Source: an uncultured Bacteroidota bacterium (GTDB lineage: Bacteria; Bacteroidota; Bacteroidia; Bacteroidales; WCHB1-69). From it: DNA of 49,734 nt. Under the pieces are notes generated by a model. The model was not told the origin of the DNA. It made no database searches and was given only the letters and a program-made list of their open reading frames with translations. How positions within the stretch are numbered: position 1 is the first letter of the stretch; every line of letters starts with the position of its first letter. The stretch covers positions 1 to 49,734 of the forward strand of contig CACXUB010000010.1 of NCBI GenBank assembly GCA_902770735.1, written 5' to 3'. Positions 1-49,734 of this stretch are shown here, in pieces. Position numbers and translations under genes: made by a program.

Positions 1-3000
1 AGTATCTTCCAAGTAATCGAATAAAAGATTCACAGACGCACTAATCCCAGCTCTTGATTTACCCATCGCATGTTTAAACGATTTGAATTCCTCCTCTTTT
101 TCGACAAATACAGTTCCTGACAATTTGGAAAGCTCTTGTTTCTTTTCAGCATAACGTTGGCGAGCTAATTCGCTCACGATATTTCTTTGTGTGGTTATAT
201 CTGGCAAGTTAATCCACACATTAAGAAGATCTTCCGAATTGATGAGCATCCCAACTCTATAGTTGTCAATCTGATGTGAGACTTCGGGTAGAGTTAATGC
301 ATAACAGATGTATGCAGGAAGTACTTTGTCCGTGTCCACTGTGAATGCCAAAAGATGACTTTTGACATAAAAGCAAGTATTATCGGGGACTTCCACATAA
401 GTGGGTCTCAAAGTTCCTTGAACAGGCGATAACAACAGGACGTTCCCGTGCAGTGGAATCATCATATCGTTGACAGTTCCCATTTTCAAGTCTGATGTAT
501 CTCTTCGATACTCCACTACATCCGACGAAAGCAGATCAACGTCCAACACCAAACCTTCTGAAACATATACGGTCTCCCGTTTGACTCTCGTCAAAATATC
601 TCCCAACTTATAAGCAGTGGTTCCATCTTGTACAGGAAACGGCTTATAAGTAATAGGGTTCAAAGAATAATTGTTCTCGCTTATGGGCGTATAAGGGATG
701 CTAAAACAATAGGCTTTGTCATTATTCTTGACAGCCGAAAGAATAGCGTCAAATTGAGGAAATACTTTACCTTTGCTCTTCTCAACCAGTTGAGTGGCAT
801 CGCAAAACACAATTTCTGTATTTGCGCATTTGGAGAGTTGAATGATGCACGTATTCACATTGGTTCCTCGGACAGTTCCCCCAGGCAAACTGATGACCTT
901 TTCCACCCAGTGGTTCTCTACTATCTTTTTCCGAATTTCAACTGTCTTAGGCGACCGATTAAAAGTGAAACTTGCCGGAAGTACCATTGTCATTTTGCCA
1001 TTTTCCTCAAGGTGGTCCATACACTCGCTGAATAAAAAGTCATAAAGCGAGGTTTCTTTTTGGGGCAAGAAAGGAGGAATGGTGATGATGGTATCAAATA
1101 GCTCATCCTTCGTCTTTTTGAAGAACTGAAAAGAATCCCCACAGGTATAACGAGCTGATTCCAAAAGTCCTTTCGCATCTAAATGGAATGATCCAAAGGA
1201 AAAAATGGATTCATCAATCTCATCTCCATAATAACTGGAATGTGGGAATAGACAGGCGAACGAAGCCAAACCTGCAAAAGGATTGTACAATTTGTGAACG
1301 GTGTCGGACTCGACAAAACCAGCCATCAGTTTGGCGATCTCAGGTTGGTAAAACTCTTGGGAAGATGCATCCGATCCATAGAGTTCCATAATGAAATCAA
1401 GACATTCGGTATAATGTTCCATCAATATCTCTTCATACACTTTCATTGAAGAAAGAACATCATTTAGCTTTTTCACATTGTCCCAGTTGGCAACGGAAAA
1501 AGGTTTTCCTTCGTTACGAAGTGTCGCAATTCGCAACATAATGTTCAGAAGGATGTCTTTCGTGTCGAATTTGTTACGAAACTGTGACACAATGGATTGA
1601 ATATTAGTTTTGATATCAGAATCGGAATCGGGAACGAAATAGTGATCCGTTGAAATGGAGTGGTTGTTAGCAGCCAATGTCTCCAGTGGCAAGATTCTGA
1701 CATGCTTGGAGTCGGCGTTTAACGCTAACTCATCAATAATGTCTTGATACGACTCTAACCATCTTTCATCATCAACATGATTAAACTTAGCCAACACCAC
1801 TTTATCATCTTGTTTGCTTTGGTTGATGAAAAGCAGGTGTCGATTATTAAGGCTGACCACTTTCTCCAGTAGATTCTCTTTGATAAGATGCTCAATGACA
1901 GGCTGGCACGCTTCCATGTCTTTTTTCATGGCAAACGTCACATATCGTCCATCGGGATTCAACCTGCTTTTTAGTTGCTCATATTGACGGACGTCTTTGT
2001 GCAAATCAATGATAATATCTGCCGTGTCGTGATTAGGAGCGGAGACGTCCCAAACTCCCTTGTATTTACCCTCTATGTCATAGGCATTAAAGATGACATA
2101 TTGAGCGGCAGAACAAATGGGGTCGTAGCCTAATTCATCAGAATTCATCTCAAAAGCCATTTCTACGTCAACACATTGCGTATTGAATGATTTTGGCGAG
2201 AGAAGGCTGCCCCACCCTGCATAGGATGATTGTTCATCAATTCCGAAGTCTCCTGGGTAGAGAATATCCGCAAAGTCATCTTTCCTGACAACTATTTGCA
2301 AATTGTCGGTGTTTCCCAATAGAGCTTCTACAAAGTTATATTGAGATGTATAAGTCGGCATTAAAGTGCTTTCACAAATCTTTTCAATTACTTCAGGATA
2401 ATACTTCTGAAAGGCATCATCATCAATGGTATCAATCATCCTTATTGCATTAAGATATTGTTGATACATGGCCTCTGTAAAATAGAAGCTATCACCCATT
2501 TTGTCAATACAACATTTGAAAGCACGAATAACTTGTACTTTTTCAGGACCATCGTGTTGCTCTTTGCAACTATTTTCCAAATAGCTTGGAATTGAATAAT
2601 TGTCAATCAAATCATGAAGCTCATTATTATAATACATTTTGAAATATGGCACAAGAAAAAAGGATGCCATACTTTCTTCGTAACCGAAAGATATAGCTTT
2701 TTGAAGATTATTCATATTAGTTATAAACCCATCCACTTTCTCGAAAACATCGTATTTGGAAATGTCCGAAGTCAATCCAAATCGAGCTATTGAATCGGAC
2801 ATGATTTCATGAAACTTATAGTCTTCCGAGGAAAAAACGCTCACCGTCATATCGCTGTTTCCACCAGTTATTTCAATCCAACCTGATCCAGATTCATCCA
2901 CACGGAAACGGCGTACTTGCTCTTTGGCGAACAAGTTAAGTATAGCAACATCAGTACGATTCGTTTCAGTTTCAGAAATACCACCAACAACAAAACCTCC

Positions 3001-3714
3001 TGGTTTTAACTTTGTTAGAACATCATCAATTTGGTTATAATCAAGGTCGACATCAAAGTATCCATCGTATTTTTCACAGTCGTCAAACGAAGTATAGTTG
3101 ATAAATACTGTGTTTTTTTCCATGGTCGTCAACTGGTTACCCCCTCGTAAAGCGAGAAAAAATAAATAAGACTCGTCAAAGGTGTCAAAAACACACGTGA
3201 TCTTATCTTCCAATTTAATCACTTTTTTGATTAGTAGTTGCGACAAGCATGAGAACCCTTTTACAAAAAAGGATTTTTTCTCATCAGAATACCACGATTT
3301 CTCATATGTGGGGAAAACAGCTGAATGTATTATTTTGTCAAATATTACAATAAAGATTTGCCCCCGATAACATATCGAATATTCCTCTTTGTCAGGAATC
3401 TTGGCCAAAGTCGCATCGTAAATCTTTTGAATCGCACTTTTTAATGAAATGGTTTCATCATCATTTGACGAAACAAAAAGATTTTCATTGGCTGTTATCT
3501 CATTGAAATAATTCAAAACAGCCAATGCTGTTTCGTTACTATCTGTAATGGTCCAATCATTTGTCATCTTTGCTCTTTTCAAATATAAGAGACCGCCTTT
3601 GACAAACTCAACATGTTGAAACTCGGGGCACTTAACGCAGATACCATCTATTTCATCACAGAACTCTTTTATAACCGACAAAACCTGCTCTTCAGACCAA
3701 GAAATATTTTCCAT
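1..3714 (-). CDS. Large N6-adenine DNA methyltransferase-like / HsdS-like / probable histidine kinase fusion protein (3' end outside window)
   Basis: Manually translated; no stop from ATG 3714 to base 1 (>=1238 codons), absent from the ORF track because it is open-ended. Motifs: EFYQPE, LYNPFAGLASF (SAM-binding motif I, ~1290-1260), IITIPPF (degenerate NPPF, ~1090-1069), HLEENGK..VLPASF, EKVISLPGG, NYSLNP. Then an HsdS-like segment (VLPAYICYAL...INLPDITTQRNIV) and FKSFKHAMGK (H-box-like, His codon 72-70). Confidence 0.85.
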   Translation of the reverse strand, partial: MENISWSEEQVLSVIKEFCDEIDGICVKCPEFQHVEFVKGGLLYLKRAKMTNDWTITDSNETALAVLNYFNEITANENLFVSSNDDETISLKSAIQKIYDATLAKIPDKEEYSICYRGQIFIVIFDKIIHSAVFPTYEKSWYSDEKKSFFVKGFSCLSQLLIKKVIKLEDKITCVFDTFDESYLFFLALRGGNQLTTMEKNTVFINYTSFDDCEKYDGYFDVDLDYNQIDDVLTKLKPGGFVVGGISETETNRTDVAILNLFAKEQVRRFRVDESGSGWIEITGGNSDMTVSVFSSEDYKFHEIMSDSIARFGLTSDISKYDVFEKVDGFITNMNNLQKAISFGYEESMASFFLVPYFKMYYNNELHDLIDNYSIPSYLENSCKEQHDGPEKVQVIRAFKCCIDKMGDSFYFTEAMYQQYLNAIRMIDTIDDDAFQKYYPEVIEKICESTLMPTYTSQYNFVEALLGNTDNLQIVVRKDDFADILYPGDFGIDEQSSYAGWGSLLSPKSFNTQCVDVEMAFEMNSDELGYDPICSAAQYVIFNAYDIEGKYKGVWDVSAPNHDTADIIIDLHKDVRQYEQLKSRLNPDGRYVTFAMKKDMEACQPVIEHLIKENLLEKVVSLNNRHLLFINQSKQDDKVVLAKFNHVDDERWLESYQDIIDELALNADSKHVRILPLETLAANNHSISTDHYFVPDSDSDIKTNIQSIVSQFRNKFDTKDILLNIMLRIATLRNEGKPFSVANWDNVKKLNDVLSSMKVYEEILMEHYTECLDFIMELYGSDASSQEFYQPEIAKLMAGFVESDTVHKLYNPFAGLASFACLFPHSSYYGDEIDESIFSFGSFHLDAKGLLESARYTCGDSFQFFKKTKDELFDTIITIPPFLPQKETSLYDFLFSECMDHLEENGKMTMVLPASFTFNRSPKTVEIRKKIVENHWVEKVISLPGGTVRGTNVNTCIIQLSKCANTEIVFCDATQLVEKSKGKVFPQFDAILSAVKNNDKAYCFSIPYTPISENNYSLNPITYKPFPVQDGTTAYKLGDILTRVKRETVYVSEGLVLDVDLLSSDVVEYRRDTSDLKMGTVNDMMIPLHGNVLLLSPVQGTLRPTYVEVPDNTCFYVKSHLLAFTVDTDKVLPAYICYALTLPEVSHQIDNYRVGMLINSEDLLNVWINLPDITTQRNIVSELARQRYAEKKQELSKLSGTVFVEKEEEFKSFKHAMGKSRAGISASVNLLFDYLEDT

Positions 3715-3785
3715 ATCGCAAAAAATTAATTTAACATCGATTTGACGATGCAAAATAACAACTTTCACGTTCACTCATACTGAAC

Positions 3786-4796
3786 CTATTCCCCGTACCT
3801 CTCCAATCCCTTCCCAATCCTCATCTTTATCTTCTCCCTAAACCATTCCGGTTCAAGCACTTCCATGTTTTCGCCAAAGGACAGGATCAGTTGCTCCAGC
3901 TCGTAGTTCAGATACACTTCGATGGTGATGACGGCGCCGGTGGCATCCTCAGCGACCTTCTTTTGCGTGCCATGGAGCGGCTTGGTGCGGACGTACGGCC
4001 ACGAGACCGGGGAGACCCATAACTTGACGAGCGTGGGCTCGGCGTTTGAATCTTTGGACACCCCGATCATCTCGTCAAAATAGTCGGTGAAATTGATGTA
4101 GGCGGGTTGGAACGGTACATCCGTCTCTTTGATGCCCAGGATACGGTCGAGGGCATAGTTGGTCAACGTCTCATAACCCTCATTCCTGGCAATCAGGAAC
4201 CACCGCTTGTTGTACTGTTTCAGATAATAGGGATAGACCACGTATTCCACCTCTTGGTCCTGCCTGAAACTTTTGTAGGTAATGCACAACGTCCGCTTTT
4301 CGCTGATGGCGTTGAACAACGGCGTGAAGTGGTCCAGCCCTTCCAAATCCATGTTCTCGTCAAAACCGACCACCTCATCCGTGGAAACCTCATCGATTTT
4401 CAACGAAGCGCCCAAGCGGTCGGAAATCTCGCTGATCCAGTCGAACTGCGGCATCCCTTTGAACCGTTTCAGCAAACAGAGTGTCTGGATGAGCTGCGCG
4501 GTCTCCTCGGGCTTCAGCAGCGGCCTGTAGATGGAGAAATCGGGATCGGCATAGTGATAGCGGATATTCCGCCCCTCCCGGAAACTTTCCACATCCGCAT
4601 TCGGGGCGTATATCCGTTGAATCTGTTCTATATCGCCGCGGATGGTATTCATGGCCGACACGGGCGGAAAGTCATGTAGTTCCAATTCCTCATTGCATAA
4701 TTCCATCATCTCCGCCATCGAATACTTGCGATTTTTGTCACTCAGACAGCGGTCAATGACCTTGATGCGGAGATCAGCATTTTTGGAATTCGGCAT
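3786..4796 (-). CDS. WYL-domain transcriptional regulator (wHTH-WYL-WCX)
   Basis: N-terminal wHTH (RIKVIDRCL...TIRGDIEQI), WYL core YPYYLKQYNKRWFL...YALDRI, WCX tail TKPLHGTQ...LEQLILSFGENMEVLEP. Confidence 0.92.
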   Translation of the reverse strand: MPNSKNADLRIKVIDRCLSDKNRKYSMAEMMELCNEELELHDFPPVSAMNTIRGDIEQIQRIYAPNADVESFREGRNIRYHYADPDFSIYRPLLKPEETAQLIQTLCLLKRFKGMPQFDWISEISDRLGASLKIDEVSTDEVVGFDENMDLEGLDHFTPLFNAISEKRTLCITYKSFRQDQEVEYVVYPYYLKQYNKRWFLIARNEGYETLTNYALDRILGIKETDVPFQPAYINFTDYFDEMIGVSKDSNAEPTLVKLWVSPVSWPYVRTKPLHGTQKKVAEDATGAVITIEVYLNYELEQLILSFGENMEVLEPEWFREKIKMRIGKGLERYGE

Positions 4797-4826
4797 AACA
4801 CGATACTTTTATGGCAAACAAGGTTG

Positions 4827-4834
4827 CAAAAGTA
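4827..4834 (-). promoter_or_regulatory. Bacteroidetes -7 promoter box (TACTTTTG) for the WYL gene
   Basis: Matches the TAnnTTTG consensus 30 bp upstream of ATG 4796. Confidence 0.6.
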
Positions 4835-4931
4835 GCATTTTTGTGATTCTTCTCTTGCGTTTTCTTTTTTTTTGCTACTGACTCCAAAAAAACGAAAAAT
4901 GGAAAGGGATAGTCTGAAGGGTGAGGAAAGA

Positions 4932-5471
4932 CTACTGGTTGAACACCTCGACCAATTCTGCCGTATTTGCATCATACTGTTTGGTTTGCAAATAACAAAG
5001 AGTCCGATCCAGACGGGACATTTCTGAAGATATTCTCAAAGCATTTACCAGCTTCTTGATTCGCGGCTCTTTGTCTGATTCGCTATCCTTGGTGACTTCT
5101 TTCAAACCTTCCAGTGTGTCAGGTAACCCATAATCCGATAGGTTCAGCGACAATTCTGCTGCGCAGGACAACAAGAAATCTTCCGCCGCCTTGCATACGA
5201 ATATCAGATAGTGATGACGTGTTTTGTGTTTCATCAGTCTCAGATGCTCCGAACTTGCCAACAACTGAAAATCGGCATAGTCATACGTTTTTTTCTTGTC
5301 ATCGTCAATGATTCCAATGGCGAAGCCATCAGAAAAGCGGCCAGTTTTCATGCCGACCATTACATTCGAACATCCATGCTTGTGATTTACACCATCCAGA
5401 CACAACAACGTCTTCAAGATGTTCGTATCCACATAACACTCTGGGAATATATGATTCGCTCTCTTAGCCAT
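4932..5471 (-). CDS. Small TOPRIM-like protein, partner of the upstream ATPase
   Basis: N-terminal hydrophobic strand plus Glu (IFPECYVD) and GIIDDD (DxD) pattern; start overlaps the ATPase stop by 1 bp (translational coupling). Confidence 0.6.
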   Translation of the reverse strand: MAKRANHIFPECYVDTNILKTLLCLDGVNHKHGCSNVMVGMKTGRFSDGFAIGIIDDDKKKTYDYADFQLLASSEHLRLMKHKTRHHYLIFVCKAAEDFLLSCAAELSLNLSDYGLPDTLEGLKEVTKDSESDKEPRIKKLVNALRISSEMSRLDRTLCYLQTKQYDANTAELVEVFNQ

Positions 5472-6676
5472 TAAGTGTACGACTCTATGTTATAATACAC
5501 ATCTATCCCGTCATCGTAGATTTCCTGCACATCCTTTTCTGACGCAGTAACAACCGTTGAAAGCTTTCCTTCCCTCTTTTCCAAAAACAAGTGAAAATCC
5601 TTAAGGTCCTTTTCCAAGAAAGCAGTCATCATATAAGGGCTATGGGTGGCAACAAACAAACAGGCTCCTTGTTCTCCAATTGTCTTCGACAACAACCAAT
5701 CCACCAAGCGGCTCTGGGTTGGGGGGAACAGATTGTTCTCGGGCTCTTCAAGGAAAATCTCTGCATGATCTGTTTCCACATATCTTTTGAAAATTTCTTG
5801 ACACTCTGTGGCATATTCACGTTTTGTGAAATTCAACAAATACGGACCCACTCGTGCAATTGTGATGATTGAATGCGGCTGCTTTACTTCTAATTCAACA
5901 TCATTGTTTTTCTTTCGCCCTTCATCCGTCTTCCCTGTCTTCACAAACAGTTCATTATACATTGTTTGAAGAAACCTTTCCCCAATTTTGATATTCGAAT
6001 AGCTTTGTGCTTCCCTGACATTATTCTCATAGTCACTGATGAAGTTGAGATGTACATACAAAGGGATTAATGACTGGAGTCCACTTGATGTATTGGTAAG
6101 TTCAAGTGTAGTATCTTCGTCCACCTCCACTTGGTCGGTATTCTTCTTTTCATCGTACTTATATGAAACACCAAGATTAAGAATCTCTAATTGTTCTGTG
6201 TATGCTCTTCTTGCACGATCCCAATCGGCCATGAAACTTTGGATGTTATCATCATAAAACTTAACATCAAACCAATTTGGAATGGCTGCCACCAGATTGC
6301 GCTCTGCAGGGATATAGGAGACCTTCGGTCTTCGGTAATCCCATCTTCCCGCTTTCCACTCAAACTGAAATCCTTTGGTTTCGGCATCATACGAAAAACG
6401 AGTGTAATCCGACTCGTAGCCTATATACGAATTCTTCTTAAAATACCCTTTCAATTTATGAAATCTGACAAGCTCCTTGACAAAAAAATCCTCTTTCATG
6501 AATTCCTCCGCCGATTGAGCTAATTCTATCTTTTTTTCCACCCAGGCGCAATAGCAGGCAATCTTCAAAACGCAACTTTTGCCAGAACTTTGAGGTCCAA
6601 CAATCACATTGACCTTTGCCAATTCAATTTCCACGTTTTGCAGTGGCCCAATATTTCGGATTACCAAACGTTTCAT
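5471..6676 (-). CDS. ABC-type ATPase, AAA_15/AAA_21 (AbiEii/OLD/PARIS AriA-like)
   Basis: Walker A GPQSSGKS, YIPAERN, signature-like TSSGLQS, Walker B/D-loop IFLEEPENNLFP, H-loop VATHSPY; -7 box TATTTTTG at 6713-6706. Confidence 0.88.
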   Translation of the reverse strand: MKRLVIRNIGPLQNVEIELAKVNVIVGPQSSGKSCVLKIACYCAWVEKKIELAQSAEEFMKEDFFVKELVRFHKLKGYFKKNSYIGYESDYTRFSYDAETKGFQFEWKAGRWDYRRPKVSYIPAERNLVAAIPNWFDVKFYDDNIQSFMADWDRARRAYTEQLEILNLGVSYKYDEKKNTDQVEVDEDTTLELTNTSSGLQSLIPLYVHLNFISDYENNVREAQSYSNIKIGERFLQTMYNELFVKTGKTDEGRKKNNDVELEVKQPHSIITIARVGPYLLNFTKREYATECQEIFKRYVETDHAEIFLEEPENNLFPPTQSRLVDWLLSKTIGEQGACLFVATHSPYMMTAFLEKDLKDFHLFLEKREGKLSTVVTASEKDVQEIYDDGIDVYYNIESYT

Positions 6677-7090
6677 TCTGCCAGTTTTTTCTTTTTTTCG
6701 GAATGCAAAAATACACTTTTATCTCATATCTGACGGAAATTAATTTTTGACATGAAAAAACAAGCTTCCTCAAGAAACTTTGGTCATTTTGTGCGGTGAC
6801 AACCTTCCGAAAGATAAATGTTTTCTGTGTGAACTAACTCCCCAGTGCATCCCCCCCCCCTCGCAAAAATTATTATTCATCTCTCCTGTCACAAACCGCA
6901 TCGGCTTAATCATACACTTCAATTTTTTTCATGTGTTCTTTGTAAGCGTCATGCCATTTTGTTTCCCATTCTAATGTAATGCCAATCTCAAAAATGCTTA
7001 CAGGGACATAAATTATGGTGCACAGAGGTGCATAAGATGGTTTGGTTGTAAAATTTCCTATCTTTGCCCCCTCAAAAGTACCCATAAAAA

Positions 7091-7624
7091 ATGGTCATCC
7101 TCTTCAACAAACCCTACGGCGTGCTGAGCCAGTTCACCCCCGAGGCGGGACATCCCGCCCTCAACGAGTTCGGATTCCCGCCCGGCGTCTATGCCGCGGG
7201 ACGGCTCGACCACGACAGCGAGGGCGCACTGCTGCTGACCGACGACGGACGGCTGGTGAAGCGGCTGCTGGACCCGAAGAACGCCCATCCCCGCACCTAC
7301 CTCGCACAAGTGGATGGCGAAATCACCGACGAGACCCTGCAACAGCTGCGGAAAGGGGTCGTCATCAAAGGGTACCGCACCCGTCCCTGCAAGGCCGAAA
7401 AGGCGCTGCCGCCGGAGAACCTCTGGGAGCGCGTGCCCCCCATCCGCTACCGTGCCAACATCCCCACCAGCTGGGTCCGCCTCACCCTCACCGAGGGCAA
7501 GAACCGCCAAGTCCGCCACATGACCGCCGCCGTCGGCTTCCCCACGCTGCGGCTCATCCGCGTCCAAATCGGCGACCTCAGTTTGGGAGAACTCCAGCCG
7601 GGCGAGTGGAGGATTGTCAAATAG
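7091..7624 (+). CDS. rluE: rRNA pseudouridine synthase (RsuA family, RluE-like)
   Basis: [11 protein letters not shown], catalytic [23 protein letters not shown]; -7 box TATCTTTG at ~7059. Confidence 0.88.
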
Positions 7625-7688
7625 AAACGAACGGCAAGAGCGAAACGACAATGAAAAAGCGTATCTTTGCCGCGCAAAATTTACCGTT

Positions 7689-9425
7689 ATGAGAAAAAAT
7701 GTCCTCACCCTGCTGGTCGTCGCCCTCGCGACCGTCGCGTTTGCGCAGACGCCGAAACACCTGCGCGTGCTCAACTACGTGCCCGACAGCTGCTATTCGC
7801 TTTCCTTGATGAACTTCGACACGCTGGCTCGGGCGCTTGAACTGGAGGCGCTGCATCGCGAAAACGTCCTCAAACCCGTTTACGACAGCCTGAAAATCTC
7901 CAAAAAGATCATACAGAGTTGGGTCAATCGGGACAATAAAGTCGGGGTGGACTTCACCGCGACGGCGGCTTTTGCGGACTCCCGCTATCTCCTTCTTCCA
8001 TTGAATAATGAAAAGAAATTTGAGAAAACGGTGCGCTCGTTGAACAAGTCAATGCCGACTTTTGTGACGATGACCGCCCCTGACGGCAAGAAAGTCCGCT
8101 GCATGGCTTTGGATGACAAAGAAATGGATATGGGCATGGCCGTGATTTGCACGGAGGATGTCGCCTGTGTCGCGTTGCTTGTCGATCTGAACGCTTTCTA
8201 TTCGGCTATCATGGAATACGATTTCGACCGCGCACAAAGTATGGCGATGGAAACCCCCATGCAGGTGTGGGGCCGGCTGATTCGTTCGCAGTTCGCGAAC
8301 AGCGAGACGGCGAAAGTTATGATGAAGCATGGTTGGGATTCATATAGTGCTTATAATCAGCAAAATGCTTTCAGATACATCGCCGCTGTCCTGTTGGAGG
8401 AACTGAGTGTCCCCTCCGAAGAGATCCAAAGGACTATCGGCCAGCTTGACATGGAAGTTTTTGCGCGGGGCGATGTTTCCCGCGACCGTATCACCGCCTT
8501 CAGTGAATTCCGTCAACGCACACCCATACCGGAATTTCAGGCTTTGAAGACCTCCCCGAAGGAGTTGAAACGGCTGATGCCATACGTGTCGGGCGACTAT
8601 TTTGTCTTTGCTGTCAGTTCTGTGGAAGGCTTTGCCGATCTCGCGAAACCCTACATGGCCACCCTGCCGCAGTGGCGCGAAATCGCCCCGCTGCTGAACA
8701 AACCGTTCGTGATCACCCTGTCCGCCACGGATGATCTCATGCAGCTCTCCACCCTTGTGGACCACCCCGGCGAGGTGCGCGGCATGTTGGAACGTTTCGT
8801 GACAGTGAGTAACCACATCACGGACTCCCTCCGCAAGCTTGAGACGGTTTCGGTTGTTGAGGTTGAAGAACCTGTCGAGGAATCCATCGAAGAGGTTGTT
8901 GTGGAGGAACCCGTAACGGAAACTCCGGAACCCGAAGGGCTGGACAATGCCCTTGAGGTGGAACGCTTGGATGCGCTTTTTGACGACAATGTGGCCATGG
9001 ATTCCACAATCGATATGAAAACATTGGATTACAGAAAGATAAATGGCTGGGATACCTATATCATCACGACGAAAAAGAGAAACCTGGACTACGAGACGTT
9101 CACTTGGTTGGTTCAAGACGACTCCGTTTGCGTGTTTGTGAAGGACGACCTGCTGTTCTGTACGAAAAGCCTTGCCTCGTTGGGGAATCTTTCGCAACCT
9201 TTGGAACGCGAGTGGCCGGAGGAGTACTTTTCACATCCGTTCTATGCGCGGGTTGACTTCGGCGAGTTTTTGACCGCTGTCTTCGGTCCCGAGGCCATGC
9301 CCGTGCGCGACATGGTCTGCTTCGTCGATGAGAACACCTTCACCATGAACATCAACGCGGTGCCGGGACTCCGTCATGGCGTCCTTTACGAATTGGTGAA
9401 GTATGTCATGGAAATCCTGAAATAG
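7689..9425 (+). CDS. Secreted hypothetical protein with an acidic low-complexity linker
   Basis: Likely start ATG 7689 downstream of TATCTTTG (7662-7669); signal peptide MRKNVLTLLVVALATVAFAQ; VEVEEPVEE repeats. Confidence 0.75.
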   Translation: MRKNVLTLLVVALATVAFAQTPKHLRVLNYVPDSCYSLSLMNFDTLARALELEALHRENVLKPVYDSLKISKKIIQSWVNRDNKVGVDFTATAAFADSRYLLLPLNNEKKFEKTVRSLNKSMPTFVTMTAPDGKKVRCMALDDKEMDMGMAVICTEDVACVALLVDLNAFYSAIMEYDFDRAQSMAMETPMQVWGRLIRSQFANSETAKVMMKHGWDSYSAYNQQNAFRYIAAVLLEELSVPSEEIQRTIGQLDMEVFARGDVSRDRITAFSEFRQRTPIPEFQALKTSPKELKRLMPYVSGDYFVFAVSSVEGFADLAKPYMATLPQWREIAPLLNKPFVITLSATDDLMQLSTLVDHPGEVRGMLERFVTVSNHITDSLRKLETVSVVEVEEPVEESIEEVVVEEPVTETPEPEGLDNALEVERLDALFDDNVAMDSTIDMKTLDYRKINGWDTYIITTKKRNLDYETFTWLVQDDSVCVFVKDDLLFCTKSLASLGNLSQPLEREWPEEYFSHPFYARVDFGEFLTAVFGPEAMPVRDMVCFVDENTFTMNINAVPGLRHGVLYELVKYVMEILK

Positions 9426-9483
9426 CACGGTAACCGCACCAAAATTCCACTACGACTTAGACATAGACTAATGACAATGACTT

Positions 9484-9555
9484 TGGCTGTTAGCTATTAG
9501 CCATTGGCTTTTAGCGGATAAAATAAAGCTAAAAGCTAATAGCCAATAGCTAATT
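9484..9555. repeat. Inverted pair of heptamer tandem repeats at a convergent gene junction (possible bidirectional terminator)
   Basis: gctgtta-gctatta-gccattg-gctttta faces gctaaaa-gctaata-gccaata; the arms are reverse-complementary. Confidence 0.6.
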
Positions 9556-11287
9556 TCCGGATGAATTCGTGGCCGTCGGTTGTTCTGAAATGCAGGAAAT
9601 AGTTTCCGGCCGGGAGGTCGCGGATATCTAATCGGAATGTCCCGGTCTGCAAGGGTGAATCATTATTCGCGCTTACGAGACGGCCGCGCAGGTCGTACAA
9701 AGCCATTTCCGTGATTTCCATCCCGCCGTCCACCTCTACGGTGACGAAATCCTTCGCGGGATTCGGGTAAACGCTTACGCGGTTTTCGTAGCTGTCAATG
9801 CCGACTCCTGTGGTCAATTGCACGTCCTGCACCAGTTTTTGGCCGTCCGCCACGGTGGTGACGATGGTTTTGGGCAGGTAACCCTCCGCCGAGTAGGTGA
9901 CGGCATATTGCCCGGCCTTGATGGGACGGTGGTAATCGCCATTGGGCAGGGAGGTCTCCACATAGGAGTGGTCGAGGTCGTGGTTGGCGATATAGACGAG
10001 CGCCTCCAGCGGTTCGCCGGTCAGCGAGTCGGTGACCGTGCCGTGGATGCCGTTGTCCGCTTCGGCGATGAAGTTCAGCAGCGCTTGTCTGATGTAGCCC
10101 CAGTAATTCGGTAAAGAGTTGGTGGACTGCACTTTATTGTCGCCGACCTCGATGGTGACGTGGCGCGTGCCGAGGTACCAGTTGTGGTAATCCTGCATGG
10201 AGCCGGTGATGACGTACCAGTCGCCGCCCTCCGTGACACCGTCGTTTTCCTCGTTCATGTAATTGGAGTTGTAATGCTGGCACGTGTCGGCGAATTGGTG
10301 GCCGACGAGTTCCCACCAGGCGGCGTCGGCGTGGCTGTGCTGCCAACTGGACCACGTGTCCCACGGATAGTTGAAGACCTCCGCGCCGCCGTGGAAGTTG
10401 GCGGCCAGGGTGAAGTCGTGCGCCTGCATGAACTGCATCATCGCCTGCACCTCGGGCTCGTCCTCGTTTTCCTTCGTCGGGTTCTGCCCCGCCTGCGGGA
10501 ACGAACGGTTCAGATCTACGCCGTGACGGTTCGAACGGATAGATACTGGCGAGGTGTTGATCTGGTTATCGGACGTGTAGTAGGTGCCGTCAGGATTGTG
10601 CAACGGACAGATCCAAATGTCGATGCTGTTGACCAAATCGGTAGCGTATGTATTTGAGTTGTAATTTGTTAGAAGATAGTCGATGAGCCGTAGCATCATA
10701 TAGTAGCCGAGCACTTCGTCACCGTGGATGGTGGAGGTGTAAAAGACGGACGGCTTGCCCTCGCGGTCGCTGAGGTTGTTGCTGATGTGCGCCACCAGGA
10801 TCTTGTGGTGATCGGGCGTGTCGTCCAGGATGGTGTCGATTTCGCACAGCTGCGGGTAGCGCGTGCGGAAGGTGTCCATCGCGGCGAGATAGGTGCTGTA
10901 GGTCGGGTAGCGGTTCCAACTGGCGGTCAGCTGCCCGTAGTTCTGCGCCATCTGCACGTAGGCACGGGTCTGCGGCACGGTCGTGAAGGGGATGTCCTTC
11001 GATAGGAAGTTGTCGAAGTCTTTGTACGACAGACAGATGCGCGTGTTGAACGTGTTGTTGCCGGTGCGCTGCACGCGGTCCACGGAAAATTCGTGTGACA
11101 GGGTGTTCAGCGTGGCGGCGTCCACCACGGTCTCGATGTAGGTCTCGGGATAGGTGAGCGTGGTGTTCTGCGCCGTGGCCGTGACGGCGATGAGGATGGC
11201 GAAGAGGGTGATGATCCCAACACGGCGCGCCGGGTTGACATGTTTCGGACTTATAGCCCTTTTGGAAAAACGGTTCATATAAATCAT
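9536..11287 (-). CDS. M14 zinc carboxypeptidase with carboxypeptidase-regulatory-like domain and T9SS C-terminal domain
   Basis: TIHGDE (HxxE), NPDG, NRHGVDLNRSFP, NFHGG, GSMQD; C-terminal VYPNPA...YDLRGR...GNYFL...KLAI type-A CTD. Confidence 0.9.
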   Translation of the reverse strand: MIYMNRFSKRAISPKHVNPARRVGIITLFAILIAVTATAQNTTLTYPETYIETVVDAATLNTLSHEFSVDRVQRTGNNTFNTRICLSYKDFDNFLSKDIPFTTVPQTRAYVQMAQNYGQLTASWNRYPTYSTYLAAMDTFRTRYPQLCEIDTILDDTPDHHKILVAHISNNLSDREGKPSVFYTSTIHGDEVLGYYMMLRLIDYLLTNYNSNTYATDLVNSIDIWICPLHNPDGTYYTSDNQINTSPVSIRSNRHGVDLNRSFPQAGQNPTKENEDEPEVQAMMQFMQAHDFTLAANFHGGAEVFNYPWDTWSSWQHSHADAAWWELVGHQFADTCQHYNSNYMNEENDGVTEGGDWYVITGSMQDYHNWYLGTRHVTIEVGDNKVQSTNSLPNYWGYIRQALLNFIAEADNGIHGTVTDSLTGEPLEALVYIANHDLDHSYVETSLPNGDYHRPIKAGQYAVTYSAEGYLPKTIVTTVADGQKLVQDVQLTTGVGIDSYENRVSVYPNPAKDFVTVEVDGGMEITEMALYDLRGRLVSANNDSPLQTGTFRLDIRDLPAGNYFLHFRTTDGHEFIRKLAIGY

Positions 11288-11324
11288 AATCTTTCGTAAT
11301 ATCTTAAACTCTAAACTCTAAACC

Positions 11325-13106
11325 CTAAACCTTTAACAGATATGCCTTGAGGTCCGCGGCTTTCTTCGGACCGATGACCTTGGCGAGGTCGGCTTCAGGG
11401 GCGGCTTTGATTTTCGCTATGGTTTTAAATTCTTTCAACAATCTGGTTTTGAGTACTTTACCGATCCCTGGCGCGTCGTCGAGGATGGAGGCGATGCTGG
11501 TCTTGCTGCGGCGTTTGCGGTGGTGGGTGATGCCGAAGCGGTGCACCTCGTCGCGCACGTGCTGCAGCAGCTTCTGTGCCTCGGAGCGTTTGTCGATATA
11601 GACGGGCACGTCGTCGCCCACCTTGTAGATGTCTTCCAACCGTTTGGCGATACCCACCATCATGAGCCGGTCTTCGATGTGGAGGGCGATGATGGCGTTC
11701 CAGGCGGCGTGGAGTTGTCCTTTGCCGCCGTCGATGACCACGAGGTCTGGCAGCGGTTTCTCCTCCTCTAACAGGCGATGGTAGCGGCGGTAGATGACCT
11801 CCTCCATGGAGGCGAAGTCATCGGCGCCGACCACGGTTTTGATGTTGAAGTGGCGGTATTCGCTTTTGGCGGGTTTCCCGTCGATGAAGCAGCTCATTGC
11901 GGCCACGGGTTCCTCACCCTGGGTGTTGGAGTTGTCGAAGCATTCGATGCGGCGCGGCAGCGTCTTCATGCCGAGGGCTTCCTGCAGCGCCTGCAGCACG
12001 CGGATGTTGCGCCGCTCGGGGTCGGCGAGATCCTGCCGTTTCTTCTTTTCTAGCATGTAGAAATGGGCGTTTCGCGTGGCCAACTCCAGCAGTTTGTGCT
12101 TGTCGCCGCGCTGCGGTACCTGCAGATCCCAGTCGTCGGGGGCGATTTCCGGCGTGAAAGGCACCAGCAGGGTGGGGGAGAGGCCGCCTAAACGCTCCCG
12201 AATTTCCAGGATGGCCGTCCAGAGCGCATCCTCGCGGGTGGTCTCCAGGCGGTTGTCGATTTCGAGGGTCTGCGCTTGCACCACCGCCCCGTCCAAAACC
12301 CGTAAAAAACTGACATATATGCAGTTGTCGTCTTCTTCCATCCCGAAAACATCCATATCGGTGAGCGACGGGTTCACGACCACCGACTTGACAATGAAGT
12401 TCTCTAAAGTGTCGATTTTGCGTTTCACCTCGGCGGCCTGCTCGAATTTCCATTCGTCGGCCAGGCCCATCATCTCCTCGCGCAGTTGCCGCAACACCTC
12501 CTTGCGGTTGCCCTTGAGGATCTGCATGGTCTTGTCAACGTTTTGTCGGTATTCCTCGGTGGTGATGAGATCGCAGCACGGGGCGGCGCACTTTTTGATT
12601 TGGTATTGTATGCAGGGACGGTCGTTGTGCTTCAGGATCTTGCAGTTGCGCAGCGGGAACATGTCGTGGATGAGGTCGAGCAGTATATTCATCTGTTTTA
12701 CAGAAGAATACGGCCCGAAGAGGTGCATGGAGGCGGGGTCGGGATGGCGCGTGGGGAAGACCCTCGCGAACGGTTCCCGCGTGACGGCGATCCACGGGTA
12801 GGACTTGTCGTCCTTGAGCATGATGTTGTATTTGGGCTTGAACTCCTTGATCATGCTGTTCTCCAACAGCAGCGCCTCCCATTCGGTATCGACCACCACG
12901 GTCTGGATGTCGCGGATTTTGGTCACCAGCATCCGCACCTTGGGGGAGTCGTGGTCCTTGTTGAAGTAGGAGGAGACCCGCCGTTTCAGCCGTTTGGCCT
13001 TGCCGACGTAGATCACCGTGCCGCTGTCGTCGTAGAAGCGGTACACGCCGGGCTTCTCCGGCAGTGACCGGAGGATCAGCATGATGTTGTCGGGGGTCTC
13101 TTTCAT
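11325..13106 (-). CDS. uvrC: Excinuclease ABC subunit C
   Basis: GIY-YIG PGVY...YVGKAK, LKDDKSYP, RIECFDNS, PDLVVIDGGKGQL, RDEVHRFG, HhH tail. Confidence 0.97.
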   Translation of the reverse strand: MKETPDNIMLILRSLPEKPGVYRFYDDSGTVIYVGKAKRLKRRVSSYFNKDHDSPKVRMLVTKIRDIQTVVVDTEWEALLLENSMIKEFKPKYNIMLKDDKSYPWIAVTREPFARVFPTRHPDPASMHLFGPYSSVKQMNILLDLIHDMFPLRNCKILKHNDRPCIQYQIKKCAAPCCDLITTEEYRQNVDKTMQILKGNRKEVLRQLREEMMGLADEWKFEQAAEVKRKIDTLENFIVKSVVVNPSLTDMDVFGMEEDDNCIYVSFLRVLDGAVVQAQTLEIDNRLETTREDALWTAILEIRERLGGLSPTLLVPFTPEIAPDDWDLQVPQRGDKHKLLELATRNAHFYMLEKKKRQDLADPERRNIRVLQALQEALGMKTLPRRIECFDNSNTQGEEPVAAMSCFIDGKPAKSEYRHFNIKTVVGADDFASMEEVIYRRYHRLLEEEKPLPDLVVIDGGKGQLHAAWNAIIALHIEDRLMMVGIAKRLEDIYKVGDDVPVYIDKRSEAQKLLQHVRDEVHRFGITHHRKRRSKTSIASILDDAPGIGKVLKTRLLKEFKTIAKIKAAPEADLAKVIGPKKAADLKAYLLKV

Positions 13107-13148
13107 TGTTTTGGCCGCGCTGCGAGGGGATGACGGATAGGATTCCCG

Positions 13149-13778
13149 TTATAGTTCGGGGTATTTCCGCCGCACGTTCTCGGCGAGGAACCGCGCCACC
13201 TGGTCGGTGGTGAAGCCCGACACGTTGATGACCATGTCGTAGTTGCGGGCATCGTAGCGGGAGGTGCCGGCAAAGGATTTCGTGTAGTTCTCGCGGGCCT
13301 TGTCGGCGCGTTCCATGATCTCGCGGGCGCCTTGCTCGTCCACGTTTTGCCGTTCCATCAGCCGTTTGACGCGGCATTCGGGGTCGGCGATGATGAGCAG
13401 CCGCATGGCGTCGGGGTTGTCCTTGAAAATGTGGAAGCCGGTGCGCCCCACGATGATGCAGGACTCCTGTGACGCGAGGTCTTTCAGGAGCTGTTCCTCC
13501 TCCTGGTAGAGTTGTTTCGAATCGACCTCGAAGGATTCGTAGGCGATGGCGGCCGTGGTGCCGAACTGCTTGTAGAAGCGGCAGAAGTCGGCCCACCAAC
13601 CCGGTTTCGTGGCCTTGATCTTTTCGACATCTTCCTCGGTGAGGTTGTATTTCTCGCGGATGGTTGCGAGGATCTCCTTGCCATAGACTTTCACGCCGAG
13701 CAGTTCGCCCAGTTTTTCGGCGATCTCCTTTCCGCCGGAGCCCGCCTCGCGGTTGATGGTGATGACGAATTTGGACAT
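13149..13778 (-). CDS. Cytidylate kinase-like family protein (paralog 2)
   Basis: ITINREAGSGG, SCIIVGR, DARNYD. Confidence 0.88.
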   Translation of the reverse strand: MSKFVITINREAGSGGKEIAEKLGELLGVKVYGKEILATIREKYNLTEEDVEKIKATKPGWWADFCRFYKQFGTTAAIAYESFEVDSKQLYQEEEQLLKDLASQESCIIVGRTGFHIFKDNPDAMRLLIIADPECRVKRLMERQNVDEQGAREIMERADKARENYTKSFAGTSRYDARNYDMVINVSGFTTDQVARFLAENVRRKYPEL

Positions 13779-13795
13779 TGTTAGGTTAAAGGGTT

Positions 13796-14428
13796 TTATA
13801 GGGTGTATTTCAGTCGGATGTTGTTGACGAGGAATTTCGCCACCTGGTCGGTGGTGAAGGGGGTGACGTTGATGACGAAGTCGTAGTTGCGGGCATCGTA
13901 ACGGGAGACGCCGGCGAAGGTTTTCGTGAAGTTCTCGCGGGCTTTGTCGAGTTCCTCGATCTTTTTGCGCGCTTCTTTTTCGTCAAGGTTGTTCTTTTTC
14001 ATCATGCGTTCCATCCGATGTTCCATATCGGCGATGAGGAATATCCGGATAGTGTCGGGGGTGTCTTTGAAGACATGGAAGCCGGTGCGGCCCACGATGA
14101 TGCAGGATTCTTGTTCGGCGAGGTCTCGCAGGGCTTTGGCCTCGGCGTGGTAGAGCTGCTGGGAGTTCACCTTGGAATTTTCGTCGGCGGTGGAGGCGGT
14201 GGCGCCGAACTGCTTGTAGAAGCGGCAGAATTCCGTCCACCAGTTGGGCTTTGAAGCTTTGATTTCCTCCGCTTCTTTTGGCGTGAGTTTGAACTTTTCC
14301 AAGATATGGGCGAGGAAGGTCTTGTCATAGAGCTTGATGTTGAGCATTTCGCTGACTTTCTCGGCGATTTCGTGCCCCCCGGTTCCCGCTTCGCGGTTAA
14401 TGGTGATGATGAATTTGGGCTTTTCCAT
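13796..14428 (-). CDS. Cytidylate kinase-like family protein (paralog 1)
   Basis: ITINREAGTGG, SCIIVGR, DARNYD; ATG 14428 preferred over the upstream TTG. Confidence 0.88.
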   Translation of the reverse strand: MEKPKFIITINREAGTGGHEIAEKVSEMLNIKLYDKTFLAHILEKFKLTPKEAEEIKASKPNWWTEFCRFYKQFGATASTADENSKVNSQQLYHAEAKALRDLAEQESCIIVGRTGFHVFKDTPDTIRIFLIADMEHRMERMMKKNNLDEKEARKKIEELDKARENFTKTFAGVSRYDARNYDFVINVTPFTTDQVAKFLVNNIRLKYTL

Positions 14429-14611
14429 ATTCAAGTTTAGGGTTTAAGGTTTAGAGTTCAGGGCGCAAAAATACAATTTTTTTGGTGTTTGAGAATATCC
14501 CATTATTGTGTATTTTTGCCGCCCGAAATAATCCATAAACGTTACTCCCAGTACCCCTATTAACCCACTAACCTTCTAACCCATTAACCTTCTAACCCAT
14601 TAACCATTATT

Positions 14612-15331
14612 ATGAACTACGGCAAGCTATACCTCATCCCCACTCCCATTGCGGAGGGTGCGTTTGAAACCTTTTTCCCGACGGTGAACGCGGATGCGAT
14701 CAACGAAACGGACTACTATATTGTGGAGGCGTTGCGGACGGCGCGGCGTTTCCTTCGGTATGCGGGCATCAAGAAGCCCATTGACGAATTGACCTTCTTC
14801 GAGCTGAACGAGCACACGCAGGGGGTGGAGATCAACGATTTCCTGCAACCTTGTCTGGAGGGCAAGAACGTGGGGGTGATGTCGGAGGCGGGGGTGCCGT
14901 GCGTGGCCGACCCCGGTCACAAGGCGGTGGAGAAGGCGCATCAGTTGGGCATCGAGGTGGTGCCGTTGATCGGTCCCAGCTCGCTGATCCTCGCGCTGAT
15001 GGGCAGCGGCATGAACGGACAGAGTTTCGTGTTCCACGGGTATCTGCCGTCGGAGCAGTACGACCGGGAGAAGCGGTTGAAGGAGTTGGAGGCGGTGGCG
15101 GTGAAGACGGGGCAGACGCAGATGTTCATCGAGACACCGTACCGCAACAACCGGATGACGGCCTCGATCTGCAACGTGCTGCAGCCGGCCACGCGGGTCT
15201 GCATCGCCGCGAACCTTACGGCCGAAAATGCGCTGTTGAGGACGCAATCGGTGTCGAAATGGCGGAAATATTTCGAGAAAGAGGAGAACCAGTTGGGGAA
15301 AGTGCCGTGTATATACCTAATTAACAGATAG
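14612..15331 (+). CDS. SAM-dependent methyltransferase, tetrapyrrole methylase / RsmI-like
   Basis: LYLIPTPI, SEAGVPCVADPG, GPSS, GYLP, FIETPYRN. Confidence 0.88.
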   Translation: MNYGKLYLIPTPIAEGAFETFFPTVNADAINETDYYIVEALRTARRFLRYAGIKKPIDELTFFELNEHTQGVEINDFLQPCLEGKNVGVMSEAGVPCVADPGHKAVEKAHQLGIEVVPLIGPSSLILALMGSGMNGQSFVFHGYLPSEQYDREKRLKELEAVAVKTGQTQMFIETPYRNNRMTASICNVLQPATRVCIAANLTAENALLRTQSVSKWRKYFEKEENQLGKVPCIYLINR

Positions 15332-15423
15332 ATAAAAATTTTCATCGAAAGTGTCGGGGATAAAGAAAAAAGTGTATTTTTGCGCCGTCATTTTCGGATG
15401 ACACGTTCATTGGAAAATGTGCT

Positions 15424-15506
15424 GCCATGGTGGTGGAATGGTAGACACGAGGGACTTAAAATCCCTTGCCCGCAAGGGCGTGTGGGTTCAAGTCCCACCC
15501 GTGGTA
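15424..15506 (+). tRNA. tRNA-Leu (TAA)
   Basis: GCCATGG/CCGTGGT acceptor stem, D-loop GGAATGGTAGAC, anticodon arm AGGGA-CTTAAAA-TCCCT, long variable arm, T-loop GTTCAAGTC. Confidence 0.96.
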
Positions 15507-15512
15507 CGACAA

Positions 15513-15585
<73 letters not shown>

Positions 15586-15595
15586 CTTCTTCAGC

Positions 15596-15625
15596 AAAAA
15601 GCCCAATCGAAAGGTTGGGCTTTTT
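15596..15625 (+). terminator. Rho-independent terminator after the tRNA pair
   Basis: AAAAAGCCCAATC-GAAA-GGTTGGGCTTTTT. Confidence 0.85.
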
Positions 15626-15685
15626 CATTTTAAATCGCTGAAAATCAAGAGCGTATTTTTCGGGCTTTCCAAATCGAATGGTATT

Positions 15686-15732
15686 TGCTACTCGCAGAAA
15701 AATCCCCTATTTTCCATTTTTCCCTATTTTTG
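15686..15732 (+). promoter_or_regulatory. Palindrome box 1 + -7 element (DUF2779 gene)
   Basis: TGCTACTCGCA (15686-15696), N28, TATTTTTG (15725-15732). Confidence 0.85.
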
Positions 15733-15765
15733 CCGCGTCATTTAATTCTTAATTCTTAATTCGTC

Positions 15766-17274
15766 ATGTCTGGTCTTTCAAAATCCAAATACACCAATTT
15801 CCGCAAGTGCCCGAAATGCCTTTGGCTGGGCACATATAAGCCGGAAGAACAAGTTGTTGACTCCTCCATGCAGGCACGATTCGATACCGGCACCAGCGTG
15901 GGCGAACTCGCCAAGGGGCTGTTCGGCCCCTACACTGATGTCACCACCAAGACGCCCGACGGGCGTCTCGACATCAAGGCGATGCAGGCCCGCACGCAGC
16001 AGTGTCTCCACGACGGCATCGACAACATCTGTGAGGCGGCATTCTCGTACCGAGGGTGCTACTGCGCGGTGGATGTCCTCCGCAAAACCGACGACGGATA
16101 CGCCATCTACGAGGTGAAAAGCAGCACCTCGGCTGACAAGGAGGTCTATGCGCAGGATGTGGCTTTCCAAAAATGGGTGCTCACCCAGTGCGGTATCACC
16201 GTCACGGGCACCTATCTCGTCTGCATCAACAACCAATATGTGCGGAATGGCGCGCTGGATATCCACCAACTGTTCAGCATCAATGACATTTCGGAGGCGG
16301 TGGCGGTGGAATACCCGCAGGTGGCTGCCAACTGCAAGGCAGCCAAAGCGGTGCTGGACAATCCTGCGGAACCGGCCGTGCCCATCGGACCGCATTGCCA
16401 CGAGCCCTATGGTTGTGGGTTTATGAGCTACTGTATGCGCCAATGTGGTATCCCCGACAATGAACCCACTGTTTTTGATCTTTACAGAGGATCGTTTGAC
16501 AAGCAACTGGAATATGTGCAAAACGGCATCGTCACATTTCCCGACATTGTCAAATCCGGCATCAAACTTACGTCTATGCAGAAAATGCAGGTGGACTGCA
16601 CGATACACGGCACCGCGCACATCGACAAAGTCGCATTGCGCGAATTCCTGAACACGTTGAGTTATCCGATATACCATCTGGACTTCGAGACGATGCAACC
16701 CATTGTCCCACCCTTCGATGACACACGTCCCTACCGGCAGATTCCGTTCCAGTACTCGCTGCACATTGAACACGCCGACGGCACGTTGGAGCACAGGGAG
16801 TTCTTGGGCAACAGTGTGGACGACCCGCGGCGGGCGCTGGCCGAACAGCTCTGCCGCGACATTCCTGCGGACGCCTGTGTGACCGCTTACAACAAGAAAT
16901 TCGAATGCGGCCGTCTCAGCGAGTTGGCGGATACCTTTCCGGATTTAAGTGCGCACCTGTTGAGCATCAGCAACCATATCATCGACCTGCTGACGCCGTT
17001 CCAGAAAGGATATTGTTACTATCCGGCGATGGGTGACGGGTTTTCCATCAAGGCGGTGTTGCCTGCCCTCTTTCCCAGTGACCCCGACTTGGACTATCAC
17101 AACCTGGATGGTTCGGTACACAACGGTGGCGAGGCGATGGACATCTACCCGCGCATCAAGGATATGCCGGCCGACGAGGCCGCCGCTGCCCGCGAGGCCC
17201 TGCTCCGCTACTGCGAACTCGACACCTTCGCGATGGTGAAGGTACTGTCGAAGCTGCGGGAGCTGGCGAAGTGA
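15766..17274 (+). CDS. DUF2779-domain protein (Cas4-like PD-(D/E)XK N-terminus + RNase H-like exonuclease)
   Basis: LSKSKY..CPKCLWL, VDVL...YEVKSST, C..PY.C.F...C cluster, LDFET, IPFQYSLH, YNKKFE, SIK.VLP, YCELDT. Confidence 0.88.
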   Translation: MSGLSKSKYTNFRKCPKCLWLGTYKPEEQVVDSSMQARFDTGTSVGELAKGLFGPYTDVTTKTPDGRLDIKAMQARTQQCLHDGIDNICEAAFSYRGCYCAVDVLRKTDDGYAIYEVKSSTSADKEVYAQDVAFQKWVLTQCGITVTGTYLVCINNQYVRNGALDIHQLFSINDISEAVAVEYPQVAANCKAAKAVLDNPAEPAVPIGPHCHEPYGCGFMSYCMRQCGIPDNEPTVFDLYRGSFDKQLEYVQNGIVTFPDIVKSGIKLTSMQKMQVDCTIHGTAHIDKVALREFLNTLSYPIYHLDFETMQPIVPPFDDTRPYRQIPFQYSLHIEHADGTLEHREFLGNSVDDPRRALAEQLCRDIPADACVTAYNKKFECGRLSELADTFPDLSAHLLSISNHIIDLLTPFQKGYCYYPAMGDGFSIKAVLPALFPSDPDLDYHNLDGSVHNGGEAMDIYPRIKDMPADEAAAAREALLRYCELDTFAMVKVLSKLRELAK

Positions 17275-17319
17275 CCTATGGTTTTCATGCCGTCCCATAG
17301 GGGATTGGGGTGCGTTATT

Positions 17320-17366
17320 TGCTACTAGCAAAAAACGCACCCCGATTTCATTTCTTCCTATTTTTG
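17320..17366 (+). promoter_or_regulatory. Palindrome box 2 + -7 element
   Basis: TGCTACTAGCA (17320-17330), N28, TATTTTTG (17359-17366). Confidence 0.85.
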
Positions 17367-17393
17367 CCGCGTCAAACCAATAAAATTGAAGAA

Positions 17394-17573
17394 ATGGAAA
17401 AGAACAATCTCAAAGAAGAGGAGTTGAACACGTATGAATGCGAAGTGTATCTTTCACACTGCGCCTGTATCACCAAGTATGTCAAGGCCAAAACACTTGA
17501 AGCCGCCATCGCCTATTTGGAGAAAAAGTACCCGGAGGCGACCTGCGTTATAGAAGCGGACCACTGGAGGTAG
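17394..17573 (+). CDS. Small hypothetical protein (59 aa)
   Basis: ATG 17394 in an A-rich context 27 bp after the -7 box; MEKNNLKEEELNTYECEVY... Confidence 0.6.
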   Translation: MEKNNLKEEELNTYECEVYLSHCACITKYVKAKTLEAAIAYLEKKYPEATCVIEADHWR

Positions 17574-18041
17574 TGGGAGCTCGCTCACTCAGCTGTGTGC
17601 CCTTGCGGGTAGGAGGTTCCGCTCAACGCTTACGCGTCTTGCGGAATGGTGTAGCGCGCTAGGGAAAGAAAAGGGAAAAGGCGGGCGGCGTTCGGACCAG
17701 ATCCGGCCACGGACTTATCTCCCTTAACCCCGTCCGGCGGCGCGCACCATTCCGTTTGGCCAGACTGAGGGTGCTACATTCGCGAAAGCAGTCCGTTAGG
17801 ACTGCGGGGGTTGGTAGCTGGGTAACGGAGACATTGTTGTTTCCCGCAGGCTGTCCCGGGTCGCGATGTTCGCGGCGCGGGGGAAAGTCCCGGGCGAGGG
17901 AATTGGGTGGTTCGCCGCGAAACGGGGAGAAGGTTCGGACGGGCGTGCGAGAGGGATTGAAGCCTGATGTCGCGTAGGAACCGATGTTTCTAACGTTGCC
18001 GTAAAAATCACTGACGCTTGGAAGCGTCGCCCACTAAGCTT

Positions 18042-18088
18042 TGCTACTAGCAAAATCACAGACGACCCCCATATTAATTGTATTTTTG
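18042..18088 (+). promoter_or_regulatory. Palindrome box 3 + -7 element
   Basis: TGCTACTAGCA (18042-18052), N28, TATTTTTG (18081-18088). Confidence 0.85.
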
Positions 18089-18183
18089 CGCCATCATATC
18101 TTCGGATGCTGTCTTATGGAGCCTCGCAGGGTCTGAAGGTGTGACGAGGAAGAGTGTAAACAGAGGTTCCCGATAGAAAAAAG

Positions 18184-18909
18184 ATGACTATTTTGCAAAA
18201 ACCAAATGCGACGGTAGGGCAGATCGTGAAAGACCTGGAACAGATTGTGGAGAAGAAGCTGGGCATCTTCCTGGAGTACAGTTACGACGGCGATGATATG
18301 TACGTGGAAGGCATCAAACTGCGCAAGGACATTGCCATATTGGAAACCACCGGCAAGAAGAAGCGCGCGGTCACGGCGGAAGACCTCCTGGCGATGTTTC
18401 GCTTGCTGGACGTATCACTCGGAGTAGTGATACAATATGATTGGGGGATGTTGAACTTTGAGCCATTCTAAGACGGTTCTATCTTCAAGTACGACGAGGA
18501 AGAGGATTTTTGCCAGTTTACGATGGACAGAGATGTGCGACTCCTCACCACGCAACAGATTGAGGCCGAATTGAAAAAGGTTGATAAGGAAGGATTCCTC
18601 GATTTCAAGGTGGTGCCTCAATTGTGGTACGGTAATAAGCTGACTGTATATCGTGCGAATTGTCTGTGGTATGACTATGGCAAACTCTTCCTGTGCCACG
18701 ATGAAGACAATGAATCGGACAGCATCACGGTAGGCGAGCTTTTGGAAAAATTTCCTGATTGTGCCGAGTTTATGGTACGGGTAAACGGGAAGTTCTATAC
18801 CGTCGAAGTGGATGAAAATGGACGCTTCTTCAGTTTTCCGAAGTTAGGGAATGAGACTCTTTTTGCCATCCACCTTGGCGAGATGGTGTTTGACCCGAAT
18901 GAGATGTAG
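18184..18909 (+). pseudogene. Hypothetical protein split by one in-frame TAA (18469-18471)
   Basis: ORFs 18184-18471 and 18523-18909 are in the same frame and joined by 17 sense codons (DGSIFKYDEEEDFCQFT). Confidence 0.65.
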
Positions 18910-19051
18910 TGAAATGGAATGACAATAAAAAAACGAAGCGACGAAAGGGCAGGATATTGAAACAAAAAATAATCATTATGGATAATAAAATTCACAAGTA
19001 CGAATTGTACACGGCAGACACCACGAATATCTGCGTAAAGTCCCGGGTTAT

Positions 19052-19564
19052 GTGGATGAAGATGAGTTGGTGTCAAAAGATGTGACCTTGGGAGAGATCC
19101 TTAAACACGAATTGGCTGATGTCAAAGACCTTAAGTGGGAAATGAGAGTCGATACAAAAAACAAGGAAAAGTTTTATCTGCAGGTAAAAGGTTGCGATAA
19201 AGTGCCGGTAGGCAATAAATACGAGCGCATTGTCGGCTTGCCGACTCACTATGTGGATTGGTATTGTAAGGTGAACTCGGATACTATCAACGAAGATATT
19301 TCAGAAAAGACATTTCCTGATGTGGACTGGAAAACGGTCTCTGCGGAAGAGATTGACAGACGTCTGAAGGAATATTTCCTTTCTCGCAAAATATACTTTT
19401 CCGAAGAAGAAGCCTTCAACAGTCTGCCGAATGAGCTGGTGTTGAACCTGCGTTCGGGAGGCTCCATCACGCCATACGACAAGTATGGTTATCAAATAGT
19501 GAACATCAGCGCATACGGCACTAATTACGACAAAGGTGTGTTTGTCCATATCAGAAGAGAATAA
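19052..19564 (+). CDS. Hypothetical protein (5' end possibly frameshifted from ATG 18978)
   Basis: 170-aa ORF with a GTG start; frame stays open back to 18989; a good-context ATG at 18978 lies one frame off. Confidence 0.6.
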   Translation: MDEDELVSKDVTLGEILKHELADVKDLKWEMRVDTKNKEKFYLQVKGCDKVPVGNKYERIVGLPTHYVDWYCKVNSDTINEDISEKTFPDVDWKTVSAEEIDRRLKEYFLSRKIYFSEEEAFNSLPNELVLNLRSGGSITPYDKYGYQIVNISAYGTNYDKGVFVHIRRE

Positions 19565-19745
19565 TGTAAGACTTTGAAAAATCAGTTCTCATCGAAGCAT
19601 TGCTGTTTGTCGGGCTGTTATGGCTGGTCGTGACGTTGTTCGGGCTGTGATAAGAAATTGCAAAAATAGAATGTCTGTCGATTCCTCTGATTTTTTGTCC
19701 CCGAAATTATCGCATCACTTGTGCTTCAAGCCCCTCCCCCCTGCC

Positions 19746-19801
19746 GCTAACTGCTAACTGCTAACTGCTAACTACTAACTGCTAACTGCTAACTACTAAC
19801 T
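19746..19801. repeat. Heptamer tandem repeat (CTAACTG/CTAACTA)n
   Basis: About 8 units immediately after the prfH stop. Confidence 0.85.
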
Positions 19802-20424
19802 CACAAATCCCCCTTGAACTTCTTCACCGGATTCCCCCGCTCGAGCGTGTTGTGGTTCATCCAGACGTCGCGCTCGCGCTGGGCTCTCGCGGCTTCGTGG
19901 TCGGCGGCGAGGCGCATCAGCAGCCGCTCTTTCGCCAACTGCTTGTTGCGCATCTGCGATCGCTCGTCGGAGGCTGTCACGCTGAGACCCGTGGGCAGGT
20001 AGGTGGCCCGAACCGCCGTCTCCACCTTGTTGACGTTCTGCCCGCCCGGACCGGAGGCGCGGTGCGTCTCATAGACGATCTGCCGCTCATCGACCTGCTG
20101 CGCCTGCATCGGGGCGATGAAGTGGACCCCCACGAACCAGTTCTTGCGGCGGTGCCACGGACGGAAGGGGTTCTTCTGCGCCACCCACAGCACCGAGCCC
20201 TCCCACGCGGCGGCGAGTGCGGACAACGCCGCCTCGTCGCCCTCCGCCGACAGCGTGGCCGAGAACATACAACCGTTGCTCGGCCCGGGTTCGTAGTCAA
20301 TCAGTTGGCACGAAATGTTTTGGTCTTTGGCCTGATGGATGAGCTTTTCCATCACCAAGACCACCACGCGGCAACACTCCTCGGGGCCGCGACCCGATGT
20401 TATCTGAATATAAGTCTTTTGCAT
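19801..20424 (-). CDS. prfH: Peptide chain release factor H
   Basis: [35 protein letters not shown] (GGQ), [14 protein letters not shown]. Confidence 0.93.
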
Positions 20425-20430
20425 AATCTT

Positions 20431-21828
20431 CTATTCTTGGTTCATTCTTATGATGCGGGGATGGATCCTCCCCACCACTTTGATTAATGTTTCCGAGGCG
20501 GCCAGCACCTCGTCGATGGATTTGTAGGCGTCTGGGGCCTCCTCGGTGGAGCCGCCCAGCAGCGTGACACCCCGCTGCGCCAACTGCCGGTTGAGGGCGT
20601 AGCGACTGAAGCTGTTTCGCGCCTCCTGCCGCGACATCGCCCTTCCCGCCCCGTGACTGGCCGAGCAGATGGCTTCCTCGCAGCCGAGACCGGTCACCAA
20701 CAGTCCGGCGTCGGTCATGTTGGCAGGGATGATGCCCAACTCGCCCGCGTGCGCCGGGGTGGCACCCTTGCGGTGCACGATTACTTCCGAACCGTCGGTC
20801 AGCGTCTCCCGCCATGCGAAGTTGTGGTGGTTGCTCACGTTGGCTAACGGTTGCAGTCGCATTCCCTGTGCCACGTTCCGGTGTATCAGCTCGTGGCAGA
20901 CCGCCGAGTACTCGCCGGCGATCTCCATGCACTGCCAGTACATCTCGCCCTCCTCGCTGTCGAGGTCGAGCCACGCGAACGGTCCGGCCTCGCGGGGCAG
21001 CCGGCACTGCGCTTTGGCGATGGTCGTGAAGTGCTCGGCGATGGCCGCCCCGAGGCCTCGGCTGCCGGAGTGCGACAGGATGGCCGTATAGCTTCCCGCC
21101 GCTAACGTCAACGGGTTGTTGGCATCTAAATTCACCTCGCAGATATCGACGAAGTGGTTGCCGCCGCCGCTGGTGCCCAACTGCCGGATGGCCTTGTCCC
21201 TCAACTTCTTGAGAACCGGGATGGTGCGCCACTCCTCGCGGTCGAAGAGTGGGTGGTACTGCTTGAACGGCAGCACACCCTCCATCCCGAAGGCGGTGTT
21301 CTCCCACAGCGCTTTCTCGATTCGGCCGTGGTGGTCGCGGATGTGGCTGCCGGGCGCGTCGAGGAGGGTGAGCGACATGCGGCAGCCGATGTCGAGCCCC
21401 ACGGCGTAGGGGAGCACGGCGTTGCGGGTGGCCAGCACGCCGCCCACGGGAAGTCCGTAGCCCGCGTGCGCGTCAGGCATCAGTGCGCCCGCCACGGTGA
21501 CGGGCAGCCGCATGGCGGTCTCCATCTGCCGGAATGCCAGCGGGTCGATGAGGTCGCGTCCGAACACAGCGCAGGGGAGGGGATTCTCCCGCAGGTCGTG
21601 GTGTCGCACGGTCGTCTCTTTCGGCGACAGCAGTTCCGCTAACGCCCGCCAGCGCGGGTTTTGGTGTTGTTTATATTCTTCGGGGTGCGCCACGAAGTCT
21701 TGCAGCAGCGACAAGATCTGTTCGTCGGTGAGGTGTTTGCCCTCCTGCTTCACGAACTCCAACATCCGGCTGCGGAGCACATTGTCGGTGACCCCCATTT
21801 TGGTCAGTTCTTTCTTTAAGTTGCCCAT
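20431..21828 (-). CDS. rtcB: RtcB family RNA ligase (RtcB2 type, paired with PrfH)
   Basis: MPDAHAGYGLPVG, DIGCRM, GGGNHF, HSGSRG, HHNFA, HRKGATPA, SHGAGR, EEAPDAYK. Confidence 0.95.
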   Translation of the reverse strand: MGNLKKELTKMGVTDNVLRSRMLEFVKQEGKHLTDEQILSLLQDFVAHPEEYKQHQNPRWRALAELLSPKETTVRHHDLRENPLPCAVFGRDLIDPLAFRQMETAMRLPVTVAGALMPDAHAGYGLPVGGVLATRNAVLPYAVGLDIGCRMSLTLLDAPGSHIRDHHGRIEKALWENTAFGMEGVLPFKQYHPLFDREEWRTIPVLKKLRDKAIRQLGTSGGGNHFVDICEVNLDANNPLTLAAGSYTAILSHSGSRGLGAAIAEHFTTIAKAQCRLPREAGPFAWLDLDSEEGEMYWQCMEIAGEYSAVCHELIHRNVAQGMRLQPLANVSNHHNFAWRETLTDGSEVIVHRKGATPAHAGELGIIPANMTDAGLLVTGLGCEEAICSASHGAGRAMSRQEARNSFSRYALNRQLAQRGVTLLGGSTEEAPDAYKSIDEVLAASETLIKVVGRIHPRIIRMNQE

Positions 21829-21834
21829 GTTTCT

Positions 21835-21949
21835 TGCTATTAGCTATTGGCTTTTGGCTTTTGGCTTTTGGCTGTTCACTGGCGAGGAACTAATGACCAT
21901 AACTATAACTATGACCATAACTATAACTATGACTATAACTTTTGACTAC
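21835..21949. repeat. Heptamer (GCTWTTR) and hexamer (ACYATR) tandem repeats in the rtcB leader
   Basis: gctatta gctattg gcttttg x3; accata/actata/actatg, about 8 units. Confidence 0.8.
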
Positions 21950-22306
21950 TGAGCCCTCGGCCTTTGACCCTAACCAACCTTAAGCCTAAAATTTGACACG
22001 GAAATGCCATTCCGCATCGGTTAATAAAAATAAAATGTGAAAACGGCGGACACGTTCAATGTTCGCCACAATATCTGTAACAACTTGATACAGAATTGTT
22101 TTTATCGGATGTTGTCAATCTTTATACTCATCGTTGCGCTCCTTTCTTCTTGAAATCAGGGGTTCAACTTTCGGGCGGCAAAGATACGTTTTTTTGTGAA
22201 TGGTGAGTAGTGATTTGTGATTTGTGAGCAGTGAACTGGCTCGTGAACGCGAGGTTTTGCAGATTTTTGCTAATTTTGCACTTTCAAAACCAAACAACCG
22301 AAGAAT

Positions 22307-23521
22307 ATGAGAGTGAAGCCGTATGTCCCTGATCCCGAGAACGATGTGTTTTTGAATAGCTACGACAACGAGATTCCGTTGGCGTGCAATGTCATCTATT
22401 ATGTGGAAAGCGCGGAAAACGAGCCGTTGAATGCAGCCATGCGCGATTTGGCGAAGCAAGACATCACGCTGTTGGATGACGCAAAAATCCAGCCATATCC
22501 GTTTGGACTTCAGTATGTTGCGCAGTCCGATCTGGATGAAGAAACCCTTCGCGCAGCCTTGATGCCCGAATATGGCGAAACGCTGACGGAGGAGACCGTC
22601 GGTAACTTCCGTCGCTGCTTGTCGGACGGTCAGGGCGGCACGCTGGTGGCCCGCTGTCTGCCGATATTCTCCAGCGGCGACTTTTTCGAGGACGACAACA
22701 CTGTCTGCACCTTCCCGGGGTTCCGTCTCACCGCCCCTGAGAAGGCCGCAGGGAAAGTTGCGTGGTTCGCCCGTGAGGCCGCCGAACGGAACTTCTATCG
22801 TCTGACCGGTGAATCCTACCAAGACTATATCAATCCTCCGGCGCGTGCTCGGGAATCCCGGTCGGGATACGGGGGATTTGGAATGGGCTTTATCACCCGG
22901 GAAAAGTCCAAGCAGGAAATTACCGAAGATATGCAACGTCGAGCCGAGGCATTGTCGGACTGGATTGTCAAGAACATCCAAGATGACAACGTGGCTATCT
23001 CTGTTTTGGACCTGGTGCAGAAACAGTTGCGCAACAAGGGAAAATTGAAGGTGCCCTGCAAGATTAAAGTCAAGGACAAGAGCATCTACCGGATGCTTCC
23101 CAATAACGAGCTGAAAAAGTTGTCAATCGGAAGGGGCGCCATCCCCAGGATGCTGTACGTTTTCTACCTGATTCAGATCAAGCGTGCGGCAAAGGATGCC
23201 CGCCAGCCAAGGAATATCGCGCAAGTGAATCTCGTGGATTATAAAGACGATTTGTTGCACATTTACAAGAATATCGGTTCCAACTGGGATGCCGACATGC
23301 ACAACATCGAGTCCGTATGGGACAAAACCAATGGCACTTTTTCGAGTGCCCTGTGGTCCATCCGCAACTGTTTCGAAGACATTTTTGATGTAAACAGTCT
23401 GCTGCCCAAGTGTTACACCATAGAGATTGTGGACGAAGACAAGATGGGCAGGAGTCTGTACGGCATCCAGCTCGACCCTGACGACATTGAGTTGGGGTGG
23501 CCGTATGACGGGATGGTGTAA
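22307..23521 (+). CDS. Hypothetical protein with C-terminal putative winged-HTH domain
   Basis: 404 aa; C-terminus (GRGAIPRMLYVFYL...DYKDDLLHIY...SIRNCF...CYTIEI...YGIQLDPDD) is paralogous to 27819-28625; -7 box TAATTTTG at 22271. Confidence 0.7.
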   Translation: MRVKPYVPDPENDVFLNSYDNEIPLACNVIYYVESAENEPLNAAMRDLAKQDITLLDDAKIQPYPFGLQYVAQSDLDEETLRAALMPEYGETLTEETVGNFRRCLSDGQGGTLVARCLPIFSSGDFFEDDNTVCTFPGFRLTAPEKAAGKVAWFAREAAERNFYRLTGESYQDYINPPARARESRSGYGGFGMGFITREKSKQEITEDMQRRAEALSDWIVKNIQDDNVAISVLDLVQKQLRNKGKLKVPCKIKVKDKSIYRMLPNNELKKLSIGRGAIPRMLYVFYLIQIKRAAKDARQPRNIAQVNLVDYKDDLLHIYKNIGSNWDADMHNIESVWDKTNGTFSSALWSIRNCFEDIFDVNSLLPKCYTIEIVDEDKMGRSLYGIQLDPDDIELGWPYDGMV

Positions 23522-23534
23522 GGCGGCCTTTCCC

Positions 23535-23581
23535 TGCTACTAGCAGAAATCAACCCCCTGTCCGTTGATTTCCGACTTTTG
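23535..23581 (+). promoter_or_regulatory. Palindrome box 4 + -7 element (AAA ATPase)
   Basis: TGCTACTAGCA (23535-23545), N28, GACTTTTG (23574-23581). Confidence 0.8.
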
Positions 23582-23608
23582 CGGCGTCAAATTCAAACAA
23601 ATATTATC

Positions 23609-25348
23609 ATGAGAGATAACAAGAATTTCAACGCCCTCAAGACCTTGACAGAGGTCGCCAAACTTATGGAAAATTCCACCGACAGGATGATCCGACTTTA
23701 CGATCCCGAGTTCACGGCTTCCGGGAATGCCGACGAACGCTCTAAACGGAAACCGGACAACCAGCTCATCAGCGCGATGGAACCGCAACTGCGCGAACAG
23801 GTGGACCAGCTCGGCCGCTTCCTGAAGACCACCCCGCTGGAAACCCTGCTCTTCGTGGCGGTCTTCGCCATCCAGCTGATCAACAACAGCAGCGTCGACA
23901 CCCGCGACATCAGCCGCTACCTCGACATCAACGGGCTGGACTTCCTGCCGCTGAAGCCCGTGCTGCATTCGCTGCTGAAAAAACGCCTGATCCGCGTGGT
24001 GAACCGCCGTCGCAGCACCAACGACTATATCGTGGCCGATGTCGTGGAGCACTCGCTCCTCCTAAACAAACCGGTGAAACGGATGAAAGCGCAGGAGATG
24101 GACCAGTTCCAGTTCTGCAACCTCGTCTCCGGACTCATCGAATGCCGAAGCAACGAGGACTTTGACACGCGTGAGCTTTTCATCCAGGTGGAAAGGGAGG
24201 AGGAAGCCAACTCTCACATCAAATTAGTGAAAGAGTTGCGGAAACTTTCGCTCGACATTGAGGACAGAACCCTCTTTTATGAAATCTGTGACGATTTCGT
24301 CCGCGACCGCCGGCGCAACACGGGGGTGGAATGCACTCTGAACGACATCTACGACAATCTGCGCCATCGTTTCGACATTGCCAAGAACATCATGAGCCAA
24401 AACCATCCGCTCATGCAGTCAGAGCTGGCGGAACTGCTTCCCGCCAAATTCCTCGCCGAAGCGGAGATTACGTTGACCGAAAAGGGCAAACGGCTGCTGT
24501 TGGACGAGGACTACGACCTGTTCTGCGGCAAGGGTGGTACCGACAAACGGCTGACCGCACCCGACAAGATTCCCGTCCGCGAACTATTTTTCAGCGAGGA
24601 GCTGTCGGCAGACCTCGACTTCGTGAAGGAGAGTCTGCAGGAGGAGAAATTCGTGGAGCTGCAGAAGCGGTTGGAGGAAAATTCGCTGCCCAAGGGTGTG
24701 GCCATGCTCTTCCACGGGCTGCCCGGCACAGGCAAGACCGCCGCGGTCGATATGATCGCCAAGGCCACCGGCCGCAGCGTCTATCACGTCGATATCGCCG
24801 CCTCCAAGACCTGCTGGTTCGGCGAGAGCGAGAAGCTCTTCAAGAGAATCTTCACCGACTACCGCCGCATGTGCGAGACCGAGGAACGCAAGCCCATCCT
24901 GCTGTTCAACGAGGCCGACGCGCTCTTCAGCAAGCGCCGCGACGTCGATTCCGGCAGCTGCGCCCAGACCGAGAACGCCCTGCAGAACATCCTGTTGGAG
25001 GAGATGGAGACGCTGGACGGCATCCTCATCGCCACCACCAACCTGTGCGACAACTTCGACAGTGCCTTCGAGCGCCGCTTCCTCTTCAAGGTGAAGTTCG
25101 GGCAGCCCAACACCGATGCTAAGAAGTCCATTTGGAAGAGCAAACTCCCGTGGCTCACGGAAGAACAGTGCGGCCTGTTGGCGACGAAGTACGACCTCTC
25201 GGGCGGCGAAATTGACAACATCGTGCGCAAGAGCATGATGGAGGAGGTGCTGAGCGGCAACCGTCCCGATGTGGCGATGTTAGAGGCCTGGTGCCGCGGT
25301 GAGAAGCTGACGCGGAAGGGCGGGAAAGCGATTGGGTTTGCGTGCTGA
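23609..25348 (+). CDS. AAA+ ATPase (SpoVK/Ycf46-like) with large N-terminal region
   Basis: Walker A GLPGTGKT, WFGESEK, Walker B LLFNEAD, ATTN...FDSAFERRF, LSGGEIDN, C-terminal IGF; likely start ATG 23609. Confidence 0.88.
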   Translation: MRDNKNFNALKTLTEVAKLMENSTDRMIRLYDPEFTASGNADERSKRKPDNQLISAMEPQLREQVDQLGRFLKTTPLETLLFVAVFAIQLINNSSVDTRDISRYLDINGLDFLPLKPVLHSLLKKRLIRVVNRRRSTNDYIVADVVEHSLLLNKPVKRMKAQEMDQFQFCNLVSGLIECRSNEDFDTRELFIQVEREEEANSHIKLVKELRKLSLDIEDRTLFYEICDDFVRDRRRNTGVECTLNDIYDNLRHRFDIAKNIMSQNHPLMQSELAELLPAKFLAEAEITLTEKGKRLLLDEDYDLFCGKGGTDKRLTAPDKIPVRELFFSEELSADLDFVKESLQEEKFVELQKRLEENSLPKGVAMLFHGLPGTGKTAAVDMIAKATGRSVYHVDIAASKTCWFGESEKLFKRIFTDYRRMCETEERKPILLFNEADALFSKRRDVDSGSCAQTENALQNILLEEMETLDGILIATTNLCDNFDSAFERRFLFKVKFGQPNTDAKKSIWKSKLPWLTEEQCGLLATKYDLSGGEIDNIVRKSMMEEVLSGNRPDVAMLEAWCRGEKLTRKGGKAIGFAC

Positions 25349-25424
25349 GGATCGGCTGTTAGCTGTTAGCTTTTAGCTGTTGGCCGTTGGCTTCATGCAT
25401 GCCACCGCGAGAGCGGGAAAAATC

Positions 25425-25471
25425 CGCTACTCGCAAAATAACCCGTATTTCAAAAAAACGAACTATTTTTG
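25425..25471 (+). promoter_or_regulatory. Palindrome box 5 + -7 element (YqiA-like esterase)
   Basis: CGCTACTCGCA (25425-25435), N28, TATTTTTG (25464-25471). Confidence 0.8.
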
Positions 25472-25537
25472 CCACGTGAAACAATTTACTAATCACTATT
25501 CACTGATCACTGTTCACTAATCACCAATCACAAAACG

Positions 25538-26230
25538 ATGAACATCCTATACCTGCACGGTTACGGCTCGTCAGGGCAGAGCAGCACCGTGGAATACCTG
25601 AAAAAGTCCCTGCCAGATTACTATCACATCGAAGCCCCCGACATTCCCGTCGATCCGGCGGAGGCGCTGCCGTTCCTCAAGCATCTTTGCGAGGAGGAGC
25701 ATTTCAGCGTCATCATCGGCACGAGCATGGGCGGCATGTACGCCCACCAGCTGTCCGCCGACTTCGTGCGCATCTGCGTCAACCCGGCGCTCCACCTCTC
25801 AGAAATCACCGATGTGATGAAGGTGGGCACCTTCGACTTCTTCCAGCCCCGCAAGGACGGACAGACGCAATACACCATCACGGAGGAGATCATCCGACAC
25901 TATCGTGAGATGGAGGCACACCAGTTCGACCAATGGAAGGCGGATGCCCCCGAGAACATCTTATGCATAGGATTGTTCGGCACACGGGACACCACCGTGA
26001 ACTGCCGCGAGGAGTTCGCCCGTTACTATCCCAACGTACAGACCTTTGAGGGCGGACATCGGATGAACCAGAAGGTGGTGAAAAATGTGGTGTTGCCCAT
26101 CTTACGGCGGATTGAGGCAAATAGTATCATTCCCCGCACAGCAGGTGCGGGCGACCCCAATTCCCCTTCTGTTTCAGAAGGGGTGCCTGAAAGGCGGGGT
26201 AGTAATATTGAACATCAGAATTCTTTGTGA
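25538..26230 (+). CDS. YqiA/YcfP family alpha/beta hydrolase
   Basis: ILYLHGYGSS, GTSMGG nucleophile elbow, VNPAL, D.TV, GGHR. Confidence 0.88.
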   Translation: MNILYLHGYGSSGQSSTVEYLKKSLPDYYHIEAPDIPVDPAEALPFLKHLCEEEHFSVIIGTSMGGMYAHQLSADFVRICVNPALHLSEITDVMKVGTFDFFQPRKDGQTQYTITEEIIRHYREMEAHQFDQWKADAPENILCIGLFGTRDTTVNCREEFARYYPNVQTFEGGHRMNQKVVKNVVLPILRRIEANSIIPRTAGAGDPNSPSVSEGVPERRGSNIEHQNSL

Positions 26231-26354
26231 AAAAAAGACCATTGACAACGACATTCAAACACTAAATTCTCAAATTCCAAGCAAACGAAGATTTTATTCC
26301 CGTTCAGTTAAACAGAGAAAATGTCGCAATAGTAATAATTGAAAAAAGATTGTT

Positions 26355-27077
26355 ATGAAAACCGTTTTTGAATTAACCAAAATCACCGCTAACAGCAAGG
26401 CGCGCTATCCTGTCCGCAAAACCGATACAGACGAGTTGGGACTTTTCTCCTCTTTATATAAAGCCCAAAAACAGATGTTCAAAGAGGTTAAGGAGTGCCA
26501 AGAGTATGAACAGGAACGGCTGAAAGACATTGCCGAAGACGAGGAATATCGTAAGGAGGAAAAACGCTACGGGCATAACATTGTGTTGGCCTACCGCATA
26601 ACGGAGCTCCAATTGGATATGAGCCGCCATTGGGAAAGCATACAGTCGGTGCGCACCTACACCGCCGACGGAAAGCCCAACGACGAATCTCTGCTGGATT
26701 ACCAATGCGAACGCCATTTCAAGGGCCGCACCCCCGAGCAGATTCGCTTCCGGCCTGGCGACATCGTGGAGGTGATTGACGAATGGGGAGCGGAGCTCTG
26801 TGTGGTAGGTCACGCACAGCCCACCACAGAGGACTACGCCAGTTATCGTAAACGTTGCTGGGAAGATTGCATGAAGGATTGCCAAAAATCATGTCGCGAC
26901 AAAAGCGTTGAGGTCAAGGAGGAAAATTGCACTTTCCATTGGGACTACAGCGACGACTGCTACTTGGTTTACTCCTTAGGCGAGGGCGACACCCACTTCC
27001 ACCCCGAATCGCCGAAGGTGTTCCGCCCCACCAAGCCGGTGCCGAAAGCGTTGCGGGAGAAACTGAAAGCGAAATAA
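26355..27077 (+). CDS. Hypothetical protein
   Basis: 240-aa ORF; FKGR.PEQIRFRPGDIVEV and DYSDDCYLV segments. Confidence 0.75.
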   Translation: MKTVFELTKITANSKARYPVRKTDTDELGLFSSLYKAQKQMFKEVKECQEYEQERLKDIAEDEEYRKEEKRYGHNIVLAYRITELQLDMSRHWESIQSVRTYTADGKPNDESLLDYQCERHFKGRTPEQIRFRPGDIVEVIDEWGAELCVVGHAQPTTEDYASYRKRCWEDCMKDCQKSCRDKSVEVKEENCTFHWDYSDDCYLVYSLGEGDTHFHPESPKVFRPTKPVPKALREKLKAK

Positions 27078-27158
27078 GAGGAAATGCTACGGCTTTATGG
27101 AGCAAACTCCTGACTATTACAGTAAGTGAGCGATTTATGTAGATTAAAAATTCACATT

Positions 27159-27599
27159 ATGAATCATTATACAGGAAACATCACCCCGGGGAAGGACATC
27201 ATCTTTGTGTTCGGGAGCAACCCGGAAGGGAAACATGGCGCGGGCTCGGCCAAGGTCGCCCTCCAGAAGTTCGGCGCCAAGTACGGCAAGGGCGACGGCC
27301 TGCACGGACAATCGTACGCCTTGATAACCACCGAGATGCGCAAAGGGTGGCCGCGCATCACCTTGGAGCAGATCACCGACAACGTGCGTCGCCTGTACGA
27401 GGTGGCGAGGAAGATGCCGGACAAGCGGTTCATGGTGGCCTACCGCAATCAGCCCGACCAACGGACCCTGTGCGGCTACACGGGCGCGCAGATGATGAAA
27501 TGCTTCCTTTCCGCCGGCGAAATCCCCGACAACATCTGGTTCAGCGAAGAGTGGTACAAGGCCATGAATTGCGAGACAAATAACCCCAAAACCTGCTAA
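27159..27599 (+). CDS. A1S_2505-family (phage non-structural-like) protein
   Basis: IFVFGSNPEGKHGAGSA..A..KFGAKYGKGDGLHGQSYAL.T; likely start ATG 27159. Confidence 0.75.
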   Translation: MNHYTGNITPGKDIIFVFGSNPEGKHGAGSAKVALQKFGAKYGKGDGLHGQSYALITTEMRKGWPRITLEQITDNVRRLYEVARKMPDKRFMVAYRNQPDQRTLCGYTGAQMMKCFLSAGEIPDNIWFSEEWYKAMNCETNNPKTC

Positions 27600-27640
27600 T
27601 AGCAGAAAACGTGACTGCCTGAATATTCATCGTATTTTTG
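27594..27640 (+). promoter_or_regulatory. Palindrome box 6 + -7 element
   Basis: TGCTAATAGCA (27594-27604), N28, TATTTTTG (27633-27640). Confidence 0.85.
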
Positions 27641-27661
27641 CACCGTAAAATCATCAAAGCT

Positions 27662-27808
27662 ATGGATAAAGAAAAAGTCAAAGACTATCTGTGGAACTAC
27701 TTCTTCCCCATCACCTCCGCCTCGGAAGAAGAACGACGGCTGGTGCGTGGGAAGCTGAAAATAAAAGTTTTCCTTTTTTTGCCGTGTAAATGTAGTTTAA
27801 CAAAATAA
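27662..27808 (+). pseudogene. 48-codon ORF, probably a truncated gene
   Basis: MDKEKVKDYLWNYFFPITSASEEERRLVRGK with coding-like codons, then running into AT-rich promoter-like DNA of the next gene. Confidence 0.45.
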
Positions 27809-27818
27809 TTTTGCCCAA

Positions 27819-28625
27819 ATGGAATCAGATGCACAGAAAAAATTAGATGTTAAGAAGTCGGAGGAGATGGAAAGTGCCGGCAACCTCCAAGAATCGCATG
27901 ACGACGAAGTGTCCAAGCCGTGGAACGGCGTGTTTTACACCGAAGGCGATGATGAACCCATTATTGTTGATTCAAAGATCAGAACTATGGGGGATTTGGA
28001 ACGTTTGGTGGATGAGTCAATGGTTAAAAATCAAATGGTGGAAGAGTTGTTGGAATGGGTCTCCATACGCACAAAGGGGGATGTTGACCTTGCGGCCACG
28101 TTGATGAAAAAGGGGTTGCGGAGGCTGAACAACAAAAACAAACAGAAGGATCCGTGTCGTATTATCGTGAAAGAAAATGGAATCTTTGTCGAACTTCCCG
28201 ACCAAAAACTCAAAAAGGTGACTTTCGGACGGGGAAACTTGTCGAAAACGCTGTATGTCTTTTTCCTTCGCCAAATTGTGCGAGCCACGAAGGACAACAC
28301 GATTCCGGGCTGTCTCTCGCAATTTGAGATGGGGGATTACAAGGAGGAACTGATGTTCATTTACCAAAACGTCAGCGGCAAGCATGGTGACATCCAGGAG
28401 GTGGAATCGTGGTTGGAGAAGGGCACGGTGTCCAACAACTTCGCGAACGCCACCGCCTCCGTCCGGAAGTATTTCGACAAGCTTTTCGACAACTATGTCA
28501 TCAAATACAAATGGGAGAAATGCTACAGTATTGAAATCAAGGGGACGGACCGTCGCGGCAACCCGCGCTACGGCATAAAACTCACCCCGGACGATTTCGT
28601 GCTGAAGTGGCCGTTTGAGGTGTGA
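27819..28625 (+). CDS. Hypothetical protein, putative winged-HTH domain (paralog of the 22307-23521 C-terminus)
   Basis: GRGNLSKTLYVFFL...DYKEELMFIY...SVRKYF...CYSIEI...YGIKLTPDD..LKWPF. Confidence 0.7.
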   Translation: MESDAQKKLDVKKSEEMESAGNLQESHDDEVSKPWNGVFYTEGDDEPIIVDSKIRTMGDLERLVDESMVKNQMVEELLEWVSIRTKGDVDLAATLMKKGLRRLNNKNKQKDPCRIIVKENGIFVELPDQKLKKVTFGRGNLSKTLYVFFLRQIVRATKDNTIPGCLSQFEMGDYKEELMFIYQNVSGKHGDIQEVESWLEKGTVSNNFANATASVRKYFDKLFDNYVIKYKWEKCYSIEIKGTDRRGNPRYGIKLTPDDFVLKWPFEV

Positions 28626-28863
28626 GGACCAGCGAAACGGGATCTCCGGCTCGAAAGGCTAGGGGGCGGAGCACAACGCGGTGCATACGGGAGAGCCTTC
28701 CTTGAAGGCGTGCGCTGGGCCGACGCGCAGCCGGCCAAGAAATAAGGGAGATATGTTCCGATTTTTTTGTTATTTTTGCCCTTTCAAAAGAATTATTAAC
28801 GAAAAACCATAAATAGTAGAAAAATAGAGTAATTAACATAGTATAAACCATAGCGTTAACTAT

Positions 28864-29040
28864 TATTCGCGTTCAAAGAAAAAAGCGTAGGAAACTGTTT
28901 TCTTGAAAAACGGATAAAGTTCGCGGCGAAGCCGTAAGGCGGAAGTCCGCAATGCATCTCTATAAAGTTTGCCCAAAAGGGTGTGAACTAATCTATAGAG
29001 ATGCAGCGGGTTTCTCCTACGCTTCCCGCGAACGCGAGTA
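28864..29040 (+). ncRNA. Candidate structured 5' leader / ncRNA upstream of the methyltransferase
   Basis: Nested stems 28864-74/29030-40 and 28883-92/29015-24, inner 12-bp stem 28953-64/28994-29005, plus short hairpins. Confidence 0.45.
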
Positions 29041-29104
29041 GAGAGGTTCGCACCTTTCTTTTTGCCGTGAGTGATTGATAGTCGCGCTGCAAACATCAAT
29101 CCTT

Positions 29105-30196
29105 ATGGCAAATAATACTTTACAAAAGGCAAAAGCAGCCAAGCAAGACGAGTTCTATACGCAACTCGTCGACATCCAAAACGAAATGAACGCTTATTTG
29201 GATTATAATCCTGATGTGTTCCGTGGAAAAACCATCCTTCTTCCTTGTGACGATCCAGAATGGAGCAACTTTACCCTGTTCTTTGCACAAAATTTTGAGC
29301 GATTCGGGTTGAAAAAGTTAATATCCACATCGTATGCCATTGAAAGCAAATACAATCTGTATGGATCTCAATTGTCATTGTTTGAAACAGATTTTGAGAA
29401 AACTTCAAAACAATACGATGCTAAAAAATCACAATCTCGCGGGAAAATATTTGTCCTTGACAAGGATTGCAATGCCGACGGATGCATCAATTACCATGAT
29501 TTGAAATGGGAATATCTAAAAGGTGATGGCGATTTTCGTTCGGATGAAGTAAAAGCATTGCGTGATGAGGCCGACATAATCATTACCAATCCGCCATTTT
29601 CTCTATTTAGAGAGTTTATGGCTTGGTTACTCATAGCAAAAAAACAATTTGTTATTATAGGTAGTATGATGAGCATATCTTACAAGGAGGTTTTCCCCCA
29701 TATTAAAAACAACAAAATATGGTTAGGAAGATCGACTGGAGGAAAAGAGTATAAAAAACCAGATGGTTCTTTCCAAAAAATGGGGAACACATGCTGGTTT
29801 ACCAATATTGACCATGGCCGAAGACATCAACCATTAACATTGATGTCAACAGCAGACGTTTTCAAATATAGCAAACACAAGGATATACGAGAAATGAACC
29901 ATTTTTACCATTATGAAAACTATGATGCTATAGATATTCCAAGGGTTGATGCTATTCCCTGTGATTACAATGGTGTAATGGGAGTGCCCACTTCTTTTCT
30001 ATACCAATATTGCCCTGATCAATTTGAGATAATTGGAATTGCAGAAGGAGATTCTGGAAAAGAACTTGGTTTGCAACCCTATGATCGTAATCTTAAGAAA
30101 TTAAACAAAAGTCTTAGGGATGGTCAACTGTTTTATTTATTGGAAAATGGCATTCCGAAAAAACCATTTGCACGTATCCTCATTCGCAAAAAATAA
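29105..30196 (+). CDS. Adenine-specific methyltransferase, EcoRI family
   Basis: AK.AKQDEFYT, LPCDDPEWSNF, GDGDFRS.E, IITNPPFSLFR, GVMGVP, ARILIR; start ATG 29105. Confidence 0.92.
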   Translation: MANNTLQKAKAAKQDEFYTQLVDIQNEMNAYLDYNPDVFRGKTILLPCDDPEWSNFTLFFAQNFERFGLKKLISTSYAIESKYNLYGSQLSLFETDFEKTSKQYDAKKSQSRGKIFVLDKDCNADGCINYHDLKWEYLKGDGDFRSDEVKALRDEADIIITNPPFSLFREFMAWLLIAKKQFVIIGSMMSISYKEVFPHIKNNKIWLGRSTGGKEYKKPDGSFQKMGNTCWFTNIDHGRRHQPLTLMSTADVFKYSKHKDIREMNHFYHYENYDAIDIPRVDAIPCDYNGVMGVPTSFLYQYCPDQFEIIGIAEGDSGKELGLQPYDRNLKKLNKSLRDGQLFYLLENGIPKKPFARILIRKK

Positions 30197-30216
30197 TCCA
30201 CTAAATAAATATCAAT

Positions 30217-31380
30217 ATGAAAACCACATTAAAAACGAACATTGCCGTGCGTGACATTTGCAACGGATTTGTTTACAATGAATTAGAAGAAAAAGGTTTG
30301 TATGGTCTTTCTGGCCAATTAGTCATTCAGCCGGAATACCAACGCAACTACATTTATGGCGATGGTAAAAAAGACGTGGCCGTTATCGAATCACTTCTCA
30401 AAGAGTACCCACTCGGTCTTATTTATTTCAATGAACGCGAGGATGGTATGCTGGAAGTGCTTGATGGGCAGCAACGTATAACCAGCATTGGACGTTTTGT
30501 GACAGACAAATTCCCGATCGTTGATGCACATGGCGTGCCGCAGTATTTCAGTAGTCTGCCCGCCAATCTCCAAGATTTGATTATGGACAGCAAACTCTTG
30601 ATTTATGTTTGCAAGGGTGGAGAACAAGAAATCAAGGAGTGGTTCAAAACCATTAATATCGAAGGAAAACCACTAAAGCCTCAGGAACTTCTTAATGCGA
30701 TCTATTCAGGCTCGTTTGTCACACTTTGTAAAGAGGTGTTCAGCAAACGCAACCAGCCTATTATGCAGAAATGGCAGTCGTATATAAAAGGTGAAGTGAA
30801 CCGACAGGATATCTTTGAAAGGGCTTTGGATTGGGTAAGTGGTGGCAATATTGAGGACTATATGAGTCGTCACCGCCACGACACCAACATAAATCCAATC
30901 AAACTCCATTTCGAAAGCGTCATTCAGTGGATAGAGAACGTGTTTCCCACTTATTATGATCAAATGAAAGGCTTGGAGTGGGGCCGCCTCTATGACACAT
31001 ACCATACCAACCCTTACAGTCCTTCCGCTGTGGATGCAGAAGTCGCCCGACTGTTTGCTGATGACAGCGTGGAAGACAAAAAGGGAATTTTTGAATATGT
31101 GTTAGGAGGAAAGCAAGACACTAAACTTTTGAAAATCAGAATTTTTAGTAACGCTGACAAATCAACGGTTTATCACCGGCAAACTGCCGCGGCAAAGGCT
31201 GCTGGCGAGTCCAACTGTCCGTTGTGCGCTCTCGGTCATGATGCCACCCGCACCAAAATATGGAAACTCGAGGAGATGGATGCTGACCACGTGACAGCAT
31301 GGAGCAAGGGCGGCGCTACCAGCATCGCCAACTGCCAGATGCTGTGCAAAACGCATAACAGGGCGAAAGGGAACAAATAG
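30217..31380 (+). CDS. DUF262 (ParB-like) + HNH endonuclease (GmrSD-like)
   Basis: [25 protein letters not shown]...EL; C-terminal CPLC...[27 protein letters not shown]. Confidence 0.9.
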
Positions 31381-31486
31381 TTGCCATTCATTTTCACCAA
31401 TCTGCCGTTCTCCATCAAATTTTCCGAGAACGGCATTTTTTTTGCTAATATTTGTTGTATCTTTGCCATCGAATTAGTACAGTGTT

Positions 31487-32362
31487 ATGAGCAAGAAATC
31501 TATAAGATTCTACAATGACCACGTGGTTCGTGCGGTTTGGGATGAGGAGAACTCCAAATGGTGGTTCTCGGCCACGGACATCGTGCGCGCCATTAACGAC
31601 GAGGAAGATTACACGAAAGGCCGCAACTATTGGAAATACCTGAAAGGCAAGATGGCCAAAGATGGTGTCCAACTGGTTAGTGTCACTAACCACTTCAAAT
31701 TCATGGCTCCCGACGGGAAGCAACGAGCCGCCGATGCTTTGGATGCCCAATGTGTTCAGACCTTGGCCAAAAACTATCCCAACAACCGCGCAAGCGCCTT
31801 CCTCGACTGGTTCGTCTATAGCGACAACACAATCGATGGTCAGAGTAAGAAGAAAGCCTACACGCTGTTTGAGAGCGGCATCCTCGACAGTATGAAACCC
31901 GGTACGGTGGAGTGCCTCCAGCAGATCCATGCCTACCTCTTCGGCGGGCTCTGCAACTTTGTCGGAAAGATACGCACCAAGACCATATCGAAAGGCGGCA
32001 CAATGTTCTGTAGGGCGGAGTTTCTGATGCAGAATTTGGTCACTATTGAGAAGATGCCGGAAAGCACATTCGATGAGATTGTGGACAAATACGTTGAGAT
32101 GAATGTGGCACACCCTTTCATGGAGGGCAACGGCCGTTCAACGCGCATCTGGCTGGACCTGATTTTCAAGAAACGCTTGAAAATGTGCGTGGACTGGAGT
32201 AAAATCGACAAAAACGACTATTTGGAAGCCATGCGACGGAGTGTGACGGACGCCGAACCCATCAGAACCTTGCTGAAAGGGGCAATGACAGACAAGATTG
32301 ACGATCGCGAAATCTTCATGAAAGGCATCGACTATTCCTATTATTACGAACAGGAGGAATAA
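31487..32362 (+). CDS. fic: Fic-family protein adenylyltransferase with N-terminal Bro-N-like domain
   Basis: VRAVWDEE..KWWFS..D...NYWKYLK (Bro-N-like); catalytic HPFMEGNGRSTR; C-terminal SYYYEQ. Confidence 0.9.
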   Translation: MSKKSIRFYNDHVVRAVWDEENSKWWFSATDIVRAINDEEDYTKGRNYWKYLKGKMAKDGVQLVSVTNHFKFMAPDGKQRAADALDAQCVQTLAKNYPNNRASAFLDWFVYSDNTIDGQSKKKAYTLFESGILDSMKPGTVECLQQIHAYLFGGLCNFVGKIRTKTISKGGTMFCRAEFLMQNLVTIEKMPESTFDEIVDKYVEMNVAHPFMEGNGRSTRIWLDLIFKKRLKMCVDWSKIDKNDYLEAMRRSVTDAEPIRTLLKGAMTDKIDDREIFMKGIDYSYYYEQEE

Positions 32363-32379
32363 TTACAGAAAGAAGAATT

Positions 32380-33222
32380 ATGACAAACTTATCCTATTTC
32401 GACCGTAAAAGACACTTGGTGTCCGTGTTCAACGACACCCTGCAGCGGATTGGCAGCAGCCAAGATTTGCAAGCCGCTGTCAACCAAAGCATCGCCTCCC
32501 AGCAGTATATCGGCGATGCCGACAATATAGAACTTCCCGCACCCTCCTATACCGAAAAGGCCCGGGTGGTGGTGAGCCGTCTGCGCTCTTTCGAGGCGGC
32601 GGCAAGGTATCCTGGACAAAAGGTGGCGGTTCTTAATTTCGCCTCCTCCACCTCTCCCGGCGGTGGGGTGGAGAACGGTGCTTCGGCGCAGGAGGAGTGC
32701 CTCTGCCGCGTGTCAACCCTCTACCCGTGCCTCAAAACCCGGATGGCGTGGGAGAAATTCTACGCTCCGCACCGTGCCGCACCCAACCCGCTCCACAACG
32801 ACGACATCATCTACACCAAAGATGTGGTGGTGCTGAAAGACGACGACTACAATGTCCTGCCCTCTCCGTTCCACGTAGATGTGATTACTTGTGCCGCGCC
32901 AAATCTGCGGGACATCCCTTCCAACCGATACAATCGGCATGACGGCGATGCGGTGCATGTCAGCCCGGAAAAACTTTTGGAGTTGCACCTGAAACGCGCC
33001 CGCAAAATCCTCTCCGCTGCCGCCGCGAACGGGGCTGAGGTGCTGATTCTCGGCGCGTTTGGCTGCGGCGCGTTCCGCAACGACCCCGCAGTCGTGGCCG
33101 CCGCCTACCAACAGGCATTGCCACAATTCCTGAACCACTTCAAAGCCATCGAGTTTGCCGTCTATTGCCGCCCGGGTGACAGCCGCAACTATGATGCTTT
33201 CACGATAATCCGCAATGGCTGA
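32380..33222 (+). CDS. TIGR02452 / DUF2263 microbial PARG-like (ADP-ribose glycohydrolase) protein
   Basis: VLNFASSTSPGGG...GASAQEECLCR.S, VITCAAPN, LILGAFGCGAFRNDP. Confidence 0.9.
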   Translation: MTNLSYFDRKRHLVSVFNDTLQRIGSSQDLQAAVNQSIASQQYIGDADNIELPAPSYTEKARVVVSRLRSFEAAARYPGQKVAVLNFASSTSPGGGVENGASAQEECLCRVSTLYPCLKTRMAWEKFYAPHRAAPNPLHNDDIIYTKDVVVLKDDDYNVLPSPFHVDVITCAAPNLRDIPSNRYNRHDGDAVHVSPEKLLELHLKRARKILSAAAANGAEVLILGAFGCGAFRNDPAVVAAAYQQALPQFLNHFKAIEFAVYCRPGDSRNYDAFTIIRNG

Positions 33223-33237
33223 CAATTTTTTGTTGCC

Positions 33238-33265
33238 GTAGATACGCGCCATGGCGCGTATCTAC
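33238..33265. repeat. Perfect 28-bp GTAG-type REP-like palindrome between convergent genes
   Basis: GTAGATACGCGCCA|TGGCGCGTATCTAC. Confidence 0.8.
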
Positions 33266-33272
33266 CATGAAT

Positions 33273-33977
33273 TCATACCCCTACCAGTCTCCCCAACAGC
33301 TGCGCCATCAGCTCGGAAACGCTCCGTTTTTTGTCATGGCTCGTTTTCAAGTACAGCGTGCCCTTCTCCATATATACCCGCTTGTTCACCTCCAGCATCA
33401 ACGACTGGTACCGGAATGCGCACTCCGGTGCCTCCGAATTGCTGTACGGGTAGTTGATGCCGACCGAGTAGCCGTTCTCCTCGAAAAGGTTTACGACAAA
33501 CTCCACCGTCTCCTTGTCTGGCTTCGACCAATCCTCGTTGAAGCCGATGCAGATGTCCACATTGCCTTGCTCCTCGGGGAAGGAGTGGCAGTCGAGAAGG
33601 AGGGCGTTCTCACAGAGCGTGCTCTTCAGTCTGTGCTGATGGCCGCGCCATAGGTTGTAAAGCTGTTTCTCGCATTGTTTCGGGATGTGACGGTGATAGT
33701 CTCCGAAACGCCGGTAGAGGATGCCTTGCCCCTCCTTCTCCAACGGATCGTTCCACAGCCGCTCGGCATCTACTACAAAACGCGAATAAGGGAAACGTAC
33801 GGGACGGATCCGCTCGTTGCGGAAACCATGAAACAGGAAGTCGGTGTGCCAGTCGGTGAGACGGAACACCACCTCGTTGATGAAGCGGGCGTCGATATCC
33901 CAGAAACTGAGTTCGTGGTCGTACAGCCCTTCAATGGAGGCGTGCGGCTCGTGGAGCACGATGATTGGATATGCCAT
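33273..33977 (-). CDS. N-formylglutamate amidohydrolase family protein
   Basis: LHEPHAS, LTDWHTD.LF, YSRFVVDAER, DCHSF, DICIG, NYPYS, LMLEVNK. Confidence 0.85.
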   Translation of the reverse strand: MAYPIIVLHEPHASIEGLYDHELSFWDIDARFINEVVFRLTDWHTDFLFHGFRNERIRPVRFPYSRFVVDAERLWNDPLEKEGQGILYRRFGDYHRHIPKQCEKQLYNLWRGHQHRLKSTLCENALLLDCHSFPEEQGNVDICIGFNEDWSKPDKETVEFVVNLFEENGYSVGINYPYSNSEAPECAFRYQSLMLEVNKRVYMEKGTLYLKTSHDKKRSVSELMAQLLGRLVGV

Positions 33978-33983
33978 AGTTCT

Positions 33984-35084
33984 TTATTTTTGATGTGACT
34001 GTTCTGCCGCCGTTCCTTTTTTTACAAATTCCACCACCTCGTCAGATGTGATGAACTCCGTGTCGTCCGGCCGGTTGAAGAGTTCAGGAAGCAGCTCTGA
34101 CAATTCCTTCTTCGCCATGCATTCAAGTTCCTGTTGTAGATTGAAAATCCTTTTTTTCAACGGAGTGAGCTTGTGTTGATAGAACATCCTGGTGATTTCA
34201 CCGTGGCGGAATTGCTGCTTGAGCTGCTGCTTCTGCAGATTCAGCGATTCCAGTACTTCCTTGCCCTCTTCCTGCTTTCGGCAGTAGTCGGCATACCAGT
34301 TCGTGAGTGCCTCGCGTTTGCATTCGAGGTGGGCGTTCAACAGGGTGACCCGCATCTTCTCCATCGCCTTGGCATCGGCCTCGCGGGTGTCCAGTATCTC
34401 CTGCCGCAATACCTGATTCTCGCGTTGAAGAAGATACAACTTTCTTTCTGTCAGACTGTCGCCTTTGTCGTTGGCCTCTAACAGCTTCACCACCTCTTCT
34501 AACGAGTAAGCTTCGTAACGCACCTTGGCCTCATCGTATCGCGTGTTGATATTCGTAAATGGACCCCAAATAGCTCTGAACGGGTTGGGCAGGTTCTCCG
34601 ACCGGCATTCTCCGTTAGCATTGACGATGCCGCAGCAGTTCATTCCCGACAGCGGGCTCCCCGCGATGTAATATACGAGCCAGGTGTCGTTGTGGAGGCG
34701 GCTGATGATGGCGGGAATGCACGTCATCCACCATTCGACATAGACACCCAATGTAGGGCGTCGGAAGCCACTGGTTCCGATGTAAGCGAGGCCGCTTTGT
34801 ACGGGAACGGGGGCAAGGAACATGCGACTGTCGTTCAGGATTTTCTCGCGGTGGTCGAGGAAAAAGAAGGCGCGGTCGGTGAAGAATTTCACGGCCTGTT
34901 TGCGCTGCTCCTCCAGTTCCGGCGGGATGGGCTTCACGACGGGTTTCCGCCTGCCGACAGAGAGATACTGTCCCGTGGTGTCCAGCTTCATCCGGTTGTC
35001 GATGGGCTGTGAGAGTTCCACTTTCGGATAGCACAGTAGTTCGCGACCACTGAGCAAAGTGATTTGATGGATTTGCTTCATCAT
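33984..35084 (-). CDS. Hypothetical protein with C-terminal coiled coil
   Basis: Likely start ATG 35084 (MMKQIHQ), downstream of the -7 box at 35254-35247; SGLAY.G, TLGVY.EWW, GSPLSG.N.C motifs; upstream of and co-oriented with the amidohydrolase. Confidence 0.72.
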   Translation of the reverse strand: MMKQIHQITLLSGRELLCYPKVELSQPIDNRMKLDTTGQYLSVGRRKPVVKPIPPELEEQRKQAVKFFTDRAFFFLDHREKILNDSRMFLAPVPVQSGLAYIGTSGFRRPTLGVYVEWWMTCIPAIISRLHNDTWLVYYIAGSPLSGMNCCGIVNANGECRSENLPNPFRAIWGPFTNINTRYDEAKVRYEAYSLEEVVKLLEANDKGDSLTERKLYLLQRENQVLRQEILDTREADAKAMEKMRVTLLNAHLECKREALTNWYADYCRKQEEGKEVLESLNLQKQQLKQQFRHGEITRMFYQHKLTPLKKRIFNLQQELECMAKKELSELLPELFNRPDDTEFITSDEVVEFVKKGTAAEQSHQK

Positions 35085-35246
35085 TCGGTTCCGGTTGCCT
35101 GTACACCGGAAGGTTCTGTGCCGAAGATGAGAAACGCGGTGCCCTTTATCGCTAAAGAACACCGCGTATGGCGGGTTGTTATTTAGCGCGTTTTTTAGAG
35201 AGGTTGGCAATTTGACGTAAATCCGTTCCTCTTTCTCATCCGGCGG

Positions 35247-35329
35247 CAAATATACGAAATTTTTTTTGAAATATCGGTTGTCTGCTACTCGCAACAATTT
35301 TTTTTGCATGGGGAAAATGATTATTTTTG
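35247..35329. promoter_or_regulatory. Palindrome box 7 shared by divergent promoters
   Basis: Minus-strand TATATTTG (35254-35247), N28, TGCTACTCGCA (35283-35293), N28, plus-strand TATTTTTG (35322-35329). Confidence 0.88.
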
Positions 35330-35348
35330 CCGTGTAAAAAACTTTGCT

Positions 35349-38126
35349 ATGCTTAAACTTATTTTCAGCCCCTATTATGACGGGAACTGCTACGCCGGAA
35401 ATCCCGACAAAAACCAATGTGTGCTCGGCACGAAGTATGTCGGACCGCTCGGACTGCTCGACGAATTGGAGCTTCGCGCAGGGATGAGCCGCGGGGAGAC
35501 TTCCCCCATGCAGCGCGCCATCGCCTACTGTAACGCTATCCAGAATGTATTGGACAGCAAGCCTTCTTCAAAACCATTTTACCAACAGTCGTTCGAGAAC
35601 GACCCGCTTGGCGTGGCACAGCAGCTGCTCCGCTGGCGCGATGCTCTGTGTATGGCGGGATGGAGCAAGAACACCAAATTGCCCGACTCGCTTTCCGAAG
35701 ATGGGAAAAAGCGGTTGGAAGATTTGCAGGCAGTTGAAGAACATTTTCATAGCATCGGTGTCGGCGAAAGGTGGCATCAACTGCTGAATGCCGATTTGGA
35801 TGCCATGCTTCCTAAAGATTTGGAAATCGAGGTAGATATGAAGATGGAGCTGCTGCCGCCCGTCATCCGTAAGGTGCTGGAGAAAACCAAAAAAGCCAAG
35901 GAGTCCGAGTCCGTCGCAGATCTTGGAGACAAGACCCTCAGCGACTTTGCCGGGAAGTTCACCCTTTACCGGTTTCCCGAACAGAACGACGCCTACCAGT
36001 GGGCGGCGTTGCAAACGGAATTCACCCCCGACGTTTACGTCAACGAGGACAACTTCACTTTCAACCAGGTGCTGAAATCGGTGGGCAAGCCGTTGGTGGA
36101 TGCCTCTGTTGAGGGTGGTGCCGCCGAACTTTCGCAATTGCTGAAACTGGGTGTTGCCCTCTTCCGTGCTCCCGTCAATTACGACAAACTGATGAGCTAC
36201 CTTAGCATTTTCCGACATCCGATCGATTGGGAAACGCGCAGCTCACTATGTTACCACCTGAAACAAAAGGGCGGTTTGGGCGATATGGTAAATAAAGATG
36301 GCTCAATCACCAAAATTGACGAAACAGCAAAGAACTACCCCGAATTTTGGGGCATGTGGAACCATGGCATTAATGGGCAAGTTGCTGTGAATGAAGTGAA
36401 AAAGTTTTGCAAAAAACTGCTTAAATGGATAGAAACGGCAACTGTCAAAGCCAAGGCAGAGAAGGTTCTGTCGCCTTTGTCTGGCACGCAGGCGTGTGCC
36501 CAGCTGTCGCAGTTGCAGGAAAGAACCGAACTTCTGCTCATTGTTTTGGATGGGAGGAATGGCAATATCAGCAACGACGAACTGGACAAATTAGTCACCT
36601 CCATTTGTCAAGGCGGATTGGTGAGTACCGACTTTGCACGCCTCAAATCCCGCGATATGCTGAAAGACCTCAAAGGTCTGGCCGTGAGTGGGAAGACCGT
36701 GATGTGGCTGGACTGTGTGCGCAAACCGCGTTCGCGATATGAGTACGCCTTCCTGAATCCCGCCGACATCAAAAAACTACAAAATACAGGGTTGGAAATT
36801 CCGCCCGCCACGTTGGAGATGCTGGCCTCCGATTTCGCCGATCTACTGGCCGTAAGCCGGGCTGAAAAGATCATCGCCCTGATGCCCCAGCGTAAAGACG
36901 GAGAACGCACTGAGGAGAACCTGCTCATTACCGAACTTCGTGAAACTTCTTCCGGTACAATTACTATTGCCTCTCCGGTTTTGCCCTCAGGTATTGCCAT
37001 AACGACTACCCCCGCCGATACTCAGAAAGTGGAACATCAGGTTGACAAAGCTTTGTTTGCCAATATTGACAAACCAAAGCCGAAAGAAGAACAGACTATA
37101 GCAAGTGCTCCTTCCAAATTTATGCCCAGACCTGTAGGTTACCGACGCGACTACGAAAGTTTTTCGAGCTTGAGCGAACTTATCAACCAGCCGTTCGACT
37201 ATGTGCTGGATTACATTTACAATATGAAAGAAGAGGACGAGGGCAATCTTTCAACGATGGAAGGCAATGTGGCACATGCTGTTATAGAACAGATAGTGGC
37301 TGAGTGCAAAGACGCAAGCGGCAATGTGGATACTACAAAATTCCTGAGTATTTGCAAAAACAGCACAAACCTTGAAGATCGGACCGATAAGGCAATCCTT
37401 GAAGTAGGTGCCCAACTGCTACAGCCAGAAAACGAGATGGAATGCACCGTCTTCAAGCGGATTTTCATCGAAAAGAGCGTCCCCGTATTGGTGAAAATTA
37501 TTGAAGACAACACTTTGGAGGTGGTAGGCAGTGAAGTGGAATATACCACTATGCTGAAAGATTCCAGCGGAACAGATGCATTCAATTTCAACGCAAAAAT
37601 CGATTTCCTCCTGAAGAGGAAAAACAAAGAGAGCGGAGAATATGAGTATTTGATTTTCGATTTCAAATGGACTGGGAACCCCAGTAAAAGAGAAAAAGAA
37701 TTGAACGAGTGTAAAGAATTGCAATTGGCTTTGTATCAAAAGATTGCAGAGGTGAATGGCAAAACTCCCGTTGTGATGCGCGGCTACTATCTACTGAAAC
37801 AGGCACAGTTGCTCACCATTAATAACGTGCTGAAAACTGCTGACGATATTGTGGAACAAAAATCCACATACGATATCTTCGAGCAGGCCGTGGCCTCTTA
37901 TCGCGAGCGCATCAAAAACCTTAAAGAAGGATATATCGAGGAAGGGGAAGAAAAGAAGGGGACTGAATTTGAAAAAACAGTGTTTGTTGGAAATTATATG
38001 AGCAATCCGGATAATTACTACCTAAATAACAAGTTGAAGAAAAACAGCAGAGGACCTGGAATGACGGCTGCAGCGAAAGAATCAACCTACGGCAAGAATA
38101 CTGTATTAAAAGGCAAAATCAAGTAA
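35349..38126 (+). CDS. AddB/RexB-like protein with C-terminal PD-(D/E)XK nuclease
   Basis: GP.GLL..LELRAG, LL.WRD.L..AGW; ESFSSL..L...PFDY, GNVAH, AKIDFL...IFDFKW, LQLALY; start ATG 35349. Confidence 0.8.
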   Translation: MLKLIFSPYYDGNCYAGNPDKNQCVLGTKYVGPLGLLDELELRAGMSRGETSPMQRAIAYCNAIQNVLDSKPSSKPFYQQSFENDPLGVAQQLLRWRDALCMAGWSKNTKLPDSLSEDGKKRLEDLQAVEEHFHSIGVGERWHQLLNADLDAMLPKDLEIEVDMKMELLPPVIRKVLEKTKKAKESESVADLGDKTLSDFAGKFTLYRFPEQNDAYQWAALQTEFTPDVYVNEDNFTFNQVLKSVGKPLVDASVEGGAAELSQLLKLGVALFRAPVNYDKLMSYLSIFRHPIDWETRSSLCYHLKQKGGLGDMVNKDGSITKIDETAKNYPEFWGMWNHGINGQVAVNEVKKFCKKLLKWIETATVKAKAEKVLSPLSGTQACAQLSQLQERTELLLIVLDGRNGNISNDELDKLVTSICQGGLVSTDFARLKSRDMLKDLKGLAVSGKTVMWLDCVRKPRSRYEYAFLNPADIKKLQNTGLEIPPATLEMLASDFADLLAVSRAEKIIALMPQRKDGERTEENLLITELRETSSGTITIASPVLPSGIAITTTPADTQKVEHQVDKALFANIDKPKPKEEQTIASAPSKFMPRPVGYRRDYESFSSLSELINQPFDYVLDYIYNMKEEDEGNLSTMEGNVAHAVIEQIVAECKDASGNVDTTKFLSICKNSTNLEDRTDKAILEVGAQLLQPENEMECTVFKRIFIEKSVPVLVKIIEDNTLEVVGSEVEYTTMLKDSSGTDAFNFNAKIDFLLKRKNKESGEYEYLIFDFKWTGNPSKREKELNECKELQLALYQKIAEVNGKTPVVMRGYYLLKQAQLLTINNVLKTADDIVEQKSTYDIFEQAVASYRERIKNLKEGYIEEGEEKKGTEFEKTVFVGNYMSNPDNYYLNNKLKKNSRGPGMTAAAKESTYGKNTVLKGKIK

Positions 38127-38129
38127 ATT

Positions 38130-41100
38130 ATGAGAAACGTACATTATATCAATGCCGGCGCAGGTGCCGGAAAGACTTACAGGTTGGTGACCATCCTGAA
38201 AAATATTCTGACCGACAAGAATAATCCTTGCGCTCCATCGGAAATTATACTTACCACTTATACCAAGGCGGCTGCCAAAGAATTTCGGGAAAAGACTTTC
38301 AAAAGGTTACTTGAAGTCCCTGCCGCCCTCGATGTGGCCAAAATCCTCGACACCGCCACCATCGGCACCGTACACTCCGTGGCACAGCAGTATATACAAC
38401 GCTATTGGTCGCTGCTCGGCTATTCCGGACAGTTCAATGTGATGTCGGATGTGGACAAAAAACGCTACATCAACCAATCGCTCAAAAACGTAGTCAAACA
38501 TGCCGATTTGACTTTCTTTTACGAGTTCACCAGGGATTTTAACATAACGAAATATGATGTCGCAAAAGGTGTACCCCTTGTGAATTATGACTTTTGGAAA
38601 GATTATGTGCTGGAAATTGTTTCCAAAATGCGGGCATATAACATCAAGCCGACCCAATTAAAGAATTTCGCACAGCAGTCGTGCGATGTGGTGGACAGAC
38701 TGTTTATTCATGATTTCAAGCTGGCAACATTCCAAAGTTTGGCAAAAGATTACGTAGATTTTCTGGATAGATGTAATGGAAGATCTGCTGCAGCAGCCCA
38801 AAGGAAGAAAAAACAATATGACGTTCTTTGTGCTGCATCACCATTCTCCAAAGAAATCCTTAAAGAATTTGTCGCCTCAAAATCTGATTTCTACAACTAT
38901 TCAAGCACAATAGATAAAGAGCCAAATGCCGAAAAAAGTGGCGATAATTCAAAAAAATACATACAGAAATGTATTGTGCTTAATTCTGCCAATGGCATAA
39001 AAGTGAAAGACTGCATCAAACGCATCTTCACCATTGCAGAGACATGGTCGCAAAAATTCGAACAGTACAAACGTGACAACAACCTGCTGGATTTCGATGA
39101 TTTGGAGGCCAAGTTCCTCGAACTCCTTGATAAAAAAGAAGTTCAAGACGATATCCGAAGCAGTATCAAGTACCTGTTTGTGGATGAGTTTCAGGATTCG
39201 AACCCTATACAGCTTGAGATTTTCAAAAAACTTTCCGATTTGGTACAGGTAAAAAGCTACTGGGTGGGCGACCGCAAGCAGGCTATATACGGTTTCCGTG
39301 GCAGCGATTCCTCACTCACGACCAATCTGTTGAAGTCGTTTCCTGACCCTGTGCCCGGCCAAATATCTGGCTTTGTCCCCAATGCCGATGGCTGCACTTC
39401 GCAACTGATCGACACCTCCTACCGTTCCATCGAAAGCCTGGTGGAATTGGCGAATAAGGTGTTCGAAAAATCGTTTGCCTTTGGCGACCCGTCTGAAATC
39501 ATTGACAATGTGCCGTTGCAGGTAATACGGTTAGATGGGAATATCCAAACACCCATCCAGCATTGGCATTGCAACTCTGTGGACGCTTTGGCCGACCGCG
39601 TGGCGGAAATCCTGAACGGAAATGTAACTACCATACCCGGTGTATATGACGAAGGGGGGGCTGAAAAAACGGATAAAGACAAGAATTGGCGCACACAAAT
39701 TGTCCCTGCCGACATTGCCGTACTTTCGCGCACTAAAGCCGATTGTGCCAAAATTGAGGAAGCCCTGCGCAAAAAAGGCATCCCCGTTTCCTCGCCCGAG
39801 ACCTCCATTTTGGACAAAGCGGAGGTGCGACTCGTTTTTGCCCTGCTGAAATATGTGGCAGGCATCAAACGTCGGTATGCAAAGACGGAATTGGCCAAGT
39901 TACTGGAAGACAAAGGAATTGGCGATGTTTTGAAGGAGATTGCCGCCAATCGCTACGACTACAATCCTTTCTTCGACGAAGAGGACAGCAACGGGAATGA
40001 AGAAGATGCCACAACCACTTCAACAGCAGGAACGCCGGCAGGCAAATCGGCAAAAAAAGATCCTGATGCCTTTTTTGCAGACCTGAACGACAAACTACAA
40101 GGTTTGCGCGGGCTCAACATCAGCGCCATTGTCAAGGGCGTGATTGCCGTGATGGATGTGCGCAATGTAGTTGCAAAATGGGGCAACGCCGAAATCCGTC
40201 AGGACAACCTTGACACGTTGATTGAGCAGGCCATCGCCTACGAGCAGTCCACGGCAAATTCGGCCGAAAGCGCCACCGTGGCAGGCTTTATCAACTATAT
40301 GGAAGAGGTGGAAATACAGTCGGAGCTGGACCAAAGTGCCGAGGGAGTGAAAGTGGCTACCTACCACAAATCCAAAGGTTTGCAGTGGAAAATCGTTATC
40401 CTCAACTCGTTGGATGATAATGAATTGGAGCTCGCTGATTTTGTCAAGAAAAACTGGTTCGGCCTGAATCTGAAAGGTGACTATGGCAATGCTGAACTGC
40501 AGCTGATCCCCAATTGCGGAGATGTGACGGATGCTGTGGCCGAAGCAGTTTTGGCATTATCTAAACAAACGGCGGGCAGCGACGACAACAGCTATTACAA
40601 TATGGTACACGGCAAGGTGGAAGGCGAAATCAAGCGGCTGCTGTATGTGGGTGTCACCCGTGCCCGTGACTACCTTGTAACTACTTCTTTTCCAGATGCT
40701 TGGGGTAGGGCGCAGTCAATGGATTGGATTAAGAACATAATTGGCAGTCCCGCTCCTGCTGCATTGGACACACCTAATAGCCAAACCGACAAAACGCCTG
40801 TTGACTTTTGGGGAGTGCCGGCACATCCCGCCTATTATGAGCAACTTGCCGATTCGGGCAATACCTTCTCTGGTTCGGCGACCACAGATGTGAAACTGGA
40901 TTCAGTAGCGATTAGTACAGAAACGACTCCCAAAACCATCTCTCCCAGCAGCTCGCTGGAGAAATACAACGCTAAGGCTGATCTTCTTGGTCGCTTTTCA
41001 TCTCATTACATTGAACACGGAACTATCAAAGAGGGAGAATCCGCCGCTTTCGGCACCTGCATCCACAACTACTTCGCAGCACACCGATGGGATGGTAAGG

Positions 41101-41558
41101 ACAAGATTGGTGACAATGTAGCATACAACGAAGCCTTCGCTGCTACAACGATAGCGAACCACAATATGACCGAGGAGTTACCCTATCCGGAACTTCTGAC
41201 CCAAGCGGCAGACACCTTGTTCTTCTATCTGGAAAACACGTTCGGCCCAGGTGAATTACTCCGCGAGACTCCGTTCTCTTACCGCCGTAACAACGAGCAG
41301 TTGGTGCAGGGCGAAATCGACTTGATTTGGAAAACTGACAAAGAGTGCATCTTGTTGGATTACAAGAATTTCCCCGCACCAGAAAAATGGGGAAAGGAAA
41401 TTGTCATGGACGACAGGTCCGACAATAAGTTTTATGTGAAAAAGTACTTCCCGCAGTTGGGTGACTACCGCGCCGCCCTCACTGCATACGGCATGAATGT
41501 GACGCACGTGTTCGTGTTCTATGCCGTGCTGGGGTGCTTGGTGGAGGTGAAGTTTTAA
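38130..41558 (+). CDS. AddA-like UvrD/SF1 helicase with C-terminal RecB-type nuclease
   Basis: AGAGAGKT, TTYTKAAA, GTVHS, VDEFQDS, VGDRKQAIYGFRG, SYRS, TYHKSKGLQW, RLLYVGVTRAR; FGTCIH, GEIDL...LDYK, QL..Y. Confidence 0.9.
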   Translation: MRNVHYINAGAGAGKTYRLVTILKNILTDKNNPCAPSEIILTTYTKAAAKEFREKTFKRLLEVPAALDVAKILDTATIGTVHSVAQQYIQRYWSLLGYSGQFNVMSDVDKKRYINQSLKNVVKHADLTFFYEFTRDFNITKYDVAKGVPLVNYDFWKDYVLEIVSKMRAYNIKPTQLKNFAQQSCDVVDRLFIHDFKLATFQSLAKDYVDFLDRCNGRSAAAAQRKKKQYDVLCAASPFSKEILKEFVASKSDFYNYSSTIDKEPNAEKSGDNSKKYIQKCIVLNSANGIKVKDCIKRIFTIAETWSQKFEQYKRDNNLLDFDDLEAKFLELLDKKEVQDDIRSSIKYLFVDEFQDSNPIQLEIFKKLSDLVQVKSYWVGDRKQAIYGFRGSDSSLTTNLLKSFPDPVPGQISGFVPNADGCTSQLIDTSYRSIESLVELANKVFEKSFAFGDPSEIIDNVPLQVIRLDGNIQTPIQHWHCNSVDALADRVAEILNGNVTTIPGVYDEGGAEKTDKDKNWRTQIVPADIAVLSRTKADCAKIEEALRKKGIPVSSPETSILDKAEVRLVFALLKYVAGIKRRYAKTELAKLLEDKGIGDVLKEIAANRYDYNPFFDEEDSNGNEEDATTTSTAGTPAGKSAKKDPDAFFADLNDKLQGLRGLNISAIVKGVIAVMDVRNVVAKWGNAEIRQDNLDTLIEQAIAYEQSTANSAESATVAGFINYMEEVEIQSELDQSAEGVKVATYHKSKGLQWKIVILNSLDDNELELADFVKKNWFGLNLKGDYGNAELQLIPNCGDVTDAVAEAVLALSKQTAGSDDNSYYNMVHGKVEGEIKRLLYVGVTRARDYLVTTSFPDAWGRAQSMDWIKNIIGSPAPAALDTPNSQTDKTPVDFWGVPAHPAYYEQLADSGNTFSGSATTDVKLDSVAISTETTPKTISPSSSLEKYNAKADLLGRFSSHYIEHGTIKEGESAAFGTCIHNYFAAHRWDGKDKIGDNVAYNEAFAATTIANHNMTEELPYPELLTQAADTLFFYLENTFGPGELLRETPFSYRRNNEQLVQGEIDLIWKTDKECILLDYKNFPAPEKWGKEIVMDDRSDNKFYVKKYFPQLGDYRAALTAYGMNVTHVFVFYAVLGCLVEVKF

Positions 41559-41645
41559 GGATACGTGGTGCCGGGATGGGGAGAATAGAGTCGTAAAGAG
41601 GGAGAACCATTCCGGCCGAAACACGTCTTTCTCGGGACGATACCC

Positions 41646-42581
41646 CTATTGCTTCACGTCCTTCAAATCGCGCACGCGGAAATTGTTCCACATGGGCTTG
41701 ATGCGGGGATCGTAGCGGGTCTCGTCGATTTGGACGCCACCGTTGGTGAGCGCGATTTTGCCGATGAAGTTCTCGATGACTTCGAATTCGTCTTTGTAGA
41801 AAATGGCCACCTGGTGCCCAAGGCCCGTGTAGCGGCGGATGTGGTAGCTGTAGCCGTTTTTCTTGAACTGCTTCACAATGGCGTTCGAGCCGTAAAAACC
41901 GAGGTTCGCGAAGGCGGTTTTGTCGTAATTCACCAACTTGTCTTCGGTGCCGTGACAGAACAATGTGGGCGCAGGATCGCGCAACTTGTATTTCGGCTTC
42001 CCGTGCGTGGAGAAGATGGCGCCGGCGTATGAAACAACACCTGCGAGCCGGAAATCTTTGGGCAGGATGCCGCTGTTGAGATACCCGTTGCACATCGCGT
42101 AGTCGGCTTGCAACGCCGCGATGGCACCGGCACTGCTGCCCATCACGATGATGTTGGCACTGTTGATGGTGTATTTCTTCGTGCTCTGAAGCTCCCGGAG
42201 GGTGTAGTCCAGTGCCGAAATCACATCTTCGGCAGCCATGTCGATGGATCTCTGGAACTGCTTCATGGCTTTCAACGGGGCGAACTCCTTCTGTCCGCGC
42301 ATCCCAAGCCGGTAGTCGATGGCGATGACCACGTAGCCCTTGTCGGTGAAGTGTTTCTTGACTTCCTGCACTTGGCTGTCGTCGCGTTTCCCGCTGATGA
42401 AACCGCCCCCGAAGACGAAGACCAGACAGGATTGCTGCTCGTTCTGCACCTTGGGGACATACACGTCCATGTAGAGCTTCGTGCTGTCTTTTTCTGCGTA
42501 CAGATACGTTTCCTTCTCTTGCGCAAATGCGCTGAAAACGGCAATAAACGCCAATGCTATTGTCAAAACCAGTCGTTTCAT
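41646..42581 (-). CDS. Secreted alpha/beta hydrolase (carboxylesterase/lipase)
   Basis: Signal peptide, FGGGF, IDYRLG, GSSAG, HGTEDKLV, GHQ. Confidence 0.88.
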   Translation of the reverse strand: MKRLVLTIALAFIAVFSAFAQEKETYLYAEKDSTKLYMDVYVPKVQNEQQSCLVFVFGGGFISGKRDDSQVQEVKKHFTDKGYVVIAIDYRLGMRGQKEFAPLKAMKQFQRSIDMAAEDVISALDYTLRELQSTKKYTINSANIIVMGSSAGAIAALQADYAMCNGYLNSGILPKDFRLAGVVSYAGAIFSTHGKPKYKLRDPAPTLFCHGTEDKLVNYDKTAFANLGFYGSNAIVKQFKKNGYSYHIRRYTGLGHQVAIFYKDEFEVIENFIGKIALTNGGVQIDETRYDPRIKPMWNNFRVRDLKDVKQ

Positions 42582-42584
42582 CTT

Positions 42585-43883
42585 TTATTCTATGTTCGCT
42601 TTAATCGTGAGTTCGTCTTCTTGTTTGCCCCTCTTTTCAAGCGCCCGCAGCATCAATAACGGAATCATCAGCGCGAAGAAGTCCACGCCGAAGCGCCGGT
42701 CGAAAACGCACTCCACACAACTGTTCAGCGCCAGCAGGATGAAAATCGAGAGCAGCAGGATGTCTTTGTGTCGGATGGAGGTGCCCAGCGGGGTGAAAAA
42801 GTACAGCAACAGGAGTATCAGTCCCGGGATGCCGTTGGTCAGCAGGGCTTGAAGGTATTGGTTGTGCGCGTTGTAGTTGTGCTCGAAGTCCACCCAGTAG
42901 CCTTTTTCGCGATACTTCTCGCGTGTCGCCTCGAAACAGTCGCCGGTGCCGGTGCCGAACGGCAGGTTCTCGACAGCCGCCTCCCATGCCGCCTGCCAGA
43001 TGACCATTCGCGCGTCACTCGGTTTCTTGCCGTTCTCGTCCAGCGTGTATTTCGATTCTATGAAACGGTTTTCAGGCGCGATCTGGGTGGTCATCAGTAT
43101 GATGAACATGCCGACGATTAGGGAGAAAATGAGCAACATCCCTTTCCAGGCCGATCTCCGCTGGCGAATGACGTAAATGCCTAACGGAAGGTGGATGATG
43201 ATGAAAGTGAGAATCCCCGCCCTCGAATATAGACAGAACACGCTGACAAGCAGAATGGTTGCGATGGAATACAACAATGTTTTTCTCAGGGTGGATAGCC
43301 TGAATTTGTTTTCGAAGATATACAGGAAAACAAGGATGTAGGCGAAGGTGGTGTATATGGCCACGTAGGTCGGATGGCGCAGGAAGGAGAAGGTGGAGTA
43401 GTACAGGTAGGTGTTGTCGCCGGTCGTGGCGGCCATGAAGATGCCGCGAGTGAACAGAACGATAATGTGAAGAAGCACGCTGGCGGTAAAAGACCCGAAT
43501 AGGATATTTATGTGTTTGTTAGTCAGTATTTTGCGTGATGTAGTGAGCAGGATGAGCGGCGCGATGAAGAACCATAGATAGCATTCGAAGGTGCGCCATG
43601 CGTAGGCTTGGTTGGTGGAGTTTGTCAGTCCGAAAATGGGGATTAGACAAATGGCAAGCAGGAAGATACCATAAGGGATGCCGTCGTTGGCTTTGAAATT
43701 CTCCCATTTCGCACGCCATTGGCCTTGCGCGATCCACAGCACCATCAGCAGAATGCCGAACGGCCACATTAGATAGGTGGTGAACGGCAATAAAGCCATC
43801 GTCAGCATCATGATGATGAAGCTGACGTTGAAAAGCCTGTCGGGAGTGCGCAGGTCTTGGCAGTATGTGCGGACGCTATTCAT
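42585..43883 (-). CDS. O-antigen ligase (Wzy_C) family membrane protein
   Basis: Multiple TM helices, [24 protein letters not shown]; start ATG 43883 overlaps the trmD stop. Confidence 0.85.
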
Positions 43884-44556
43884 GTTCGAGCAGGTCGGGT
43901 CTTCGTTCACGGGTTCGGGTCAGCTGCTGCTCCATGCGCCATTCGTCGATGAGCTTCGGGTTTCCGGAGAGCAGGACGTCGGGGACACGGTGTCCGCGGA
44001 AGTCGGCGGGACGGGTATATACGGGAGCGGAGAGCAGGTTGTCCTGGAAGGAGTCGGAGAGGGCGGAGGAACCGTCGCTGATTACGCCGGGAATCACCCG
44101 CGCAATGGCGTCGGTGATGACCATGGCCGCCAACTCGCCGCCCGAAAGCACGTAGTCGCCGATGCTGAGATCCTCGGTGATGTACAGCTCCCGCACGCGC
44201 TCGTCAACGCCTTTGTAGTGACCGCAAAGCAGGATGATGTTTTGGCGCAGCGACAATTCGTTGGCTTTCTGCTGGTTAAAGGTCGTGCCGTCGGGTGCCA
44301 TCAGGAAAATGCCATCGTATTCGCGCTCACTCTGCAGCTGTTCGATGCAGCGGGCGATGGGTTCGATCATCATCACCATGCCCGCACCGCCGCCGAACGG
44401 GTAGTCGTCGGCGCGGTGGTGCTTGTCGTATGTGTAGGCGCGGATGTCGTGGACATGCACCTCCAGGTACTGTTTTTCCACGGCGCGTTTCAGTATAGAA
44501 CTGCCGAACACGCCGGGGAACATTTCGGGGAAAAGGGTCAGTATATCTATTCTCAT
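43876..44556 (-). CDS. trmD: tRNA (guanine37-N1)-methyltransferase
   Basis: [43 protein letters not shown]. Confidence 0.97.
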
Positions 44557-45209
44557 CTCGTCAGTTTCTGAATCATCATGATGCCGTCGCGGAAGGGCAG
44601 CAGCAGGTTGCGCACGCGCGGGTCCTCCTGCACCTTGTCGTTGAAGGCCAATATCGCCTGGGTGTCCCTGTCGTTATGCCGCACCTCCTGTACCACTTTG
44701 CTGTTCCATAAAGTATTGTCAATCAATATGAAACCGTTTTCTCGCACTTGAGGCAGCACTAAATTGTAGTATTCCTCGTAGTCGGTTTTCTCCGCATCGA
44801 TAAAAACCAAGTCCCAAGTTTCGTTGAGTGAGGGCACCACGGTTTTTGCATCGCCGATGTGAAGCTGTATCTTCTGGCTGTCAGGACTTTGCGATACATA
44901 TTCCCGAATACGGTCTTCGTATTCTTCGTTAATCTCTATGGTATGAAGGATACCGTCTTCAACCAGCCCTTCGGCTAAGCAGATGGCGGAGTATCCGGTG
45001 AAGGTGCCGATTTCAAGGATTCTTTTCGGACGTATCATCCTGGAAATCAGCGATAAAAACTCTCCTTGCAGTTGTCCCGAGGCCATTCGGGGGTTGATGG
45101 TCTGCAGATGCGTCTCTCGGTACAGCCGACGGAGCAGTTCGCTCTCTCCGGTCGTGTGCGCCTCGCAGTAGGCCTCGATTTCGGGTTCTATGAGCTCGAA
45201 TGTGGACAT
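44553..45209 (-). CDS. Class I SAM-dependent O-methyltransferase
   Basis: [31 protein letters not shown]. Confidence 0.92.
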
Positions 45210-45398
45210 TTACGACAGTTCTTCGATGGTTTTGTTGACTTCCTCTTCGGTTTTTGTCAGCTTGTCACGGCAGATCTTCATCAGCACCGTGGCACGTTTC
45301 ATCTTCTCGGTCAGCTCGTCCACGCTGACATTGTCGTTTTCCAGCTGGTCCACGATCTCCTTCAGTTCTTCGAAAGCGGCGGTATAGGTGATTTCCAT
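45210..45398 (-). CDS. xseB: Exodeoxyribonuclease VII small subunit
   Basis: TYTAAFEELKEIV.QLE...VSVDEL...KRA..L...C..KL. Confidence 0.9.
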   Translation of the reverse strand: MEITYTAAFEELKEIVDQLENDNVSVDELTEKMKRATVLMKICRDKLTKTEEEVNKTIEELS

Positions 45399-45438
45399 TT
45401 TAAAGGTTAAAGGTCAATGGGTTAGAGGTTAGGTGGTT

Positions 45439-45536
45439 CTAAGTTTAAGTTCTAAGTCTAAGTCTAAGTTTAAGTTTAAGTCTAAGTTTAAGTCTAAGTT
45501 TAAGTTTAAGTCTAAGTTTAAGTCTAAGTTTAAGTC
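45439..45536. repeat. Hexamer tandem repeat (TCTAAG/TTTAAG)n
   Basis: About 16 units in the intergenic region upstream of xseB. Confidence 0.9.
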
Positions 45537-45579
45537 GAGGTCTATGTTCCAATCTGTCATTTCCATTAATATCCAATAG

Positions 45580-46197
45580 CTAATACTGAATGCCGAGTCG
45601 GACGCCGGCGTAGTGGTAGAGTACGTTTTTGCGGGCGTTGGTGGAGTAGGCGGAGAAGTCTTGTTCGTTGGGGTCGAGGATGGTGTAGCGGATGTCGGAG
45701 TATTGGTTTTTGTAGCAGGCGGCGATCACGATGGAGAGTTTTTCGTTGAGGTTGATGCGCATGCCGATGCCGGCCTCGCCCATTGGGCCGGTTTTCGTGC
45801 CGTGCACCACGCGGTCCATCTTCTCAGGGATGGAGGAGACGTACCATTTGAAGCTGTAACCTGCGTTCAGGTAGAACAACGGTTCGATTTTTGTGTCGGT
45901 GAAGTTGACGGTGAAGTTGAGGTAGATGGGGATGAACGCGGTGTGCCGCCAGAAATCGAAGCCGGCGCCAAGACCCATCTGGAAATACGGGTTGAACTGG
46001 TAGCCGAGGAGCTGGTTCACGGAGATGTCGAAGTTCTTGTTCTGGACGGTCTTGTTCTCCAGTTCGATTTGCCCTAATCCGGTCGCATAGCCCAAGGAGG
46101 TCATATAGATGAACTTGCGGTCGGGCGTCGGACGTCTTTGTGCGTAAACGCTGGCGCAAAGCAGCGTGGCGACGAGGAGGATGAGTGTCTTTTTCAT
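45580..46197 (-). CDS. Outer-membrane beta-barrel protein
   Basis: Signal peptide, amphipathic strands (GYQFNPYFQMGLGAG), terminal GVRLGIQY. Confidence 0.8.
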   Translation of the reverse strand: MKKTLILLVATLLCASVYAQRRPTPDRKFIYMTSLGYATGLGQIELENKTVQNKNFDISVNQLLGYQFNPYFQMGLGAGFDFWRHTAFIPIYLNFTVNFTDTKIEPLFYLNAGYSFKWYVSSIPEKMDRVVHGTKTGPMGEAGIGMRINLNEKLSIVIAACYKNQYSDIRYTILDPNEQDFSAYSTNARKNVLYHYAGVRLGIQY

Positions 46198-46206
46198 AAG
46201 GCTAAC

Positions 46207-47886
46207 CTATTGATTATGTTTTGTTTGCGTTGACTTCAGCATTTCGCGGGCGGTGGCCACGGCCGACTCAGTGCGGTTTTCGCCGCTCATCATCGTGGCA
46301 ATCATCTCTTCCCGTTCGTGCATTTCCAATTCTTTGATATTTGTATATGTTTGATTGTCAGTTGTTTGCTTGTAAACTAAAAGGTGCTGGTTGCCACTTG
46401 CGGCAATCTGCGGGAGGTGCGTGATGGCAATCACTTGGTGGTTTTCCGCCAGCAGCTGCATCATCTGGGCCACTTTTGATGCCGTTTCGCCGGAGATGCC
46501 TGTGTCGATTTCGTCGAAGATGATGGTGGGCAGGAACATGGAGTCGCTGATGATGGACTTGAGGCAGAGCATGATGCGCGACATTTCTCCGCCGGATGCG
46601 ATTTTGGTGATGTCGGCGGGCTCCACGCCGGCGTTGGCGGAGAACAGGAAGGCGGCGGTGTCGCTGCCGTTCTCCCGATAGTCACCGGTGCTCGTCAGCG
46701 TGACGTTGAAGCGGCTGTCGGTCATGCCCAAGCGGTGAAGACGCTCTTGCATCGCCGTAACTAATTGCGGAATAGCCTTTTGTCTCGTTTCTGACAATTC
46801 TGCCGCAAGATTCCGAACTTCCGATTCCAGCGTCTGAGTCTCTTTCTCCATCTCCGTCAGCTGCTCTTTGTTGTCGCTGTATTGCGCCACCTCTTGTCGG
46901 GCGTTTTCCAGCAGTTGCAGCAGTCCTTCGTTGTTCGTCGCATCATATTTCTTCTGAAGCGTGAACAGCGTGTCGAGGCGTTCGTTCAGCTGCTCCGTAA
47001 GGGCGGGGTTGACCTCCACGGAGTCGTTCTTGCGTGACATTTCGTAGGCGAGATCCTGCGTTTCCGTCAGCAGATTCTCGATTCTCTGGTTGAATGCAAC
47101 ATAATCTCCGCCCATGTTTTCCAAAGGACGGCATTCCTGCTGCAGTCTTTTCATCATATATAATATATTGTCACTTTCCTGCTCCGACAAAATACCTGTG
47201 GCATTGTAGAGGTGTGACTTGATGGCTTCGGCGTGTGACAGCTCTTGGATTCTCGATTCGATTTCCTCTTGTTCGCCCGCTTTGATTTCCGCTTTTTCTA
47301 ACTCCTCGATGGTGAAGAGGTTATAGTGGTAATGTTGGGCCTCCTCGGTGCATTTTTCCTTAAGAGTCTCCAACGCTGATTTTTTCTGATGCCACTGGCG
47401 GAGTGTTTGTTGATATTGGCTTGCAACCTGCTGGTTTTGGGCGAATTGGTCAATCAGGCGAAGTCGAAAATCGGCGTTTTGCAGCATCAGGGTCTGGTGT
47501 TGCGAGTGGATGTCCACTAACAGCGCCGAAACGGATTTCAGGATGTTGAGATTGACGGGGGTGTCGTTGATGAAGGCGCGGGATTTCCCGTGCTCGTTGA
47601 TTTCGCGACGGATGAGGGTGTCGTCTTGATAATCGAGGTCGTATTGTTCAAACAGCGGTTGCAGGTGGAGCTGCCGTATGTCGAAAGTCGCTTCCACGAT
47701 GCATTTCCGGGATTTGTCGAAGAGCACGTCGGTGTCGGCGCGGTTGCCCAAGATGAGCGACAGCGCCCCCATAAGGATGGATTTGCCGGCACCGGTTTCG
47801 CCGGTGATGACAATCAAGCCTTGCTGAAATGGAATTTCCAAAGACCTAATAATCGCATAATTCTCTATCTGTAAAGAGGTTAGCAT
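46207..47886 (-). CDS. recN: DNA repair protein RecN
   Basis: ITGETGAGKS, SRAFIND.PV, IHSQH, ASGGEMSRIML, FDEIDTGISG, ITHLPQIA. Confidence 0.96.
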   Translation of the reverse strand: MLTSLQIENYAIIRSLEIPFQQGLIVITGETGAGKSILMGALSLILGNRADTDVLFDKSRKCIVEATFDIRQLHLQPLFEQYDLDYQDDTLIRREINEHGKSRAFINDTPVNLNILKSVSALLVDIHSQHQTLMLQNADFRLRLIDQFAQNQQVASQYQQTLRQWHQKKSALETLKEKCTEEAQHYHYNLFTIEELEKAEIKAGEQEEIESRIQELSHAEAIKSHLYNATGILSEQESDNILYMMKRLQQECRPLENMGGDYVAFNQRIENLLTETQDLAYEMSRKNDSVEVNPALTEQLNERLDTLFTLQKKYDATNNEGLLQLLENARQEVAQYSDNKEQLTEMEKETQTLESEVRNLAAELSETRQKAIPQLVTAMQERLHRLGMTDSRFNVTLTSTGDYRENGSDTAAFLFSANAGVEPADITKIASGGEMSRIMLCLKSIISDSMFLPTIIFDEIDTGISGETASKVAQMMQLLAENHQVIAITHLPQIAASGNQHLLVYKQTTDNQTYTNIKELEMHEREEMIATMMSGENRTESAVATAREMLKSTQTKHNQ

Positions 47887-47891
47887 TGCGA

Positions 47892-48794
47892 TTATTTTGA
47901 TGAGGAGTTGATGGCGTCGTAGGCGGAGGAGTTGGTGGGGTCAATTTGTTTCATGATATTGATCACCTGGGTTTTCTCCGACGGCATGCCTTCTTTGAAA
48001 ATGTTGATGATTTCGTCCTTCTTGGTGTTCAGGATGATGCGGACCACGGCGAGGTTGGATTTCTGGGCGTTAACTTGTTGCAACAGTTTGAGGCTTTCAA
48101 GGATGACGGCGCGGCCGGCATCGGGGGTCTCGTACATGACATCCAGACCTAAACGGTGGTATTGGTAGTAAAAATCGTGGATTTTGCTGTAGGTGGAGTT
48201 GGTGAAGTTCTCGGTGATCCAGTAGCGGTTGTTTTGTCCGCTCTCGGCCACACTCCAACCCACATCCTTGGTGTTCAGATTCACGGTGTTCTGGCATTTT
48301 GCGAAGTAGGGGGAGCCGCCGTTGGGGGAGAACGAATCGAGCTCCACGGCGATGAACAGGTTCAGGTAGTAGGCGATGAGCGACGTGAGCTCCGACAGGC
48401 TGGCGTTTTCGTCGTATTCCAGCGGGTCGCCGTCCGCATATCTGAATTTCACCTTTTTGTCCTGGAAGCTCATCAAGGTCGTTTTGTAGCTGGCCTTATA
48501 GACAGGGCGTTGAAGCACCAGCGTGGCCGTGCCCTCGTACTCGTCACCGGAGGCTTTGGTCAGGTTGATGGAGATGGAGCACTCGATGCGCTCGTTCTGT
48601 TTCAGGTTGTACTGGCACCATTTGCGTTCGTGGACGAAGGAGTAGATTTTCTGCCGTAACTCGTTGTAACGCTGTTGGTTGCCACTGCTTGAAATCTGGG
48701 TGGTGTTCAGAGATACCGCGCATTGGAAATCCTGGGCCTTCAGGGTTCCGAGGGTCAGCATTGTCATGAGCAGTAATCCGATAATACGTTTCAT
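47892..48794 (-). CDS. porD: DUF4835 family protein (PorD-like)
   Basis: Signal peptide, ERIEC, RPVY..SY.T, DSFS.NGG.PY, NRYW, YHRLGLD; conserved position between coaBC and recN. Confidence 0.8.
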   Translation of the reverse strand: MKRIIGLLLMTMLTLGTLKAQDFQCAVSLNTTQISSSGNQQRYNELRQKIYSFVHERKWCQYNLKQNERIECSISINLTKASGDEYEGTATLVLQRPVYKASYKTTLMSFQDKKVKFRYADGDPLEYDENASLSELTSLIAYYLNLFIAVELDSFSPNGGSPYFAKCQNTVNLNTKDVGWSVAESGQNNRYWITENFTNSTYSKIHDFYYQYHRLGLDVMYETPDAGRAVILESLKLLQQVNAQKSNLAVVRIILNTKKDEIINIFKEGMPSEKTQVINIMKQIDPTNSSAYDAINSSSK

Positions 48795-48806
48795 AGTTGT
48801 TTCGAT

Positions 48807-49733
48807 TTAGGGGTGAATATATATCTTCGCCGTTTGCAGGATTTCCTCTGCGATTTCCTGTTTGCTTTTCAGCTCGCTGGCGAACTCCCGTCCGTCCTTG
48901 CTGAAAATGGTCACCTGGTTGGTGGCGGTGCGGAAGCCTGCGCCGGCGGTTCGCAGGGAGTTGAGAACGATGAGATCCGCGTTTTTATTGTGCAGTTTCT
49001 TCTTGGCGTTCTCCACCTCGTTTTCCGTCTCGAGCGCGAAGCCGATGAGCAGTTGGTTGTCGCGCTTGATTTTCCCGACGGAGGCCAAGATGTCTTTCGT
49101 TTTGACCAACTCCACCGACAGTTGTGCGAAGTCTTTCTTGATTTTTTCGGGGGCCACGTGGGCGGGTGTGTAGTCGGCTACGGCCGCGGACATGATGATG
49201 ATGTCTTGATTGTCAACCAATTGCATGCACTGCTGGTACATTTCCTCCGCTGTTTTCACATCGTAGCGGTGGATGTTGCGGTGGCGGGCGGTGCAGCTGC
49301 TGGGCCCGGTGACGAGCGAGACTTCGGCGCCTTTTCGGGCGGCGGCTTCGGCGAGACAGAATCCCATGAGGCCGGAGGAGTGGTTGCCGATGAAGCGCAC
49401 GGGGTCGATGGGCTCGTAGGTCGGGCCGGCCGTGATCATCACTTTTTTGCCTTGCAGGGAGTTGTCTTCCGACAGGAACTCATCCACGGTTTCGAAGATC
49501 TCTTCTGGTTCCTGCATTCTTCCGCTGCCGGAGGTGCCGCAGGCTAAGAATCCTTCGTTCGGGGAGAGGATGTGGCAGCCGCCGATCACGCAGTGCCTGC
49601 ATCCGAAATTGTCCCGCATTTCCTGGGTATCGACATCGGTCAGGAAATAGTCAGGGCCGAGAATCTTGTAGATTTTCTGCGCTTCTTCGTAGGTGCGGTC
49701 GCTCCATTCATGATAGATGTCGTGGTTGCCCGG
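48807..49733 (-). CDS. coaBC: CoaBC C-terminal part (CoaB + end of CoaC) joined in frame to a metallophosphoesterase-like segment; 5' end outside window
   Basis: GFLACG..G.GRM.EP, ITAGPTYEPIDPVRFIGNHSSG.MG, AAVADY, GFALET. The upstream frame is open to the window edge and reads PGNHDIYHEW..., unlike CoaC. Confidence 0.75.
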   Translation of the reverse strand, partial: PGNHDIYHEWSDRTYEEAQKIYKILGPDYFLTDVDTQEMRDNFGCRHCVIGGCHILSPNEGFLACGTSGSGRMQEPEEIFETVDEFLSEDNSLQGKKVMITAGPTYEPIDPVRFIGNHSSGLMGFCLAEAAARKGAEVSLVTGPSSCTARHRNIHRYDVKTAEEMYQQCMQLVDNQDIIIMSAAVADYTPAHVAPEKIKKDFAQLSVELVKTKDILASVGKIKRDNQLLIGFALETENEVENAKKKLHNKNADLIVLNSLRTAGAGFRTATNQVTIFSKDGREFASELKSKQEIAEEILQTAKIYIHP

Positions 49734-49734
49734 C

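Follow-up and report, generated by a model that had tools for sequence, protein, structure and literature searches.

A near-palindromic box between divergent promoters in a variable island of an uncultured Bacteroidota bacterium: a likely activator site

A single bound site that activates two divergent promoters is an arrangement already known from E. coli, where one bound CRP site can lie between promoters that face away from each other. PMC3105977 gives 11 such cases, and El-Robh and Busby (2002) is cited both there and in PMC5499769. In Moraxellaceae, the WYL activator DdaA controls a regulon through the motif CGWCA-N5-TGWCG, which lies about 50 bp upstream of start sites and is taken in that work to mark an activator position (PMC12392091). 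The C-boxes of restriction-modification controllers are given as GACT-N3-AGTC (PMC2175313). Two further systems bear on the present locus: TAnnTTTG, described as the -7 consensus of the primary sigma factor in Bacteroides and Flavobacterium (PMC7641319), and the SAM-II long-loop family RF01726, listed for Bacteroidetes (PMC2864571).

The locus that we compare with these systems lies in a contig of an uncultured Bacteroidota bacterium; by the window we mean the whole stretch of 49,734 nucleotides that was analysed. Positions 35247-35329 span 83 nt and read CAAATATA-N28-TGCTACTCGCA-N28-TATTTTTG, that is, a reverse -7 element, a box and a forward -7 element. CAAATATA is the reverse complement of TATATTTG, itself a TAnnTTTG element, and such an element is present on both sides of the box. 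The first-pass annotation had described an operator centred between two divergent promoters with 28 bp on each side. The 83-nt site matches this geometry exactly, both -7 elements look real, and the box, as a near-palindrome, has the form claimed for a dimeric binder. The flanking genes also agree with what had been named: PD-(D/E)XK and UvrD-helicase proteins to the right, a Pfam-less protein and a member of the N-formylglutamate amidohydrolase (FGase) family to the left. The parts are as follows.

33273..33977, minus strand: FGase family protein (PF05013, 83.5 bits)
33984..35084, minus strand: 366-aa protein without a family, predicted to have a conserved alpha/beta N-terminal domain and a long coiled coil
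35247..35254, minus strand: leftward -7 element TATATTTG, preceded by the A-tract typical of the genus and present in 12 of 12 homologous haplotypes
35283..35293, no strand: palindromic box TGCTACTCGCA, one mismatch from TGCTA-N-TAGCA, a predicted activator site
35322..35329, plus strand: rightward -7 element TATTTTTG, 28 nt from the box in the window
35349..38126, plus strand: AddB-like protein with a PD-(D/E)XK nuclease domain (PF12705)
38130..41558, plus strand: AddA-like UvrD helicase (PF00580, PF13361; TIGR02785 at 149.8 bits, cut-off 707.65)

The right-hand pair is AddAB-like only. AddA scores below the NCBIfam equivalog cut-off for canonical AddAB, and the AddB models gave no match. The 366-aa protein on the left has no family in Pfam, NCBIfam, PHROGs or PADLOC; in fold searches its coiled coil alone was matched, and Atlas matches stayed below 0.8. 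A divergent partner at precisely 67 nt, as seen here, is uncommon, though not extreme. A back-to-back partner within 150 nt accompanies 289 of 884 promoter-like -7 elements in the genome, and four of these pairs, the window site included, are separated by exactly 67 nt.

The box itself is real and, at this distance to a -7 element, recurs as a regulon motif. Its consensus is TGCT-ANT-MGCA, and the island in the window holds seven copies, starting at 15686, 17320, 18042, 23535, 25425, 27594 and 35283, each 28 nt ahead of a -7 element or a variant of it. Besides the copy described above, a motif scan gives:

15686..15732, plus strand: box, 28 nt and -7 element, ahead of a DUF2779 protein
17320..17366, plus strand: box, 28 nt and -7 element, ahead of a short ORF
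18042..18088, plus strand: box, 28 nt and -7 element, ahead of ORFs without assigned function
23535..23581, plus strand: box, 28 nt and variant -7 element GACTTTTG, ahead of an AAA ATPase
25425..25471, plus strand: box, 28 nt and -7 element, ahead of a YqiA-like esterase operon
27594..27640, plus strand: box, 28 nt and -7 element, 5' of the gene for a 268-aa winged-helix protein

One more copy lies outside the window, ahead of a dnaB-like gene on contig C5. In the whole genome, 26 sites are within one mismatch of TGCTA-N-TAGCA. Eight TAnnTTTG elements stand within 60 nt of these sites, seven of them at exactly 28 nt, while distances from three-mismatch sites, a control within the same genome, are spread flat; hence the box is not a product of chance. 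A weight-matrix scan of the genome added only two sites, one spaced by 27 nt at a gene of island type and a doubtful one spaced by 29 nt; core repair genes were absent among its box targets. The module of box, 28 nt and -7 element occurs in 19 of 55 genomes of the genus, the reversed control pattern in 0 of 55. An order-wide draw found the module in 8 of 400 other genomes and the control pattern in 3. Among the fetched genomes G142, G446 and G293, an island-like context was seen only in the genus of G142 and G446. Island-like loci of one other family thus named carry the module as well (three sites in G142, one in G446).

In the fetched loci, the genes at or downstream of boxes encode DUF2779 proteins, AAA ATPases, esterases, Sir2, PARG, McrBC, NT5C nucleotidases, AddAB-like pairs and winged-helix proteins. 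RtcB/PrfH, an EcoRI-type methylase, GmrSD-HNH and Fic are found in the same island without a box of their own; the PrfH and RtcB-family pair (19801-21828, minus strand) is box-free and divergent from the gene for a 404-aa winged-helix protein. Two tRNA genes at 15424-15585 lie immediately 5' of the first box promoter and may mark an island entry point. At 17400-18040, non-coding DNA rich in G+C, about 450 nt long and with no Rfam match at gathering scores, comes after a short ORF. The gene at 18184-18909 (plus strand) seems broken, since its ORFs of 95 and 128 aa match the two halves of a single protein of 243-244 aa in relatives. A second, unrelated back-to-back arrangement, with the box 28 nt from one side and 23 nt from the other, occurs in another genome (G068, locus L026 near 10046).

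Searching for the exact 28/28 pattern over GTDB contigs, from which this genome and its near relatives may be missing, gave two matches, one in Anabaena that overlaps a gene start and one in Phocaeicola. Their neighbours are unrelated, and we take both as chance. The same applies to viral contigs, where at least 120 loci were returned and each of the 80 listed has one match. Literature searches, literal motifs included, found no paper on the box; judging by titles and the beginnings of abstracts, the literal-motif matches resembled unrelated primers or sequences.

What kind of site is the box? Among 95 distinct pairs of box and -7 element 20-36 nt apart, 77 are spaced by 28 nt and 11 by 27 nt. 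One-way box promoters (n=69, mostly from the genus) are stricter still, with 65 at 28 nt and 3 at 27 nt. In the leftward family 28 nt is seen in 2 of 9 cases (3 of 10 if the truncated locus L069 is counted); the Fisher p of 4e-6 overstates this difference because the haplotypes share one origin. In Bacteroidota promoters a -33 TTG or TTTG usually stands about 19-21 nt upstream. A -33-like TTG 17-22 nt before the -7 element is present in 5 of 77 box promoters versus 183 of 891 generic sites, and this last figure also makes TTG a weak criterion in the genus. Generic -7 elements of the genome are preceded by an A-tract, and box promoters mostly have none. Scored on the 12 nt before the -7 element, with a matrix trained on the same generic set that serves for comparison, the 69 one-way box promoters have their median at the 13th percentile of the 891 generic sites and the leftward family stands at the 70th. 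In the window, the left promoter scores 7.3 and the right promoter 2.3, which is mid-range, not weak.

From the downstream logo we infer a start site about 5 nt past the -7 element, which would place the box at about -51 to -41, with its centre at about -46, for each promoter. The scarcity of a -33-like TTG and the missing A-tract fit an activator site near -46. Hence the box is likely an activator site; a role as the operator of a repressor is less probable. Homologues of the dnaB-like promoter carry TGCTAATAGCA in five haplotypes and TGCGAGTAGCA in three, all at 28 nt. It had been proposed that the box should work in either orientation, with this site as internal control; the proposal agrees with these promoters, which are the better control. 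Contigs assembled from RNA runs had small word shares (0.05-0.17), records of up to 45 kb suggest DNA, and strand, start and level were not readable from them.

The leftward transcript would begin with a structured leader:

35173..35237, minus strand: aptamer of SAM-II long-loop-like type, placed first in the leftward transcript (RF01726, 25.2 bits, E 0.0085)
35124..35167, minus strand: predicted terminator hairpin (35167-35134) with a U-rich tail, from folding prediction

In nine homologous loci, RF01726 scores 25.6-26.7 bits in four and gives no match at E<=1 in the other five, and the window leader, too, lies below the gathering score of 44. The core motifs GAUUU, AUUGC and GCUAAA are present in the leader; two paralogous copies read ACUUGC. 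A scan of the genome for these core motifs returned only the leader, the metK leader and one repeat artefact. With 58 bits, the metK leader matches the SAM-II long-loop model fully, and GAUUU, AUUGC and GCUAAA are common to both leaders. Identity within the leader is 95-100% in 12 homologous loci, versus 57-86% for the spacer in the non-identical ones, and the folding z score is -4.6. The 5' arm of the hairpin can pair alternatively with the 3' end of the aptamer, forming a predicted antiterminator (-39.7 versus -33.4 kcal/mol). This layout is that of a SAM-off terminator switch, and we infer SAM-dependent termination from the modelled folds. A generic sigma-70 scan, which is ill-suited to this phylum, omits the leader hairpin from its terminators. 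The leader and its predicted terminator (35237-35084, minus strand) head island genes unrelated to methionine metabolism, and the leader recurs before a 107-aa ORF and before a 490-aa paralogue. Five paralogous copies (L297, L298, L299, L300 and L301) combine the left promoter with the leader ahead of other genes, with no box seen upstream. To judge from these copies and from its strong context, the left promoter likely runs largely alone.

Is the symmetry kept in homologous loci? We drew on 31 loci that encode relatives of the left protein. Where the upstream -7 element was in view, they collapsed into 12 haplotypes; the remaining loci were cut short, more distant paralogues or fragments. A left spacing of 27 nt is the most frequent, with five haplotypes; three have 28 nt, and 26 nt and 25 nt are seen once each. 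In the other two haplotypes the box is lost or decayed. These changes are mostly slippage in a T run. The right spacing is 28 nt in six haplotypes and 27 nt in two, which makes up all eight complete haplotypes with a right promoter; one more is cut by a contig end. The exact 28/28 arrangement is found in 2 of 12 haplotypes, so the exact 83-bp geometry, whose conservation had been suggested as a check, is for the most part not conserved. The near-symmetry is suggestive, although it has a single origin.

The coupling of the AddAB-like and FGase operons that had been read from the shared site may exist, but it is not what the data favour most. Relatives have one of several right-hand genes: an AddB-like gene from either of two subfamilies, an NT5C-type nucleotidase or a winged-helix gene. 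In 8 of 31 loci, taken with flanks of 1.5-3 kb or in some cases less, the left gene is followed by FGase. As the right gene is swapped, FGase follows in a minority of these loci and box-free copies of the left promoter exist, the coupling is one local arrangement and not a conserved link.

On balance we favour, with somewhat more confidence than doubt, the reading that the box is an activator box for the rightward cassette and exerts at most partial control leftward. This reading follows from the fixed 28 nt in one-way promoters, their weak cores, the variable left spacing, the box-free left promoters and the swapped right-hand genes. A dimeric activator would bind the box and turn on the rightward AddAB-like cassette along with the other box promoters of the island. 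The leftward promoter would be largely self-sufficient and gated by the predicted SAM-II-like riboswitch, and the exact 28 nt between left promoter and box is probably incidental. Some observations speak against this reading. Despite a spacer identity of 57-86% among non-identical homologues, 10 of 12 haplotypes keep a good box 25-28 nt from the left -7 element, and only 14 of the 289 divergent -7 pairs fall in the corresponding range of 64-68 nt.

The same observations lead to the strongest rival, true two-way co-activation, in which a single dimer on the box brings RNA polymerase to each of the two promoters, as CRP can, and the left one, being strong, tolerates 25-28 nt. The most common left spacing, 27 nt, is also seen in 3 of the 69 one-way promoters, and the box is orientation-independent at the dnaB-like promoter. 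In one lineage (L049/L071/L072), a perfect box stands at 26 nt and the right promoter is missing, and control of divergent promoters from a single site has the precedents described in PMC3105977 and PMC5499769. If co-activation were true, the left operon would need the island signal plus low SAM. Nevertheless, the left spacing drifts over 4 nt through the poly-T run while the right spacing stays at 27-28. In two other haplotypes that lack the right promoter but have the left promoter and leader, the box is absent (L052) or decayed and at 31 nt (L063), and the left promoter occurs box-free elsewhere. We therefore regard two-way co-activation as possible but clearly less probable than mainly rightward activation.

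One could also argue that control is opposite on the two sides: the bound protein might activate rightward and hinder polymerase at the strong left promoter, or it might repress both. A left promoter that stands alone in context could only be lowered, and Cmr is described as a dual regulator acting from one site (PMC5499769). It is improbable all the same, for the box lies upstream of the -33 region, AusR operators that are taken to block polymerase overlap the -7 element (PMC7641319), and fixed spacing together with weak cores favours activation.

Similarity between cassettes frequently begins or ends at the box (box sites in L025-L044 and L244-L263). A comparison of the 75 sites spaced by 28 nt shows unrelated left flanks in 41 of the 75 pairs whose spacers are at least 75% alike, and unrelated spacers in 12 of the 49 pairs whose left flanks are alike. 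Such breaks in homology fit a shuffling of promoter-headed cassettes. They could also suggest that the box serves chiefly as a crossover point at which cassettes are exchanged, each taking its promoter along. We give this idea little credence. No recombinase family was found among the scanned window proteins, and for the core site of an integrase a box of 11 bp, with 1 nt at its centre, is short. A fixed 28 nt to the -7 element would be needless, and ordinary recombination with selection on box-plus-promoter repeats yields the same pattern. Finally, that the left TAnnTTTG is a chance match and the right promoter alone exists is very hard to believe: the element does occur 1906 times in the genome, but here it is kept in 12 of 12 haplotypes, changes only at its two free positions and stands a fixed 15 nt from the first stem of a structured leader conserved at 95-100%.

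If the box is an activator site, which protein binds it? The leading candidates, still tentative, belong to an island-encoded family of OmpR-like winged-helix proteins, with two members in the window:

22307..23521, plus strand: 404-aa candidate binder with a C-terminal homologue of the modelled OmpR/PhoB-like winged helix; the box is absent from its own promoter
27819..28625, plus strand: 268-aa protein with an OmpR/PhoB-like winged helix predicted from a model and without a recognised receiver domain; candidate binder

The winged-helix model has a pLDDT of 83. Its best structural match is BaeR (Z 8.0, rmsd 2.9 over 98 residues), and the top structural rows are mostly OmpR-family or other winged helices. 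Foldseek with this model gave nothing at E<=0.001, and sequence search found no solved relative of the family. The candidates have no Pfam or NCBIfam match to a receiver domain, and the modelled N-terminal part is helical. Close members occur in 12 of 19 genomes with the motif versus 0 of 36 others, an association confounded by island linkage, and in G142 they lie beside boxes. Against this candidate, the left gene shows a similar co-occurrence through linkage (8 of 19 versus 1 of 36), and G033 and G446 have boxes and no winged-helix member. OmpR-type domains, moreover, usually read direct repeats. The Pfam-less family (22307-23521 and 27819-28625 in the window; L031, L038, L088-L098 and L244) joins a shared OmpR-like winged helix to N-terminal domains that vary; these islands contain four or more subtypes, and distant members occur in other parts of the genus.

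Something other than the named candidates is a lesser prospect that we still take seriously; slightly below it we place an unlinked WYL paralogue of the contig C41 type, and lower again a small XRE/C-protein-like dimer. Co-occurrence was queried for WYL proteins of the window, C198 and C41 types, with those on C56 and C1 left out. The C41 type tracks the motif, being present in 16 of 19 genomes versus 8 of 36, and is often linked to the dnaB-like site. Close orthologues are missing from G142 and G446, where the best match reaches 41-42%, and a box of its own, which shares the half-sites but has a 5-nt centre, lies 11 nt before the -7 element. This WYL-associated box, TGCNA-N5-TNGCA, is seen near 13477 on C41 (L266) and near 74682 on C5 (L287), and the dnaB-like gene has the N1 island-box and N5 WYL-box promoters in tandem.

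The other WYL candidates were rejected. The WYL gene in the window (3786-4796) has orthologues in 7 of 19 motif genomes versus 8 of the other 36. TGCTACT, which is present in its promoter, belongs to the -7 context and no more; a comparison of 11 orthologues showed no conserved upstream half. The C198 type shows no association with the motif (2 of 19 versus 2 of 36). Elsewhere in this genome, the -7 elements of a WYL gene and of an RtcB gene stand back to back with a different palindrome between them (L269, C1 near 24620-24670), and a further WYL gene is apparently split over two frames (L267, C56 12415-13297). Matches to HTH_3 number 17 in the genome and 0 on contig C10.

Few activator sites have been mapped in uncultured Bacteroidota. 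The rule TGCT-ANT-MGCA, 28 nt, TAnnTTTG marks the cassettes of a variable repair and defence island, and the analysis also yields a short list of candidate binders from a Pfam-less family and a SAM-II-like leader in an unexpected setting. A bolder view makes the box a two-way hub of a new island regulon, with an orphan OmpR-like winged-helix protein co-activating swappable repair and defence cassettes and a SAM-II-gated leftward arm that fires when SAM falls. Phage SAM lyases exist as a counter-defence that lowers SAM. Under the hub, SAM might fall in just this way when a phage SAM lyase attacks methylation-based defences, and the riboswitch would be a sensor of counter-defence. We hold the hub to be improbable.

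How, then, does the locus compare with the known systems? As with the CRP sites, the locus places one palindrome between two promoters that face apart, with an activator-like distance to either one (28/28 in the window). It differs from them in motif and host sigma factor; its symmetry is not conserved, co-activation is a proposal and the binder is a set of candidates. Hence the symmetric site is mainly a convenient test piece, since the arrangement is of a known kind and is not conserved. The leader shares with the SAM-II long-loop family as presented in PMC2864571 the core GAUUU, AUUGC, AACC and GCUAAA in order and its place at the 5' end of the transcript. Unlike that family, it scores 25.2 bits against a gathering score of 44, heads island genes without assigned function instead of metK, and has a long predicted terminator after the aptamer.

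The C-boxes, as they are described, are matched in the 11-bp palindrome with two 4-nt half-sites and a 3-nt centre (TGCT-ANT-AGCA), in activation, predicted for the island box, from upstream of the -35 region and in the defence context. The letters differ, C-box operators are paired while the island box is single, there is no HTH_3 gene on this contig, and the box has many targets where a C-box has one operon. DdaA is a WYL protein, whereas the window's own WYL protein does not track the box. Its motif has a 5-nt centre and the island box a 1-nt centre; here the 28-nt signal belongs to the N1-spaced form, and the N5 form, at 11 nt, is a motif of its own. The DdaA regulon as described includes core genes such as recA, whereas our genome-wide scan gave island-type targets and one doubtful site. 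What the two have in common is a palindrome about 50 bp upstream of start sites, ahead of repair and defence genes.
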